From Felis catus (lineage: Eukaryota), in the NCBI RefSeq assembly GCF_018350175.1, contig NC_058368.1, positions 31,994,001 through 32,058,000 on the forward strand: DNA of 64,000 nucleotides, written 5' to 3'. Numbering within the stretch: the stretch's first letter is position 1; each line of letters opens with the position of its first letter. Below, in pieces: positions 1 to 64,000 of this stretch. The notes under the pieces are model-generated. The model searched no databases and had not been told where the DNA came from. It worked only from the letters and a program-made list of their open reading frames with translations. The position numbers were made by a program, and so were the translations under genes.

Positions 1-3000
1 CTGACTATATCATAAGCTATATTGTTGTTTGTTGTTGTTCTTGTTTTGGTGAGTATGTAGTGGAGAAATAAAGACCAGAGATTTTGGGCCGTTTGTTGTT
101 GTGGTTTGCCCCAGCTCTATTACTATCTAATGATGTGACTTTGGATAATTAAAAAACAAAAGTGATTATAAATGCTGTCTGTATCTCTTTGGAATATTTT
201 GAGTATAATGAGACCATTAATACAGAATACTTTGAAACACATACAAATTATAAGGATCCTAAAACTTTCTGTTTCTCACAAGAATTAGTATGGTCTCATT
301 CATATAATAGGTGCTGAGGCAAAGATTGTTGAATAATGGGCAAGAGAAAGGAAAAAGTTATAACCAAACGATACATAATTGACTACTTGAGGTAACTAGG
401 AATGGTCATCATTAGTATGGAGTCCAGAGTCTAGATAGTTTTTGAGATACTGAAATGATATTATATTACTTCCCTAAGTAGCTAACCATCTAAGAACCGG
501 ATCACTATAACTAAACTCAGATGAAATACCCAAATTGCAATTGATTAATAGATCAACCAAAATGCAAATATATTTGCCTGAGACATTATCCTAGTAGATA
601 ACCAAATAAACATACTTGAAGACCAACTCACTCCTTTGCAAGTGTAATTGGGGAGAGGAGAGTTAGATGATCAAAGTGAAACTAGTTTTACTTCATGAAC
701 TTCTTCTCTCCACAAATAAAGAAAGTTTAGACTAGTTCATTGATACTGAGCATTTTATATGTACAAACTCATTCTCTGGTTAAATTCATACTTTTTAAAA
801 CTCTTGCTAATGAGTTACTATAGAGCATCGGTTGATATTTGGTGTAATAGTGCCGCTGAATATGCTTTGATATTTTTTGTTGCTTTGTATCATTCACAAT
901 ACCTATCAAGTCTAATGGCAGCATATCTCAGCTTGATTTCAAGTAGCTGTTGGCCTCTTCAGCAGTATGTACAATGCTATTCATCCTTCTAGGAAAGGCT
1001 ATGATATTGATGGTCAATCACATTGAATGGTAAAATATATCAGTTTTATTAATAGTTTATTAATAGTTTTATTAATGGCATTTCCTGATCTCATTCTAAA
1101 ATTCTGAAGTACTTTGGAATTATGGGACCTGTGGCTTCTGAGGTTGTGAGAACTGCATGAGCTAAGGGATAAAATGTACCATGTTTTCAAAAAGTGTGTA
1201 ATTTGTTGACTGACCATATGTTTTGTCAACATTTCTGGATTGCTATTTTTCACTCAGATATTTGACTCTCTGAACTGATTTGTTTTATAGAAAATTATGA
1301 TTTCAGATTTTCTTCTGCTGCTGCCAAATATATAAAATCAGTGATGCAACATTATTAAAAATCCACATCTTATTTTACCACCAAGTTTCATCCTAAGTTA
1401 CTGACATATCTTGATAATGGATAAGCATATGCAGTCATCCACTGAGCACATAACAAGGCATGAGCTAGATGAGATGTGGCAGGTTACTTTCCACTCTTAA
1501 AATCATATATGACTTTACTAATAGTATTTACCACAGTCTAGATAAATTAGAATTCCCAAGGAAGGGGAAAAAAACAGAGAAAGAAAGAAATTGCTTTGAT
1601 AATGCAAGATAAGGTTACTTGTGGTGGCAGGATTAGACATATCTAGCAAAAGAAACCTAATTATTCCTCCCTGGATCTTTAACTCTGAAGACATGACCAC
1701 AATCCATTCAGATGATAAATAAGGATTTTCAGCCAGGAACCCCAACACATTATTGAAGTAAAATGAATTTGAATGAAGTTTGCTCTTACCTATATTGGAT
1801 TTTTTTCATTTCTTTCTTTCTTTCCTTTTTTTTTTTTTTTCCTTGCCACTACTGGTTTAAAACACAGTTTATTTAGTGTTTCATATAAGATGTGGTCAGA
1901 TATTTAACTTTCTGTTCAGTTCTGTCTATTAGTAAAAAGTCCTTAACAGTGTCAAAAAATAGCAGTTTGAATAGATGTGTGTGACATATCATATACAGAG
2001 TAGAAATTCCAACTTCTTAAGATGGTAACTCTTTCCATTAAATAGAGAAGGCAGGCAAAAATAAAGAACATATGCTTCAATAAGAATAAATAAACCATTT
2101 GGTTAGTGAGTGTGGTTACTAAATGAGAAACCATTCAAATCATTAAACTGTTTCATGATGCTATTGGAAATTATCCTTGCTTAGATATTAAAAGAAGATA
2201 AAGCATGGATTAAATGTTTCATTATGTTCCCTGGCACTCCTCTGGAATTTGCATCAGGTGCAGTTTCATGAAAAATGAAAGTGTCAACCTACTAGATTTA
2301 TTCTATATGCAAAGATGTGTCTATATTTTGATTTTGTAAATGTCTCAAGAATTCATCATAAGATCTCAGTTCTCAAAAATAAAATAAGTCAGTGTTACTG
2401 TCTACTAAATTACAGGAAACTTTATGTATGCTATCTTAAGTAATAGTTACCAAATTAAGGTTAGGATACTATTTCAACATATGACAATAATAATCACATT
2501 TCAAAAAAGTGCCCTGGGACTCAAAAAAGAGTAGGCATTTCATCCAAAGTCATGCATCTTGTGGTTGGCAGAGAAAAATATAGAAACATTTATTCCGGTT
2601 ATATTTTAAAATAATGTTTTTCATAGTACATATAGGCCGCCTCAGACACCCTTGTTCCAACTTATATCTATCCCTTTCTCTCCCACACTCCTTTCTCCCC
2701 TCCCTGTTTTGACCATTGCTTTATCTCTGGCCAGGTCTGATTTATTCCTGGTTCTCATCTTTGGATGTCATACTTTTGCCACTTCAATATTAACTACCGT
2801 ATTGATATGGGCATTTCTGATCTTCAGGAGCAATGCTATTTTTAGTGTGTTCCTTTTTTTTAATTTCAAGTGTAATTGACATATAGTGTATATTAGTTTC
2901 AGGTGTACAATATAATGATTCAACACTTCTATGTATTTCTCAGTTTTTATCAAGATAAGTCTGGTTTTAACCCCCTTATCTATTTCACCCAGCCCCCTCA

Positions 3001-3076
3001 CTTCTCCTCTGGGAAGTGGCAGTTTGTTCTCTGTATTTTGGAGTTTGGGTTTTTTGTTTTTTGGGTTTCATTAATC

Positions 3077-3295
3077 TTTTTTTTTAATTTTTTTTTTAAC
3101 ATTTATTTTTGAGAGACAGAGAGAGACAGCATGAGCAGGGGAGGGGCAGAGAGAAAGGGAGACACAGAATCTGAAGCAGGGTCCAGGCTCCGAGCTGTTG
3201 CACAGAGCCCAACGCAGGGCTCGGACTCACAAACCGGGAGATCATGTCCTGAGCCGAAGTTGGACGCTTAACCGACTGAGCCACCCAGGTGCCCC
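3077..3295 (-). mobile_element. CanSINE (SINEC, felid-type) nested in L1
   Basis: Poly-T tail, GA-rich tract, and tRNA-derived head ending ccacccaggtgcccc; flanks attaatcttttt/attgatcttttt. Confidence 0.95.
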
Positions 3296-3744
3296 ATTGA
3301 TCTTTTTTTAAACTTTGTTTTGTTTCTTAAATTCCACATATGAGCGAAATAATATGGTATTTGTCTTTCTCTGATTGACTTTTTTTTACTTAGCATTATA
3401 CCCTCTAGGTCCATGCATGTTGTCCCAAATGGTATTTTTTATGGCTAATATTCCATCTTCTTTACTCAATAATTTATTGATGGACACTTGTTTTGTTTCC
3501 ATATCTTGGCTATTGTAAAAGATGCTGCAATAAATATTAGGCTGCATATATTTTTTTAAATTATTTTTTTTTCATTTTCCTTAGGTAAATATCTAGTAGT
3601 GAAATTAGTGGATCATATGGTAATTCTCTTTTCAATTTTTTGAGGAACTTCCATACATTTTCTCATAGTGGCTGTACCAATTTGCATTGCTACCAACAGA
3701 CTGTGGAGGCTTCTTTTTTTCTACGTCCTCACCAGAACTTATTT

Positions 3745-3826
3745 CTTTTTTTTTTTTTTGTATTTTATTTTATTTTATTTTATTTTATTTTATTTTATTT
3801 TATTTTATTTTATTTATTTTATTTTA
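3745..3826. repeat. Poly-T / (TTTTA)n simple repeat
   Basis: Directly visible tandem tattt units. Confidence 0.9.
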
Positions 3827-4989
3827 ACCATTCTGACAGGTGTAAAGTGATACCTAATTGTGGTTTTGATTTTCATTTCCCATATGACTAGTGATATTGA
3901 CCATCTTTTCCTGTGTCTGTTGGCTAACTATATGTCCTCTTTAGAAAAATGTCTATTCAGCTTCCCTGTCCATTTTTAATTGGATTATTTGGGCTTTTTT
4001 GATGTTGAGTTGTAGAAGTTCTTTACATAGTTTGGATATTAACCTCTTATCAGACATATCATTTGCAAATATCTTCTCCCATTCACTAGGTTGCCTTTTT
4101 GCTTTGTTAATGATTTCCTTCACTGTGAAGAAGCTTTTTATTTTGGTATAGTCCCAATAGTTTAATTTTGCATTCATATCCTTTGCCAGAGGGGGCATAT
4201 CTAGAAAGATGTTTCTAAAGCCAATGTCAAAGAAATTACTGCCTATCTTTTCTTCTAGGAATTTCATGGTTTCACGTCTCAAATTAAGTCTTTAATCCAT
4301 TTTGAGTTTATTTTTGTGTATGGTGTAAAAAAGTGGTCTAGTTTTATTCTTTTGCATGTAGCTGTCCAGCTTTCCCAACACCATTTGTTAAACAGACTGT
4401 CCTTTTCCCATTAGATTTTCTCTCCTGCTTTGTCATAGATTAATTAACCATAAAAACATGGATTTATTTCTGGACTCTATTCTGTTCCGTTGAACTATTT
4501 GTGTTTTTGCTACTACCATAACTGTTTTCATTACTGCAGCTTCAGAGCATATTTTGAAATTTGAGATCGTGATACCTCCAGCTTTGTTCTTCTTTTTCAG
4601 ATTGCTTTGGGTATTCAGGGTCTTTTGTGGTTCCATACAAATTTTGGGATTATTTGTTCTAGTACTGTGAAAAATGTTTTTGGTATTTTGATAGAGATTG
4701 TATTAAATCTGGAGATTGTTTTGGGTAATATGGACATTTTAGCAATATTGGTTCTCTCTAGGAGCAATGGTTAAACCCTTGCTTCTGAAATCCCAGATCC
4801 CTCACCTGATGCTCTTTGCTTTGGGGGATTCTACTTGGATGGAGGCTTTGGGTGTACGTGTTATATCGTAACTACTTGATGCCCTGTGACTCGGTTCTGG
4901 ACACTTAAATTAACAAAAGTTCACTAATGGAGATTAGAGAAACCTGTTGTTCTCTTAATTAAAAGTTAAAGTTCTTAATAGACATTGAC

Positions 4990-5243
4990 TTTTGATATTT
5001 ATTAATTTTTCCCTCCTGCCTGGGTCATGCAAGTTATGCCTGTGGTTCAACAAGCATACTGTGAGCTACAGCTTGAGGATGGCAAAGTGAAAAGAAAGAA
5101 AGTAACCGCATCCCCTTTGTGAAACCATTGTATTAGTCTTGGACTACCTACTCAGGCTTCATATTTTTATGGGAAAAAATAAATCTCTACGTAACCAGTC
5201 CGTTCTAGTGGTGGTTCTATAAATATGTATCCTAACTTACACA
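4990..5243 (+). mobile_element. Degraded MaLR (MLT1-like) LTR fragment
   Basis: gaggatggcaaagtgaaaag...ggactacctac...aataaatctctac...cctaacttacaca resembles the MLT1 3' half from recall. Confidence 0.45.
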
Positions 5244-7435
5244 CTTAAGGTCCTTCTAAAGCTCTGACTCTGCTAATGCATAAAAAGGTGAACCATCACT
5301 TCCCAGGTTGTACTCTAGACAATAAGCATCAGTAAAAACTGAACTGAGCACCCACTTTTTTGAGTGGTGTGCTGAGACTAGTGGAAGGAAGAGTTACAGG
5401 GTTATGAGTTAAGCACTGTTGCAGATCCTGACTTCAGGATTCCAGAGCATTTTTATCAAGACCTCTAAAAGCAAGGGAGTATTTCCTTTTCCCCTAAAGG
5501 ACATTAAACACAGCACATCAAACCTTTCTTGAAAAAAAAATGGAGTTGGAACAGCTTTATATTTATTTCCTCTTAGATTCTTTTGCAACTTAAAAGATAA
5601 ATCTAACCTCAGACTGTGAGAGTTTTGCTAATACATAAGTTCTCTTGCTCTCATGCAAAATAGCTTTCCCTATGTGGGAAACTTTCATTCATGCCACAAA
5701 TGTTCATTAAATGCACAGTAGCAGTCCTTTGTCCTGTGAATGTAAGGAAGGTCAAGAATGATTCTGTTCATTCATAAAGTTTACAGGATAATAGAGACAA
5801 AAACTGGAGAAAAAACCCTTTTACCTCTTGTATCAACTTCCTCCTATTATAAAGCAAGCAAACTCGTTTCCCCTTTGTAAGGAATAATAATGATTCTTAG
5901 CATTATAGGTATGTGTTGCTGTTTATGTTTTAATAAGTAGAAAATTTTAAATTTGTTAATTAGTTCAGACCCAGGTAATAAAGTCTGAAGTGTACCTATG
6001 TCTACATATAGCTGTGTGACTGACGTAAAATAAACTGGTCATCAAAATACAATCCCAGCATTCACAGGAGAAATCATCAGTATAATAAAATGTCAATAGA
6101 ACTGTTTTGGATATTTTCAGAGAAAAAATATACCTTAGAATCTTTATACACAGTGATGACTTTTTTAAACTATAAAGCCCTCTTGATAAAATGATTAACA
6201 TATAATGAAATACATATACTATTAATAATAATAATAGTCATTATTTTTATCCAGACGTGTTTTCTCACCATCTGGAAACACAATACATTCATTGCATCCA
6301 GGAACCAGAGATAGAGCTTTAGTTAAAGCGCATGGACTGAAAATAGTGTTCCCCTGAAGAATTTTCAAAGAAAACACAAAGATAGCACATTCCTTAACAC
6401 AATACACACATCTTTTTATAATGGCCCAATCACTTCTGCTCTCCATGGTTCTATTCTGTTAAAATATAATTCTGGACTGGCTGAATCCAACAGGAAATCA
6501 AATGTCAGAGTCAGGTCACTAATGGTTAGAAACACTAATAGAAACCCTAATTAGAGCTAAGCATTTAATTATCTTTTTGTTCCTCTCATTTCTAGTATTA
6601 CCACATTTCTCAAATGACTTACTTTTTTTGAAATGACTAAAAATAGCTTGTCCATAAAAGATGAGTTTGGCCCCAAATCTCTGGATTCTGGAATAGATAT
6701 AATGTAATGGTTCATTTTATAGGAGAGAGACCATCTTTATAAATAAGTGATACCCTGTGCTCTCCACTGTAACTGCATTGGAAATGTACTAATCTAAAAG
6801 AAACTCACTGGGTTGAAAACCAGTTTACATTGATTTTTCAGATGTACTGAATTCTGTGAAACGGCCTCCAGAAACCACTATGAACTTCCCATATTCTAGC
6901 CATAGAAAATATGTAATAATACATTTAAAAAGATCCTCCTTGGACTTCTCTGGTATTTACATTTTAGAAGATTATATTATTTCCTAACCCAGTGTGGTTT
7001 TTTGTGTTGTTGTTTTTGCTTCCCCCTCCACAACATGTAACATTATCATATATAAAAAAATCAATGTGTATGCCTTTTTCAGTTATTTTACTGGTTAGTT
7101 TGGACTAGCTACATACTTTATTTAGTACACACTGCTTTTCTCAAATAGCTTTTGAGGTGAACGTGTGTTATTTAGCTCTAAGTTTGAAAGAAACACAGAG
7201 ACAATCAGGTTTCTCCAGGTGATAGGGTATTATTGTAAAGATGCCCAGAAAAGCAAGAAAGCACAGGAAATTGGCACAGTCAGTTGCAAAATCAGGATAG
7301 AGTAAAGTTACTTTTGTTCAGGCTGCAATAAAAATCCTAAATATCCAATAACAGTTCTAGTTGTCTGCTGTTCTTCTGACTCAGCTTCTCTTATCTCTGC
7401 CCCTCTGCTTATTTCTTCTGTTGCTTCATATTAAG

Positions 7436-7657
7436 TCAGCCGTTCTGCTTGGTGCAGTTTTTATGGTGTGTATTTTCGTCCGTGCCATTCCTACTGGCTT
7501 TGTTGTTGGTGGTGTATCTCACTCTGAAACCCCCCATGTGTGAAAAATGGATTGGATATTTTTGTTACTTTAGAGCATCTTTATTAATTCAAGGACAGGC
7601 ATCTGACCACCTCAGAAAGCAAGCACTACTCCAGCCAACAGTTTCCCTTTGCATCAG
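7436..7657 (+). other. Candidate spliced exon (222 nt) of an unidentified host gene
   Basis: AG-free pyrimidine-rich tract 7385-7432, acceptor aag/ (7435) or cag/ (7439), donor CAG/GTGAAT at 7657/7658. The sequence appears non-repetitive and retains CpGs, and one frame is open throughout. Confidence 0.5.
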
Positions 7658-7716
7658 GTGAATGTCTTTTCTCCATTGTTGGGGAAAATTATAATGGTTT
7701 CGGCAAAACTATGATG

Positions 7717-7719
<3 letters not shown>

Positions 7720-7768
<49 letters not shown>
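7720..7768. repeat. (TG)n microsatellite
   Basis: Directly visible. Confidence 0.98.
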
Positions 7769-7771
<3 letters not shown>

Positions 7772-8882
7772 AATGAGAAGCCTCACTCAGCAGATTCACT
7801 TACAAAGAGCAATGTAGTTGATAGACATCCTGGGCTTCCTGATACTTATTTTAGAGGGAATTTCTCTTACATTTTTAAGGTATTTATTTGTATGGATGTT
7901 GTTGTGGAATGGATAATCTAAGACACTGTTGGTGAGATTTCAGGTTTTTCTGTGGTATCTTTACACTCTAAAGATCTATTAGTAGCAACGTTGTGGATTT
8001 ATATGCCATCTGAAATTCCCTAAGTATTTCATGGGGAGGATCATTCACTGCAGTTAATTGTTAAAATGTTTCCAGTGAATGTGTGCCATTTAATTCTCAG
8101 ATACATATTGACTCAAAATAAATGCTGAGCAAGATTGAACTGTGGAAACATATTCATTGTAGAATATAGGTCGAAAACTCCATTTTGTTAACCTAATCTT
8201 TTACTGTTTCATAGAGCTTCATTGAATTTCTAATCCATGTTATATTTAGAGAGTCTGATAATTATATGGATATTAAAGTGAGTAATTTAAATTTGTTAAT
8301 AGGAATATATTATGTATTAGACAATTCAACAGAAAGATACATTGATACATTTTATTAAATAAAATTGAGCTGATAGGCTGATTGAAGAGCAATTATGTTC
8401 ACTAAGATAATAAAACGGAAAACTTGATTATGTCAAATAATCTGTATTTTTAATGGCAAGAAAGAGCCAACGTGAGAAGTTTTATTTCAACCAAAGCAAG
8501 TGTGATGCTATCAGTTTTTTAAATGCACTTTAAACCATGACAAGTCATAAAAATGAAGATTTAAGTTTAAACCTTACTGATATTTATTTCAGAAACTTTC
8601 CCATATTGCAATGCTAAGTAGATATTTTCAAGGACAAATACGTTTGGGGAAGGTATATTTACTTTTAAGAAAATTGAACTCTATTATAAGCACACATACT
8701 AAGTGTAACAATACAATCTAGACAGAAATTCAAATATTTAATGGGACTGTGGATGAATATGGTAACAACAAAGAAAACTGGATACATTTTATAATACCTC
8801 TTGACCAATAAAAAATAAAATCACTCTTTAAGCATCTTTGGGGTATATTTGTACCTTCCTCTCATAGCAAATTATTACATTT

Positions 8883-9087
8883 GGGGCTCCTGGGTGACTC
8901 AGTCAATTTAGCGTCCGACTTCAGCTAAGGTCATGATCTCACAGTTCGTGAGTTGGAGCCCCGCATCGGGCTCTCTGTTGACAGCTCAGAGCCTGGAGCC
9001 TACATCAGATTCTGTGTCTCTGCCCAATCCTTGCTTGCATTCTGTCTTTCTCTCACAAATAAATAAACATTAAAATGATTTTAAAAA
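8883..9087 (+). mobile_element. CanSINE
   Basis: ggggctcctgggtgactcagtc head, CT-rich region, aataaa and A-rich tail. Confidence 0.95.
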
Positions 9088-9964
9088 TTAGTGAATTTTT
9101 CTGCAGTTTAAAAATATTAACTGTAATTTATTTAAGTTATAGGAAACTAAAGAATTTTATAGAAAAGAAAAAATATAGTTATATCCTCATTATTTTACAT
9201 AAAAAAAGGTATACTTTTGGTAAATAAAAGTATTTGATGGATTTTAATAAGAATATTCCCTCTCTTCCCACACCATATGCACTATTCTTGAGGACCCCAA
9301 CATTCATAACATATACCTCACAGTGAATAGCACAAATAAATAAATGGGTGAACAAATATGTAATCAACAAAAGTAAATTCACATTGGCAGTGATATTTCA
9401 TTTATATCCATGAGCCACTTAAGATCGATAAGAAAAACTAATGCATGTTCGTGTCCCCAGAGACCTGCACAGACCTGGCAAATTGTAGATATTTAATATG
9501 TACTTAAAATAATAAAGAAATAGGTAAAAGAACTTAATCTCTATGCTATTAATATTTTTCTCTCAATAAAATTAAAATTTGAAATGAAGTAGGTTATGGA
9601 AAAAGTTAATCATATCAAGTGTTTTTTTGAACTCATTTACTGTTGCACTAGCATTAAATTTAAAAATGTAATTAGGTTTACAGTGGGATTAAGCAGGAAA
9701 TGTTGGTTTTAATTTACTGAAAAGTTAGTATCTTTCACATTGCAGATGAGAATAACTGTCTTTCAGCTTAATTGAATATGGCTGATTGTTCAAGTTAAAT
9801 CACTTCTTTCTGAATGATGTCATTATTTTTGTAGGACAAGACAGATAGTAATCTTCTCTGTTGCAGTCAGTGGATGATGGCTATGCTGGCAAAGGTCCAC
9901 TTACCCACACCTTTAAAAGAGACAAGTGGGGTTTTTCTTGCTACTAGGATGAGAAAAGAAAAAT

Positions 9965-10180
9965 GGGGCACTGGGTCAGTTGGTTCAGCGTCTGACTTCG
10001 GCTCAGGTTATGATCTCACAGCTTGTGGGTTTGAGCCCCACGTTGAGCTCTCTGCTGACAGCTCAGAGCCTGGAGCCTGCTTCGGATTCTGTGTCTCCTC
10101 TCTTTCTGCCTCTCTCCCACTCATGCTCTGTCTCTCTCTCTCTCTCTCTCAAAAATAAACATTAAAAAAATTTTTTTAAA
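9965..10180 (+). mobile_element. CanSINE
   Basis: ggggcactgggtcagttggtt head, (CT)n, aataaacattaaaa tail. Confidence 0.95.
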
Positions 10181-11471
10181 GAAAATCTTTGGTTCTAAGT
10201 ATGTTGTCATTTTAAGGAGTAAATTAATACTATTAGTATTTCCAACTAAAATAAAACATGAAAAACATAACTATTTCATAAAATTTTTATTTAGTTTTTG
10301 TTTTGTTCAAAAGTTTGAGCAAAGCTTTAAATAATGTATATTCTTCACAAACATGAATTGGACTTAACTAGCCTACTAAAAACTTAATAAAAATACTTTT
10401 TTTACAAAAGTGAAATAGTTTTGTTCTTTCCACTTTTCCTTCAAATTTTGAAATATATATGCCACTTATCAACATTAATATTTTCACATATTTTTCTCTG
10501 TTCAATACAGACACATGCACACATCTTATAATATCTGTTATTATTTGCTCAACAATTTTAAGTAAACTACATACTACAGTTCTGCACCTCTATATCTCAT
10601 AAAATTCATGAAGAATTTCAACATTGGTACAATACTATTATTTAATATACAGTTCATAGTTGAATGTTGTCACTTGTCACAATAATGTATTTTGTATCAG
10701 TTTTGTCAGTTTTTACCAGTAGTGTGCACTATATTTAATTTTTATTTAATAAAATATTCTGCCTAAAGAAAGACTGAATTCTGTGAATTCCAAAGTAGCT
10801 TCTGAGTTTTGGAATAGAGCAATATACATATTCTATTCAATGGTGCCCTACATTACACTAAACCCAATTCAGTTTCCAATGGCTTAGGGCGTCATTATGC
10901 TTAAGTATGCTTGCCTTCTGTGCTTATAGCCTGGAAGTACTTGTCCTGGGAAAAGTGGATCCAATGTGGGTGGAAGCTTATTGATTTGGAGTGGGGGTGC
11001 TGGGGTGCAGTTTCACCGCTAGTGGAAATCAAGAAGGCTTATTTTAGTGCTCGTGTGTTTTGTAAGTAATAAAGAAAATCATTCTTTAAACTCCTTTGGG
11101 GTATCTTTGTATCTTCCTCTCATGGAAAATTATGTTTGTGAATTTTTCTAAAAGTTTCAAAATAAGCAGTATAGCATACATTTTGAGATTTTTATGCTTT
11201 CCATATTCATTAGTATTTGGGAATAAGAGGAATATGGCACACTGCTGATAGTACCCAGAATACATCTTCATCAGAGAGAAAAAATGAAGGTATTGTGAAG
11301 TTCTTTTACAATCTCAAAAAGTTCAAAATCATACCACAAATATTCAACAGTATGTTAATGTTTTCATGGTATTTTTATTCTTCATTTTTTCCATCCATTT
11401 TGACTTTTATTTCTCCCATTTTTCTGATAACCTGAAGTTTCAATTGGCTTAAAAAAAAACATAACTCTTCT

Positions 11472-11690
11472 GGGATGCCTGGGTGCTCAGTCAGTGGAGG
11501 GTCCAACTGGATATTGGCTCAGGTGGTGGCCTCACAGTCGTGATCTCATGGTCGTGAGATCCAGCCCCCCCATGAGGTTCCACAATGAGCATGGAGCCTG
11601 CTAAAGATTTTTTTTCTCTCTCTCCCTTTGCTCCTCTCCCCCACTAGCATGAGTTCTTTCTCTCTCTCAAAATAAGTAAACATTTTTAAA
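11472..11690 (+). mobile_element. CanSINE (older, diverged)
   Basis: gggatgcctgggtgctcagtc head, ggagcctgct, CT tract, A-rich tail. Confidence 0.9.
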
Positions 11691-12471
11691 ATGACTACTC
11701 TTACATACTAAAAGTACATTGCAACTATTTATAGTGGAATTACCAATGTATAATATATGCTTTAGCTACGTATAATATCTAATTCACAGTAGGTTTTAAT
11801 AGTTAATGGTTTTAGACAATTTGCTCTTTATTTGGAAGTATATTTCATTTTCAAAATGTGGCATGTTTGAATGTAAAAGCAGATTCATTTAGATTAATAA
11901 TGTGTATTTCTGTTATGTAATTGTGTTGGCTTTTGCAAAACTGAAAGAAAAAATAGTTTGTTATTCAGGTTTAAGAAAAAGAGTTTTCTCTTTAATGCTA
12001 AACAACACAGGTAAAAAATAGAAATGATGTTTTAGCAGGTACTAGCTACATCTAATATGATTTTCTGTCAACACAGAAACTATGAGTTGTATGTTTTAAA
12101 GATTACAGTCAAATTGTTTTCTTCAGTAAATAGAGGCTGGATTCCTGGTGTGTCAAAATGATGCTCTCTGAGAAACAATGAAATTTTGCATCAAAACAAC
12201 ATAAAAATTGCCAGCCATTATACACATTCCTATAGCTCACTTCAAATTCCAATAAGCAACATTGAAATGCAGGTTATAAGCCTATGTGCTGTACATTATG
12301 GAGTGTTATATGGCTCTTGTAGGAAGAGAGGCTTGAATCAGGACATGACTTTTACCTAAGGGTTAGTCAGAGTTATTCTGCATTGTTACAGATGGCATAA
12401 TCAAAATATACTAAAATAATGAAACTTGTAAAATACTATTTTAGTAACACACATAAAGCTCTGGCTCTCAG

Positions 12472-12782
12472 ATGAAAAAAAATTGGTGGTTACCAGAGGT
12501 GTGGGATAAGGAATGGGTGAAATAGGTAAAAATAGTCAAAATGTACAAAATGCCAGTTATAAGACAAGTCCTAGGGATCCAATTTACAGCATGGACACTA
12601 TAGTTAATAATACCGTACTGTATATTTGAAAATTGCTGACAGAGTAGATCTTAAAAGTTCTGATCACAAGAAAAAAAAAAAAACAAAACCATGTAACTGT
12701 GTGGTGATCATTTCACAATTTAGACATATACCGAATCATTGTGTTGTATACCTGAAACTAATTGCTGTATGTCAAAAAGAAA
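12472..12782 (+). mobile_element. Short 5'-truncated L1 3' UTR (L1MA-like)
   Basis: gtggttaccagagg...gagtagatcttaaaagttct...cacaagaaaaa...tatacctgaaactaa is typical L1MA 3' UTR. 19-bp TSD with 1 mismatch: ataaagctctggctctcag (12453-12471) / ataaagctcaggctctcag (12783-12801). Confidence 0.85.
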
Positions 12783-13679
12783 ATAAAGCTCAGGCTCTCA
12801 GGTCCTATTTAATTAAATAATACTTGAGAATGATAACTAGGACGAGATTTAAATTGCTCATATTGATCTGGATTTCATAAGAGAAATAGAAGACCTGGAA
12901 ACCTGTTCCAAATTTGATCAACTATTTTCTTAGGGAAACTAAATGCAGAAAATGCTTTTGAAAACTATTCTCAGTAAAGTCAATGATTTGAACTTATTCT
13001 GACAATCTGTCTTTGACCTTAGGCATATTATGCTTACCATGCATGCCCCTTAAAGATGTGTTTAAATGAATGAATTCACAAATTCCTCTGAGAAATGCTA
13101 TTGATTTCTCCAAAAACAAAACAAACAAACAAAAAATAATTAACATTCACCAGTAATTAAATCTAGAGTGTGTGCTTTTAATACATCTGTATCCCTTCTG
13201 AATAAAAATTCACCTAAAGAAATTTTGGAATTTTCCTCAAGTATAGTCCTCTTAGAAAGAATAGCAAAATCTAATTACATTCCTATTTAGAATGCTTTAG
13301 GATTGCACATTACATTTAGCCTAGATTTTCAAGTTGCTTTCCCAGCTAAATGGTATCACTTATCTCTAGTTACTCTTAAAACATTTATAGAAATGGGACT
13401 ATTACAGAAGCTATGAGATATTGCATACAAAAGAAGATACGTGTAATGGCATTTTTAACAAAGCAATACAAACATGGATGTGTGGGTTTGTATGAGCTTC
13501 ATTTGGTTGTTTCTCTTGGACTTTAGCTTGCTTTATTAGAAAGTATTTTTCTCTTCAGGTAATCATTCTTCTCAAGCATTTTTATATTTCTGTCAATGCC
13601 AGTCCTATCTACTTTCTCACAACCCCTAATTTTTAGATTATCAGTGAAGTGACCATAAGGTTCATGTGGATACCTTTGT

Positions 13680-13800
13680 CTGAGTGCCTATTTTATGATA
13701 GATGAGCAGATCAGATAGATAAAGTAAATGTTCTAAAGTCCCACAGCTATGTAGTGGTAGAGGCTGGAGTGAGGTACCTATTTCTGACTCTTGAGTTCCC
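13680..13800 (-). mobile_element. MIR fragment
   Basis: cctattttat...gatgag...aaagtaa...aaagtcccacagcta...gtggtagaggctgga resembles the reverse-complemented MIR core. Confidence 0.55.
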
Positions 13801-15349
13801 ATAACCTGTAATCCTTGGGGAGGTGACAGGTAATTGTGTGTTTGATAGCAACTCTCCCTCATTTCAGTGATTACTTTATTTTTTCTATTTATCTCTCTCT
13901 CTCTTTTTTTTTTTTTTTTTCATTCCTCCACAATGGGTCCTTCAATTGCCTTTGGCTAGACTGGCACTTATATTTTCCATTACATCTGTATTTTCAGTCA
14001 TGAGATTTTATTTTTTGTGCTATTAAATTTACTTGTTTAAAGTTAAGCTTTTAGAGAAAGCTATAGTTAAAAAAGTACCTTGGTATAGTTAAAAGAATTG
14101 AGTTCACTTTTCTAACTTGCAAAATTTCTATTCAGCAGTGCATGTGAGATAGGTAGGTGCCTCACTCATTATCCTGACAAAATATTGTTTTGCCAGATGG
14201 TATTTAAATACTCATGTTTATCTGGACGCTGCACTAAACATTGTCACATTTTTTTTTTTTTTGGTCTGATCTCATTTATGTGACGAATAAAGAATCTCAA
14301 TACAGTAAATAAAATATTTGAGTACTTATTATATGCAAAGTACTATGCACCATTTGATGATAAATTATAATAGGAAAATTATCTCTCTCTTAAACTCCCA
14401 AAGTATTTTGTACCACTTTTGTAATATAGTCCATCTGGTCTGGGCTGTAAGTGTCTGTCTCCTAAACTAAATGAGGAACTTAGGAATTATTTCTTTATAT
14501 CTGGTGCGGTACCAGACATAGTCCTCGGCATATTGTCGATTCTCAATTAACATGGTTTAGTTGTGCTCAATTGATTAGAAGATATGGTTTCAATGTCTTT
14601 AAAAATTACTACTTGAAAATTCTTTAATTGGGGCATAAAGGACATCATTATTTTGGTTCCTTTTGTCTCAGGGATGAATGTGTGTGTCAGTCTTAATAAG
14701 TCAAAGTATTTCATTTCCCTGGCCCCAGTGATTTGGTGAAGGGACATCAGGAGACAGAAAGGGACACAATGCAGACTTTCCCAGGCTGTTCGAAAAAATG
14801 ATTTTGGTTATTTTATACTGCACATGAAGACTGAGTGGTTTTAGGGCCTGGAGGTAGTGCTACTTGATGTGACCTTAGAACAAAGCTAAGCATGGACATA
14901 CATGAAGCTCTAATGGTATCATTGAGTTATGAAATTCAACCATGCCTGAAGAAAGTCCTACCCATGGACTTTTCATTTACACGATCCAACGCATGCATTG
15001 TAGGTTTTTTGTTTTGCTTTTTAAAATTTTATTTATATTTATTTTTTATTTTTTTCCTATGGGGGGCCTTGTTTTTTTGTCATTTGCTACTGAATCATCA
15101 TAATGTTTATAGTATTCAACCTGTACAAATACTCATTCCCAATTCCAAAGTTTCTGGCTTTCAAACTAAATGAGAAGTTCAAGAAACAAGGGTTCTACAG
15201 ATGCTGTACAGTGTATGGAAAAATGCTCTGTGGACTGGAGCTGCCTGGTCTGCCTGACTTGAATTATATGGATTTAAGGCACACCATTTGTTCTAGAAGA
15301 ATTTAGGAGCACAGAAATAAGGCTGGTTCACATATACACACAAAAATGT

Positions 15350-15385
15350 TCTCTGTCTCTCTCTGTCTCTCTCTGTCTCTCTCTC

Positions 15386-15458
<73 letters not shown>
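15350..15458. repeat. Compound (TC)n(AC)n microsatellite
   Basis: Directly visible. Confidence 0.97.
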
Positions 15459-15459
<1 letters not shown>

Positions 15460-15562
15460 GAAATAAGTAGAGTTTCAGCTGAGTCTTTATGTCTTTCCAT
15501 TCAGCATGTATCATAATATGATACTCCTTATTGCAATCATAGTCTTCCTTCTTTTTTATTTA

Positions 15563-15758
15563 AAAAAATCTTTTTAAGTGTTTTTATTTATTTTTAAGAC
15601 AGAGACAGAGAATGAGCAGGGGAGGGGCAGAGAGAGAGGGAGACACAGAATCTGAGCTGTCAGCATAGAGCCCGACGCAGGACTCGAACTCACAGACTTT
15701 GAGATCATGACCTGAGCTGAAGTTGGACGCTTAACCCACCGAGCCACCCAGGCACCCC
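15563..15758 (-). mobile_element. CanSINE with small internal deletion
   Basis: Head ending ccacccaggcacccc. It lacks the agcaggctccaggctctga segment seen in other copies in this window (deletion between tctga repeats). Confidence 0.93.
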
Positions 15759-16393
15759 TTTTTTATTTTAATGGAACTGGTTTGTAAATGATGATATTCC
15801 AGAGTGTTATACCTTAGGAGATTTCACATTAATAAAATTTAAAACAATTGTGATCTGTTGACCTCATTTAACAAAATGCTAATACTTCATGACATGTAAA
15901 ATAGCATAACATTTGCCCATGTAAGATGTAAAATCTTAACCAAAAAATAGACTCTTACCAATAGAAAGACATTTAAATGTTGCTAATTTATAGAACACTG
16001 AATTTTAGGGAAGTGTTAGGAAACAGAATTGTTACATTCTAATCAGTCAGCAGGTACTGTCTCTTTGAGTAATAGCTGCCTTTAATATGCTATGTATAGT
16101 TGGGAGAAATAAAATAGTAAGAAGACACAAATAAATGCTTTATGTATATAGAGACAAATTCCTAAATTAAAAGTTGAATTCTAGCCACTTACTAGCAAAG
16201 GGCAACAAATTAGTAGTTTTTTGATATAACACTTTACTGACCTCAAATATTATTATTTAATCAGCAATTATGGGTGGCTTTACATATTACAGTGTGCTAG
16301 AAAAGGGCTCAGTTTAGCAACACAACACTGATTAAAGGAGTTACCTTAGAGAATAAAGCCATTTAACCACAGATCATTTTTAGAACTGATTTC

Positions 16394-16596
16394 TTTTTTT
16401 TTTTTTTTTTAAGTTTACTTATTTAATTTGAAAGGGAGAGATCATGAGTGGGGGAGGAGCAGAGAGGAAGAAAGAATCTGAAACAGGCTCCACATTCTGA
16501 GCACAGTACCCAATGCAGGTCTTGCACTCACACATCATGAGATTGTGACCTGAGTTGAAGTGGGATGCTCAACCAACTGAGCCAGCCATGCACCCC
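16394..16596 (-). mobile_element. CanSINE
   Basis: Poly-T tail, head ending gccatgcacccc; TSD agaactgatttct/agaactggttcct. Confidence 0.92.
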
Positions 16597-16637
16597 AGAA
16601 CTGGTTCCTGATTTCTACATAAGAAATACCAATTATC

Positions 16638-16757
16638 GGGGTGCAGCTCAGAGCCTCGAGCCAGCTTTTTGGATTCTGTGTCTCCCTCTCTGCTCCTCCC
16701 CCACTTGTGCTCTCTCTGTCTCTTGAAAATGAATAAATATTAAAAAAAATTTAAAAA
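16638..16757 (+). mobile_element. Internally deleted CanSINE (most of tRNA head missing)
   Basis: ggggtg joined directly to cagctcagagcc; CT tract and A tail; TSD aagaaataccaat on both sides. Confidence 0.85.
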
Positions 16758-17499
16758 AAGAAATACCAATATTCAAGTGACAAAGTGTAAGTCAAATGAT
16801 CCATCACTCAAATCATCCTCTACCTTACTTCTAGAGTATAAAATAATGATTTTTTTCATTTAATAACAACACATAACATAATTATTGACCCCAGAAAACA
16901 AGTTAAGTAAAATAAACTAATATCAGAAACAGGATTAGAATTTGCCTGTTGTCTTAGTTAATGGATAGCCGACAACGATGTGATATCTGATGACATATAA
17001 TTTCTGATCTCTTCTCTTCTTTCACAGTATCTATGTTAAAAAAAATCACAAAAATCATAAATGATTTTGCCAAATGTAAGATAATTCAAGGGATTTTGAT
17101 AAAATGTAGATTTTAATTAGAGACAGAGGATCCCAAATGGAAAACACAGGAGCTGAAATAATTGCTATTTTATATTCCAACTTCCATTCTTGCCAAAGGT
17201 CTGTTCTAGGAAGTTCAATATTTTAGTGAAACGCTTTCCATTGTGAAACTGGTTTCCCACACAGTTTAATATTTCTGGTCTAACCAATAGGGTTAAGACG
17301 CATCTGTCTTGTTGTGCTTATCTACTGAGGTGGAAGGGTCAATGAGAATACTGGCAGTATTTAGTGTACTACTGCATCTAGACTTAATGCCTGTTAGGCA
17401 TTGGACACTAGTATATTAGAGCACTGTGTGATCTTCAAGTTGCTTAGGATCTCTGTACTTCAGTTCTCTTACCTATTAAAAAGAAAAAAAAAAAAAGGC

Positions 17500-17730
17500 C
17501 ATATGAGGTAGTGGTTAAGGGCGCAGGCACTCAAACTAAAGTCTGGATTTTACTTCCCCAGCCTGTCATTCACAAATTGCAGAATCTTAGGTAATGTGTT
17601 ATCTTTTCAAGTCCTAATTTTCTAGATGAAGTAATTATGAGGATTAAAGGAGTCAATGCTTGTAAAGCACTTAGGATACTTCCTGTCTCATAGTAAGCAC
17701 TCAGTTAAAGTATAGAATCAACATTATCAT
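17500..17730 (+). mobile_element. MIR
   Basis: gtagtggttaagggcgcagg...gaggattaaa...tgtaaagcacttag...catagtaagcactca. Confidence 0.75.
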
Positions 17731-18559
17731 TAGAGTCAACCAAAGCTTCTGGTGTAAACTTAATTGCAGTAAGTGTAGGGTTTTGCTCTTCTGTTTTCCT
17801 GCCTTGTAATTTTACTGCACTTAAGAATAGTACTATTCTCCACTTCATTTTGACAGATAATGAAAGCAGGGAACAAAATTATGGAATCAAATTGGTCTCC
17901 ATGACTTATTATATCACTTTCTTTAACTGAAAATGGAAAAAATAATTGTAATTAAATTTTTTATGAGCATTAAATATGCTGATTCATTTAAAGCTTTTAG
18001 CTAAAAGCTCAGCATCAGTCAGAACTCAATAAATGTTAACTGTTATTATTATTGGTATTATTACATTACTCTTATATTATGCACTGACATTTTTAGAAAG
18101 GCATGCATATATGGTAAATTCTTAGTGAAAAAAAAAACCCAGATAAATAGTCTAGAAAATGGTACCAAATAATGCGCGTGCATATACACATACAATTTTT
18201 TACTTCGGGTCACCTGTCAGTCCAACCTTTCTCTGAATCTACTCTTATTATAACAGCCTAACAGCTGAGGATTCCTTCTAGGATTCTTTCAGATGCTCCA
18301 TAGTGAAATATGCATGAGAAAAAGAAACATTTGTTCTGATAATTTTGCTTTCTTTTCACTGTGTAATTTTGATGTAGGTATGATAATCTGAGTTAGGGAG
18401 ACAAAGGGGAGAAGGGAACAGAGAACTCTGTTCTGCATTATGGATATTATTTCTAATATTAGTATTATTATCACTATCATCATATGGCATCATCTTAATT
18501 ATTACATTGGTTTTTCTAAATCAGCTCAATATTGAGCTTACACCTATGACTTTTTTTCC

Positions 18560-19482
18560 CTGTCTAGTTTCTCCTAGTCAGTGACCTCATTCCGTCTCTT
18601 GGATATAAATATCACCTCTATGCCAATGAATCCAAAACTGGAACTTTTTCCTAGACATTTTAAGTAAGTGCCAGAATGGAATATTATATCTATTAAGGAT
18701 CTGCATGCTTAGCAACAGAAACTCATCATTTGAAAAGCAAGTATGCTTTGGATGACTTTTCTCTTGCCAGTCTGATAGCCATCTGAAATTCTCAAGTATA
18801 ATATGCTCAAAACAGAACTCTGAATTTTCACTCCATCACTAACACTTTCCTTACTTGGTTTTATATCCATCCAAGTGTTAAAATAATAAATCTAAGAATG
18901 ATTCTTGATTCTAGTCTTTATTTCACTCTTCACATTGCCATCATTTTAGCACCATGAATGAACTTTGGGTCAAAGCTTATGATGAACTGTTTCTTACCAC
19001 TTTTCTTTACAATTACTGCTACCTTTGTAGTACAAGCTATCATCATGTTTTCTGCCCTAATACACAGAATTCCTAACTTGTCTTCCTGTTTATTTGTCTT
19101 CTTTCCAATAGCAGCCACAGTAATTTTTTTTTGTAAAACAGGTCAGTCTATGTCAGTCTTCTGCTTAATTTCCTCCAATTCTTTTCTATCTCATTTAGAA
19201 TAAAATGCAAATATTTACCAAAATATACAAGATCTTAACTAATCTGGGTTTTGAATGTATCCACCATTCTTTCTTTCACTCCCTGTGTTCCACTACATCA
19301 AAGTTGTGTATACTACTGCTTCAGAGCCGTTGCATTTGCTGTTCCCACTGCCTAAAACAATCTTCCCCAGTCTCCCTGTAGAGTGAAAGCTCTGTGAGGG
19401 AAGTGGATTTCTCTATTTTGCTAACTTCTATAAAACCAGTGCCTACATTAGTTGTTGAAACACTATACATTCTTAATAAGTA
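18560..19482 (+). mobile_element. L2 3' region
   Basis: atcacctctatgc, ctcaaaacagaactc, ttgcatttgctgttcccactgcct and gaaagctctgtgagggaag resemble L2a consensus motifs. Confidence 0.75.
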
Positions 19483-19687
19483 TTTTTAATGTTTATTTAT
19501 TTTTGAGAGAGAGAGAGAGAGAGAGCATGAGCGGGGGAGAGGCAGAGAGAGGAGGCAGACAGAGGATCTGAAGTGGGCTCTATGCTGACAGCAGAGAGCC
19601 TGATGCGGGGCTTGAACTCATGAACTGTGAGATCACGACCTGAGCTGAATGTGGGACACTTAACCAACTGAGCTACCCAGACACCCC
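19483..19687 (-). mobile_element. CanSINE
   Basis: (GA)n, head ending ctacccagacacccc; flanks aagtattttt. Confidence 0.93.
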
Positions 19688-19733
19688 AAAAAGTATTTTT
19701 AATGTATAAAATTAGTTAAACTCTGCCATTTTC

Positions 19734-19968
19734 TTTTTTTTTATTTTATTATTTTATTTTTTTTTAAACGTTTATTTATTTTTGGGACAGAGAGAGACAG
19801 AGCATAAATGGGGGAGGGGCAGAGAGAGAGGGAGACACAGAATCGGAAACAGGCTCCAGGCTCCGAGCCATCAGCCCAGAGCCTGACGCGGGGCTCGAAC
19901 TCACGGACTGTGAGATCGTGACCTGGCTGAAGTCGGACGCTTAACCGACTGCGCCACCCAGGCGCCCC
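19734..19968 (-). mobile_element. Young CanSINE (SINEC_Fc-like)
   Basis: CpGs intact; perfect 17-bp TSD taaactctgccattttc (19717-19733 / 19969-19985). Confidence 0.97.
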
Positions 19969-19989
19969 TAAACTCTGCCATTTTCACCT

Positions 19990-20642
19990 TGTCAACTAAC
20001 AATGTTAAACTTTACTGAAGCTCTATGATCCTGGGAAACAGGGAAGGTAAAGAAATCCTCTCACCTTTTTGTGTTCTGTGAAACAGCTGGTACAAAGAAC
20101 CATCCTTATCCATATGACATATAGGACTCACGGGTGCCTTTTATTCACCTATGGCAAGACCAAGACACAGACCCTTCAAGTTCCCTTTCTTTACCTCATA
20201 ACTGATTATTAGCTGAACTGTTTGTCCCCAGTAATCAATTGGAATAAAATGCCCATTATCGAAATGATCAAACTTGAGTTAAGCTTCCATCTTTCCCCAG
20301 ATTTTTAAACCTTGACACATACTCATCTGAGCCACACCAGATGTCCTTACAACCCATTAGCAAACAACTCCTCCTCATTAGCCTCTTCAAGGAATAGACT
20401 GGCATTAGGTAAAACATTCTGTGATTTACTATCCAATCACATCACCTCTACTCTTTCATCCCATTTCCCCATACCCCATTCTGTTTCCTCACACAGAGTT
20501 CTCTTTACCATGTTTAATCTTCCCTGTAAAATAAAATCCCTTTTCTGCCTGATGTTTGTGGCCCTTGCAGATTTCATTGTCAGGATAATCCTTTTGAATA
20601 AAGTCTTTTCTTACTGAACCAGGATGTGTTTTTTATTTGACA
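19990..20642 (+). mobile_element. Solo ERV LTR (ERV1-like)
   Basis: TG...CA termini with tgtcaa/ttgaca inverted ends, about 650 bp, aataaagtc poly(A) signal near the 3' end. Confidence 0.65.
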
Positions 20643-21738
20643 CAGCATGCCATCACACTCTGCTCTTGCCTTTCTAGAATCCATTTTACATACAGCAACA
20701 GGAGTGTTTTTAAAATTAACATAAATTAAATCTCATGATTCACCTGTTAAAGCCTCCCAATGACTTCCATTGAAGGCAGAATCCTTAGGATGTGATACAA
20801 AGTTCTAAGTCACCTACTTCCCTCTGTCTCTCTAATACCAGCAGTCCTACACTCTCTTCTTCTTTCCCATCCTCTGCCTTAATGGTTTCTTAATTTTTGT
20901 GGATTTATTTGAATACATAACCACATTATTATTTACATTTTTTTCCTATTTCAGTGGATATTGGGATTGGGAGATGAATTACTCACAGATTCTCAATTTA
21001 TTATATTCAAAGGTTGGTACAATGTTAGATTGAATACTTAATAAGGTAAACATCTGTTTTAAAAATCCTTTACACAATTAAGTATTTATAAAATGTGAGT
21101 GAATATTTAAAACTATAATAATAGTTGTACATTCACTGGCTATCAGATACTGTGCTAATTACTTTTTATATTTTTAAAATGTATTTATCATAACAACTAT
21201 GTTCTAGATAGTATTGCTTTCATAATTTAAGGGGAAAGAGCAAGGCTCAAGAAGATTAAGTAGGCTAAACATGGGCTTCAAGCAAGTGATAGGGAATTTA
21301 ATGGATACACTTTAGGCTTCAGAAAATTATGTTTTTCCCAATATATCATAGAAACTATTAAAAATTTAAGAAAATTAAAAGCATGGTAGTAATTATTACA
21401 AAGTTACTATAATTTTTTAATAATTTTATAGTAATTATTTGAAGATGTTACATTCATCTGGACATTTGAGCAGGTAGGATAGCTATCATGGCTCTTATTT
21501 CATTGAATTCTTTAAGATTTTTTTGAGATGAAAGTAAAATTATGAGTATTATTCCTCAGGGCCATTACTTTTGCAGTGTTTTGAGATGTTTTGTCAGTAA
21601 AAACAATGAATTTTCATGTGATGACTCACAAGGCTTCTGGCAATATTTATGTTTCTAATAGCACTTTGAAGTCAAGTAAACAAACATATAATAAAATTTA
21701 ATTCTATAGAACTATAGTTATAAAATAGTAATTTAAAA

Positions 21739-21946
21739 TTTTTTTAATGTTTTATTTATTCTTGAGAGAGACAGAGCGTGAGCGGGGGAGGGGCAGAGAG
21801 CGAGGGAGACACAGAACCCAAAAGCAGGCTCTAGGCTCTGAGCTGTCAGCACAGAGCCTGACATGGGGCTGGAACTCAAAAACCGTGAGACCATGACCTG
21901 AGCCACAAAGTCGGATGCCTAGCCGACTGAGCCACCCAGGCATCCC
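21739..21946 (-). mobile_element. CanSINE
   Basis: Poly-T tail, GA tract, head ending ccacccaggcatccc. Confidence 0.95.
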
Positions 21947-22820
21947 ATGAAGTGGTGATTTTTAAGAGAAGTTTTAATTGTCACAGTAATCTTATTAAAA
22001 CAGTAGAATATAATAGTTTTATAGTGATTTTCCAATAGATTACAAATTAGATGAAAAAAATTTTAAATGCAAACTATCAGAAATAACTTTTTCAGAACTT
22101 GTAACTAGAGTTATAAGAATTTCGACATTATAAAGTAAGTAGGTGCAAATGTTGTTTAAAGTATGTAAAAAAAACTTTATGACTTTAATTACTTATAATA
22201 TGTGCATTAAAATGTAAATCTACAAATGTTCATTAGAAATGTAATATAATATTGAAAATCAGCATCAAAGTGTTCAAATATGTATTAAATCAATTAAAAA
22301 TCAAATATTAAGAATATTTTTGGCTATTGGGAAGAATAGTTTAGTGCCAATATTATCGGCACTGGAAATACCTTTACTAAATATTCTCAAGGGAAAGAAA
22401 GAAATTGATGGACAGTGACCATATTTGTGTTACACATACCTTACATGTAATGTCCATAATTTTGTTATATATGAAATTTAATGAATAATTATGATTGTAT
22501 TCTTATTATAATAAATAGCAGTCTTCTCTGTTGAGAACATAGTTACATGTACTTTATGTCATTAGCTCATCCACACTCATATTTTCTACAATGATCATAA
22601 ATTATGTATATAATACAGACTATAGAGTTCATAGAAATACTTAAATGAATTGTATTAAGCAATAAATTTTATCACTAAGAGAGGAATAGTTGTAATTTAA
22701 CAATGGGGAATGATTACTTTTTCTCTAACATTTATTAATGCAACTAATGATATATATATTAAGTCAGAACTCTATTTGTTTAAAAAGGTAAGTTTTCTAA
22801 GAAAATAACAATCAAAACCC

Positions 22821-22826
22821 TTATTA

Positions 22827-22859
<33 letters not shown>

Positions 22860-22872
22860 TGTTATTATTTTA
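22821..22872. repeat. (TAT)n microsatellite
   Basis: Directly visible. Confidence 0.9.
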
Positions 22873-23928
22873 TAAGAGCCAGAAGTGCAGCTTATTGTTC
22901 AGAGCCTCAATGAGGACCATAGTTGTGTGTGCTCCTTGCTGCCATTATAATGACTGCTTATCCTATATCAAAATCCTGGGATCCGGCCTTGTTTTAGGCA
23001 ACATTTTGGACAATTTTTTGTTCTGGTTTTAATTTTTTATTATTATTGACAACAAACAAAAAAACTAAACATGTATCAGAAACACACATTCACTCATCAC
23101 TCTGTAAAATCATACCATGTAGTTAATTAATTTAAAAATACTCAATTACTGCAATTGTTGAAATTTTTTCTTCTATAATCCTACAATCCTAAAATATTTT
23201 TTTTTGTTTTTTTTAAGTTAAAAATCAAAAGTTTAGTCATCTCCCCCCAAAACACCAATGCTCAGTCGAAAATAGCAGCTGCCGAATTGCCTCGTGTATA
23301 CCATGCTAACTAGAGCATGCATTATCGTTCTCTTGATTGGTCTGTGTAATCGAGTAAAGTTACATTTTTCTGATTCAGAATTGAGAACTAAAATAATCCT
23401 GTGAGAAAACAAAAGGGAAGATTTGTGTACCAGATGTGTTGACCACTGCAGCCTATTTTACAAAGGATTGTACTGTATCATGTGAAGAATTGAATCATGC
23501 CAACAAAAAATGATCACTTTAGCTCTCAGGTACTCTAATTTGAAAATAGAACTCCAAATTGTCTTCTTATTTCTTTGAAGATTTTAATGAAACCACAGAA
23601 AGCGTAAAACAAGAAATTGTTGGTATTTTGTCGAACATTGCTGTTGCTCCATTCTCTCTTTGCTTCTTTTGTGGGACTCCAGCCCAGCTTATGCCAGACT
23701 CTAACCATGTTTAACATTTCTGATGTGCTTTTTTATGTTATATTTTTTCTGCATTAATTTTTAAATTTTAAATTTTAATTTGTGTATTTTTTCCTTTTTC
23801 AAAAAACTTTGGTGATTTATATTTGTCTAGAAAACTATTCTTTTTTTTCTCTTCCTTCCCAGTAACTCCCACCCCACTTTCTCCTACTGTAGCAGCAGTT
23901 TTTGGAGTAAAGTTGTTATTTTAGCTTA

Positions 23929-24136
23929 ATTTTTTAAAATATTTATTTATTTTTGAGAGAGAGACAGAGTGTTTGTAGGGGAGCGGCAGAGAGGGAGGGA
24001 GACACAGAATCCAAAGCAGGCTCCAGGTTCTGAACTGTCACAACAGAGCCCGATGTGGGGCTCAAACTCACAAACAGTGAGATCATCACCTGAGCCAAAG
24101 TCAGATGCTTAACCAACTGAGCCACCCAGGCACCTC
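23929..24136 (-). mobile_element. CanSINE
   Basis: Head ending ccacccaggcacctc; flanks tattttagctt/tattttaactt. Confidence 0.95.
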
Positions 24137-24759
24137 TATTTTAACTTTTTTAAAGCTGCATTTTTGTGTATTGATTCTATTAATTATTTGGGTTTTTGTT
24201 TGTTTTCTATTATAATAATTTATGGTATTTCTGTGTTATGTGCTTTCTTCTACTTTAGTAATGTTCCTCTGATGTTCTTTTTTGAGCTTACACTTTTGAG
24301 CTTATACAATCATAGAACAATAGGATTTGGAGGATATAAATTTATCTTTCAGTTCTCTTTTAATGGACCCCTTAGGTTTTTATTTTCATTGTTTTCTAAA
24401 TATTTTGTCATTTGTGCTGTCCTTGTGTTAATTAGAATCAGGTTGTACATTTAAAAACTAAATTTTTATAAACTACTTTAAATTAATACTATGTTGTAAT
24501 TTATTATCAGTTTAGAATATTTTGAGATGCCCTATGGGATTTATTTGCAGTCCATTCAAAAACTATATATATAATCTGGTATTTTCTTTTCCACTAAATT
24601 TTAAGATCTTTTTTTGGAAAGTAGTACATGATGTGTTTGAAATGCAAAAGTATGTAGTGTATACAAGATAGAAAATCTTGTTTCTACCCCATCTATGCCA
24701 TCTCTTTGACCTTTCTGTGTTGTTCTTCCTATTTTTGTGAATAATTTTCTATTATATTT

Positions 24760-24993
24760 TTTCTTTTATTTTTTTAATTTTATTTTTTTAATTTTTTTAA
24801 TTTTTTTTTTAAATTTTAGAGACAGAATGTGAGTGGGGAAGAGGGCTGAGGGGTAGAGAGAATCTTAAGTAGGCTCCATGCTCAGCATGGAGCCTGATGC
24901 AGAACTTGATCCCACAATTCTGGAATCTTAGGATCATGACCTGAATCAAAACCAAGAGTTGGATGCTTAACCATCTGAGCCACCAGTCACCCC
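24760..24993 (-). mobile_element. CanSINE (older type) with long T-rich tail
   Basis: gagagaatcttaagtaggctccatgctcagcatggagcc...gagccaccagtcacccc. Confidence 0.9.
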
Positions 24994-27719
24994 TTACATT
25001 TTTCTTAAAAAGAATTACTATAGTATATTTTACAGGCAGAATTATTTTTCTTGTGTTATTTTTATACAGTAAAGCATCACATTTTCCTTTTCTTCTTGGT
25101 TTTTATTCATAATTAGAATGCTTCTGTCTTCTTCAAATTTTAAGGGAGTTTGTTCTTTTAGTGCATGTATTGTTCATTTTGTACATTTAGTTTGATAATG
25201 TTTTGCAGTTTATCCTGATAGATGTCATGAGGAGTTATCCTAATTTGCCTTTTATTTTTTTATCAAGCAGGTAATACATAGTCTTTCCTTATTTATTAAA
25301 TAGTTCATAATTACTTCTATTATTTTGAGGAGCCAACATATGCTAAAATTCTTAAAGTTGTTTAGATTTATTTCTGTCCTTATGTTCTGTGCTATTGGTC
25401 TATATCCCTCTATATATAAACGAATTCCATATGTCTTAATATGTTTTAGTTTTTAATGGTAATTTTTATAATTACAAGAGTAATTATCCCCTCATTTTCT
25501 AACTTTTTAAACTTTATTTTGCTATTATTACTTGTTTGTGGTATATGTGTGTTTAGCTGGTTGTTTTCACATAAACTTTAGAATAAGAATGATTAAAGAA
25601 AGCAATTCACAGAGTTACAACCCTGACTATATTCAGGAAATGAGGAAGACATATCCCCAAGTGCTGGCATTAGGATCATGTCAGGTCAACCATGTTACCA
25701 GATCAAGAAATAGAATGAACTTTGGCTCCAGGAATAAACACCATGTTTTTCTGTTAAAGCCAGAGGTTTTTCTATTCAGCCACCACCTGAACTCAGTCCA
25801 GAACAACACTGCACCTGCTACAGTCCCACATTATCAAAAGCATTATCAAGCACACTTCCTGTGCTGCCTCTGTGACTCAGTCCACATTCAAGTCTGTGCC
25901 AATGCATCTGATTAACAAAAACTACTCCTCCTCTGTAACTTTAACCACAAAGTGATCTAGGTAATATTTAAACTTTTTTTTTTTTACCTCTGAAATATAG
26001 GAAGGTCACTTGCAGGAGGGTAAGATTGCCAAAATATTAAATCCACTATATTGCACAACCTTATGTGTACATTCTTCTCTTTGAGCATCCTAAACATGAT
26101 CTTCAAAGTTATTGTTACATTCATAAAGACAACTTTGTTCTAATGGATGGATACTAGTTCTGACTATTCACTTGGTTATCTTTCTTGACATTAGCTTTTT
26201 AAAATTTTTTCTATTTTTTTTCTAGTTTTGTTAGCAGGACAATTTTGAGTGGTTATTTTGGTTTTTATCAGTTTCCTTTTCCTTTCTCCCATGGCATTTT
26301 TTAATGTTCTCCGTATCTACTCTTAGTTTCAAAAAACGTATAGGATGGTTCCAGATTCTATGTGTTTCTGTTGAGCTGTTACCCCAGGTGTAGTTCCGCT
26401 GGAAGGAACACTGGCTGGGTGCCTCTCCATTTTTTTCTGTCTTCTCGCCCACAGCTTTCCAAGAACCTATGTCTGGCAGTAGGTTGTCAGTGATGTACTC
26501 CAGGTTCTTTATGATTCCCAACTACTGGCTTCAAGAAGTGAGTGTTGGAGCCCCATATGACTTAGAAAATTTATTTTCTGTTAATACATTTGAGCTCCTA
26601 TTCACCATTTTCTCTGTAGACTAAGAGCTCAGCAGACTCAGAGTGAGCAAAACTCACTGCTTTGTGTTGCTGTGAGCTTTCTGGTAGTCAGAAAAATTCA
26701 TAAAGGACATTTATGGACTTTTTGTTGTCTCTATGTTTTATCTATTATTGCTATTTGTTTAGAGCAGAGAATCATATGTGCGGAGATATACACTTAGTAT
26801 ACCACTATAGTCCAAAGAGTTAGATTTGACATAAAAATATTTCAATGCAAGGCAAACCTTTAATACTGCCTTTTTTTTTTTTTTTTTTATCCCACCCATT
26901 GAACCCACTTGGTTTTATAATTCTTTGAAATCTTATTTGGTGCTCTACTGATTTTATGAAAGATTTTTTTTTGTCTAGAAAGATTACTATACAATAACTT
27001 TTGAAACCGGTCCCAGTTCTGTAAATAATCTGAACAAGAAATAAAGTTGATGTCATCTATTCTTTTCTAACACATTTTGTAGTTCTGGTAATGTTGATGG
27101 ATACTGCTATTTAAAATAGTTATTTGTCGTGTTTTTGTATATCACATAGCATCATAGCATTACAAGCTGGGATGTTGATCTGATAATAACAGAGAAAGAC
27201 TGCAGAGTTTGCAGGACATGGCTGAAATGAATAAGACACTCAAAAACAGAAGTCATAACTGAACCCTCTGGAAAACACACATGCATGCACGCGCACACAC
27301 ACACAAACAGGCCAGTAATTTCTGACTGATTCTAATCTTAATTTTAGTCATGATAAGGAAGTACCTCTTTCCTTATTAACCAAATTGAACTTATTATCAT
27401 TATTATTTTTTACTTTTTTCCTTTATAGAGTAGGCCTTGAGAGCTCTAGTAAGCAGGGGTAGGAAATCTGCTAAATAAATAGAGCAGCTCTCCCCATTCT
27501 AGGAACACCCAGGGATTTGACTTGTTCAAGCTCAAATGATAAAACAAATAGTCACCAAAGCAAACAAGAACCTTGTGTTGTAATAGACTTTCCCCTAAAG
27601 TATTGATGCTACAAACCTAAATAGCTTATATTTCATGGAGCTTTTCTTATTAACTTTTCCCCCTGACAATTCTCCATGTAACTATAGATACCTCAACAAT
27701 TCTGATACTTATATGTATT

Positions 27720-28231
27720 TAGATCTTCGTAGACTTATGATCAGATTATGCGCCAATAAACCCATTATAAACTGAAAATATTAGAAGTCAGAAATGCATT
27801 TCATACATCACCTAGCCCACCAAACATCATAGCTTAGCCTAGCCTACCTTAAACTTTCTCAGAACACTTACATTGCCTGCTGTTGGGCAAAATCATCTAA
27901 AAATCATCTAAATCTGATTTTATAATAAAGTATTGAATATACCATGTAACTTACTGAATACCATACTGAAAGTGAAAACCGGAATGTCTGTATTGGTACA
28001 GAATGGTAGTCAGTGTATTAGTTTTTTACCCTGGTGATTGCATGGCTGGCTAGGAGCTGCAGCTTAACTGTCGCTAACCAGCATTTGGGCACTTGATCAA
28101 AATTCAAAAGGAAAACGAAAAAAACTCAAAATTCAAACTATGGTTTCTACTGAATGTGTATCATTTTTGCACCATTGTAAAATTTAAAAAAAAAATTTTA
28201 GATTGAACCATTATAAGTCAGGGACTGTGTG
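27720..28231. mobile_element. TcMar-Tigger non-autonomous DNA transposon (MER47/Tigger5-like)
   Basis: aaacccattataa...aacatcatagcttagcctagcctaccttaaac...ttgggcaaaatcatctaa matches the recalled MER47 consensus; degenerate terminal inverted repeats gacttatgat / attataagtc. Confidence 0.85.
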
Positions 28232-28350
28232 CAATTATTTTATCTATTACATTGCTTTTGAGGGAACAAAAGTGAAATTTTTTTATACACAGTTCTATTT
28301 ATGGCGTTGCAAGAAATTAAAAACATGAAAAATTATGCCATCACTGTGAT

Positions 28351-28407
28351 TTTTTTAAGTTTATTTATTTATTTTGAGAGACAGAACGGGAGAGGGAGGG
28401 AGAGAGG

Positions 28408-28451
<44 letters not shown>

Positions 28452-28578
28452 ATATCCTAAGCAGCCTCCGTGCTGTCAGCACAGAGCCCAACAGGAGGCT
28501 TAAACTCACGAATTGTGAGATCATGACTGGAGCGAAACCAAGACAGACACTTAACTGACTGAGCCACCCAAGTGCCCC
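28351..28578 (-). mobile_element. CanSINE with expanded (GA)n
   Basis: TSD atcactgtgat on both sides; head ending ccacccaagtgcccc. Confidence 0.95.
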
Positions 28579-29187
28579 AATCACTGTGATATTTAAAAAT
28601 ATATCTATTATCTTGAACGAGTTATAGATCAACATAAGATTATTTTGAAGACTGCAGGCCTTGACATCAGAGTTAGTACTTGATTGGGATTCCTGCTCCA
28701 ACACTGACTTAGACTTTGTATGAATCATTAATCTCTAGGGTTTAATAGTCTCATTTATCTAATGGGGATAATAATAAGATATTCATAAAGTTGTGAAATT
28801 TATCCAAAACATCTAAACTGGTTTATAGCTAGGCTGACCATATGTCCCAATTTTCTCCGGAAAATCTGGGGTAACACTTAAAAGTTAACTCAAAATGTCA
28901 TTTGGGCATTAAATTATAATATCTACATGTATTATTTTCTTGAATATTAATAATGGCCTTTTAAATAACTGGTACATCTCTGTGAGTAATTATTCATTGA
29001 ATTTGCTTGACTATAAAATAATTCGTTTTCATCTTTAAATGTTTGTTTCTCTGGACAAAGGTCATAATTGTGAAAACTGAAAAGATAATGCTCTTGACAC
29101 AAAGGATCATTAATTTAAATAATTCAGACCAAAGAGAGAGATTTTGTTTTTTTATTTCTTTTATATTATGTTTTTATATTTTGAGAA

Positions 29188-30515
29188 TAAGAAATTAAAT
29201 CCTTACTAGTCTTGGTGATATGTTTGTGGATCTGACTCCAAAACAGGGGAAACAAAATAAAAAATAAGCAAATGGGACTACATCAAACTAAAAACCTTCT
29301 ATGCAATGAAGGAATTTATCATCCAAATGAAAAGACAACTTACTAAATGGAAGAAGATATTTTCAAATATACCTAATAAGGCATTAATATTCAAAATATG
29401 TAAAGAACTCATACAGTCCAACAATTAAAAAAATATCCAGTCAAAACTGGGCAGATGATCTGAACATTTTTCTTTTTTTTTTTAATCTTCATTTATTTAT
29501 TTTGAGAGAAGGAGAGCACAGGTTAAGGAGAGACAGAGAGAGATTCCTAAGCAAGTTCAGTGCTGTCAGTGCAGAGCCCAAGGTGGGGCTTGATCTCATG
29601 AACTGAGATCATGACCTGAGCGAAAATTAGGAGTCAGACTGGGCCAACCAGGTGCCCCTGAGAAGACATTTTTTCAAAGAAACAAAAGATGGCCAACAGG
29701 CTCATGAAAAGATGTTCAACATCACTAATTATTAGGGAGATAATGAATCAAAACCATAATGAGAGTATCAGCTCATACCTTTTAGAAATGCTGTTATCAA
29801 AAAGACAAGAAGTAACAAGTGTTGAAGAGGACGTGGAGAAAAGGGAATGCTTGTACACTATTAGTGGCAATGTAAATTGATGTAGCCAATATTGATGATA
29901 GTAAGGAGATTCCTCAAAAAATTAAGAATGTATCTACCAATTACCCAGCTATTACCCTTCTCAGTATTTATCCAAAGAATATGAAAACAGTAATTCAAGA
30001 ACATATATGCACCCCTATGTTTATTGCAGCATTATCTATAATATATTGCCAAGATATGAAAACAACCTAAGTGTCCATTGACAGATGAATAGATGAAGAG
30101 GATGTAGAATATATGTAATATATATACTATATATATTTATAAAACAAAATACTATTCACTTATAGAAAAAGAATGAACTCTTGTAATTTATGACAACTCT
30201 GTACCTTGAGGGTGTTATATTAAGTGAAGTAAGTCACAGGGGGATATCAAATACTTCATGATTTCACTCATGTGGAATTGAAAAAAAAACAAAACATAAC
30301 AAAAACAAACACATAGATACAGAGAACAAATTGATGGCTACCAGAAGGAAAGGGAATTAGAGGATGGGCAAAAAAAGGTGAAGCGGTCAAAAGGTGGAGC
30401 TATGGTGATAGTAACTAGAATTTTGGTGGGGATCACTTCGTAGTGCATACAGATGCCCAATTATAATGTTGTACATCTGAAATATTATATTTCAGATTTT
30501 ACCTCAATTAAAAAA
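29188..30515 (+). mobile_element. 5'-truncated L1 (3' ORF2 remnant + 3' UTR), interrupted by a CanSINE
   Basis: aaatgggactacatcaaactaaaa; ORF 29689..29880 (MANRLMKRCSTSLIIRE) matches L1 ORF2; 3' UTR ends ctcaattaaaaaa. Confidence 0.9.
29473..29658 (-). mobile_element. CanSINE nested in L1
   Basis: Poly-T tail, gagatcatgacctgagc, head ending ccaggtgcccc. Confidence 0.9.
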
Positions 30516-31367
30516 TATTGCCCAACATAGTTCACTGCAGAATGAAAATTTGGGGATAGATGGTACCTAAATGAAAACTAGAATTCTGGTGTTACTCTTG
30601 TTACCATGGTTTCCTGGATTCAAATTAGAGGAATACACAGGAGGGAAGTTTCATGGCTGAGGTATCAGTAGTACCTGATTAACTTTTTGTGTTGGTCAAG
30701 ATGGAATGAGTGTTGTAACATTGTTTTCATAACTTTTTGAACAGCTTTGAATTCACATTCATGCAAACAGAGTTTCAGTTGCTACTCATGTACTGCATTG
30801 CTGCAAATATCAGCAAGACTTTACATTTGTGGAGTCTTAACTAATTATTCCATATTCTTAAGACATCATTTACTTATAGAAGTATTATGAGTTTGGGGTC
30901 TGATGTTTTTTTGAAAATACCTATCCATTGCCTTTATACTTGAATAGCACTTTAGCTTAGTTTTAAAACTTTGATCACATTCTGTCGCCTAAAAGTCCTG
31001 TTGATATTTACTCTGGTTGTCTTCTTTTGGAGAATGTATCTCTGAACAAGTTAGAACTAAGCCTTATTTATCCTACTTGTAGTTGACTAGAAGATTCACT
31101 TGGCTGCCTTTGGGATTCTTAAACTTTCAAGTCTGCCCACCTTGTATGTCAGTATTGCTTGAATTGGATCATTTTTTCCCATGAACTTTTAAACCAAAGA
31201 TTTATTTTTGTCCGTTTTAGGTACATCATATTGAATTGTATATTTGACTGGTTTATTTCATTTTGTATCTTTTTGGGAGAGATGTTAAAATTCATATTTT
31301 GGGTCATTTTTGTATCTATACATTTCTTTCTAATATTTTAAGAAACCTGTTTTAAAAATGTTTCTTA

Positions 31368-31586
31368 GGGGCACCTGGGTGGCGCAGTCGGTTAAGCGTC
31401 CGACTTCAGCCAGGTCACGATCTCGCGGTCCGTGAGTTCGAGCCCCGCGTCAGGCTCTGGGCTGATGGCTCAGAGCCTGGAGCCTGTTTCCGATTCTGTG
31501 TCTCCCTCTCTCTCTGCCCCTCCCCCGTTCATGCTCTGTCTCTCTCTGTCCCAAAAATAAATAAACGTTGAAAAAAAAATTAAAAA
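31368..31586 (+). mobile_element. Young CanSINE (SINEC_Fc-like)
   Basis: ggggcacctgggtggcgcagtcggttaagcgtccgact head with A/B boxes, many intact CpGs, aataaacgttgaaaaa tail. Confidence 0.97.
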
Positions 31587-32206
31587 TTTTTTTTTTCTTA
31601 GTTTCTTCATACCTGTTCTATATGTAACAATTTTTTTGCTTAAATATGTGTCTATTTTTCTTTCATATTCTTCTAATACGACCTTAATTTCTGTTCCTTG
31701 TTTTGTGCTTGCTCAGTTATTATCTCCTTTTTTTGAGCTACCATTTCTAGGAAGAAAGCTTTTTATTTCTACAGTTTTATAACATCAAAGACATTTTTAT
31801 GTTAGTATATTTAACTTTCTATAATAATATTTTTTTTTACTTCTTCTCTGCTATAATCTTTCTACACGCCCATGTACATGCACACATATGTGGTTTTTAT
31901 TTGTTTTTGTGTATTTCAGTTCATCATTTCCCTCCTGCTTACCCTTTTTTAATACTGTGTATGGTTATATTACTTTTTTCCTGTTTGTTTGTTTAGTTTA
32001 AATAAAAGGAAATCTTCTTGGATATTTAATAAATGAGGAAGAACCTGGGTGAATGAGTGAAGGTAACAGTAATCTTAAATAGTTGCTAGGTTGAGTTTTA
32101 TGCCGAATTCTATGGCGTATTTCTTACCAGCAGTCTATCCTAGGAGTATAACTGTTCTAGGCGTCTATGGCCTTACTAGAGCACACAGAACAATCTTATA
32201 TAGGTT

Positions 32207-32208
<2 letters not shown>

Positions 32209-32253
<45 letters not shown>
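32209..32253. repeat. (TG)n microsatellite
   Basis: Directly visible. Confidence 0.98.
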
Positions 32254-32257
<4 letters not shown>

Positions 32258-32522
32258 CATCTCATACATTTCTCTCAAACTGTCAGGCATCAACAATTGA
32301 CTGCTTTCATGCAGAGCATCTCCTCTACTTCAGCATATCCAGAGCATGAATTTTCTGTAACTATATCTATTTGATTTGTCTCAACTTAGTTAAACCTCTT
32401 CTGCCCTTTATTATGTCAACTTAGGTATCAAGATACTTCCTATAATCTCCAAGTATTATTAATTTGTTCCAAAGTAGAGATTGTTTTGTGTGTGTGTGAG
32501 TGTGCATGTGTGTGTGTTGCCA

Positions 32523-33102
32523 TGCAATAAATTATTAACTCAGAAAGCTAGAAATGTTCAAACCCTGTACCTTCCAATGAGAAGATAGCTCCTTGACCCA
32601 CTTTTAGGAGACAAATTTAAGAACTTATAATATCCTTAAAATATTCTGCCTGATAAGAGTGTCTTTGCATACCTGTGGCCCTGGACCATGCCAGAAATTC
32701 ATGATAGCAATGTGATTTATGTCAGGAGCCTTGGGTCGCAGTGTACCATTTTGATCTCTGGAGGGCCTGGAGGGTGGAGACTGAGTAACTAAAGTTAGTC
32801 ACACAGGCATTACATACTTATAAGACCAAATCTCAGCAAAAACCCTGAAAATCAAGGCTCAGGTTAGATTCCCACCATTGTTATTACCCACCATTTTTGG
32901 AAGGATTAAACACAGTTCATATACTCCCATGGGAGAGGGTGAATGGAAGCTTGCGTCTGTTCTCTCCTTGACTCTATCCCATGTATCTTTTACCTTGCCT
33001 AAGTTTAATGTTTCTTTAGACTGTAATAAACTCTAACGGTGAGTTATAAGAGTGCTTCATGAAATATTGATCCTGAGGATGGTCTTGGAGACCTATGACA
33101 TA
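32523..33102 (+). mobile_element. Solo LTR, MER77/MER21-like (ERVL group)
   Basis: tgttcaaaccctg, ctgcctgataagagtgtctttg, ggagactgagtaac, aaggctcagg, tggaagcttgcgtctg, gtaataaact...gtgag and gatggtcttgg match recalled MER21/MER77 motifs. Confidence 0.7.
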
Positions 33103-33554
33103 CCTGCTGTGCATGCCCATCATTTTGACACATGTACTCTCTGCCAGGTCACCTGGAGACAGCAGAATCCCTTCCCTACTGACATGATTTGGTTATTTTA
33201 GTGGCCTTTCTTCAGATAATGTTGTTCAGATGTGGTCTGTTAAATTGTTACAGATAAGGTGCTGTAGATCTTTGTGTGTTGTATTTGGATGATGCTAGAG
33301 AGGCAAGGTTTACAGAGGAATCTTTACAGTTGAAAAGCAGCAACTGCCTCAGGTGTACAAATCTAGAATTCTTAAAAACCTGGCATTTATTATATAAATA
33401 TGAAAAATATTTTTCAGTCAGTCAGAAATTTTAGTACTGGATTAATGATCCATCATCCATTTTATAATTCTTTAAAAATATGACACAGTTGCTCAAATTT
33501 ATACAGAAGTCCACTGAAATGCAATTTGCTATTAATAACATGGGTATTTCAACA

Positions 33555-33611
33555 TAGTTACTAAGAGTGTTGTCTCTGAAGTCAAACTGCCCCATTTAAA
33601 ATCTTGGTTGT
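33555..33611 (+). mobile_element. MIR 5' part (split by the L1)
   Basis: taagagtgttgtctctgaagtcaaactgcc...aaatc continues after the L1 as gccactg...ttaacttctct...gtttc...tctgtgaaattgggat. Confidence 0.7.
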
Positions 33612-34542
33612 CCCGGAATCAGGGAAGATGGCGGCGTAGGAGGATGCTGGGCCCACCGCGCGTCCTGCTGATCACTTAGATTCCACCTACACCTGCCTAA
33701 ATAACCCAGAAAACCACCAGAGGATTAGCAGAACAGAGTCGCCGGAGCCAAGCGCAGACGAGAGGCCCAAGGAAGAGGGTAGGAAGGGCGGCAAGGCGGT
33801 GCGCGCTCCACAGACTGGTGGGAGGGAGCCGGGGCTGAGGGGCGGCTCGCTGGCCAAGCAGAACCCCCGAGTCTGGCTTGCAAAAGCGGAGGGGCCTGAC
33901 GGACTGTGTTCCAACAGCAAGCGCGACTTAGCATCTGGGAGGTCATAAGTTAACAGCTCTGCTCGGAAAGCGGGAAGGCTGGAGGACAAAGGGAGGGAGA
34001 GCTGCTGAGCCCCCTGACTACAGAGCTCAGTTTGGTGGGGAACAAAGGCGCTCACCAGCGCCATCTCCCCCGCCCATCCCCCAGCCAAAATCCCAAAGAG
34101 AACCAGTTCCTGCCAGGGAACTTGCTCGCTCCGCGCAAACACCCAACTCTGTGCTTCTGCAGAGCCAAACCTCTGGCAGCGGATCTGACTCCCTCCCGCT
34201 GCCACAGGGCCCCTCCTGAAGTGGATCACCTAAGGAGAAGAGAGCTAAGCCTGCCCCTCCTGCCCCCGTGCACCTTGCCTACCCACCCCAGCTAATACGC
34301 CAGATCCCCAGCATCACAAGCCTGGCAGTGTGCAAGTAGCCCAGACGGGCCACACCACCCCACAGTGAATCCCGCCCCTAGGAGAGGGGAAGAGAAGGCA
34401 CACACCAGACTGACTATGGCCCCAGCGGTGGGCTGAGGGTAGACATCAGGTCTGACTGCGGCCCTGCCCACCAACTCCAGTTATACACCACAGCACAGGG
34501 AAAGTGCCCTGCAGGTCCTCACCACGCCAGGGACTATCCAGA
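33612..34542 (+). promoter_or_regulatory. L1 5' UTR internal promoter with YY1 motif
   Basis: CpG-rich island-like segment. AAGATGGCGG at 33625-33634 matches the YY1 site found near L1 5' ends. Confidence 0.8.
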
Positions 34543-35427
34543 ATGACCAAGCAGAAGAATTCCCCTCAGAAGAATCTTCAGGAAATAACAGCTAATGAGC
34601 TGATCAAAAAGGATTTAAATAATAGAAAGTGAATTTAGAATAATAGTCATAAAATTAATCACTGGGCTTGAAAACAGTATAGAGGACGCAGAGAATCTCT
34701 TGCTACAGAGATCAAGGGACTAAGGAACAGTCACGAGGAGCTGAAAAATGCTTTAAATGAAATGCAAAACAAAATGGAAACCACCACGGATCGGATTGAA
34801 GAGGCAGAGGAGAGAATAGGTGAACTAGAAGATAAAGTTATGGAAAAAGAGGAAGCTGAGAAAAAGAGAGATCAAAAAATCCAGGAGTATGAGGGGAAAA
34901 TTAGAGAACTAAGTGATACACTAAAAAGAAATAATATACGCATAATTGGTATCCCAGAGGAGGAAGAGAGAGGGAAAGGTGCTGAAGGGGTACTTGAAGA
35001 AATAATAGCTGAGAACTTCCCTGAACTGGGGAAGGAAAAAGGCATTGAAATCCAAGAGGCACAGAGAACTCCCTTCAGACGTAACTTGAATCGATCTTCT
35101 GCACGACATATCATAGTAAAACTGGCAAAATACAAGGATAAAGAGAAAATTCTGAAAGCAACAAGGGGTAAACGTGCCCTCACATATAAAGGGAGACCTA
35201 TAAGACTCGTGACTGATCTCTCTTTTGAAACTTGGCAGGCCAGAAAGAATTGGCACGAGATTTTCCGGGTGCTAGACAGAAAAAATATGCAGCCGAGAAT
35301 CCTTTATCCAGCAAGTCTGTCATTTAGAATAGAAGGAGAGATAAAGGTCTTCCCAAACAAACAAAAACTGAAGGAATTTGTCACCACTAAACCAGCCCTA
35401 CAAGAGATCCTAAGGGGGACCCTGTGA
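34543..35427 (+). pseudogene. ORF1: L1 ORF1p (coiled coil, RRM, CTD), frameshifted near the N-terminus
   Basis: ATG at 34543 (MTKQKNSPQKNLQE). Apparent frameshifts near 34625 and 34688. ORF 34762..35427 has NIRIIGIPEEE, ENFP, IQEAQR, DLSFETWQAR and YPA motifs. Confidence 0.92.
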
Positions 35428-35477
35428 GACAAAGTCCCAGAGACATCACTACAAGCATAAAACATTCAGACATCACA

Positions 35478-38143
35478 ATGACTCTAAACCCGTATCTTTC
35501 TATAATAACACTGAATGTAAATGGATTAAACGCGCCAACCAAAAGACATAGGGTATCAGAATGGATAAAAAAACAAGACCCATCTATTTGCTGTCTACAA
35601 GAGACTCATTTTAGACCTGAGGACACCTTTAGATTGAGAGTGAGGGGATGGAGAACTATTTATCATGCGACTGGAAGCCAAAAGAAAGCTGGAGTAGCCA
35701 TACTTATATCAGACAAAATAGACTTTAAATTAAAGGCTGTAATAAGTGATGAAGAAGGACATTATATAATAGTTACAGTGTCTATCCATCAGGAAGAGCT
35801 AACGATTATAAATGTCTATGCGCCGAATACCAGAGCCCCCAAATATATAAAACAATTACTTATAAACATAAGCAACCTTATTGATAAGAATGTGGTAATT
35901 GCAGGGGACTTTAACACCCCACTTACAGAAATGGATAGATCATCTAGACACACGGTCAATAAAGAAACAAGGGCCCTGAATGAGACATTGGATCAGATGG
36001 ACTTGACAGATATATTTAGAACTCTGCATCCCAAAGCAACAGAATATACTTTCTTCTCGAGTGCACATGGAACATTCTCCAAGATACATCATATACTGGG
36101 TCACAAAACAGCCCTTCATAAGTTTACAAGAATTGAAATTATACCATGCATACTTTCAGACCACAATGCTATGAAGCTTGAAATCAACCACAGGAAAAAG
36201 TCTGGAAAACCTCCAAAAGCATGGAGGTTAAAGAACACCCTACTAACGAATGAGTGGGTCAACCAGGCAATTAGAGAAGAAATTAAAAAAATATATGGAA
36301 ACAAACGAAAATGAAAATACAACAATCCAAATGCTTTGGGACGCAGCGAAGGCAGTCCTCAGAGGAAAATACATTGCAATCCAGGCCTATCTCAAGAAAC
36401 AAGAAGAATCCCAAATACAAAATCTAACAGCACACCTAAAGGAACTAGAAGCAGAACAACAAAGGCAGCCTAAACCCAGCAGAAGAAGAGAAATAATAAA
36501 GATCAGAGCAGAAATAAACAATATAGAATCTAAAAAAACTGTAGAGCAGATCAACGAAACCAAGAGTTGGTTTTTTGAAAAAATAAACAAAATTGATAAA
36601 CCTCTAGCCAGGCTTCTCAAAAAGAAAAGGGAGATGACCCAAATAGATAAAATCATGAATGAAAATGGAATTATTACAACCAATCCCTCAGAGATACAAA
36701 CAATTATCAGGGAATACTATGAAAAATTATATGCCAACAAATTGGACAACCTGGAAGAAATGGACAAATTCCTGAACACCCACACTCTTCCAAAACTCAA
36801 TCAGGAGGAAATAGAAAGCTTTCTTCTCGAAACTAGAACAAGCAATCCTAAAATTCATATGGAACCACAAAAGGCCCCGAATAGCCAAAGGAATTTTGAA
36901 GAAGAAGACCAAATTGGGAGGCATCACAATCCCAGACTTTAGCCTCTACTACAAAGCTGTCATCATCAAGACAGCATGGTATTGGCACAAAAACAGACAC
37001 AAAGACCAATGGAATAGAATAGAAACCCCAGAACTAGACCCACAAACGTATGGCCAACTCATCTTTGACAAAGCAGGAAAGAACATCCAATGGAAAAAAG
37101 ACAGCCTCTTTAACAAATGGTGCTGGGAGAACTGGACAGCAACATGCAGAAGGTTGAAACTAGACCACTTTCTCACACCATTCACAAAAATAAAGTCAAA
37201 ATGGATAAAGGACCTAAATGTGAGACAGGAAACCATCAAAACCTTAGAGGAGAAAGCAGGAAAAGACCTCTCTGACCTCAGCCGTAGCAATCTCTTACTC
37301 GACACATCCCCAAAGGCAAGGGAATTAAAAGCAAAAGTGAATTACTGGGACCTTATGAAGATAAAAAGCTTCTGCACAGCAAAGGAAACAACCAACAAAA
37401 CTAAAAGGCAACCAACGGAATGGGAAAAGATATTCGCAAATGACATATCGGACAAAGGGATAGTATCCAAAATCTATAAAGAGCTCACCAAACTCCACAC
37501 CCGAAAAACAAATAACCCAGTGAAGAAATGGGCAGAAAACATGAATAGACACTTCTCTAAAGAAGACATCCGGATGGCCAACAGGCACATGAAAAGATGT
37601 TCAGCGTCGCTCCTTATCAGGGAAATACAAATCAAAACCACACTCAGGTATTACCTCACGCCAGTCAGAGTGGCCAAAATGAACAAATCAGTTGACTATA
37701 GATGCTAGAGAGGATGTGGAGAAACGGGAACCCTCTTGCACTGTTGGTGGGAATGCAAATTGGTGCAGCCGCTCTGGAAAGCAGTGTGGAGGTTCCTCAG
37801 AAAATTAAAAGTAGACCTACCCTATGACCCAGCAATAGCACTGCTAGGAATTTATCCAAGGGATACAGGAGTACTGATGCATAGGGGCATTTGTACCCCA
37901 ATGTTCATAGCAGCACTCTCAACAATAGCCAAATTATGGAAAGAGCCTAAATGTCCATCAACTGATGAATGGATAAAGAAATTGTGGTTTATATACACAA
38001 TGGAATACTATGTGGCAATGAGAAAAAATGAAATACGGCCTTTTGTAGTAACGTGGATGGAACTGGAGAGTGTGATGCTAAGTGAAATAAGCCATACAGA
38101 GAAAGACAGATACCACATGGTTTCACTCTTATGTGGATCCTGA
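35478..38143 (+). pseudogene. ORF2: L1 ORF2p: endonuclease, partial linker and C-terminal Cys-rich region; RT domain absent
   Basis: Endonuclease motifs LNVNGLN, CLQETH, GDFNTPL and SDH are present. Frameshift in the A-run near 36285-36291, out-of-frame junction near 36820, TAG at 37706-37708 in the CCHC motif, end HMVSLLCGS*. Confidence 0.95.
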
Positions 38144-38473
38144 GAAACTTAACAGGAACCCATGGGGGAGGGGAAGGAAAAAAAAAAAAAAGAGGTTAGA
38201 GTGGGAGAGAGCCAAAGCATAAGAGACTGTTAAAAACTGAGAACAAACTGAGGGTTGATGGGGGGTGGGAGGGAGGAGAGGGTGGGTGATGGGTATTGAG
38301 GAGGGCACCTTTTGGGATGAGCACTGGGTGTTGTATGGAAACCAATTTGTCAATAAATTTCATATATAAAAAAAATAAAGACATAATCAGAAAAAAATAA
38401 ATAAATGTTTGTTGTTTAAGCAAAAAAATAAGTAAATAAAAAATAAAATAAAATAAAATAAAATCTTGGTTGT

Positions 38474-38680
38474 GCCACTGATATCTCTGTCATATTAGAG
38501 AAGAACTTAACTTCTCTAGGCTCCGGTTTCATTTTCTGTGAAATTGGGATAAAATAGTACCCAGCTCAGAGGTATTTTGATTTTTTTTTTTGTATGTTGA
38601 ATCTAAATGAAATGATATATGCAAAAGTACTTAAAAGAGATACTGGAATAAGATAAGTTCTTAGGAAACTAATAATAAAA
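38474..38680 (+). mobile_element. MIR 3' part (split by the L1)
   Basis: ttaacttctctaggctccggtttcattttctgtgaaattgggataaaatagtacc...aaatgaaatgatatatgcaaaagtactta. Confidence 0.75.
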
Positions 38681-38887
38681 TGAATGAAGCTTTTCATTAA
38701 TGAGAGTCTTAAATCAACAGTAAGCTATTTATGAAATTATCTAATCCAAATATTATTTTCTTTTAAAGGAGACATATTTCTATAATTATGGAACATAAAT
38801 ATTGGTGAAAATTGTTTTGCAGTAGTAATTTAAAATGTATTAAAATAATTCATTAATACATTATGATGAAAGTTATAAAATCAATTT

Positions 38888-39112
38888 ATTTATATTTTTT
38901 TATTTTTTTAATGTTTATTTATTTTTTGAAAGAAGAGACCGAGTGTGAGCAGGGGAGGGGAAGAGAGAGAGAGGGAAACACAGAATCTGAAACAGGCTCC
39001 AGGCTCTGAGCTGTCAGCATAGAGCCTGATGTGGGGCTCGAACTCACAAGCTGTGAGATCATGACCTGAGCCGAAGTCAGATACTTAACTGACTGAGCCA
39101 CCCAAGCGCCCC
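38888..39112 (-). mobile_element. CanSINE
   Basis: Head ending ccacccaagcgcccc; flanks taaaatcaattt/taaaattaattt. Confidence 0.95.
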
Positions 39113-39795
39113 TAAAATTAATTTTTGAAGCATACAGTTCAATTAGTCATAATGCCAGGACATTCGGTCATTAGGGAGATGAAAGGAAAAGAAAATTTTA
39201 AAAGCTTAGAACAAGGTACAAGAGTCAGTGAACTACAAATGGTCATCTTTTGCCTTCCACAGCTGTTACTTCATTATGATCATAATAACTATAATGCTGA
39301 CACCTGAGGGTTTTAATTTAATAAATAAGATGCTACAACTACCTCTGATTCCTAAAGAAATGACAATGATTTCTAGTCAAATTTAAATAGTGTCATTGAA
39401 ATAAGTTGCATCTTCAGAATGATGGCCGATGTGTTAAAGAACTAAATATTTAAAGACCCGAATTATTTTAGTAGTTTGGTTTTGTGCCCAATACACACTA
39501 TACATATATAACCACTGTATATTGCACTTAGTCTTTTTATTTTAACTAATCAGTGGTGTGATGGCCAAAGTTCCCAAAGCAAACAAACAAACAAATAAAC
39601 AAACAAAACCCAGTTAAATCAGCAAACATGTCCATAAATTCCATGTTCCTTGAATATGCAGGTGCTTATTAAGTGTAGTAATATTAGATGTTAATGATAA
39701 TGATCATAGTTCTCTCAAGGATTCACAGTCAGTGGGAATGCATGATCACAATGGACAAGTCCATTTAGGTTTATTCACAACTCAGAATTTAGGAA

Positions 39796-39963
39796 CTCAG
39801 AATAAAATCATTCACATTGAATATTGTGAATCAAAGTATATTTTACATTAACATGGAGAAGATAAATACAAATGCAAGGGGATTTGTATTATATTGAAAA
39901 AAAAAAAAACCTTCACTGACCTCATTTAGTTGAGTAGAATTGATATGCTGAATATATCCGCCA
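39796..39963 (+). repeat. Copy 1 of a local direct duplication (copy 2 at 41709-42089)
   Basis: First 78 nt align without gaps to 41709-41786 with 69 matches (hand count). Confidence 0.85.
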
Positions 39964-40269
39964 GCCTTTTGGCACTGATGAGAGTTCTATCTCAAGGATA
40001 TAATAGGCTAATATCTCACATGACAGTAGGGCAAAGGATTAGAGTACTTTTGGAGATTATATGTTTGTCATTTTTGTGCCTTTAGTACAAATAATGTGTA
40101 CAAGGAGTAAAATGTGAATATTCATTTATTGTGAGTAGTTAGTTTGTAATGAAACTGTGGTTTAAATGTTAATTTGTTGCACACATATGTGTCTAATTTA
40201 TGTTTAAAATGACATAAACAAGTTACTTTCTTTGAGTTACTTATGGTAGTCAGTCATATAATTTAATTA

Positions 40270-41045
40270 AGATGTTCTGTCTAAATCTCTTCCACGTAGA
40301 TCATTTGAACTGCATCTTCACTTTCCTCCAACCTGTGAACCCCTCCAGAACCAAACCTGCTTTTGTCCAGTCTTTACTAAATCATTTAAAGTTGTCATCG
40401 TTGTCCTAGCCTCTGGCTGTCATCTTTAATCTGGGCCAATTCCAGAGAGCCTCCTCAATTGTTGCTCTTCTTCCACACTCCAGATAGCAGCCCAAGTGTG
40501 CATTGAAAAATATAAATCACATCAGTCCCTTTTTGCTTAAGACTTGCCAAAGGATTTCTGATAAAACAGGAATACAGTTCAAATGTTTTCTTCAGTATTA
40601 GCTCAATTCTCCTCATTCTTCAAGCTTCTCTCTTCCTCTCTCACACTGTGCTCCAGCATGCTGTAATCCCTTGCTATCTCTCAATCTTCCCCACATGGTC
40701 CCTCTATTGTGACTCTTGTGGGTGCTTTCCCTGATCCTTGATACCCTTTCCCCTAGATATTCATGAAACATCTCTTATGTTTTAGGGCTTTCATGAGATG
40801 TTACTAAAGGAGTGGACTTTCAGACAATGTATCTAAAATATCCAGTGAGATGTGTCTTACTTTGGTCTCTAAGAAATTACTTAGCTTTATTTTTTCCCTA
40901 GAATTTATCACTTTTGGAATTCTTAATTTTGATTAATTTATCTTCTTATTATTTGTTTTCCTGAATTTGACTGACTTATTTCCCATTTTTCTTATTGGAT
41001 AAGGCAACCAATAAAGATTTATTGAATTGATACACAATTGAATAA
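40270..41045 (+). mobile_element. Degraded L2
   Basis: aaatataaatcacatcagtccct...gcttaag, cactgtgctccagc and the caataaagatttattgaattga end. Confidence 0.55.
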
Positions 41046-41708
41046 ATGGTACATTATGTGAAATTGTATAAAAACTGGTAAATATTGCCTTTTTCCCAAT
41101 TATGTTACCCTAGTATGATAAAGGAACCCTAATAACTAACTGCTATGAATTAGTCCATATAATCTTATTCTTTTATTGTTTTCTATTAGGAAAAAGAGAG
41201 ATTCTGAACTCTTTCAGAATCTTTACATACACAGTCATGTACACAGTTTGGTCCATCGACAGTTTAGACAAAGTGTCCCTATACTGCATATTGTATGCTG
41301 ATTTAACATTACAATTTTAAATGTGTTAATGATCAAGAGTTAAAATTATTCATAATTTTTATATTATAATAATATATTTTATATGTCTTCATCATCACAA
41401 AATTATTGCTAATGTAAGGAGGGAGGGAATTGAGTTACTAACTCATAAAAATACTTTTGATATAGGTATATAACAAATTACTTTATTGAGTTATGTCTGT
41501 TTCCTTGGGAAAAATATTGAACTTGAAGATAGTTGGTTTGATAGTGAATCCTCTAATGCCTACCAGTCAAATGCTGGTTAACTGCACACTTATTAATGAC
41601 CTTGAATGAGTAGTTTTTATTTTTTTGCTTCCTCCTCTCTACAAATATGAGTGAGAGCATCTGGCACGGTAGAAATGCTCAGTATGTGTTCTTTGTTTTT
41701 GTTAGTAG

Positions 41709-42089
41709 CTCAGAATAAAATCATTTGAGCTGAACATTGTGAATCAAAGGATATTTGACATTAACATGGAGAATATAAATACAAATTAAAAGGGAGCTTG
41801 TGTTATATTTTAAAAATAAGAGTGCCTGGGAGGCTCACTAGGCTAACTGTCCAACTTTTAATGTCAGCTCAGGTCACAATCTCACAGCTCCTGTGTTCAA
41901 GCCCCGCGTCTGGCTCTGTGCTGACAGCACAGATGCTGGGAGAATCTGGGATTCTGTTTTTCCCTCTCTCTGCCCCTCCCCTGCTCTCTCTCTTGCTTTC
42001 TCTCTCAAAATAAATAAATAAACTTTAAAAAGTAGTTTCTCTGACCTCTATCTAGTTGTACAGAATTGATACACTGAACATATCTGCCA
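41709..42089 (+). repeat. Copy 2 of the local duplication, interrupted by a CanSINE
   Basis: Similarity to copy 1 resumes after the SINE (ctgacctc...tagttg...agaattgata...ctgaa.atatc.gcca). Confidence 0.85.
41819..42031 (+). mobile_element. CanSINE
   Basis: agtgcctgggaggctcac head, CT tract, aaataaataaa tail. Confidence 0.92.
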
Positions 42090-42206
42090 AACTTCAATCA
42101 TATCTCACCAAGATTACAGCAGCACTTTCCCACCTGATTTGTCCACTCACTTCTTCTCTTGCTTGTCAGTAATTCACTTGCACCCCCAAATCAGGGTGAT
42201 TATTTT

Positions 42207-42398
42207 TTTAATTTATTTATGTTGAGAGAGGTGGGGGTGAAGGGCAGAGAGAGAGCGAGCGAGCGAGAGAGAATCCCAAGCCACTCCACAACAGCAGTAC
42301 AGAGCCCAAGGCAGGGCTTGACCTTAAGAACGATGAGATCGTGACCTGAATGGAAACCAAGTGGTGGAAGCATAACTGACAGAGCCACCCTGGCACCC
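42207..42398 (-). mobile_element. CanSINE (older, diverged)
   Basis: TSD cagggtgattatttt/caggatgattatttt; head ending ccaccctggcacccc. Confidence 0.9.
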
Positions 42399-42734
42399 CA
42401 GGATGATTATTTTAAAGAACAAATTTTGATTATGTTACTCTCTTAGTGGTGTGCAATTCACCTTACATTAAATTTATATTACTTGCCCTAGCCTAAAGAT
42501 TCCTACCTATTTCTCCAACTTTATTTTCTTTTACTCTAGAAATGATGCTCTATCAACCATGTTTTACATGATATTCCTTAAATACAGCAAGCCTTTTTCC
42601 AACCTTACATCTTTTGCTTTTGGTATATTTTTTTCTTAGACCTTCCCACAAGTCTTCAAAGCTGCTTCATTTTGTTCCTCTAGATCTGATTGTAAATGTT
42701 ACCTTCTTAAAGGATTCTATCTCATGAATATTTG

Positions 42735-43753
42735 CCATCCTTTCTGGCTGCTCAGCATCTTTTGAACACATTTCCTGTTTGGAGAATTCCTTACATATGA
42801 TTTCCACTTCCCCAGTGTGGAAACCAAAATACACATTCTCCTTGGCTCCCTTGAGAGTGAGTCACAGATACATGACTCAATCCCACCAGTTAAACATGTC
42901 TATATCAGACTTCTTATGCCGGAGATTGCTAATGCTTTCCCCCGATTATCCTCACCCCTTCTTCTGTAGTAACAGGGATTACCTGGGCACATGGTACAGC
43001 ATATCTGTTCATGCTGTCCAAGCTCCCTTGTGGTGATGATTAGGGACTAGGTTCTAGCAAATGGCAGGTGAGCGAGAGTGCCCTTGAAAGGAAAGGAAGA
43101 TATCCTCCTCCCATGTCTTTCATATCTCTTTGAACTGGTAGACATAATAATAGAGCCCGATATTGAGAAGAGCAGCATGCAAGATTAAGGAATTTGGTCT
43201 CCTAAAATACAGCTGTCATGTCAGCTCAAGCTACTTGCACTCCGAATTTTATTGCCTGAGAGAATTGTTTTTTGAGCCTCTTTTATATTTGCATCTTTGT
43301 TGCAGCAGCTGGTATATGTACCCTAATTAATATTTTTCAGTTCAGGTATGAGCAAATGAGAATGCAAAAGCCATTGCTTAGAATCTTTTCATTTTTATTT
43401 CTTTAGGTTTTATTTGCTTATTGTTTTGTTTTGCTCTTTGCTTGTTTTGCAAAAGCTGTAGGTGAGGTATCCATTTTTTTTAAGGCAGCAAGTTGTTCCA
43501 GTATTGTTCCTTGCACACAATAGCTTTGGTACTCAAGTTTAAACAGTCAAGCTTAGTTCCTGGCTTAGAACTGCTTGGCATTCCCAATTTCCTTTTCAGT
43601 GCTCTTTTGCCATGTTTTGTTGTGATGGTTCTGGAAGTTTAGCCTCAACCTAGTTCTTCAGTCTTCCAAGAATTCCAAGCTAGTCAATATCCTTTTCTAT
43701 TTATTCAGTCAAAGTCAGCTTCTATTGCCTACAAGTAAGAATCCTGATGTAAC
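42735..43753 (+). mobile_element. Degraded nested LTR fragments (LTR33/LTR16-like with an MLT1-like insert near 42914-43333)
   Basis: 3' ends ctttgttgcagcagc...accctaattaata and gtcagcttctattgcctacaagtaagaatcctgatgtaaca resemble MaLR and ERVL LTR termini. Confidence 0.45.
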
Positions 43754-44460
43754 ACTCCACCTAACCAACATTTGACATAGATCTCTTTAGTACTTTCCAT
43801 TCCATTATCCAGTGTGTTTCTTTGAAAGCAGTTATCACATTTCTTTAAGTATTAACTGAGTATAAATTTCACAGACTATAAATTTAGCTGTTCCTGAAAG
43901 TACCTTTGTCCAGTGATTGTTACTTTCTATCTCAAGCATCACTGTGCTGAGGACAGACCATTTCCATGTAGTGGAGGGGAAACCAAGTCATCTTGTATTC
44001 TTTCTGTCAATGTGCATGTTTCCCATCTTCCCATTTTAGTATCTAAATTCCTGGGGATTTGTAGAAAGGAGCAATAAATATAGCCTATAGTTTTTGGAGG
44101 GAGAGAGTGTGCCTTTGAAAGTTAGCACACTGGAGAATGTAATTCCTACACTTGCCTGCATACTACGAAATTGGTTTTATCTCCCTAAGTTTGTCTTAAT
44201 TTCTACACTCTTATGGATTCCTTCTTCATCCTCCCAATTTAATTAACATTATTTTGACTATTGTAGAGAAACTGATTTTTATTATTTTATAGTTTGCCCC
44301 CTTTTCAGGTTTATTTTATACATATTAGGCACTGGGACCTTCAGATTTAGGCTTTTGAAAATTTAGCCTTTGGAAATGCAAAAGTATTTTTCTCAAACTG
44401 TTATCTTTTGTTACAAGTTTTGAAATCCTCATTTTGAAACTGAAATTAAAAATTGAATGC

Positions 44461-44670
44461 AGGATGTCTGAGTGGCTCTGTTATTTAAGCTGCAGATTCT
44501 TGATTTCAGCTCAGATCACGATCTCATGGTTCGTGAGATTGAGCCCCACATAGGGCTCTGTACTGACAGTGCAGGAAGATTGCTTCTGATTCTCTCTCTC
44601 CCTCTCTCTTTACCCCTTCCCCACTCATGCCTACTGTCTCTCAAAATAAATAAATTTAAAAATTTCTTTG
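44461..44670 (+). mobile_element. CanSINE (older type)
   Basis: ggatgtctgagtggctc head, ctcatggttcgtgagattgagcccc; flanks aaaaattgaat. Confidence 0.92.
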
Positions 44671-44920
44671 AAAAAATTGAATTTGTATTTCCTCTTCACA
44701 TTTCTTCTGTCACTCTCCTTCTTCCTGGAATCTTAAGAGTGGTATGCCTAGTAACCTGAGATAGAGAGTCTTGTAGGAATTGTAAGAATTTTAAGGAGGA
44801 GTTTAATTGTAAATTCAATTTTATTTAGTAGTTTTTTTTAATATTCACAATTTTTTTGCTTCCAGTTCCAGTTGTTACATTTTTAAAAGAATTTTTCTTA
44901 TTTCTTTTATGTTTTCAAAT

Positions 44921-45142
44921 TTTTTTTTAATTTTTTTTTAACGTTTATTTATTTGTGAGACAGAGAGAGACAGAGCATGAACAGGGGAGAGTCAGAGAGA
45001 GAGGGAGACACAGAATAGGAAATAGGCTCCAGGCTCTGAGCTGTCAGCACAGAGCCCGATGCGGGGTTCGAACTCACGGACCGCGAGATCATGACCTGAG
45101 CCGAAGTTGGACGCTTAACCGACTGAGCCACCCAGGCGCCCC
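44921..45142 (-). mobile_element. CanSINE (fairly young)
   Basis: Head ending ccacccaggcgcccc; flanks gttttcaaattt. Confidence 0.96.
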
Positions 45143-45275
45143 TAAGTTTTCAAATTTATTTGGAAAAAAATGCTCTTCAAATTAAAGCTTCTTTGGGTAT
45201 TGTTAGTGTATATCAGAACTGTAGTGATGTCCTAATTTTTTAAATTGACATTATGTGTACTCTTAATTATTACTA

Positions 45276-45375
45276 TTTTGTAAATGTTTATTTATTTTGA
45301 GACAGTGAGAGAGAAAGAGAGCACACATGTGCATATGTGTGTGAGAAGGGTAGGGGCTGAAAGAGATAGGGAGAT
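45276..45375 (-). mobile_element. Truncated CanSINE 3' fragment
   Basis: aatgtttatttattttgagacagtgagagag...ggggctgaaagagatagggaga, head absent. Confidence 0.65.
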
Positions 45376-46018
45376 AAATTAATAATTTTAACAAATAAAC
45401 TTTTAGTATGACCATTTTATTATATTTTTAGTTTTAATTAATGTACTATTTTCTATTTTCTCTACTTTTATTAAATCTAGTATTCTTTTTTTCTGAATTC
45501 TTGAAATGGGATAGATATTTAATTAATTAATATTGCCTACAACCTTCCTGTATACATACATTTAAATCGTTAAGTTTTATTTGAATATAACTTTCTGTGT
45601 CTGATAATTCCATTGGCTCTCCTGTATATCTATGTTAAATGATAATCTTTTTTTAATTTTTTAATCACAACTTTTGTGATTATATATATAGTTATTTTTG
45701 AGTTCTATGAATTGTACTTGACAGGCATACATTTTATTTTAATGATTGTATAAATATTTTGAAATTATATGATATTTTGTTATATTCCCCTTTAGAGGAT
45801 TTACTTTTGCTTTTGACTGACAATGGGGTAGAGGTGTTAAAATTAGTTTAATTCAATCAGAAATTTAATAAAATAATGAATTAACTTGGGCCTTATTCCA
45901 TATGAATAATTTTTAAAGTTTCTCCTTTCTAGTTCACCTTTACTCTTGCAATGTGTTGCTGTGGGAGCTGAATTTAAATCATAGGGTCTGATGCCAGATT
46001 TTTACCCTAGACTTATGA

Positions 46019-46216
46019 TTTTTTTAAAATTTTATTTATTTTGAGAGAGACAGTAAGCATAAGCAGGGGAGGGGCGAAGAGAGAGGGGTACAGAGGGCCC
46101 AACACAGGCTTTGTGTTGACAGTAGAGAACCTGATGTGGAGCTCAAACTCACGAACCCAAGATCATGACCTGAGCCAAAGTCAGACACTTAATCTACTGA
46201 GCCACATGTGCATCCC
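46019..46216 (-). mobile_element. CanSINE
   Basis: GA tract, gatcatgacctgagccaaagtc, head ending gccacatgtgcatccc. Confidence 0.9.
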
Positions 46217-46599
46217 TCTTTCAGTGTATTCTAAATAGACATTTTAAGGCTCTCAGTGCCTTATTAGGAATTGTCGGATGCTGGTAATGCAAAAACAATT
46301 CCTAATGCTAGACCGGCTTCTTTAAGCTTTGTTCTTTTTACATATCTTAGACCCACAAACCCTCACTCTTTGGTTGGATTACTCAAGTTTTTAAGATCTT
46401 CATATATTTATAAAGCTTTTCTAGTTGTTCTCAGTCAAAAGAGTTAGTCTGAATCATCAAGTTCATCATTACCAAGTATATTTTTCAAATTTTTTTCATT
46501 TTCCCTTTATCCCTCTACTTCCATATGCTGTTATTATCATCACTTGAAGCACTTTTATAATTTTGTTCTTGTTGTCCAGGACTACTTTTGACCAATTAT

Positions 46600-47420
46600 C
46601 TCAGTTACTGTCTCTTAGGAAAAAAAAATATGCTACTTTTTATCCTGAAGAATATTTTGTTGTGTGTTGAATTCTGAGTTTTCAATTATTTTCTTTAAAC
46701 ATTGTCTTCTGGCTTCTATTGTTACTTTTGAAAAGACGGCTATCAATCTAACTCTTGCTTCCTTGAAGAAACTATCTCTTCACCTTTGGGATAGTCTCAG
46801 ATATTGTGTGTTCAACAATTACTTTTGCTACTTTTTCTCCTCTCCTCTTGGAGAATGAGTTAAATGTATATTGGACCTTTTTTTGTCTCCTTAAACCTTT
46901 TATACTTGTATTTTCCTTCATATTGTTTTTCTGTGGTTGATTTTGATATTTTTATTATAACCTATCTTCCACTGTACTAATTCTCTTTACAATTCTGTCT
47001 AATATGTATTTAGAAACATTTACTGATTTCTTTTTTTGTTTGTTTGGTTTATATTATCATTTCATTCAAGATTTCCCATTTGATTCTTTAGATTACAATT
47101 CTGTGATAAATTTGTTAATTTACCCTTTAATATTTTAAACATGTTTCTAAAATTTATCTGGTTTTGTTTTTGATTTTTGATTTTGTCTGTTTTTGCTAAC
47201 TCCTAAATCTGGAGACATCCTGGATTCTGTTTGTACTTTATATAATTTCTTCTGCTTCCTTGGGTCATTTTGTCTTTTCTTTTTCTTATTATTTTTCGTT
47301 GTATGATGGCTCTTGTACTATAAAATTTCCATGGAGGTAACTTGAGGTATATGACAGCATTATGTTCCTCCAGATAATATCTAAATTTACATTTGCTAGA
47401 CACAAATTAACCTATTTGAA
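46600..47420 (-). mobile_element. Ancient L1M fragments
   Basis: T-rich; cattgtcttctggcttctattgttacttttgaaaag and aattctcttt...tgtctaat are typical antisense L1M sequence. Confidence 0.55.
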
Positions 47421-47869
47421 TTGGGTTTGTTAGATATAAATGTTATAATGAATTTTATTGTATTATTTTTTATTTGTTAGGATCTAATTTTAGAAATTGG
47501 TATGAATTAAAGATGAGCTACAATCCCCTATGAATATCTGAAATATATCTGTTTTTCCATTACTTCAAGGATGCAATCCTTCAGAGTCTCTTCTTGGTTT
47601 TGACTTCTAGTTCTGTCAACCTAGCCTCCAAAGATTGTCAAGAAATTCCTTTAGCCTTCAAGCCCAGCTTGAATTGGCAAAGCCCCAGATGATAACGGTA
47701 GTTACAAATGTCAGGTTTAACAGGGTCGGTTTTTGACTTTCTGTTATCTTGGCTTAGTAAATCTTCAACAGAGAGATGATCAAATTTATGTAGTCTGTCT
47801 TTATCCTAAATGGATTTTTTTCTTAATCTATTTTTAATGCACAATTCTATTTATTCAACTCTTTATTCA

Positions 47870-48700
47870 AGGATTTCTTTGTTAATTCAAAAACACCTTT
47901 CCAGTCACTGGTGTTTATGTAGCATGGAGACAGATGCTAGGAATTCAGAAATAAAATTCAGGCTATTTCTCAAGAATTTTAGATTTTATTGTCATAAACA
48001 GTTAGTATACAGAAAGTTACCATATATTTTGATAAGTGTTATGCATATGAAGGCACTGAGGACTAAGGAAGAATTATAAAGGTATTCTAAATCATCTGGG
48101 AATGCTAGGGAATGCTTCCTTAAGGAGTTCATTAGAATTGATAGTTGGATGAGTAGGAGCTAGTCAGGTATGAAAAAAGTGAGGGAGAATTCATGTGTGG
48201 GAGTTGATCCAAGAGGGAATTGTATGATGAGACACCAAATTAGATCGATGATAACTTTGGTTTGTGAGGTATATCAAAGAAGCAGAGGTTGAAATTCCAG
48301 GGAACTTTATATCCTACAAAATAATTTGGATTTTTGTCATGAATAGAGTGTAGAAGCATCAAGCACTTTTGAAAGAGAGCTGACAAGGTCTGGTTTTAAT
48401 TTTAGAGGATAAAGTTCAGAAGACATTTGTATGTATGAAATTATTAGATTAGTGGCGGTGGCTCAGATTATAATCATTGATGTCCCATGATATTTAGCAG
48501 ATGAAATACAGAGTAATTTGTTGCAAATTGGATAAAGAAAAAGTGAAAAAGATGTCAAGAACAATTATAGGCTTTCTTCTGGGGTGAATGCCATATTGTA
48601 TGCCATTAAATAGGATGGAGGATTCAGTGAGAGAAATAGGTTTGGAAGGTGCTGGAAAGAAGTTAATTTTTAATTTCATTTCAAATGAGCTATTGAGCAT
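47870..48700 (-). mobile_element. Degraded L2
   Basis: Purine-rich; gaatgcttcct, ggatgagtaggag, ttggatttttgtc and gtttttaattttagagg resemble antisense L2. Confidence 0.5.
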
Positions 48701-50474
48701 GTGTTAATCTGAAGCTTAGAAAACCCTTGTTTTGAATCATCTGGCTTAACAATTTGAAGAGGAAGTATAATTGGCTTCAAATGAAAATTAATATAAGATT
48801 ACAAGAAATGCTCATAATTTAGCAGAAGGAATAATTAGCTGTATTGTAGACTAGTCTAGTTTATAATTTGTTTTTTAAATTTACATATGTAGAGACTTTA
48901 ATAAATGTCTAAGTAAACAGACATCAGGATTTTCTTTCTTTGTCTTTGCTTTTTTTCCTCTATTCTTTCCCTCCTTTTTACCACTGTATTTCTTTTTTTT
49001 CTTTTTCCTATATGTCATCAAAATTAAGAATTAAGAAAGCTAAAGTAAAATTATATCATGGAAACTTTATTATGCTACATGATCTTGGAGAGCTATGGTG
49101 TTCATAATGCTTTGAAAAGGTAACATTGGAAAAGGTAACATTGCCAAAGTAAATTATTTACTCAGATTTTTCTTTGTTTTGCAAGTCTTTTATAGCTTAA
49201 ACTGTTTTATTTACTTAGGCATAACATGCATATTAAATTATGATGGTTGAGATTTGCAATTTTGTTATTTTTATATTACATATTTCCTTCATTTGTCAGA
49301 TTTTTAAAAATGTATTTCTGTATGTAGTATTCAGTTAATGTTGGGCTTTCAAATGGTATGTGGTTATCTCATTCTTAGTTAAAAATTTAATTTATATTTT
49401 CAAACATATTTTATCTAAAATTTTTAAATCATATTTCTCTTCATGTTAATCTTTTAAATGATGCAATTTGGTGTTGGGGTGGATACTGACCTAAGGACAC
49501 TGAAATGAACAATGTCTCTCAAGACAAAAAGAAAACAGGAATATTTACAGATATAAAAGTAGTTATTCAAAACTTCTGTTATGAAAGAAATGATGCTAGA
49601 TTCATATCAGATGTGGAGAAAAATAAACTGTCATTTACCATGAAATTTCATAGAAATGTAAATAAGCAATATCTAAATCTGATAAATGTGTTTTAATTCC
49701 TAGAAACATTTTTTTTTCAGTGTTTTTAATACAAGTCTTTCATAGACTTTATGCATAGTTATCTGAAGGGCTTTTTGAAGATAATGTCAATATCCCCTTA
49801 AGGAACTGTGAAGGAATTTGAATTGTGTTGTTATGATGCTTTCATTATTCCAGTATTCCAGTGTACATATGTTTCATGTGTTTTAGATCACACGTTCCTA
49901 AAATATAAAACCTGAAATGTTCCACAGCCTGTGGTTATTGCTTATAGTTATTATTTCATTTATTGAATTTTGACCTACTGGCCAGAATCTGTCTGTTTGC
50001 ATTCTGGTGCATTTTGATGATTATAACTTGTAGGTGAATATCTAAAAATTACAATAATAATAACAATTTTTGGTCACAAGGGAATTTTAAGATGGTGTTG
50101 ATTGCTAGAGATATAATATGTCCAATACGCTACTCCTTTTCCTTAATGAATTCATAACAATATGTTAAATTCAAGAGATATTTACAGAGCTCAGAGCATG
50201 GCGTGTAATGTGGTTTGGAATGTAAGCAAATGTGGGCATGAAAAAATTATTTCAGAACTGCTATGTAGAAGGAGCCACTTATTTCAAGAATGAAAATTAA
50301 GATGATGAGAGAGAGCAATTAATACAGGTAAACAAAGACTCTCAGGTTTTTCTTTTTAATTTACTATGGAATCATGAATTTGACAAAACTGAAACAAATC
50401 ACAGTTTGTATCAGTATAATAATTTTTCTGTGCATAATGAGACAGTAATCCTGTGGTGCTCCACAATGGCTCTT

Positions 50475-50750
50475 TCTTTTGGAATTGTATGTTCAGCCTT
50501 TGGACAGTAATATTTCTTGATAAATGACAACTTAAACAGAGGTACACAGGTATTGAAAAAACTTGAAAATATATCACATGAGAAATAGTTAAAGGAACAA
50601 GGTGTGCTAAATTGATAAAATGGAAAGTCTTGAGAATACACATAGCTCCCTTAAATATTATAATAGCTGTTATATAGCACAGGAAAAGTGTGCAGCTATT
50701 AATAACTTATCTAGGAACAGCTAGTGGGTGTTGTTATAAAAAGATTGTTA
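50475..50750 (+). mobile_element. L3/CR1 LINE fragment
   Basis: tatgttcagcctttgg...gaaaatatatcacatgagaaatagttaaaggaacaaggtgtg...atagctcccttaaatat resembles the CR1/L3 3' ORF2 consensus. Confidence 0.55.
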
Positions 50751-51107
50751 TTGGTTTAATGATCATTTTCTAGATACAACTTGCATAGTGTGAAACACAT
50801 ATATCTTAAGTGCACAACTTGAGTTTTGACAAACATAACCACTCATAACAAACACATTTATCACGATATAGAATATTTTCATCATGCCAGAAAACTACCT
50901 CATGACCACTTCCAACCCATTCCTACCTGCCATAACAGCCACTGTTCTGATTTGTCCCTATAGATGAGTTGGTATTTTTTTTAATTTAATATTGAGTCAA
51001 ACTGTTTGTACTATTTTGTGTGAGGAATCTTTTGCCCATCATTTTACTCATTTTTATTTCAGTGTAGCATTATATTACATGAGTATATAATATTTTGTTT
51101 ATGATTT

Positions 51108-51611
51108 TGTTCTGGTTATCTGTTTCTGTGTAATTGTCACAAAACAGCAATTATCATCTCTAACAGTTCTGAGGATTAACTGGGCTCAGCTGGGCAGTAA
51201 TCACTCAGGGTTCTCCTGCAGTCACAGTCAGATTGACACTGGGACTAGAAGTCCCAAATGGCTCAGTCTCATGACTGGCAGTTGATGCTAGATGTTGGCT
51301 GGGTTTTTAGTTGGTTTGTCAGCCAGAGTGCCACCTGATGGCTGTTCATGTAGCTTGGACTTCTCATAGCATCATGATTGGGTTCTGTGAGAGACCGTAT
51401 CGAGAGAGAATGTTCCAAGAGACTCAAGTGGAAGCTCAAGACTTCTTATGAACCAGTGTTGGAAATCATGAAACTTCATAATTGGTATATTCCATCAATC
51501 AAAAACAAATTATAAGAGCAACACAAAACTCAAAGAAGAGGAGAACGTAAGGGAATGAGTAACAGGAGGTATGATTAATTGAGCAGTCATCTTTGGAGAC
51601 AAAGTACCACA
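51108..51611 (-). mobile_element. MaLR solo LTR (MLT1H-like) nested in an old L1 3' fragment (about 50760-51790)
   Basis: TG...CA; actgggctcagctgggcag, ggcagttgatgct, gcttggacttctcatagcat, atgttccaagaga; L1M-type 3' UTR sequence on both sides. Confidence 0.8.
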
Positions 51612-51899
51612 TCACTCTAATGTTGATGAACATTTTGGTTATCTTTAGATTTTGCCTATTATTCTTAAAGCTGCTACAAAAGTTATTATAGAAGTATTTT
51701 TGGACATATATTTCATTTTTCTTAGGTGCATACATAGAATTGGGATTGCATAGAATAGGTGTAGTTTACGTTTACAAGAAATATCAAGCCATCTCAATGC
51801 ACAAGGAGGCAAGGCAAAAAGAGGAAACAAGATGTGCAGAAGAAGATACCCAAGACTGCAATTCAGTGTTGTGACATTGAGGTTCTGGGGATATGCCAA

Positions 51900-52420
51900 G
51901 AGAAAAATTTGGGAAGAAGCTGTACACTACATTAAGACTTTTGGATCTTATTTTATATATACAGCGAGGGACCATTAAAAAGTTTTAAGCAGAGGGAATG
52001 ACACAGTTTTGAATTTTTAAAACATATCTCAGTCAAATCATGGAAAATGGAATGGACTTATGATAGATGAATGAAGATATTTTAGATCCCTGCAAAAAGA
52101 GCGGTGGTGGCCATGAAGACTGAGAGATGTAGATGATTTGAGATATATTTGGGAAACCTCATTGATAGGACGTGTTTTGGGACTGGAAGCAATGAATGAA
52201 ACAAGGTTGGGTCTATGACTAGAACATCTGGGAGATCGGTGGTGTGTTTCTCTGACATGGAGAACATCACAGAGGAGCTATGGTGGAGGGAAATCAAGCA
52301 AGTTAGTATTCACCCTGTTGAATTTTAGCTATTTTTATGAGTAGACAATTTTTGTAAAGAGTTAGATACATGAGGTGGAGCTCATGTGAAATATCTGAGT
52401 TGGAAATGGAAATTTGAGAA
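51900..52420 (-). mobile_element. Degraded L2
   Basis: gacttttggatcttatttt...agttttaagcagagggaatgac...gatttgagatatattt...ggaaatttgaga. Confidence 0.6.
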
Positions 52421-55400
52421 TATATTCATACAGGGTGCAGGTGGTATAAGAAGTATACTGTACACAATAACTTATCCTTGAGTTAGGCTTTCTAGATATG
52501 AAATCCAATACACTTTATCTGAGATGAATGTCCTTGGACAATTCATTTAACATTGTTTATCTCACTCAGGTGTAACTGGCAGATAATGATAATTTCTACC
52601 TTTTGCAGTTATTGTGGATAGTCAGTGAATCACTACATGTAAATGCCATTGGGGATTTCCAAGATTAAAGCAAGTGTTCCATGGGCATTAGTTCTTTCTG
52701 TGCTATTGGTATTACCATTATGGATAAAACTGAAAAAAATATTTGTTATATAATATCATTTAAAGAACAAGCATAGAAAAAGAACCACAGGAGACTAAGT
52801 AAAAGCAAGAGAAAAAATCCAAGGAGGAGAAAGAAAACAAGAAAGAAAATATATATCTAGTATAAGGTGTTATGATGTAAGAAAAAATAGAGAAGACTGA
52901 GGCAATAACATAAGAAAAACTTGTATTCATAAATGGGCTTGTAAAATTCAATCATTATTACCTTAATGTTCATTCACTAGAGGGATGAACATATTTGGAT
53001 GTTTGAAAAGAGGGGAAAAAAAAGAAAGAAAAATATATGTATGTAGGTTAGTGTCAAGAGAGTATACAATGAAGCATAATATTTTCTGTACATTGCATTT
53101 TTTTCTAAGCTAATTTGGAATTGTTTTTGAGTGACTGGCTTCTACCTGTACAAAGTAGAGTATTTTACAGTAGCTGGCAGTAGAGATGACTTCTTCCAAA
53201 TGAGGAACTTGTTATATATTTCATCTTCAAATCAATACATCACCTTATGAATGGGAATCGAAACCACCTAACTGTATCAGCATGAACATAGGTTTCTTAT
53301 TTTAGGTGTATAAAGAGACTATTGTTATTCTTTTGAGAAAAATCATGCTGTGCAGTTTTTCTGTGTATGTTTTAGAAGCATATGAGGCATGCTGCCAGGG
53401 CTGTTCTATTTGAAAGACTGATTCACTTTGTAAATGTTATAACTGGCCATATTAATGGGCTTGGGGTGGATGTGGATGTTTGGGGTGTTGCAAAGATAAT
53501 AAGGGGGCTCTGATGAATTAAGTATATGTGTTCCTGTGGGGCAATGGAAATAGAATAGAATCATAATGAAATTTCAACCCTGCAGCTGTATTTCACCTAA
53601 AACATTCTGTTCATAGGATTTTTCTCTTCCTTAGGCTGCTAACTAGCTGAGAGGAATATAGAAGATAAGCTTCTCTGAGACAGAAACTCTAATTTCCAAT
53701 GAATAAACTTATTCATATATATAGGTATATATAGTTATATATAAAAATAAACATTTTGCTTTTCAAAAGTTAAGTACCTTACTTAGCAATATTTTATATA
53801 ACAGCATGCTACACGTATTTTAGCATGTGTAATGATCCTTTTAATATAGAGAGAATTATGTGTAGCAGTATCAGTCTTGTTTCCCAGGCAAAATACCAAA
53901 ACTTATTCTCTACTAATTTTTATGTGCTCTTTCATAATAGATGCTATTTTGCAGTTCTTACATCTCCTGGTAGTTTAGTGGTTATGATACAAACTACGGG
54001 AACTTGGTTTGAGGGATTTGGTTGAAAGTTACCTAAGGAATAAAATGTCTTAGATTAGAATCTTTAAAATAATTGTTGACCGCTACCTAATTAGAAACGC
54101 CATTATGAAATATCATATCAATATCACAACCCCCCATAAAGAGCAAACCCTTACATAAACTGGCAGATTGTTTGTTCCAGGTCCTCTACTTGCTTTGCCA
54201 GACGGATTTGTCTGCATATTCCCACATGACCCAGAGACTTGATCCTTACTCTCTTGTCGGGCTTTTCCATATGACCTTCTCTGGCCGATACAACAGGAGA
54301 GGAAGTAATTTCATACCAGTTCTGAGAAGAAGCTTAAAATGCCATGTGTGTTTCTGCCAGTTCTCTGGCAATTTACTCTCTACCGCATTAATGTCATAAT
54401 CCAAAATGAAGTGGCTTCTTTATTCAGGAATCTCCTGGATCCTGAAATGAAAATGGAACATGGAACAGAAGTAGAGCCCTTAGCTTATACATAAGCAAGG
54501 AATAAAACTTTATTGTTAAGCCAACAAGACTTCTTACTACAGTAAAGCTGACTAATATTGTAAGTCTTGTTAAAAACTCTATTGTTTGCTTTGAAAGTAA
54601 ATCAATAAGGACTTTAAGATGAGTAGCAATTACTTCACAATACGCTCCTCTAGGGCAGTGGCTAATTTTAATTTGTATTTGAATCCTCAAGGTTTAATAT
54701 GTAGCATGACACATAATTGGTAATCAATAATTATCCACTGACTGATAGGTTGATCAATGAATGAATAAATGCGTGACTGACTGAAGGATTGATTGAATAA
54801 ACAGCACATCCAGAAATAAGTACATTATATTAGATACTGGAGATTCAATAAGAAATGAATAACCTCAATAGATCATAAGAAGCTCAGGGAAAATTTCATG
54901 AATTAGTGCAAATATATACTGAAAAAAATACAAGTATGAATTCAAAGATCAGGACTCTAACTCATGGCTCATAATGGGTCTAATTAGAGACTACTAGAAA
55001 AGAATAGGAAAATGAATTTCCAAACCAAACACCTCTTACAGTTTCCCTCTGTTACAAGAATGGTATGTTCCTAATGGGGCTGCTTCAGGTTTTTAAATAA
55101 TTAGTCCTTTAAACTTGAAAATGTACAATACTCAATTAGAATTGAAAGCTTTTAAAATTCTTTCTAGCATCAGAAGAACACCACCCTGATTTTTTCACAT
55201 TCCTATACTGTCTACAATATTATTTGTAAAAAAAAAAAAATAGGAATGCATTAAAACAGTCTATAAATTTCATGTGATGTACAAATAATGATTTATGAGT
55301 ACTTCAAAATATACATTGATTCTTTGTATACACTTTAACTTCAGGATAAGTGATATAATTTTAGCAAATATTGTATATTTTATGTCAAGTTATTTTTACA

Positions 55401-56276
55401 TTTTTTCTAACTCAATCAAATGTGCAGAAAACCGTATCATTACCCATGCTCTCTGCATTAGATGAATATTGGAATTTTCACTCAGTTGGGTAGCTAAAGG
55501 GATGCAAAACATTGTCTGGCATCCCAGAAAATAGTCTGCATTTTTTGAGCTACATTATCTGCCTCAGCAAACGCTGTCATTCTGCTTGGTTTTTCACTCC
55601 AAGTTGTCAGCTGCAGGGAAACCCGGATTAAACTATCCAAACTACAAAGCAGGGAAAAAATAATTAAAGCTGTCTGACACTAAACTTACCATGTAGTCTT
55701 TAATTTGTGAAATGGTAAATATTAGCCTCTCCCTTGATCTCTACCATCTAGAATTCCCAGCGGAGAAAGCAATTGGCTTCATTCGTAAAGCTTCTGTGAA
55801 GACAGGCAAGCTATAAAAATGCACCACTTTATCAGAATTCTTTGGAGATTTTATGTGTACACACTTCATTGATTATCAGTTTTCTGATGAGACTTGCTGG
55901 AGTTTAGAAGCCTCCCTAGAAAAAGATTCTTGTTCCCTGGGAAATGAAATCATGGTCTGCTAGCTTGGAAACAACAAATATAGTGAAGTAGAAGTAATGG
56001 GATAAGTGGATTTTGTATGTGGGGTTTAGTAACCATCCTTAGCATCAGCTGATGGACTAGTGAGCATTTCCTGATAAATAATTCAGTGATAAATTTGGGT
56101 GTGAATTTCTTCATGAAATTTTCTTCACCTGTATTTATGCTGTATTTAGAGGAAATTCATTTAACGTATTTCCATAAAAGCATTAATAGTAAGTAATGCA
56201 ATAATATCAGCATTTCCAGATGAATGATTATGGAATAAATGTGAATATATGATTACTTTAAAATGTTGGGAACTAG

Positions 56277-56484
56277 GGAGTCTCCTGGGTGGCTCAGTTG
56301 GTTAAGCGACCGACTCTGGATCTCAGTTCAGGTCATGATCTCGGTCATGAGATCAAACCCCACATTCAGCTCCACTCTGGGTGCGGAGCCTGCTTGGGAT
56401 TCTCTCACTCCTTTTCTCTCTGCACCTTCCCTGCTCACTCCCTCTCCCTCGCTCTCAAAATATATAAACATTTTTGAATATAAT
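56277..56484 (+). mobile_element. CanSINE (older type)
   Basis: cctgggtggctcagttggttaagcg head; flanks aaatgttgggaactaggga / aagtgttggtaactaggga. Confidence 0.94.
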
Positions 56485-57810
56485 AAAGTGTTGGTAACTA
56501 GGGAATGTAAGTAACGCTCAAATATAAAAGCAGTACACAATACAAATCACCTATGTGTGGGTAAAAAAAAAGGATCAGTCATAGAGTAATTTACGGAGTA
56601 GAATGGAACCAACTCTGTAAATCACAACATAACTTTAATGTACCTTTGCTGAGCCACAAATACTTGCATCTCCTCAGTGCACATAGAACATGCAGTAGTA
56701 AAGTTAAGGTAGGATGAAATGCATGTTCTTTTCTCAGAGGCTTATCACTGTAACATTACTACAAAACAGACATCCTGTGCTTTTTTCTTTCTTCCTTTAA
56801 AGTTGTATTCTATTACATTACAATGCTACAATTAATTTAGAACTCTGGTTGCTGAAATGAAATACTATACTGATTAGTCGGTGAACCCAAGAAAAATTGC
56901 ATAATATAAATGTAAATATTACCATTTGTAGAAATTAATCACAACCATTCCGTTTTCCTAAATCAGTAATATGCTAAAACAATCCAAGTCTCTTGATAAT
57001 GTAACTGATTTCTGTAGAGGATATACAGTGAAGAACAGAAATGTGATTTCTGGAAATAGGAGATTAAAACATTCAGAAGACTTAGTTTAAAGAAAAATGA
57101 TTTATAAAATACACTGAAATTTTCAGTATTTTCCCCTTATGTTTTGAAACAAGAATGATAAACCCTAGTTTTGAAATAAGAGTACAGAGTACAAACCAAG
57201 AAAAATTTGAGCATAATATTATAGACTTATTTTAAGGCATAGAAAAAAATCACCTAAGCAAGTTAAATCTGTTTTATTTTTGATCTTGTATATAACTTGA
57301 TTAATTTTTCAATTATAACCTTATGTACTCCTTGCTTTTGCTACTTCACTTAGCTAGCATTTTCTTGGGGATATGCCTGAGTTTTATTTCCTATTATTAT
57401 AAATTTGTCTCAGATTTACTTTCGCAGGCTAACTAGTCCATAATCAAAATATTTTTCTATTCTACCACTCCTTGAGCTGCCTTGGCATTGGCATGTATAT
57501 AGAGGGCCAGACATGTGCATGTGTTACATACGTATGCTCCTCATGAAGTAATAATTAGTATTTCCATTTAAATGTAAAGGAAAGTAACTTCTGTTTTGAG
57601 TTTGCAGTGCCCTTATTATAAAGAATTATTTTCTGTGTTATTTTATTTATAACATACATTTTTATTTCTTCAAGAGACTGATCTCCTAAACATTTTCTGT
57701 TTTCCTCTTGAAATTATACACAGAAGACAAAAATGTAACATAACAAAGTAGTGATGGATCTCTCTCCATGGATATTTTTCTGGTCAAGAATTTGATCTCA
57801 TTCAAATGTG

Positions 57811-57970
57811 ATGTTAAAGAAAAAACAAGTCTGCACTTAGTATGGACAAACTTTATTCAAAGTGATATTGCAAGGGATGGAAAGAGGCTATTGCAGTAGG
57901 GGGAAGGGTTTGACCATAAGAAGTGTAAGTGTTTCTTTCAAGAGTTAGACAAAAACAGTTTTTCTTTTAG
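57811..57970 (-). mobile_element. ERV LTR 3'-end fragment
   Basis: tgttaaagaaaaaac...actttattcaaag resembles the reverse complement of the 3' end of the LTR at 19990-20642. Confidence 0.4.
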
Positions 57971-60900
57971 TTGCCCTGAATTTCAGAGAAGGAATCAGCT
58001 GATAAGGATTTTTAGAAGAAGTGGTTTTAAAGTGTTTAAAATACTTCCTAGTCAACAATGAAAATAACCCTTCTTTACAATCATTTGGGTTCATTATTAA
58101 AATGACAACTTAATAATGTTTTGTGTGTGTGTGTGTCTGTGTTGCACTTCATATGTAATTTCTCCCTCCATTCAGTCTTAAAAAAATATTTTTCTGCACT
58201 CTTGTTAGAAATGTATCACAGCCAATCGTGTGTAATGCATATTTATTTACCAGTATTTTCTTTCTCATTAGTTTGCAGCATCTTGAGAATGGTGTAGTGG
58301 AGAGAAAGTTGACTTTGAATTTCAGGTAAGAACCTTAGTAACTATGCATTTGTCTCTTTAATGTAAGTTCTCACCTGCATTGAGATAATGGGGACTGGAA
58401 CTAACACATGAGGGTAATACAGATGATGAGGACTATAAAGATTTGAGATATAAAAAAATTGGATATCATATATACACATTTTTGTTTTGCTCTACATTTT
58501 TTAATCTACACAAAACATAAATTGCATTGATATTCTAAAAGACAAATATTATGACAGTGGCACAGAGCTTGGTTTCAAAGGTAAACATAAAGTGCCATGA
58601 CTTATAAACTTGGTGTGTTTGTGATTTTCAAAATTTATCATATTTGTTCAGCTCTAAGAAACTACACTTATCTAATCAAGGCAAATAGAAATTCTCTGGT
58701 TATACATTATACTACAAAATAAAGAGAGGTAAACTTTGGTTCATAATGTAAAGAAGTACAACTATGTTAAACGATTTTCCCAAGAAATGTCATCTCTGTT
58801 TTTTGAAAGAGCCTTATGATTAGCACACATGAAGCATTCATAAAAGTCATCTTAATTTTATTATCTATTTACTCTATCTCTATAAAAATGATTGTTAAGG
58901 ACATTTTGGTTGATTATATAAATGTATAAAAGGCACACAAGTTTAAAATTTACATATATATCTATTTTGAAGTAAACAGTTTTCTTTGTATTTCTTGTAT
59001 CTTATATTTAGATATTAAACATTTAGGAAATTAATATATCAATTTGAAATAGTTTATATTGCTTCCAGACATAGAGTTTAACATTTTAAATATTTATGGC
59101 TATACAAATTATTGAGCAATAATGCCATATTCAACTGCCTCCATAGCATTTTACGTATTTGATTTTGTTTATCCTCCCAACAACACTAACTTCATTTTTT
59201 ATGTTAAGCAACTGAGGATGAGAGTGTTTAAAATATATTTCTTTGTTGAGCAGCTAATAAATGCCAAAGCTTGCTTGGATGAAAAATCTAGATATGCTCA
59301 GTTTCCAAATCTGTGAAAGATTTTGCATTCACAGGCACACACACATGTCACTTAGCTCAATATGAATATAATTACCATTAATGTTTATCTAACCTTATAT
59401 TCTGTACACATGGATCATAAATATTTATGCATGTATGGGTATGTTGTGTGGATTTCCATGTATACAATAGTAAAGAGGAAAATAAATTTTCAATTTTATT
59501 TTTCAAATAAATTCACATGAAATGTGGATTACTATAGAATTATTTATATATTCATAATATTTAAGTCGTAAAAATATGTCAATGTACAAAATTATTTGTG
59601 GCTTTGAGGTTCCCATTTAAAATAATGTTTCAGAAAAAAAACAATTGGCTGGGTCATTCATTCCATTTATGTATACATGTCAGGTGTGTGACACGTGATA
59701 ATGAAAACAAAACACAGACATTGAATAAAAAATATAGTAGGCTTTATGTCCTGATCTCGAAATGAAAATGAAATTCCAGTGTTTTTTAAAAGAAACAAAT
59801 TCTAATATAATGAACTAACTTTAAAAGAAAATTATGTTTTATCATTTTTCTACTTTCATAACAGCACATGCTATTTATAAATTGTCTCCCTTTCTGTAGA
59901 TTTGGTACTAACAGTACACATTATATTTATGAAATATCATTTATGACTACTTAGGGTTATGAATTAAAGCATATATATGTTATTTGTATTCTTGTAAAAT
60001 GGAATTCAAAATAATACATCAAAACAACTGCTACCCAAACCTGCATTCATATAGTTAATTGACTGTTAAATTTGGGGAGAAAGCAGCAACTTTTATTATG
60101 CATGCAGATAAGATGCTACTTAGAAATAAATAAAGTGGTAGGAACGTGATTTGTTTCTATAGATTTAAATTTTAGGGCATTATTTACACGCTAGGTGGCT
60201 CTGACTAAAAATAATTTTAGATAATTGTACAATAAATAAATATAAAACTGTAATTTCATGGATGCTATTTCAAACACAATTAACATAAAACAATTATGAA
60301 TATCTTTTCAAAATTAACACAGCAACTCAGGCATAGTTATCTGCAAATGCCACACTGTTATTTTCTTATTTTGTTAGTGAAAACCAATTTAAATTATACT
60401 ATACAAAAATGCATATGCATTGGAAATTTCTGTCACCTGAAAGGTGTTTATATACATTTACTTAACTTGAAAGGTCTTTTTTGCATTTAAATGTCATTAA
60501 CTTATTAATTTTCATGAAAAAAAATAGTTAAAATAGGTTTTTAAGCAAGTGTCTTTATCTTTTATGTTGACTTTTTATACTTTACCTCACAAATTTATCT
60601 CAGGGACCCCAAATTCACTAGTAATTTAAAGAAACTGAAAGACGTGCAAGTCTATAAACCCCCTAGCCATGATCTGTTGCAAGTGAATTTTCAGTTTTTT
60701 AAAATAGTATAAAATGTTCTTGTGATATATGTGTCTTATAAAATATTTTATGGGTATTTAAAATATGTTCAGCACAGTGGTAAATTTAATAAGCACAATA
60801 AGATTTTTCATGTTTAAAATATAGGACATTAGTATTTCCATAAGGGATAAAAATATATGTTTTTAATAGAACATGAAAGAAATATAATACAATTTATTTA

Positions 60901-61208
60901 TGAATAATTAATCTTCTCCTCCCATGGGAATATAAGCATAAATCTTTTAGATAAAAATAGGTTATCTGTCTCTTCATTTTCTTCTACTATTAAATTTCCT
61001 CCTACATTTTAAGGGCAGTTTAAACTTTATCTCTTTCAAAAATTCTCAAAAAAGAATCCATGTACTTTGTGGTTTTATAACACTTGCCTTGTACACACAT
61101 AATTTACAAGCCTATGCTGCTTATTCCTGCTGGTATCAGCCACTCATTGTCATTTTAGCTCCATCAATTGTGCTAAGGCTTAAGAGTTAGCAAACTCTCG
61201 CTTTGGTT

Positions 61209-61214
<6 letters not shown>

Positions 61215-61268
<54 letters not shown>
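61215..61268. repeat. (GA)n microsatellite
   Basis: Directly visible. Confidence 0.98.
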
Positions 61269-61273
<5 letters not shown>

Positions 61274-61673
61274 AAGGAGTGGCCAAATGGAAGTAGAAAA
61301 GAATTAATTAAAAGCTTTGAACCTCTCCTCATGCTCTCTGTATTTGTAGTGTATTCAAAGTTAGATTTTACTACTAATCTAAATAGAAAATAGAATAAAT
61401 ATACCGAGCAAATAACCCTTTAAAGTATTGACAACAATAATCTTTGGTTGACTTGCTATTTGTTAGGTACAGTGTTAATTCTTTGACATACAATTTCTCA
61501 TTTAATTGGATCAGATTAAGGGAAATTATATCTTTACAATGTCATATATTTATATTTATATATGTAATGGAATGCAAAAAATATATCAAAGCAACTGCTA
61601 AAACCTGCATTCATATGGTTTATTAATATAATTTAATATTAGTTTATATATAAAAATAAATATATAATAGTTT

Positions 61674-61871
61674 GGGGGCTCCTGGGTGGCTCAGTCGGTT
61701 AAGCATCTGACTTTGGCTCAGGTCATGATCTTATGGCTCGTGGGTTCGAGCCCTATGTGGAGCTCTCTGCTGTCAGCACAGAGTCCACTTTGGATCCTCT
61801 GTCTTTCTCTCTGCCCCTCCCCGGTTTTTTTCTCTTTCTCAAAATGTAAATAAACATTGAAAAAATATATA
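61674..61871 (+). mobile_element. CanSINE
   Basis: ggggctcctgggtggctcagtcggttaagc head; TSD atatataatagttt. Confidence 0.95.
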
Positions 61872-61962
61872 TATATATAATAGTTTATGTGTATGATATT
61901 ATACATATAATTGTTATATATGTCCTGTATATGTAATGTTATTATCTCTATTTAAGGGAATT

Positions 61963-62183
61963 AAAAAAAAATTTTTTTTCAACGTTTATTTATTTTTGGG
62001 ACAGAAAGAGACAGAGCATCAACGGGGGAGGGGCAGAGAGAGAGGGAGACAACGGAATCTGAAGCAGGCTCCAGGCTCTGAGCTGTCAGCCCAGAGCCCG
62101 ACGCGGGGCTCGAACTCACGGACCGTGAGATCGTGACCTGGCTGAAGTCGGACGCTTAACCGACTGCGCCACCCAAGCGTCCC
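61963..62183 (-). mobile_element. Young CanSINE (SINEC_Fc-like)
   Basis: CpG-intact; TSD tatttaagggaatt on both sides. Confidence 0.96.
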
Positions 62184-63519
62184 TATTTAAGGGAATTTAA
62201 AGGCATTCAGGTAAAGAACCAGAAATGGAGTATGCCTGACTTTTAAGTTGCCATTTATTTTTTTAAGTCTGAATTTATAAACACTACAATATATATAATC
62301 CATAAAAAATCTATTGAGTACCTACTGTGCTTAAAAATATCCCAAAACATTGTGGAAAATATAAAAAATGATTAGGTAAAAATACAGTAATCAAAATCTT
62401 GCCAAATACATGTGGAAATTAAATCACCACATATTAACTTTAGTGACTTCAGCGTCTGTCACACAAACAAATGGAAACCTTCTTATCTTTGCCTACCAAA
62501 TCCAGTTCATAGTGCCCTCTTTGAAGCTCACAGTGCTTTTTCCAAGAAATTTCTTAATGCTTTCTGGCCTCTGTTCCCTTAATATTAAAAAATATTACAA
62601 GGTTTAACACTCCGTGATACTTTTGCTATGTGTTTCCTTAACTTTATTTCTACATGATTATGAGATTCTGGAGAACAGGGTATTGAGGTTTTCTATACAT
62701 TTCCATATGTGTATTATTATGTGCAAACCCTGAGACATAATATTAATAAAATATTTAGAAATAAATGGGAATGTAATTATCATTATACTGTGCTTTCTGT
62801 AGGAATGGTAGAAATATTACAAAGGAAAGGAGATCAGTCAATCTGGTGTAATCAAAGAAAACTTTAAGAAATAACTGAAACAATGATACCATTGGAGAAT
62901 CATTGAACTGTAGATAAATAAAAAAAAAAAAAATCCCAGAAAATATAAGAACATCTAGACTAAGAAAGTAACTGCCATAAGAATATATTTTCCATAAAAT
63001 ATAGAGGATTGAAGTTTTTCCGAAGAAGACACTTTGTACAGAAAACCTGGGTAAATAATAATCAAATTATGAGGGTCAGAAAATGAAGGATCTACAAAGC
63101 AAAGCTATCAAGATGGTTTAATCAATTTCTAGTAGGTGATCAAAGTCACTAAAGAAACTACTTGATCATAAGTGTCAAATGCCAAAAGTAGGAGCTCAAG
63201 AAAATTATTTATGACAGATTTAAAAATTTAAATTAGTAAGATCAGTCTGAGGGAGTTCAATTGTTTAAGCTTGAATTGGGGAGAATCTCCACTTGGAGAA
63301 TAACAATGGCCATGAAGACCAAATTGGATCATATTAAGGACAATTGTAAAACATATTTTAAGACCATAAATTAAATAATTCATGACAGTTTGGATTAGGA
63401 AATGTGGGAAAGGGATGATTCAAATTACAGTCTATAAGGTAGGTAACTGAGGGAATGATGATGATAATGGTCCAGAAATATAGATATTAATATTTAAAGT
63501 CTGTGTTTTAACATGTCAA

Positions 63520-63960
63520 ATTAAAAATTTTTACCATTTTAATTGAAGCACTACAGACATATAGAAGAGTGCACAGATCATAAGTGTACAGTTGAATGGG
63601 CAGAGTAAACACATTTGTGCAAACACGACTGTGGTCAAGTAACATAGCATTATATATTCCCAATTTACTGTTCATCTTTATTACCGTTGTGGGGATTTTA
63701 CACAATTTTTTCTGTGAATATTCTTGCCTAATTCTGTAGGTGCAGTTGTATACCCATTTAGGAAGTTGCTACTCATTGGGTCCATGCATGTTTAAATTTA
63801 ATAGATAAAGTCAAGTAGTATTCCAAAGTCTTATGACAGTTTGTATTCATAATCTGTACCGTATGAGATTCCACTTTCCTTTTGAAATGCCTTTTCTTTC
63901 CTAAATATTTTTTTCTGAGACAGTTATATCATCACTATTTTTGAGAGATGCAGAAGCTAT
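63520..63960 (-). mobile_element. Old L1M 3' UTR fragment
   Basis: ttttaattgaag...acatatagaagagtgcacagatcataagtgtacagttgaatg and ttccaaagt...agtttgtattc. Confidence 0.65.
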
Positions 63961-64000
63961 ATTATTGTAGGTATAAGAATAAATTAGTCCATGATTAACA

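Follow-up and report, generated by a model that had tools for sequence, protein, structure and literature searches.

In PMC13192797, internal deletion is counted among the normal forms of L1 decay, and internally deleted copies form a class that is set aside in Table 1 of PMC2912911. HAL1 elements are described as non-autonomous L1 derivatives which encode ORF1p only (PMC5753468, PMC13756887). The SpIREs, as PMC5860796 reports them, derive from spliced RNA with splice sites in the 5' UTR or in the 5' UTR and ORF1, and they are recurrent. Outside mammals, the R2 SIDEs of Drosophila are short, internally deleted elements whose copies show signs of propagation by target-primed reverse transcription (PMC3414825).

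Here, we describe an L1 of Felis catus which lies on the plus strand at 33612-38459 of a 64-kb window of NC_058368.1 (the whole stretch of DNA that was analyzed), is 5'-complete and A-tailed, and lacks the reverse transcriptase (RT) of ORF2. It is of the same kind as the decayed full-length mammalian L1s with internal deletions, being a single copy with intact termini and target site duplication (TSD), loss of coding sequence, frameshifts, and stops; the loss here happens to span the whole RT. Like HAL1, it is L1-derived and has no working ORF2, but whereas HAL1 elements are multi-copy and encode ORF1p, there is one copy here, its ORF1 is broken, and most of its ORF2 is kept. It resembles the SpIREs in being a full-length-looking L1 with an internal deletion, unable to move again in cis, and differs from them in that the deletion lies in ORF2, is without splice ends, and is unique. 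With the R2 SIDEs, it shares its nature as a non-LTR element and the retention of both ends after internal deletion; unlike them, it is a single copy without propagation. The event is of an already known kind: the genome has thousands of related L1s, and this is a dead one from which an internal segment is missing. Had an RT-less L1 family that kept most of ORF2 been replicating, it would have stood out against L1 cis-preference as a notable exception; it is excluded here by a genome-wide count, and the literature we searched yielded no RT-less felid L1 family, which is consistent with none existing and is no proof of it. The unique junction might be used as a locus marker or as a data point on the timing of internal L1 deletions.

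Architecture of the element and extent of the loss

The element has the features of a mammalian L1: ORF1 with RBD-like domains, an APE endonuclease and a C-terminal region in ORF2, and an A-tail and TSD at a T/A-rich site (Table 1). L1 endonuclease prefers sites of the TT/AAAA type. Both TSD copies and the complete 5' UTR were located, confirming the preliminary description of a 5'-complete L1 with a perfect 14-bp TSD, which extends to 15 bp if a shared T is counted. The copy has ∼10 extra nt ahead of the start which it shares with relatives (∼33622), and the YY1 site that had been called intact was found as a core which we take to be of the YY1 type.

Table 1. Features of the L1 and its flanks, in window coordinates
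Feature	Position	Strand	Remarks
5' TSD copy, 14 bp	33598..33611	+	T-run just before it, as expected for an L1 endonuclease site
5' UTR, complete	33612..34542	+	best relatives 96% identical
Presumed YY1-type core	33625	+	motif within 5' UTR
ORF1, broken	34543..35427	+	frameshifted against relatives; Pfam domains in downstream frame
ORF2 5' part with endonuclease	35478..36314	+	+1 frameshift at ∼36285
ORF2 linker region, second frame	36247..36816	+	human aa 265-449; last residues LNQEEIES
Deletion junction, 1,160 nt lost	36817..36822	+	aa 448-834 of relative L043, whole RT
ORF2 3' part, third frame	36823..38143	+	human aa 835-1274; TAG at 37706-37708
3' UTR and first A-rich tail	38144..38379	+	
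∼40 nt of non-L1 sequence with AATAAA signal	38380..38421	+	between two A-tails
Final A-rich tail	38422..38459	+	decaying into TAAAA repeats
3' TSD copy	38460..38473	+	

The ORF2 pieces align to human ORF2p residues 5-275, 265-449, 835-1130, and 1132-1274, and none of them matches residues 450-834. Relative to the open 1,274-aa ORF2 of a copy in the same genome (L043), the absent stretch includes the FADD at 699 and the entire Pfam RVT_1 match (516-772); RVT_1 was found in this relative and in none of the five window peptides scanned with Pfam. Measured against most relatives, the gap amounts to 1,160 nt, the reading frame differs across it, and 2.67 kb of ORF2 sequence is kept. The missing piece was not displaced nearby, as blastn gave no match to it elsewhere in the 64-kb window. 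These measurements agree with the preliminary description, which had put the loss at ∼385 codons (∼1.15 kb) including all of the RT and had noted an out-of-frame jump: the peptide before the junction ends at human residue 449, and the one after it starts at 835.

Besides the loss of the RT, the element is dead in several ways. When compared with seven young relatives, ORF1 carries changes of −3 at 34586, −5 at 34623, and −1 at 34687 and meets a stop after 29 codons; its downstream frame matches Pfam Transposase_22 (PF02994) and Tnp_22_dsRBD (PF17490) above cut-off. In the 5' part of ORF2, the endonuclease is recognized as a PF03372 match, and alignment to human ORF2p places a His opposite Asp205, a residue which we take to be catalytic. 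A 1-nt insertion shifts the frame and leads to a stop at 36314, meaning that ORF2 is not in one unbroken frame between the endonuclease and LNQEEIES as had been proposed; the linker does end in LNQEEIES as described; the 3' part is interrupted by a further stop (Table 1). Lacking RVT_1 and bearing frameshifts and a stop, the copy does not have the open ORF1 and the RT-containing ORF2 of an autonomous L1. Substitutions relative to the majority state of the seven young relatives were found at 71 of 4,705 columns (1.5%).

The junction and its counterparts across the genome

A 29-mer spanning the junction, searched with up to three mismatches, had one match in the 2.43-Gb genome, at this locus. 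Equally long patterns from the two arms next to the junction, searched with the same tolerance, matched 4,233 times (left) and 6,685 times (right), so the search was sensitive and the denominator large. When 101 nt of junction DNA was used as the query, a match across the junction was again seen at this locus only, among 40 scored of 44 candidates.

We compared the junction with the corresponding region of related copies chosen in two ways. Among 29 relatives fetched from the 101-nt search, 25 have both arms, spaced 1,121-1,179 nt wider than here; three of the other four do not extend as far as the left arm in the sequence fetched, and one has a SINE replacing part of ORF2. The second set was picked without regard to the junction and consisted of the 20 copies with the most similar 5' UTRs. 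All 20 of these close relatives keep the RT region: 19 are longer by 1,158-1,161 nt at the junction (FADD is present in 18 of the 19, and the stretch is stop-free in 13), and in the 20th, the alignment runs unbroken into the RT region. On contig C1, 44 of the first 100 exact left-arm matches had a proper exact right-arm partner, the other 56 being outside the count, and 42 of these pairs are spaced 1,153-1,195 nt, one is spaced 1,410 nt, and this locus alone is spaced 30 nt; a pairing at 6,725 nt was left out because it joins two different elements. Two copies with an identical spacing of 1,173 nt have their deletions at different places, and other copies carry unrelated deletions of ∼12-141 nt. 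Since other copies show unrelated deletions as well as the SINE replacement, we regard internal loss as a normal fate in this lineage.

Three of the copies deserve separate mention. The one with the SINE (L048, G000:C10:28566400-28573400) is a 5'-complete older L1 in which, at 2982-3211 of the locus, a ∼228-nt SINE replaces 1,011 nt of ORF2 (∼aa 274-612) without a duplication, likely a SINE-associated deletion; a second SINE, with a duplication, lies 450 nt further on. A young L1 inside an older L1 (L013, G000:C46:37908123-37911173) is 5'-truncated at position 1551 of the locus, a few bases from the right breakpoint. This is probably a chance coincidence, because a copy of this form was favored by the search, and about two truncations per base are to be expected from the arm counts. 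At 4947-5299 of L036 (G000:C21:49863100-49870100), an L1 3'-end fragment which is 98.9% identical to a young copy is nested in the ORF1 of an older L1.

Origin of the deletion

One explanation offered in the preliminary description was that the locus is a copy of a replicating, RT-less, non-autonomous subfamily mobilized in trans, in the manner of HAL1; the SIDEs would be a second model for it. Both termini, the promoter region, and the perfect TSD would suit such an origin, and families of this sort are known from mammals, in HAL1 (PMC5753468), and from Drosophila, in the R2 SIDEs (PMC3414825). A subfamily is recognized by many dispersed copies with the same internal structure, however, and we found one junction against thousands of arms, even though any daughter copy longer than ∼1.6 kb would include it; moreover, ORF1, which HAL1 encodes, is broken here, and the 3' tail is common to no other copy beyond 12 nt. 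A replicating RT-less family is therefore rejected for this genome assembly, and we give the subfamily reading a negligible probability. Because the break is found at one spot in the genome, we see ordinary decay rather than a new family, and the result which the preliminary description had named as refuting the subfamily, a junction confined to this locus, is the one that the genome search gave; of the origins proposed there, the one-off deletion is supported. A less sweeping version, in which the copy is a rare survivor of a small RT-less lineage moved in trans, with its source and sisters polymorphic and absent from this assembly, is very improbable. Hardly better placed is a lone copy, mobilized in trans, of a source RNA that already carried the deletion, where the source has been lost or is missing from the assembly. 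By sequence alone, such a copy would look the same as one deleted during its own insertion, and PMC5860796 reports that defective (spliced) L1 RNA is mobilized in trans at a low level; against it, no source or sibling carries the junction, and L1 proteins prefer their own RNA according to the same paper. We consider it very improbable.

An assembly or consensus error which joined two distant L1 parts is similarly improbable. L1 copies are hard to assemble, and the left breakpoint lies within a HindIII site, which the preliminary description had flagged as a cue to an artifact. That cue is weak, as AAGCTT is missing from the right breakpoint of every relative examined. With 71 contigs, the assembly reaches chromosome scale, and the window is without N; the two halves of the element are about equally diverged from the seven young relatives on either side of the junction (1.05% and 1.29%), and in separate trees, the left and right halves group with the same set of young relatives, their finer placement being poorly supported. 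Repeat collapse would also usually be expected to join homologous positions rather than sites separated by 1.16 kb. As for a retrotransposed spliced L1 mRNA, SpIRE-like, from which the RT region was removed as an intron, the preliminary description had proposed weighing microhomology against GT-AG splicing at the breakpoints. We tested 11 registers, of which seven lie within one mismatch of the junction, and found no GT-AG, GC-AG, or AT-AC ends at any of the seven on either strand. Recurrence at several loci would further be expected of a spliced form, whereas the junction is single-copy, and we find this origin scarcely credible.

We conclude, with a probability of about 0.9, that the locus is a one-off 1,160-nt deletion in a single, normally inserted L1 copy which has since decayed. 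The inserted RNA would have been full-length and from the young L1 lineage of this genome, and it would have been inserted by ordinary target-primed reverse transcription, as the observed 5' end, A-tail, and TSD indicate in the light of established L1 biology. A single event removed 1,160 nt of ORF2 between two weakly similar sites, AGCTT and AGCAT, taking the RT and shifting the frame. The copy went on to decay as a dead L1, with no offspring carrying the junction in this genome.

The breakpoints themselves were examined for homology. In all 19 of the nearest relatives, the left site is AAGCTTGA and the right site is AGCATTCTT, which gives AGCTT versus AGCAT (four of five positions matching) and an exact overlap of 1 nt. 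With either of two minority haplotypes, which the 101-nt junction search enriched, the exact homology would be 2 or 5 nt; among random position pairs, 49% share at least 1 nt and 1.0% share at least 5 nt. The haplotypes at the two sites (L002-L030, L052-L071) are TTG/CAT, the majority, TTT/CAT, and TTG/CTT, and neither of the two rarer ones forms a clade, both being spread over young as well as old copies. The AGC/AGCTT microhomology suggested earlier is thus perfect in a minority haplotype and imperfect in the closest relatives. As the majority haplotype offers a 1-nt overlap and typing did not assign the parent to one haplotype, we go no further than calling microhomology at the breakpoints plausible.

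For the deletion itself, the most likely route, at slightly better than even odds, is that a break which arose after insertion was repaired by end joining. Loss during insertion, either by the RT skipping along its own RNA or by repair of the cDNA, has a smaller though appreciable likelihood. Microhomology-mediated joining and template switching are reported at L1 insertion junctions (PMC11702581; bioRxiv 10.1101/2024.08.27.596794). Since the internal deletions described in the bioRxiv study are short and linked to inversions, we take it as an analogy and not as a precedent for a collinear loss of 1.16 kb. A skip guided by a hairpin was tried and rejected, as pairing between the two ends of the lost segment is less stable than in 98% of 300 random pairs. 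A chimera of two subfamilies was likewise set aside, since the two junction haplotypes picked up by the 101-nt search are not separate lineages (five weak diagnostic sites, split three to two) and both halves of the element group with the same young copies.

The 3' tail and neighboring repeats

The non-L1 sequence between the two A-tails lies inside the TSD and ends 16 nt after its AATAAA; it is probably a short 3' transduction. When this genome was searched for its source, no locus had more than 12 nt of it following an L1 tail. The last 30 nt match a locus on contig C11 (L073), where the same words precede an A-run; these 30 nt, we presume, resemble the end of a MaLR LTR. This locus was rejected as the source, with only old L1 fragments (70-86% identity) nearby. 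Another candidate (L074), an RT-bearing full-size L1, has 12 nt in common after its A-tail and agrees at 3 of 79 derived sites, and the agreement was treated as chance.

The window contains further repeats. Two older, truncated L1 fragments lie at 3316-4761 (minus strand) and 29231-30237 (plus strand) and are 66-74% identical to the young element in the blastn-aligned parts. On the minus strand at ∼38905-39115, 450 nt after the L1, there is an element which we take to be SINE-like.
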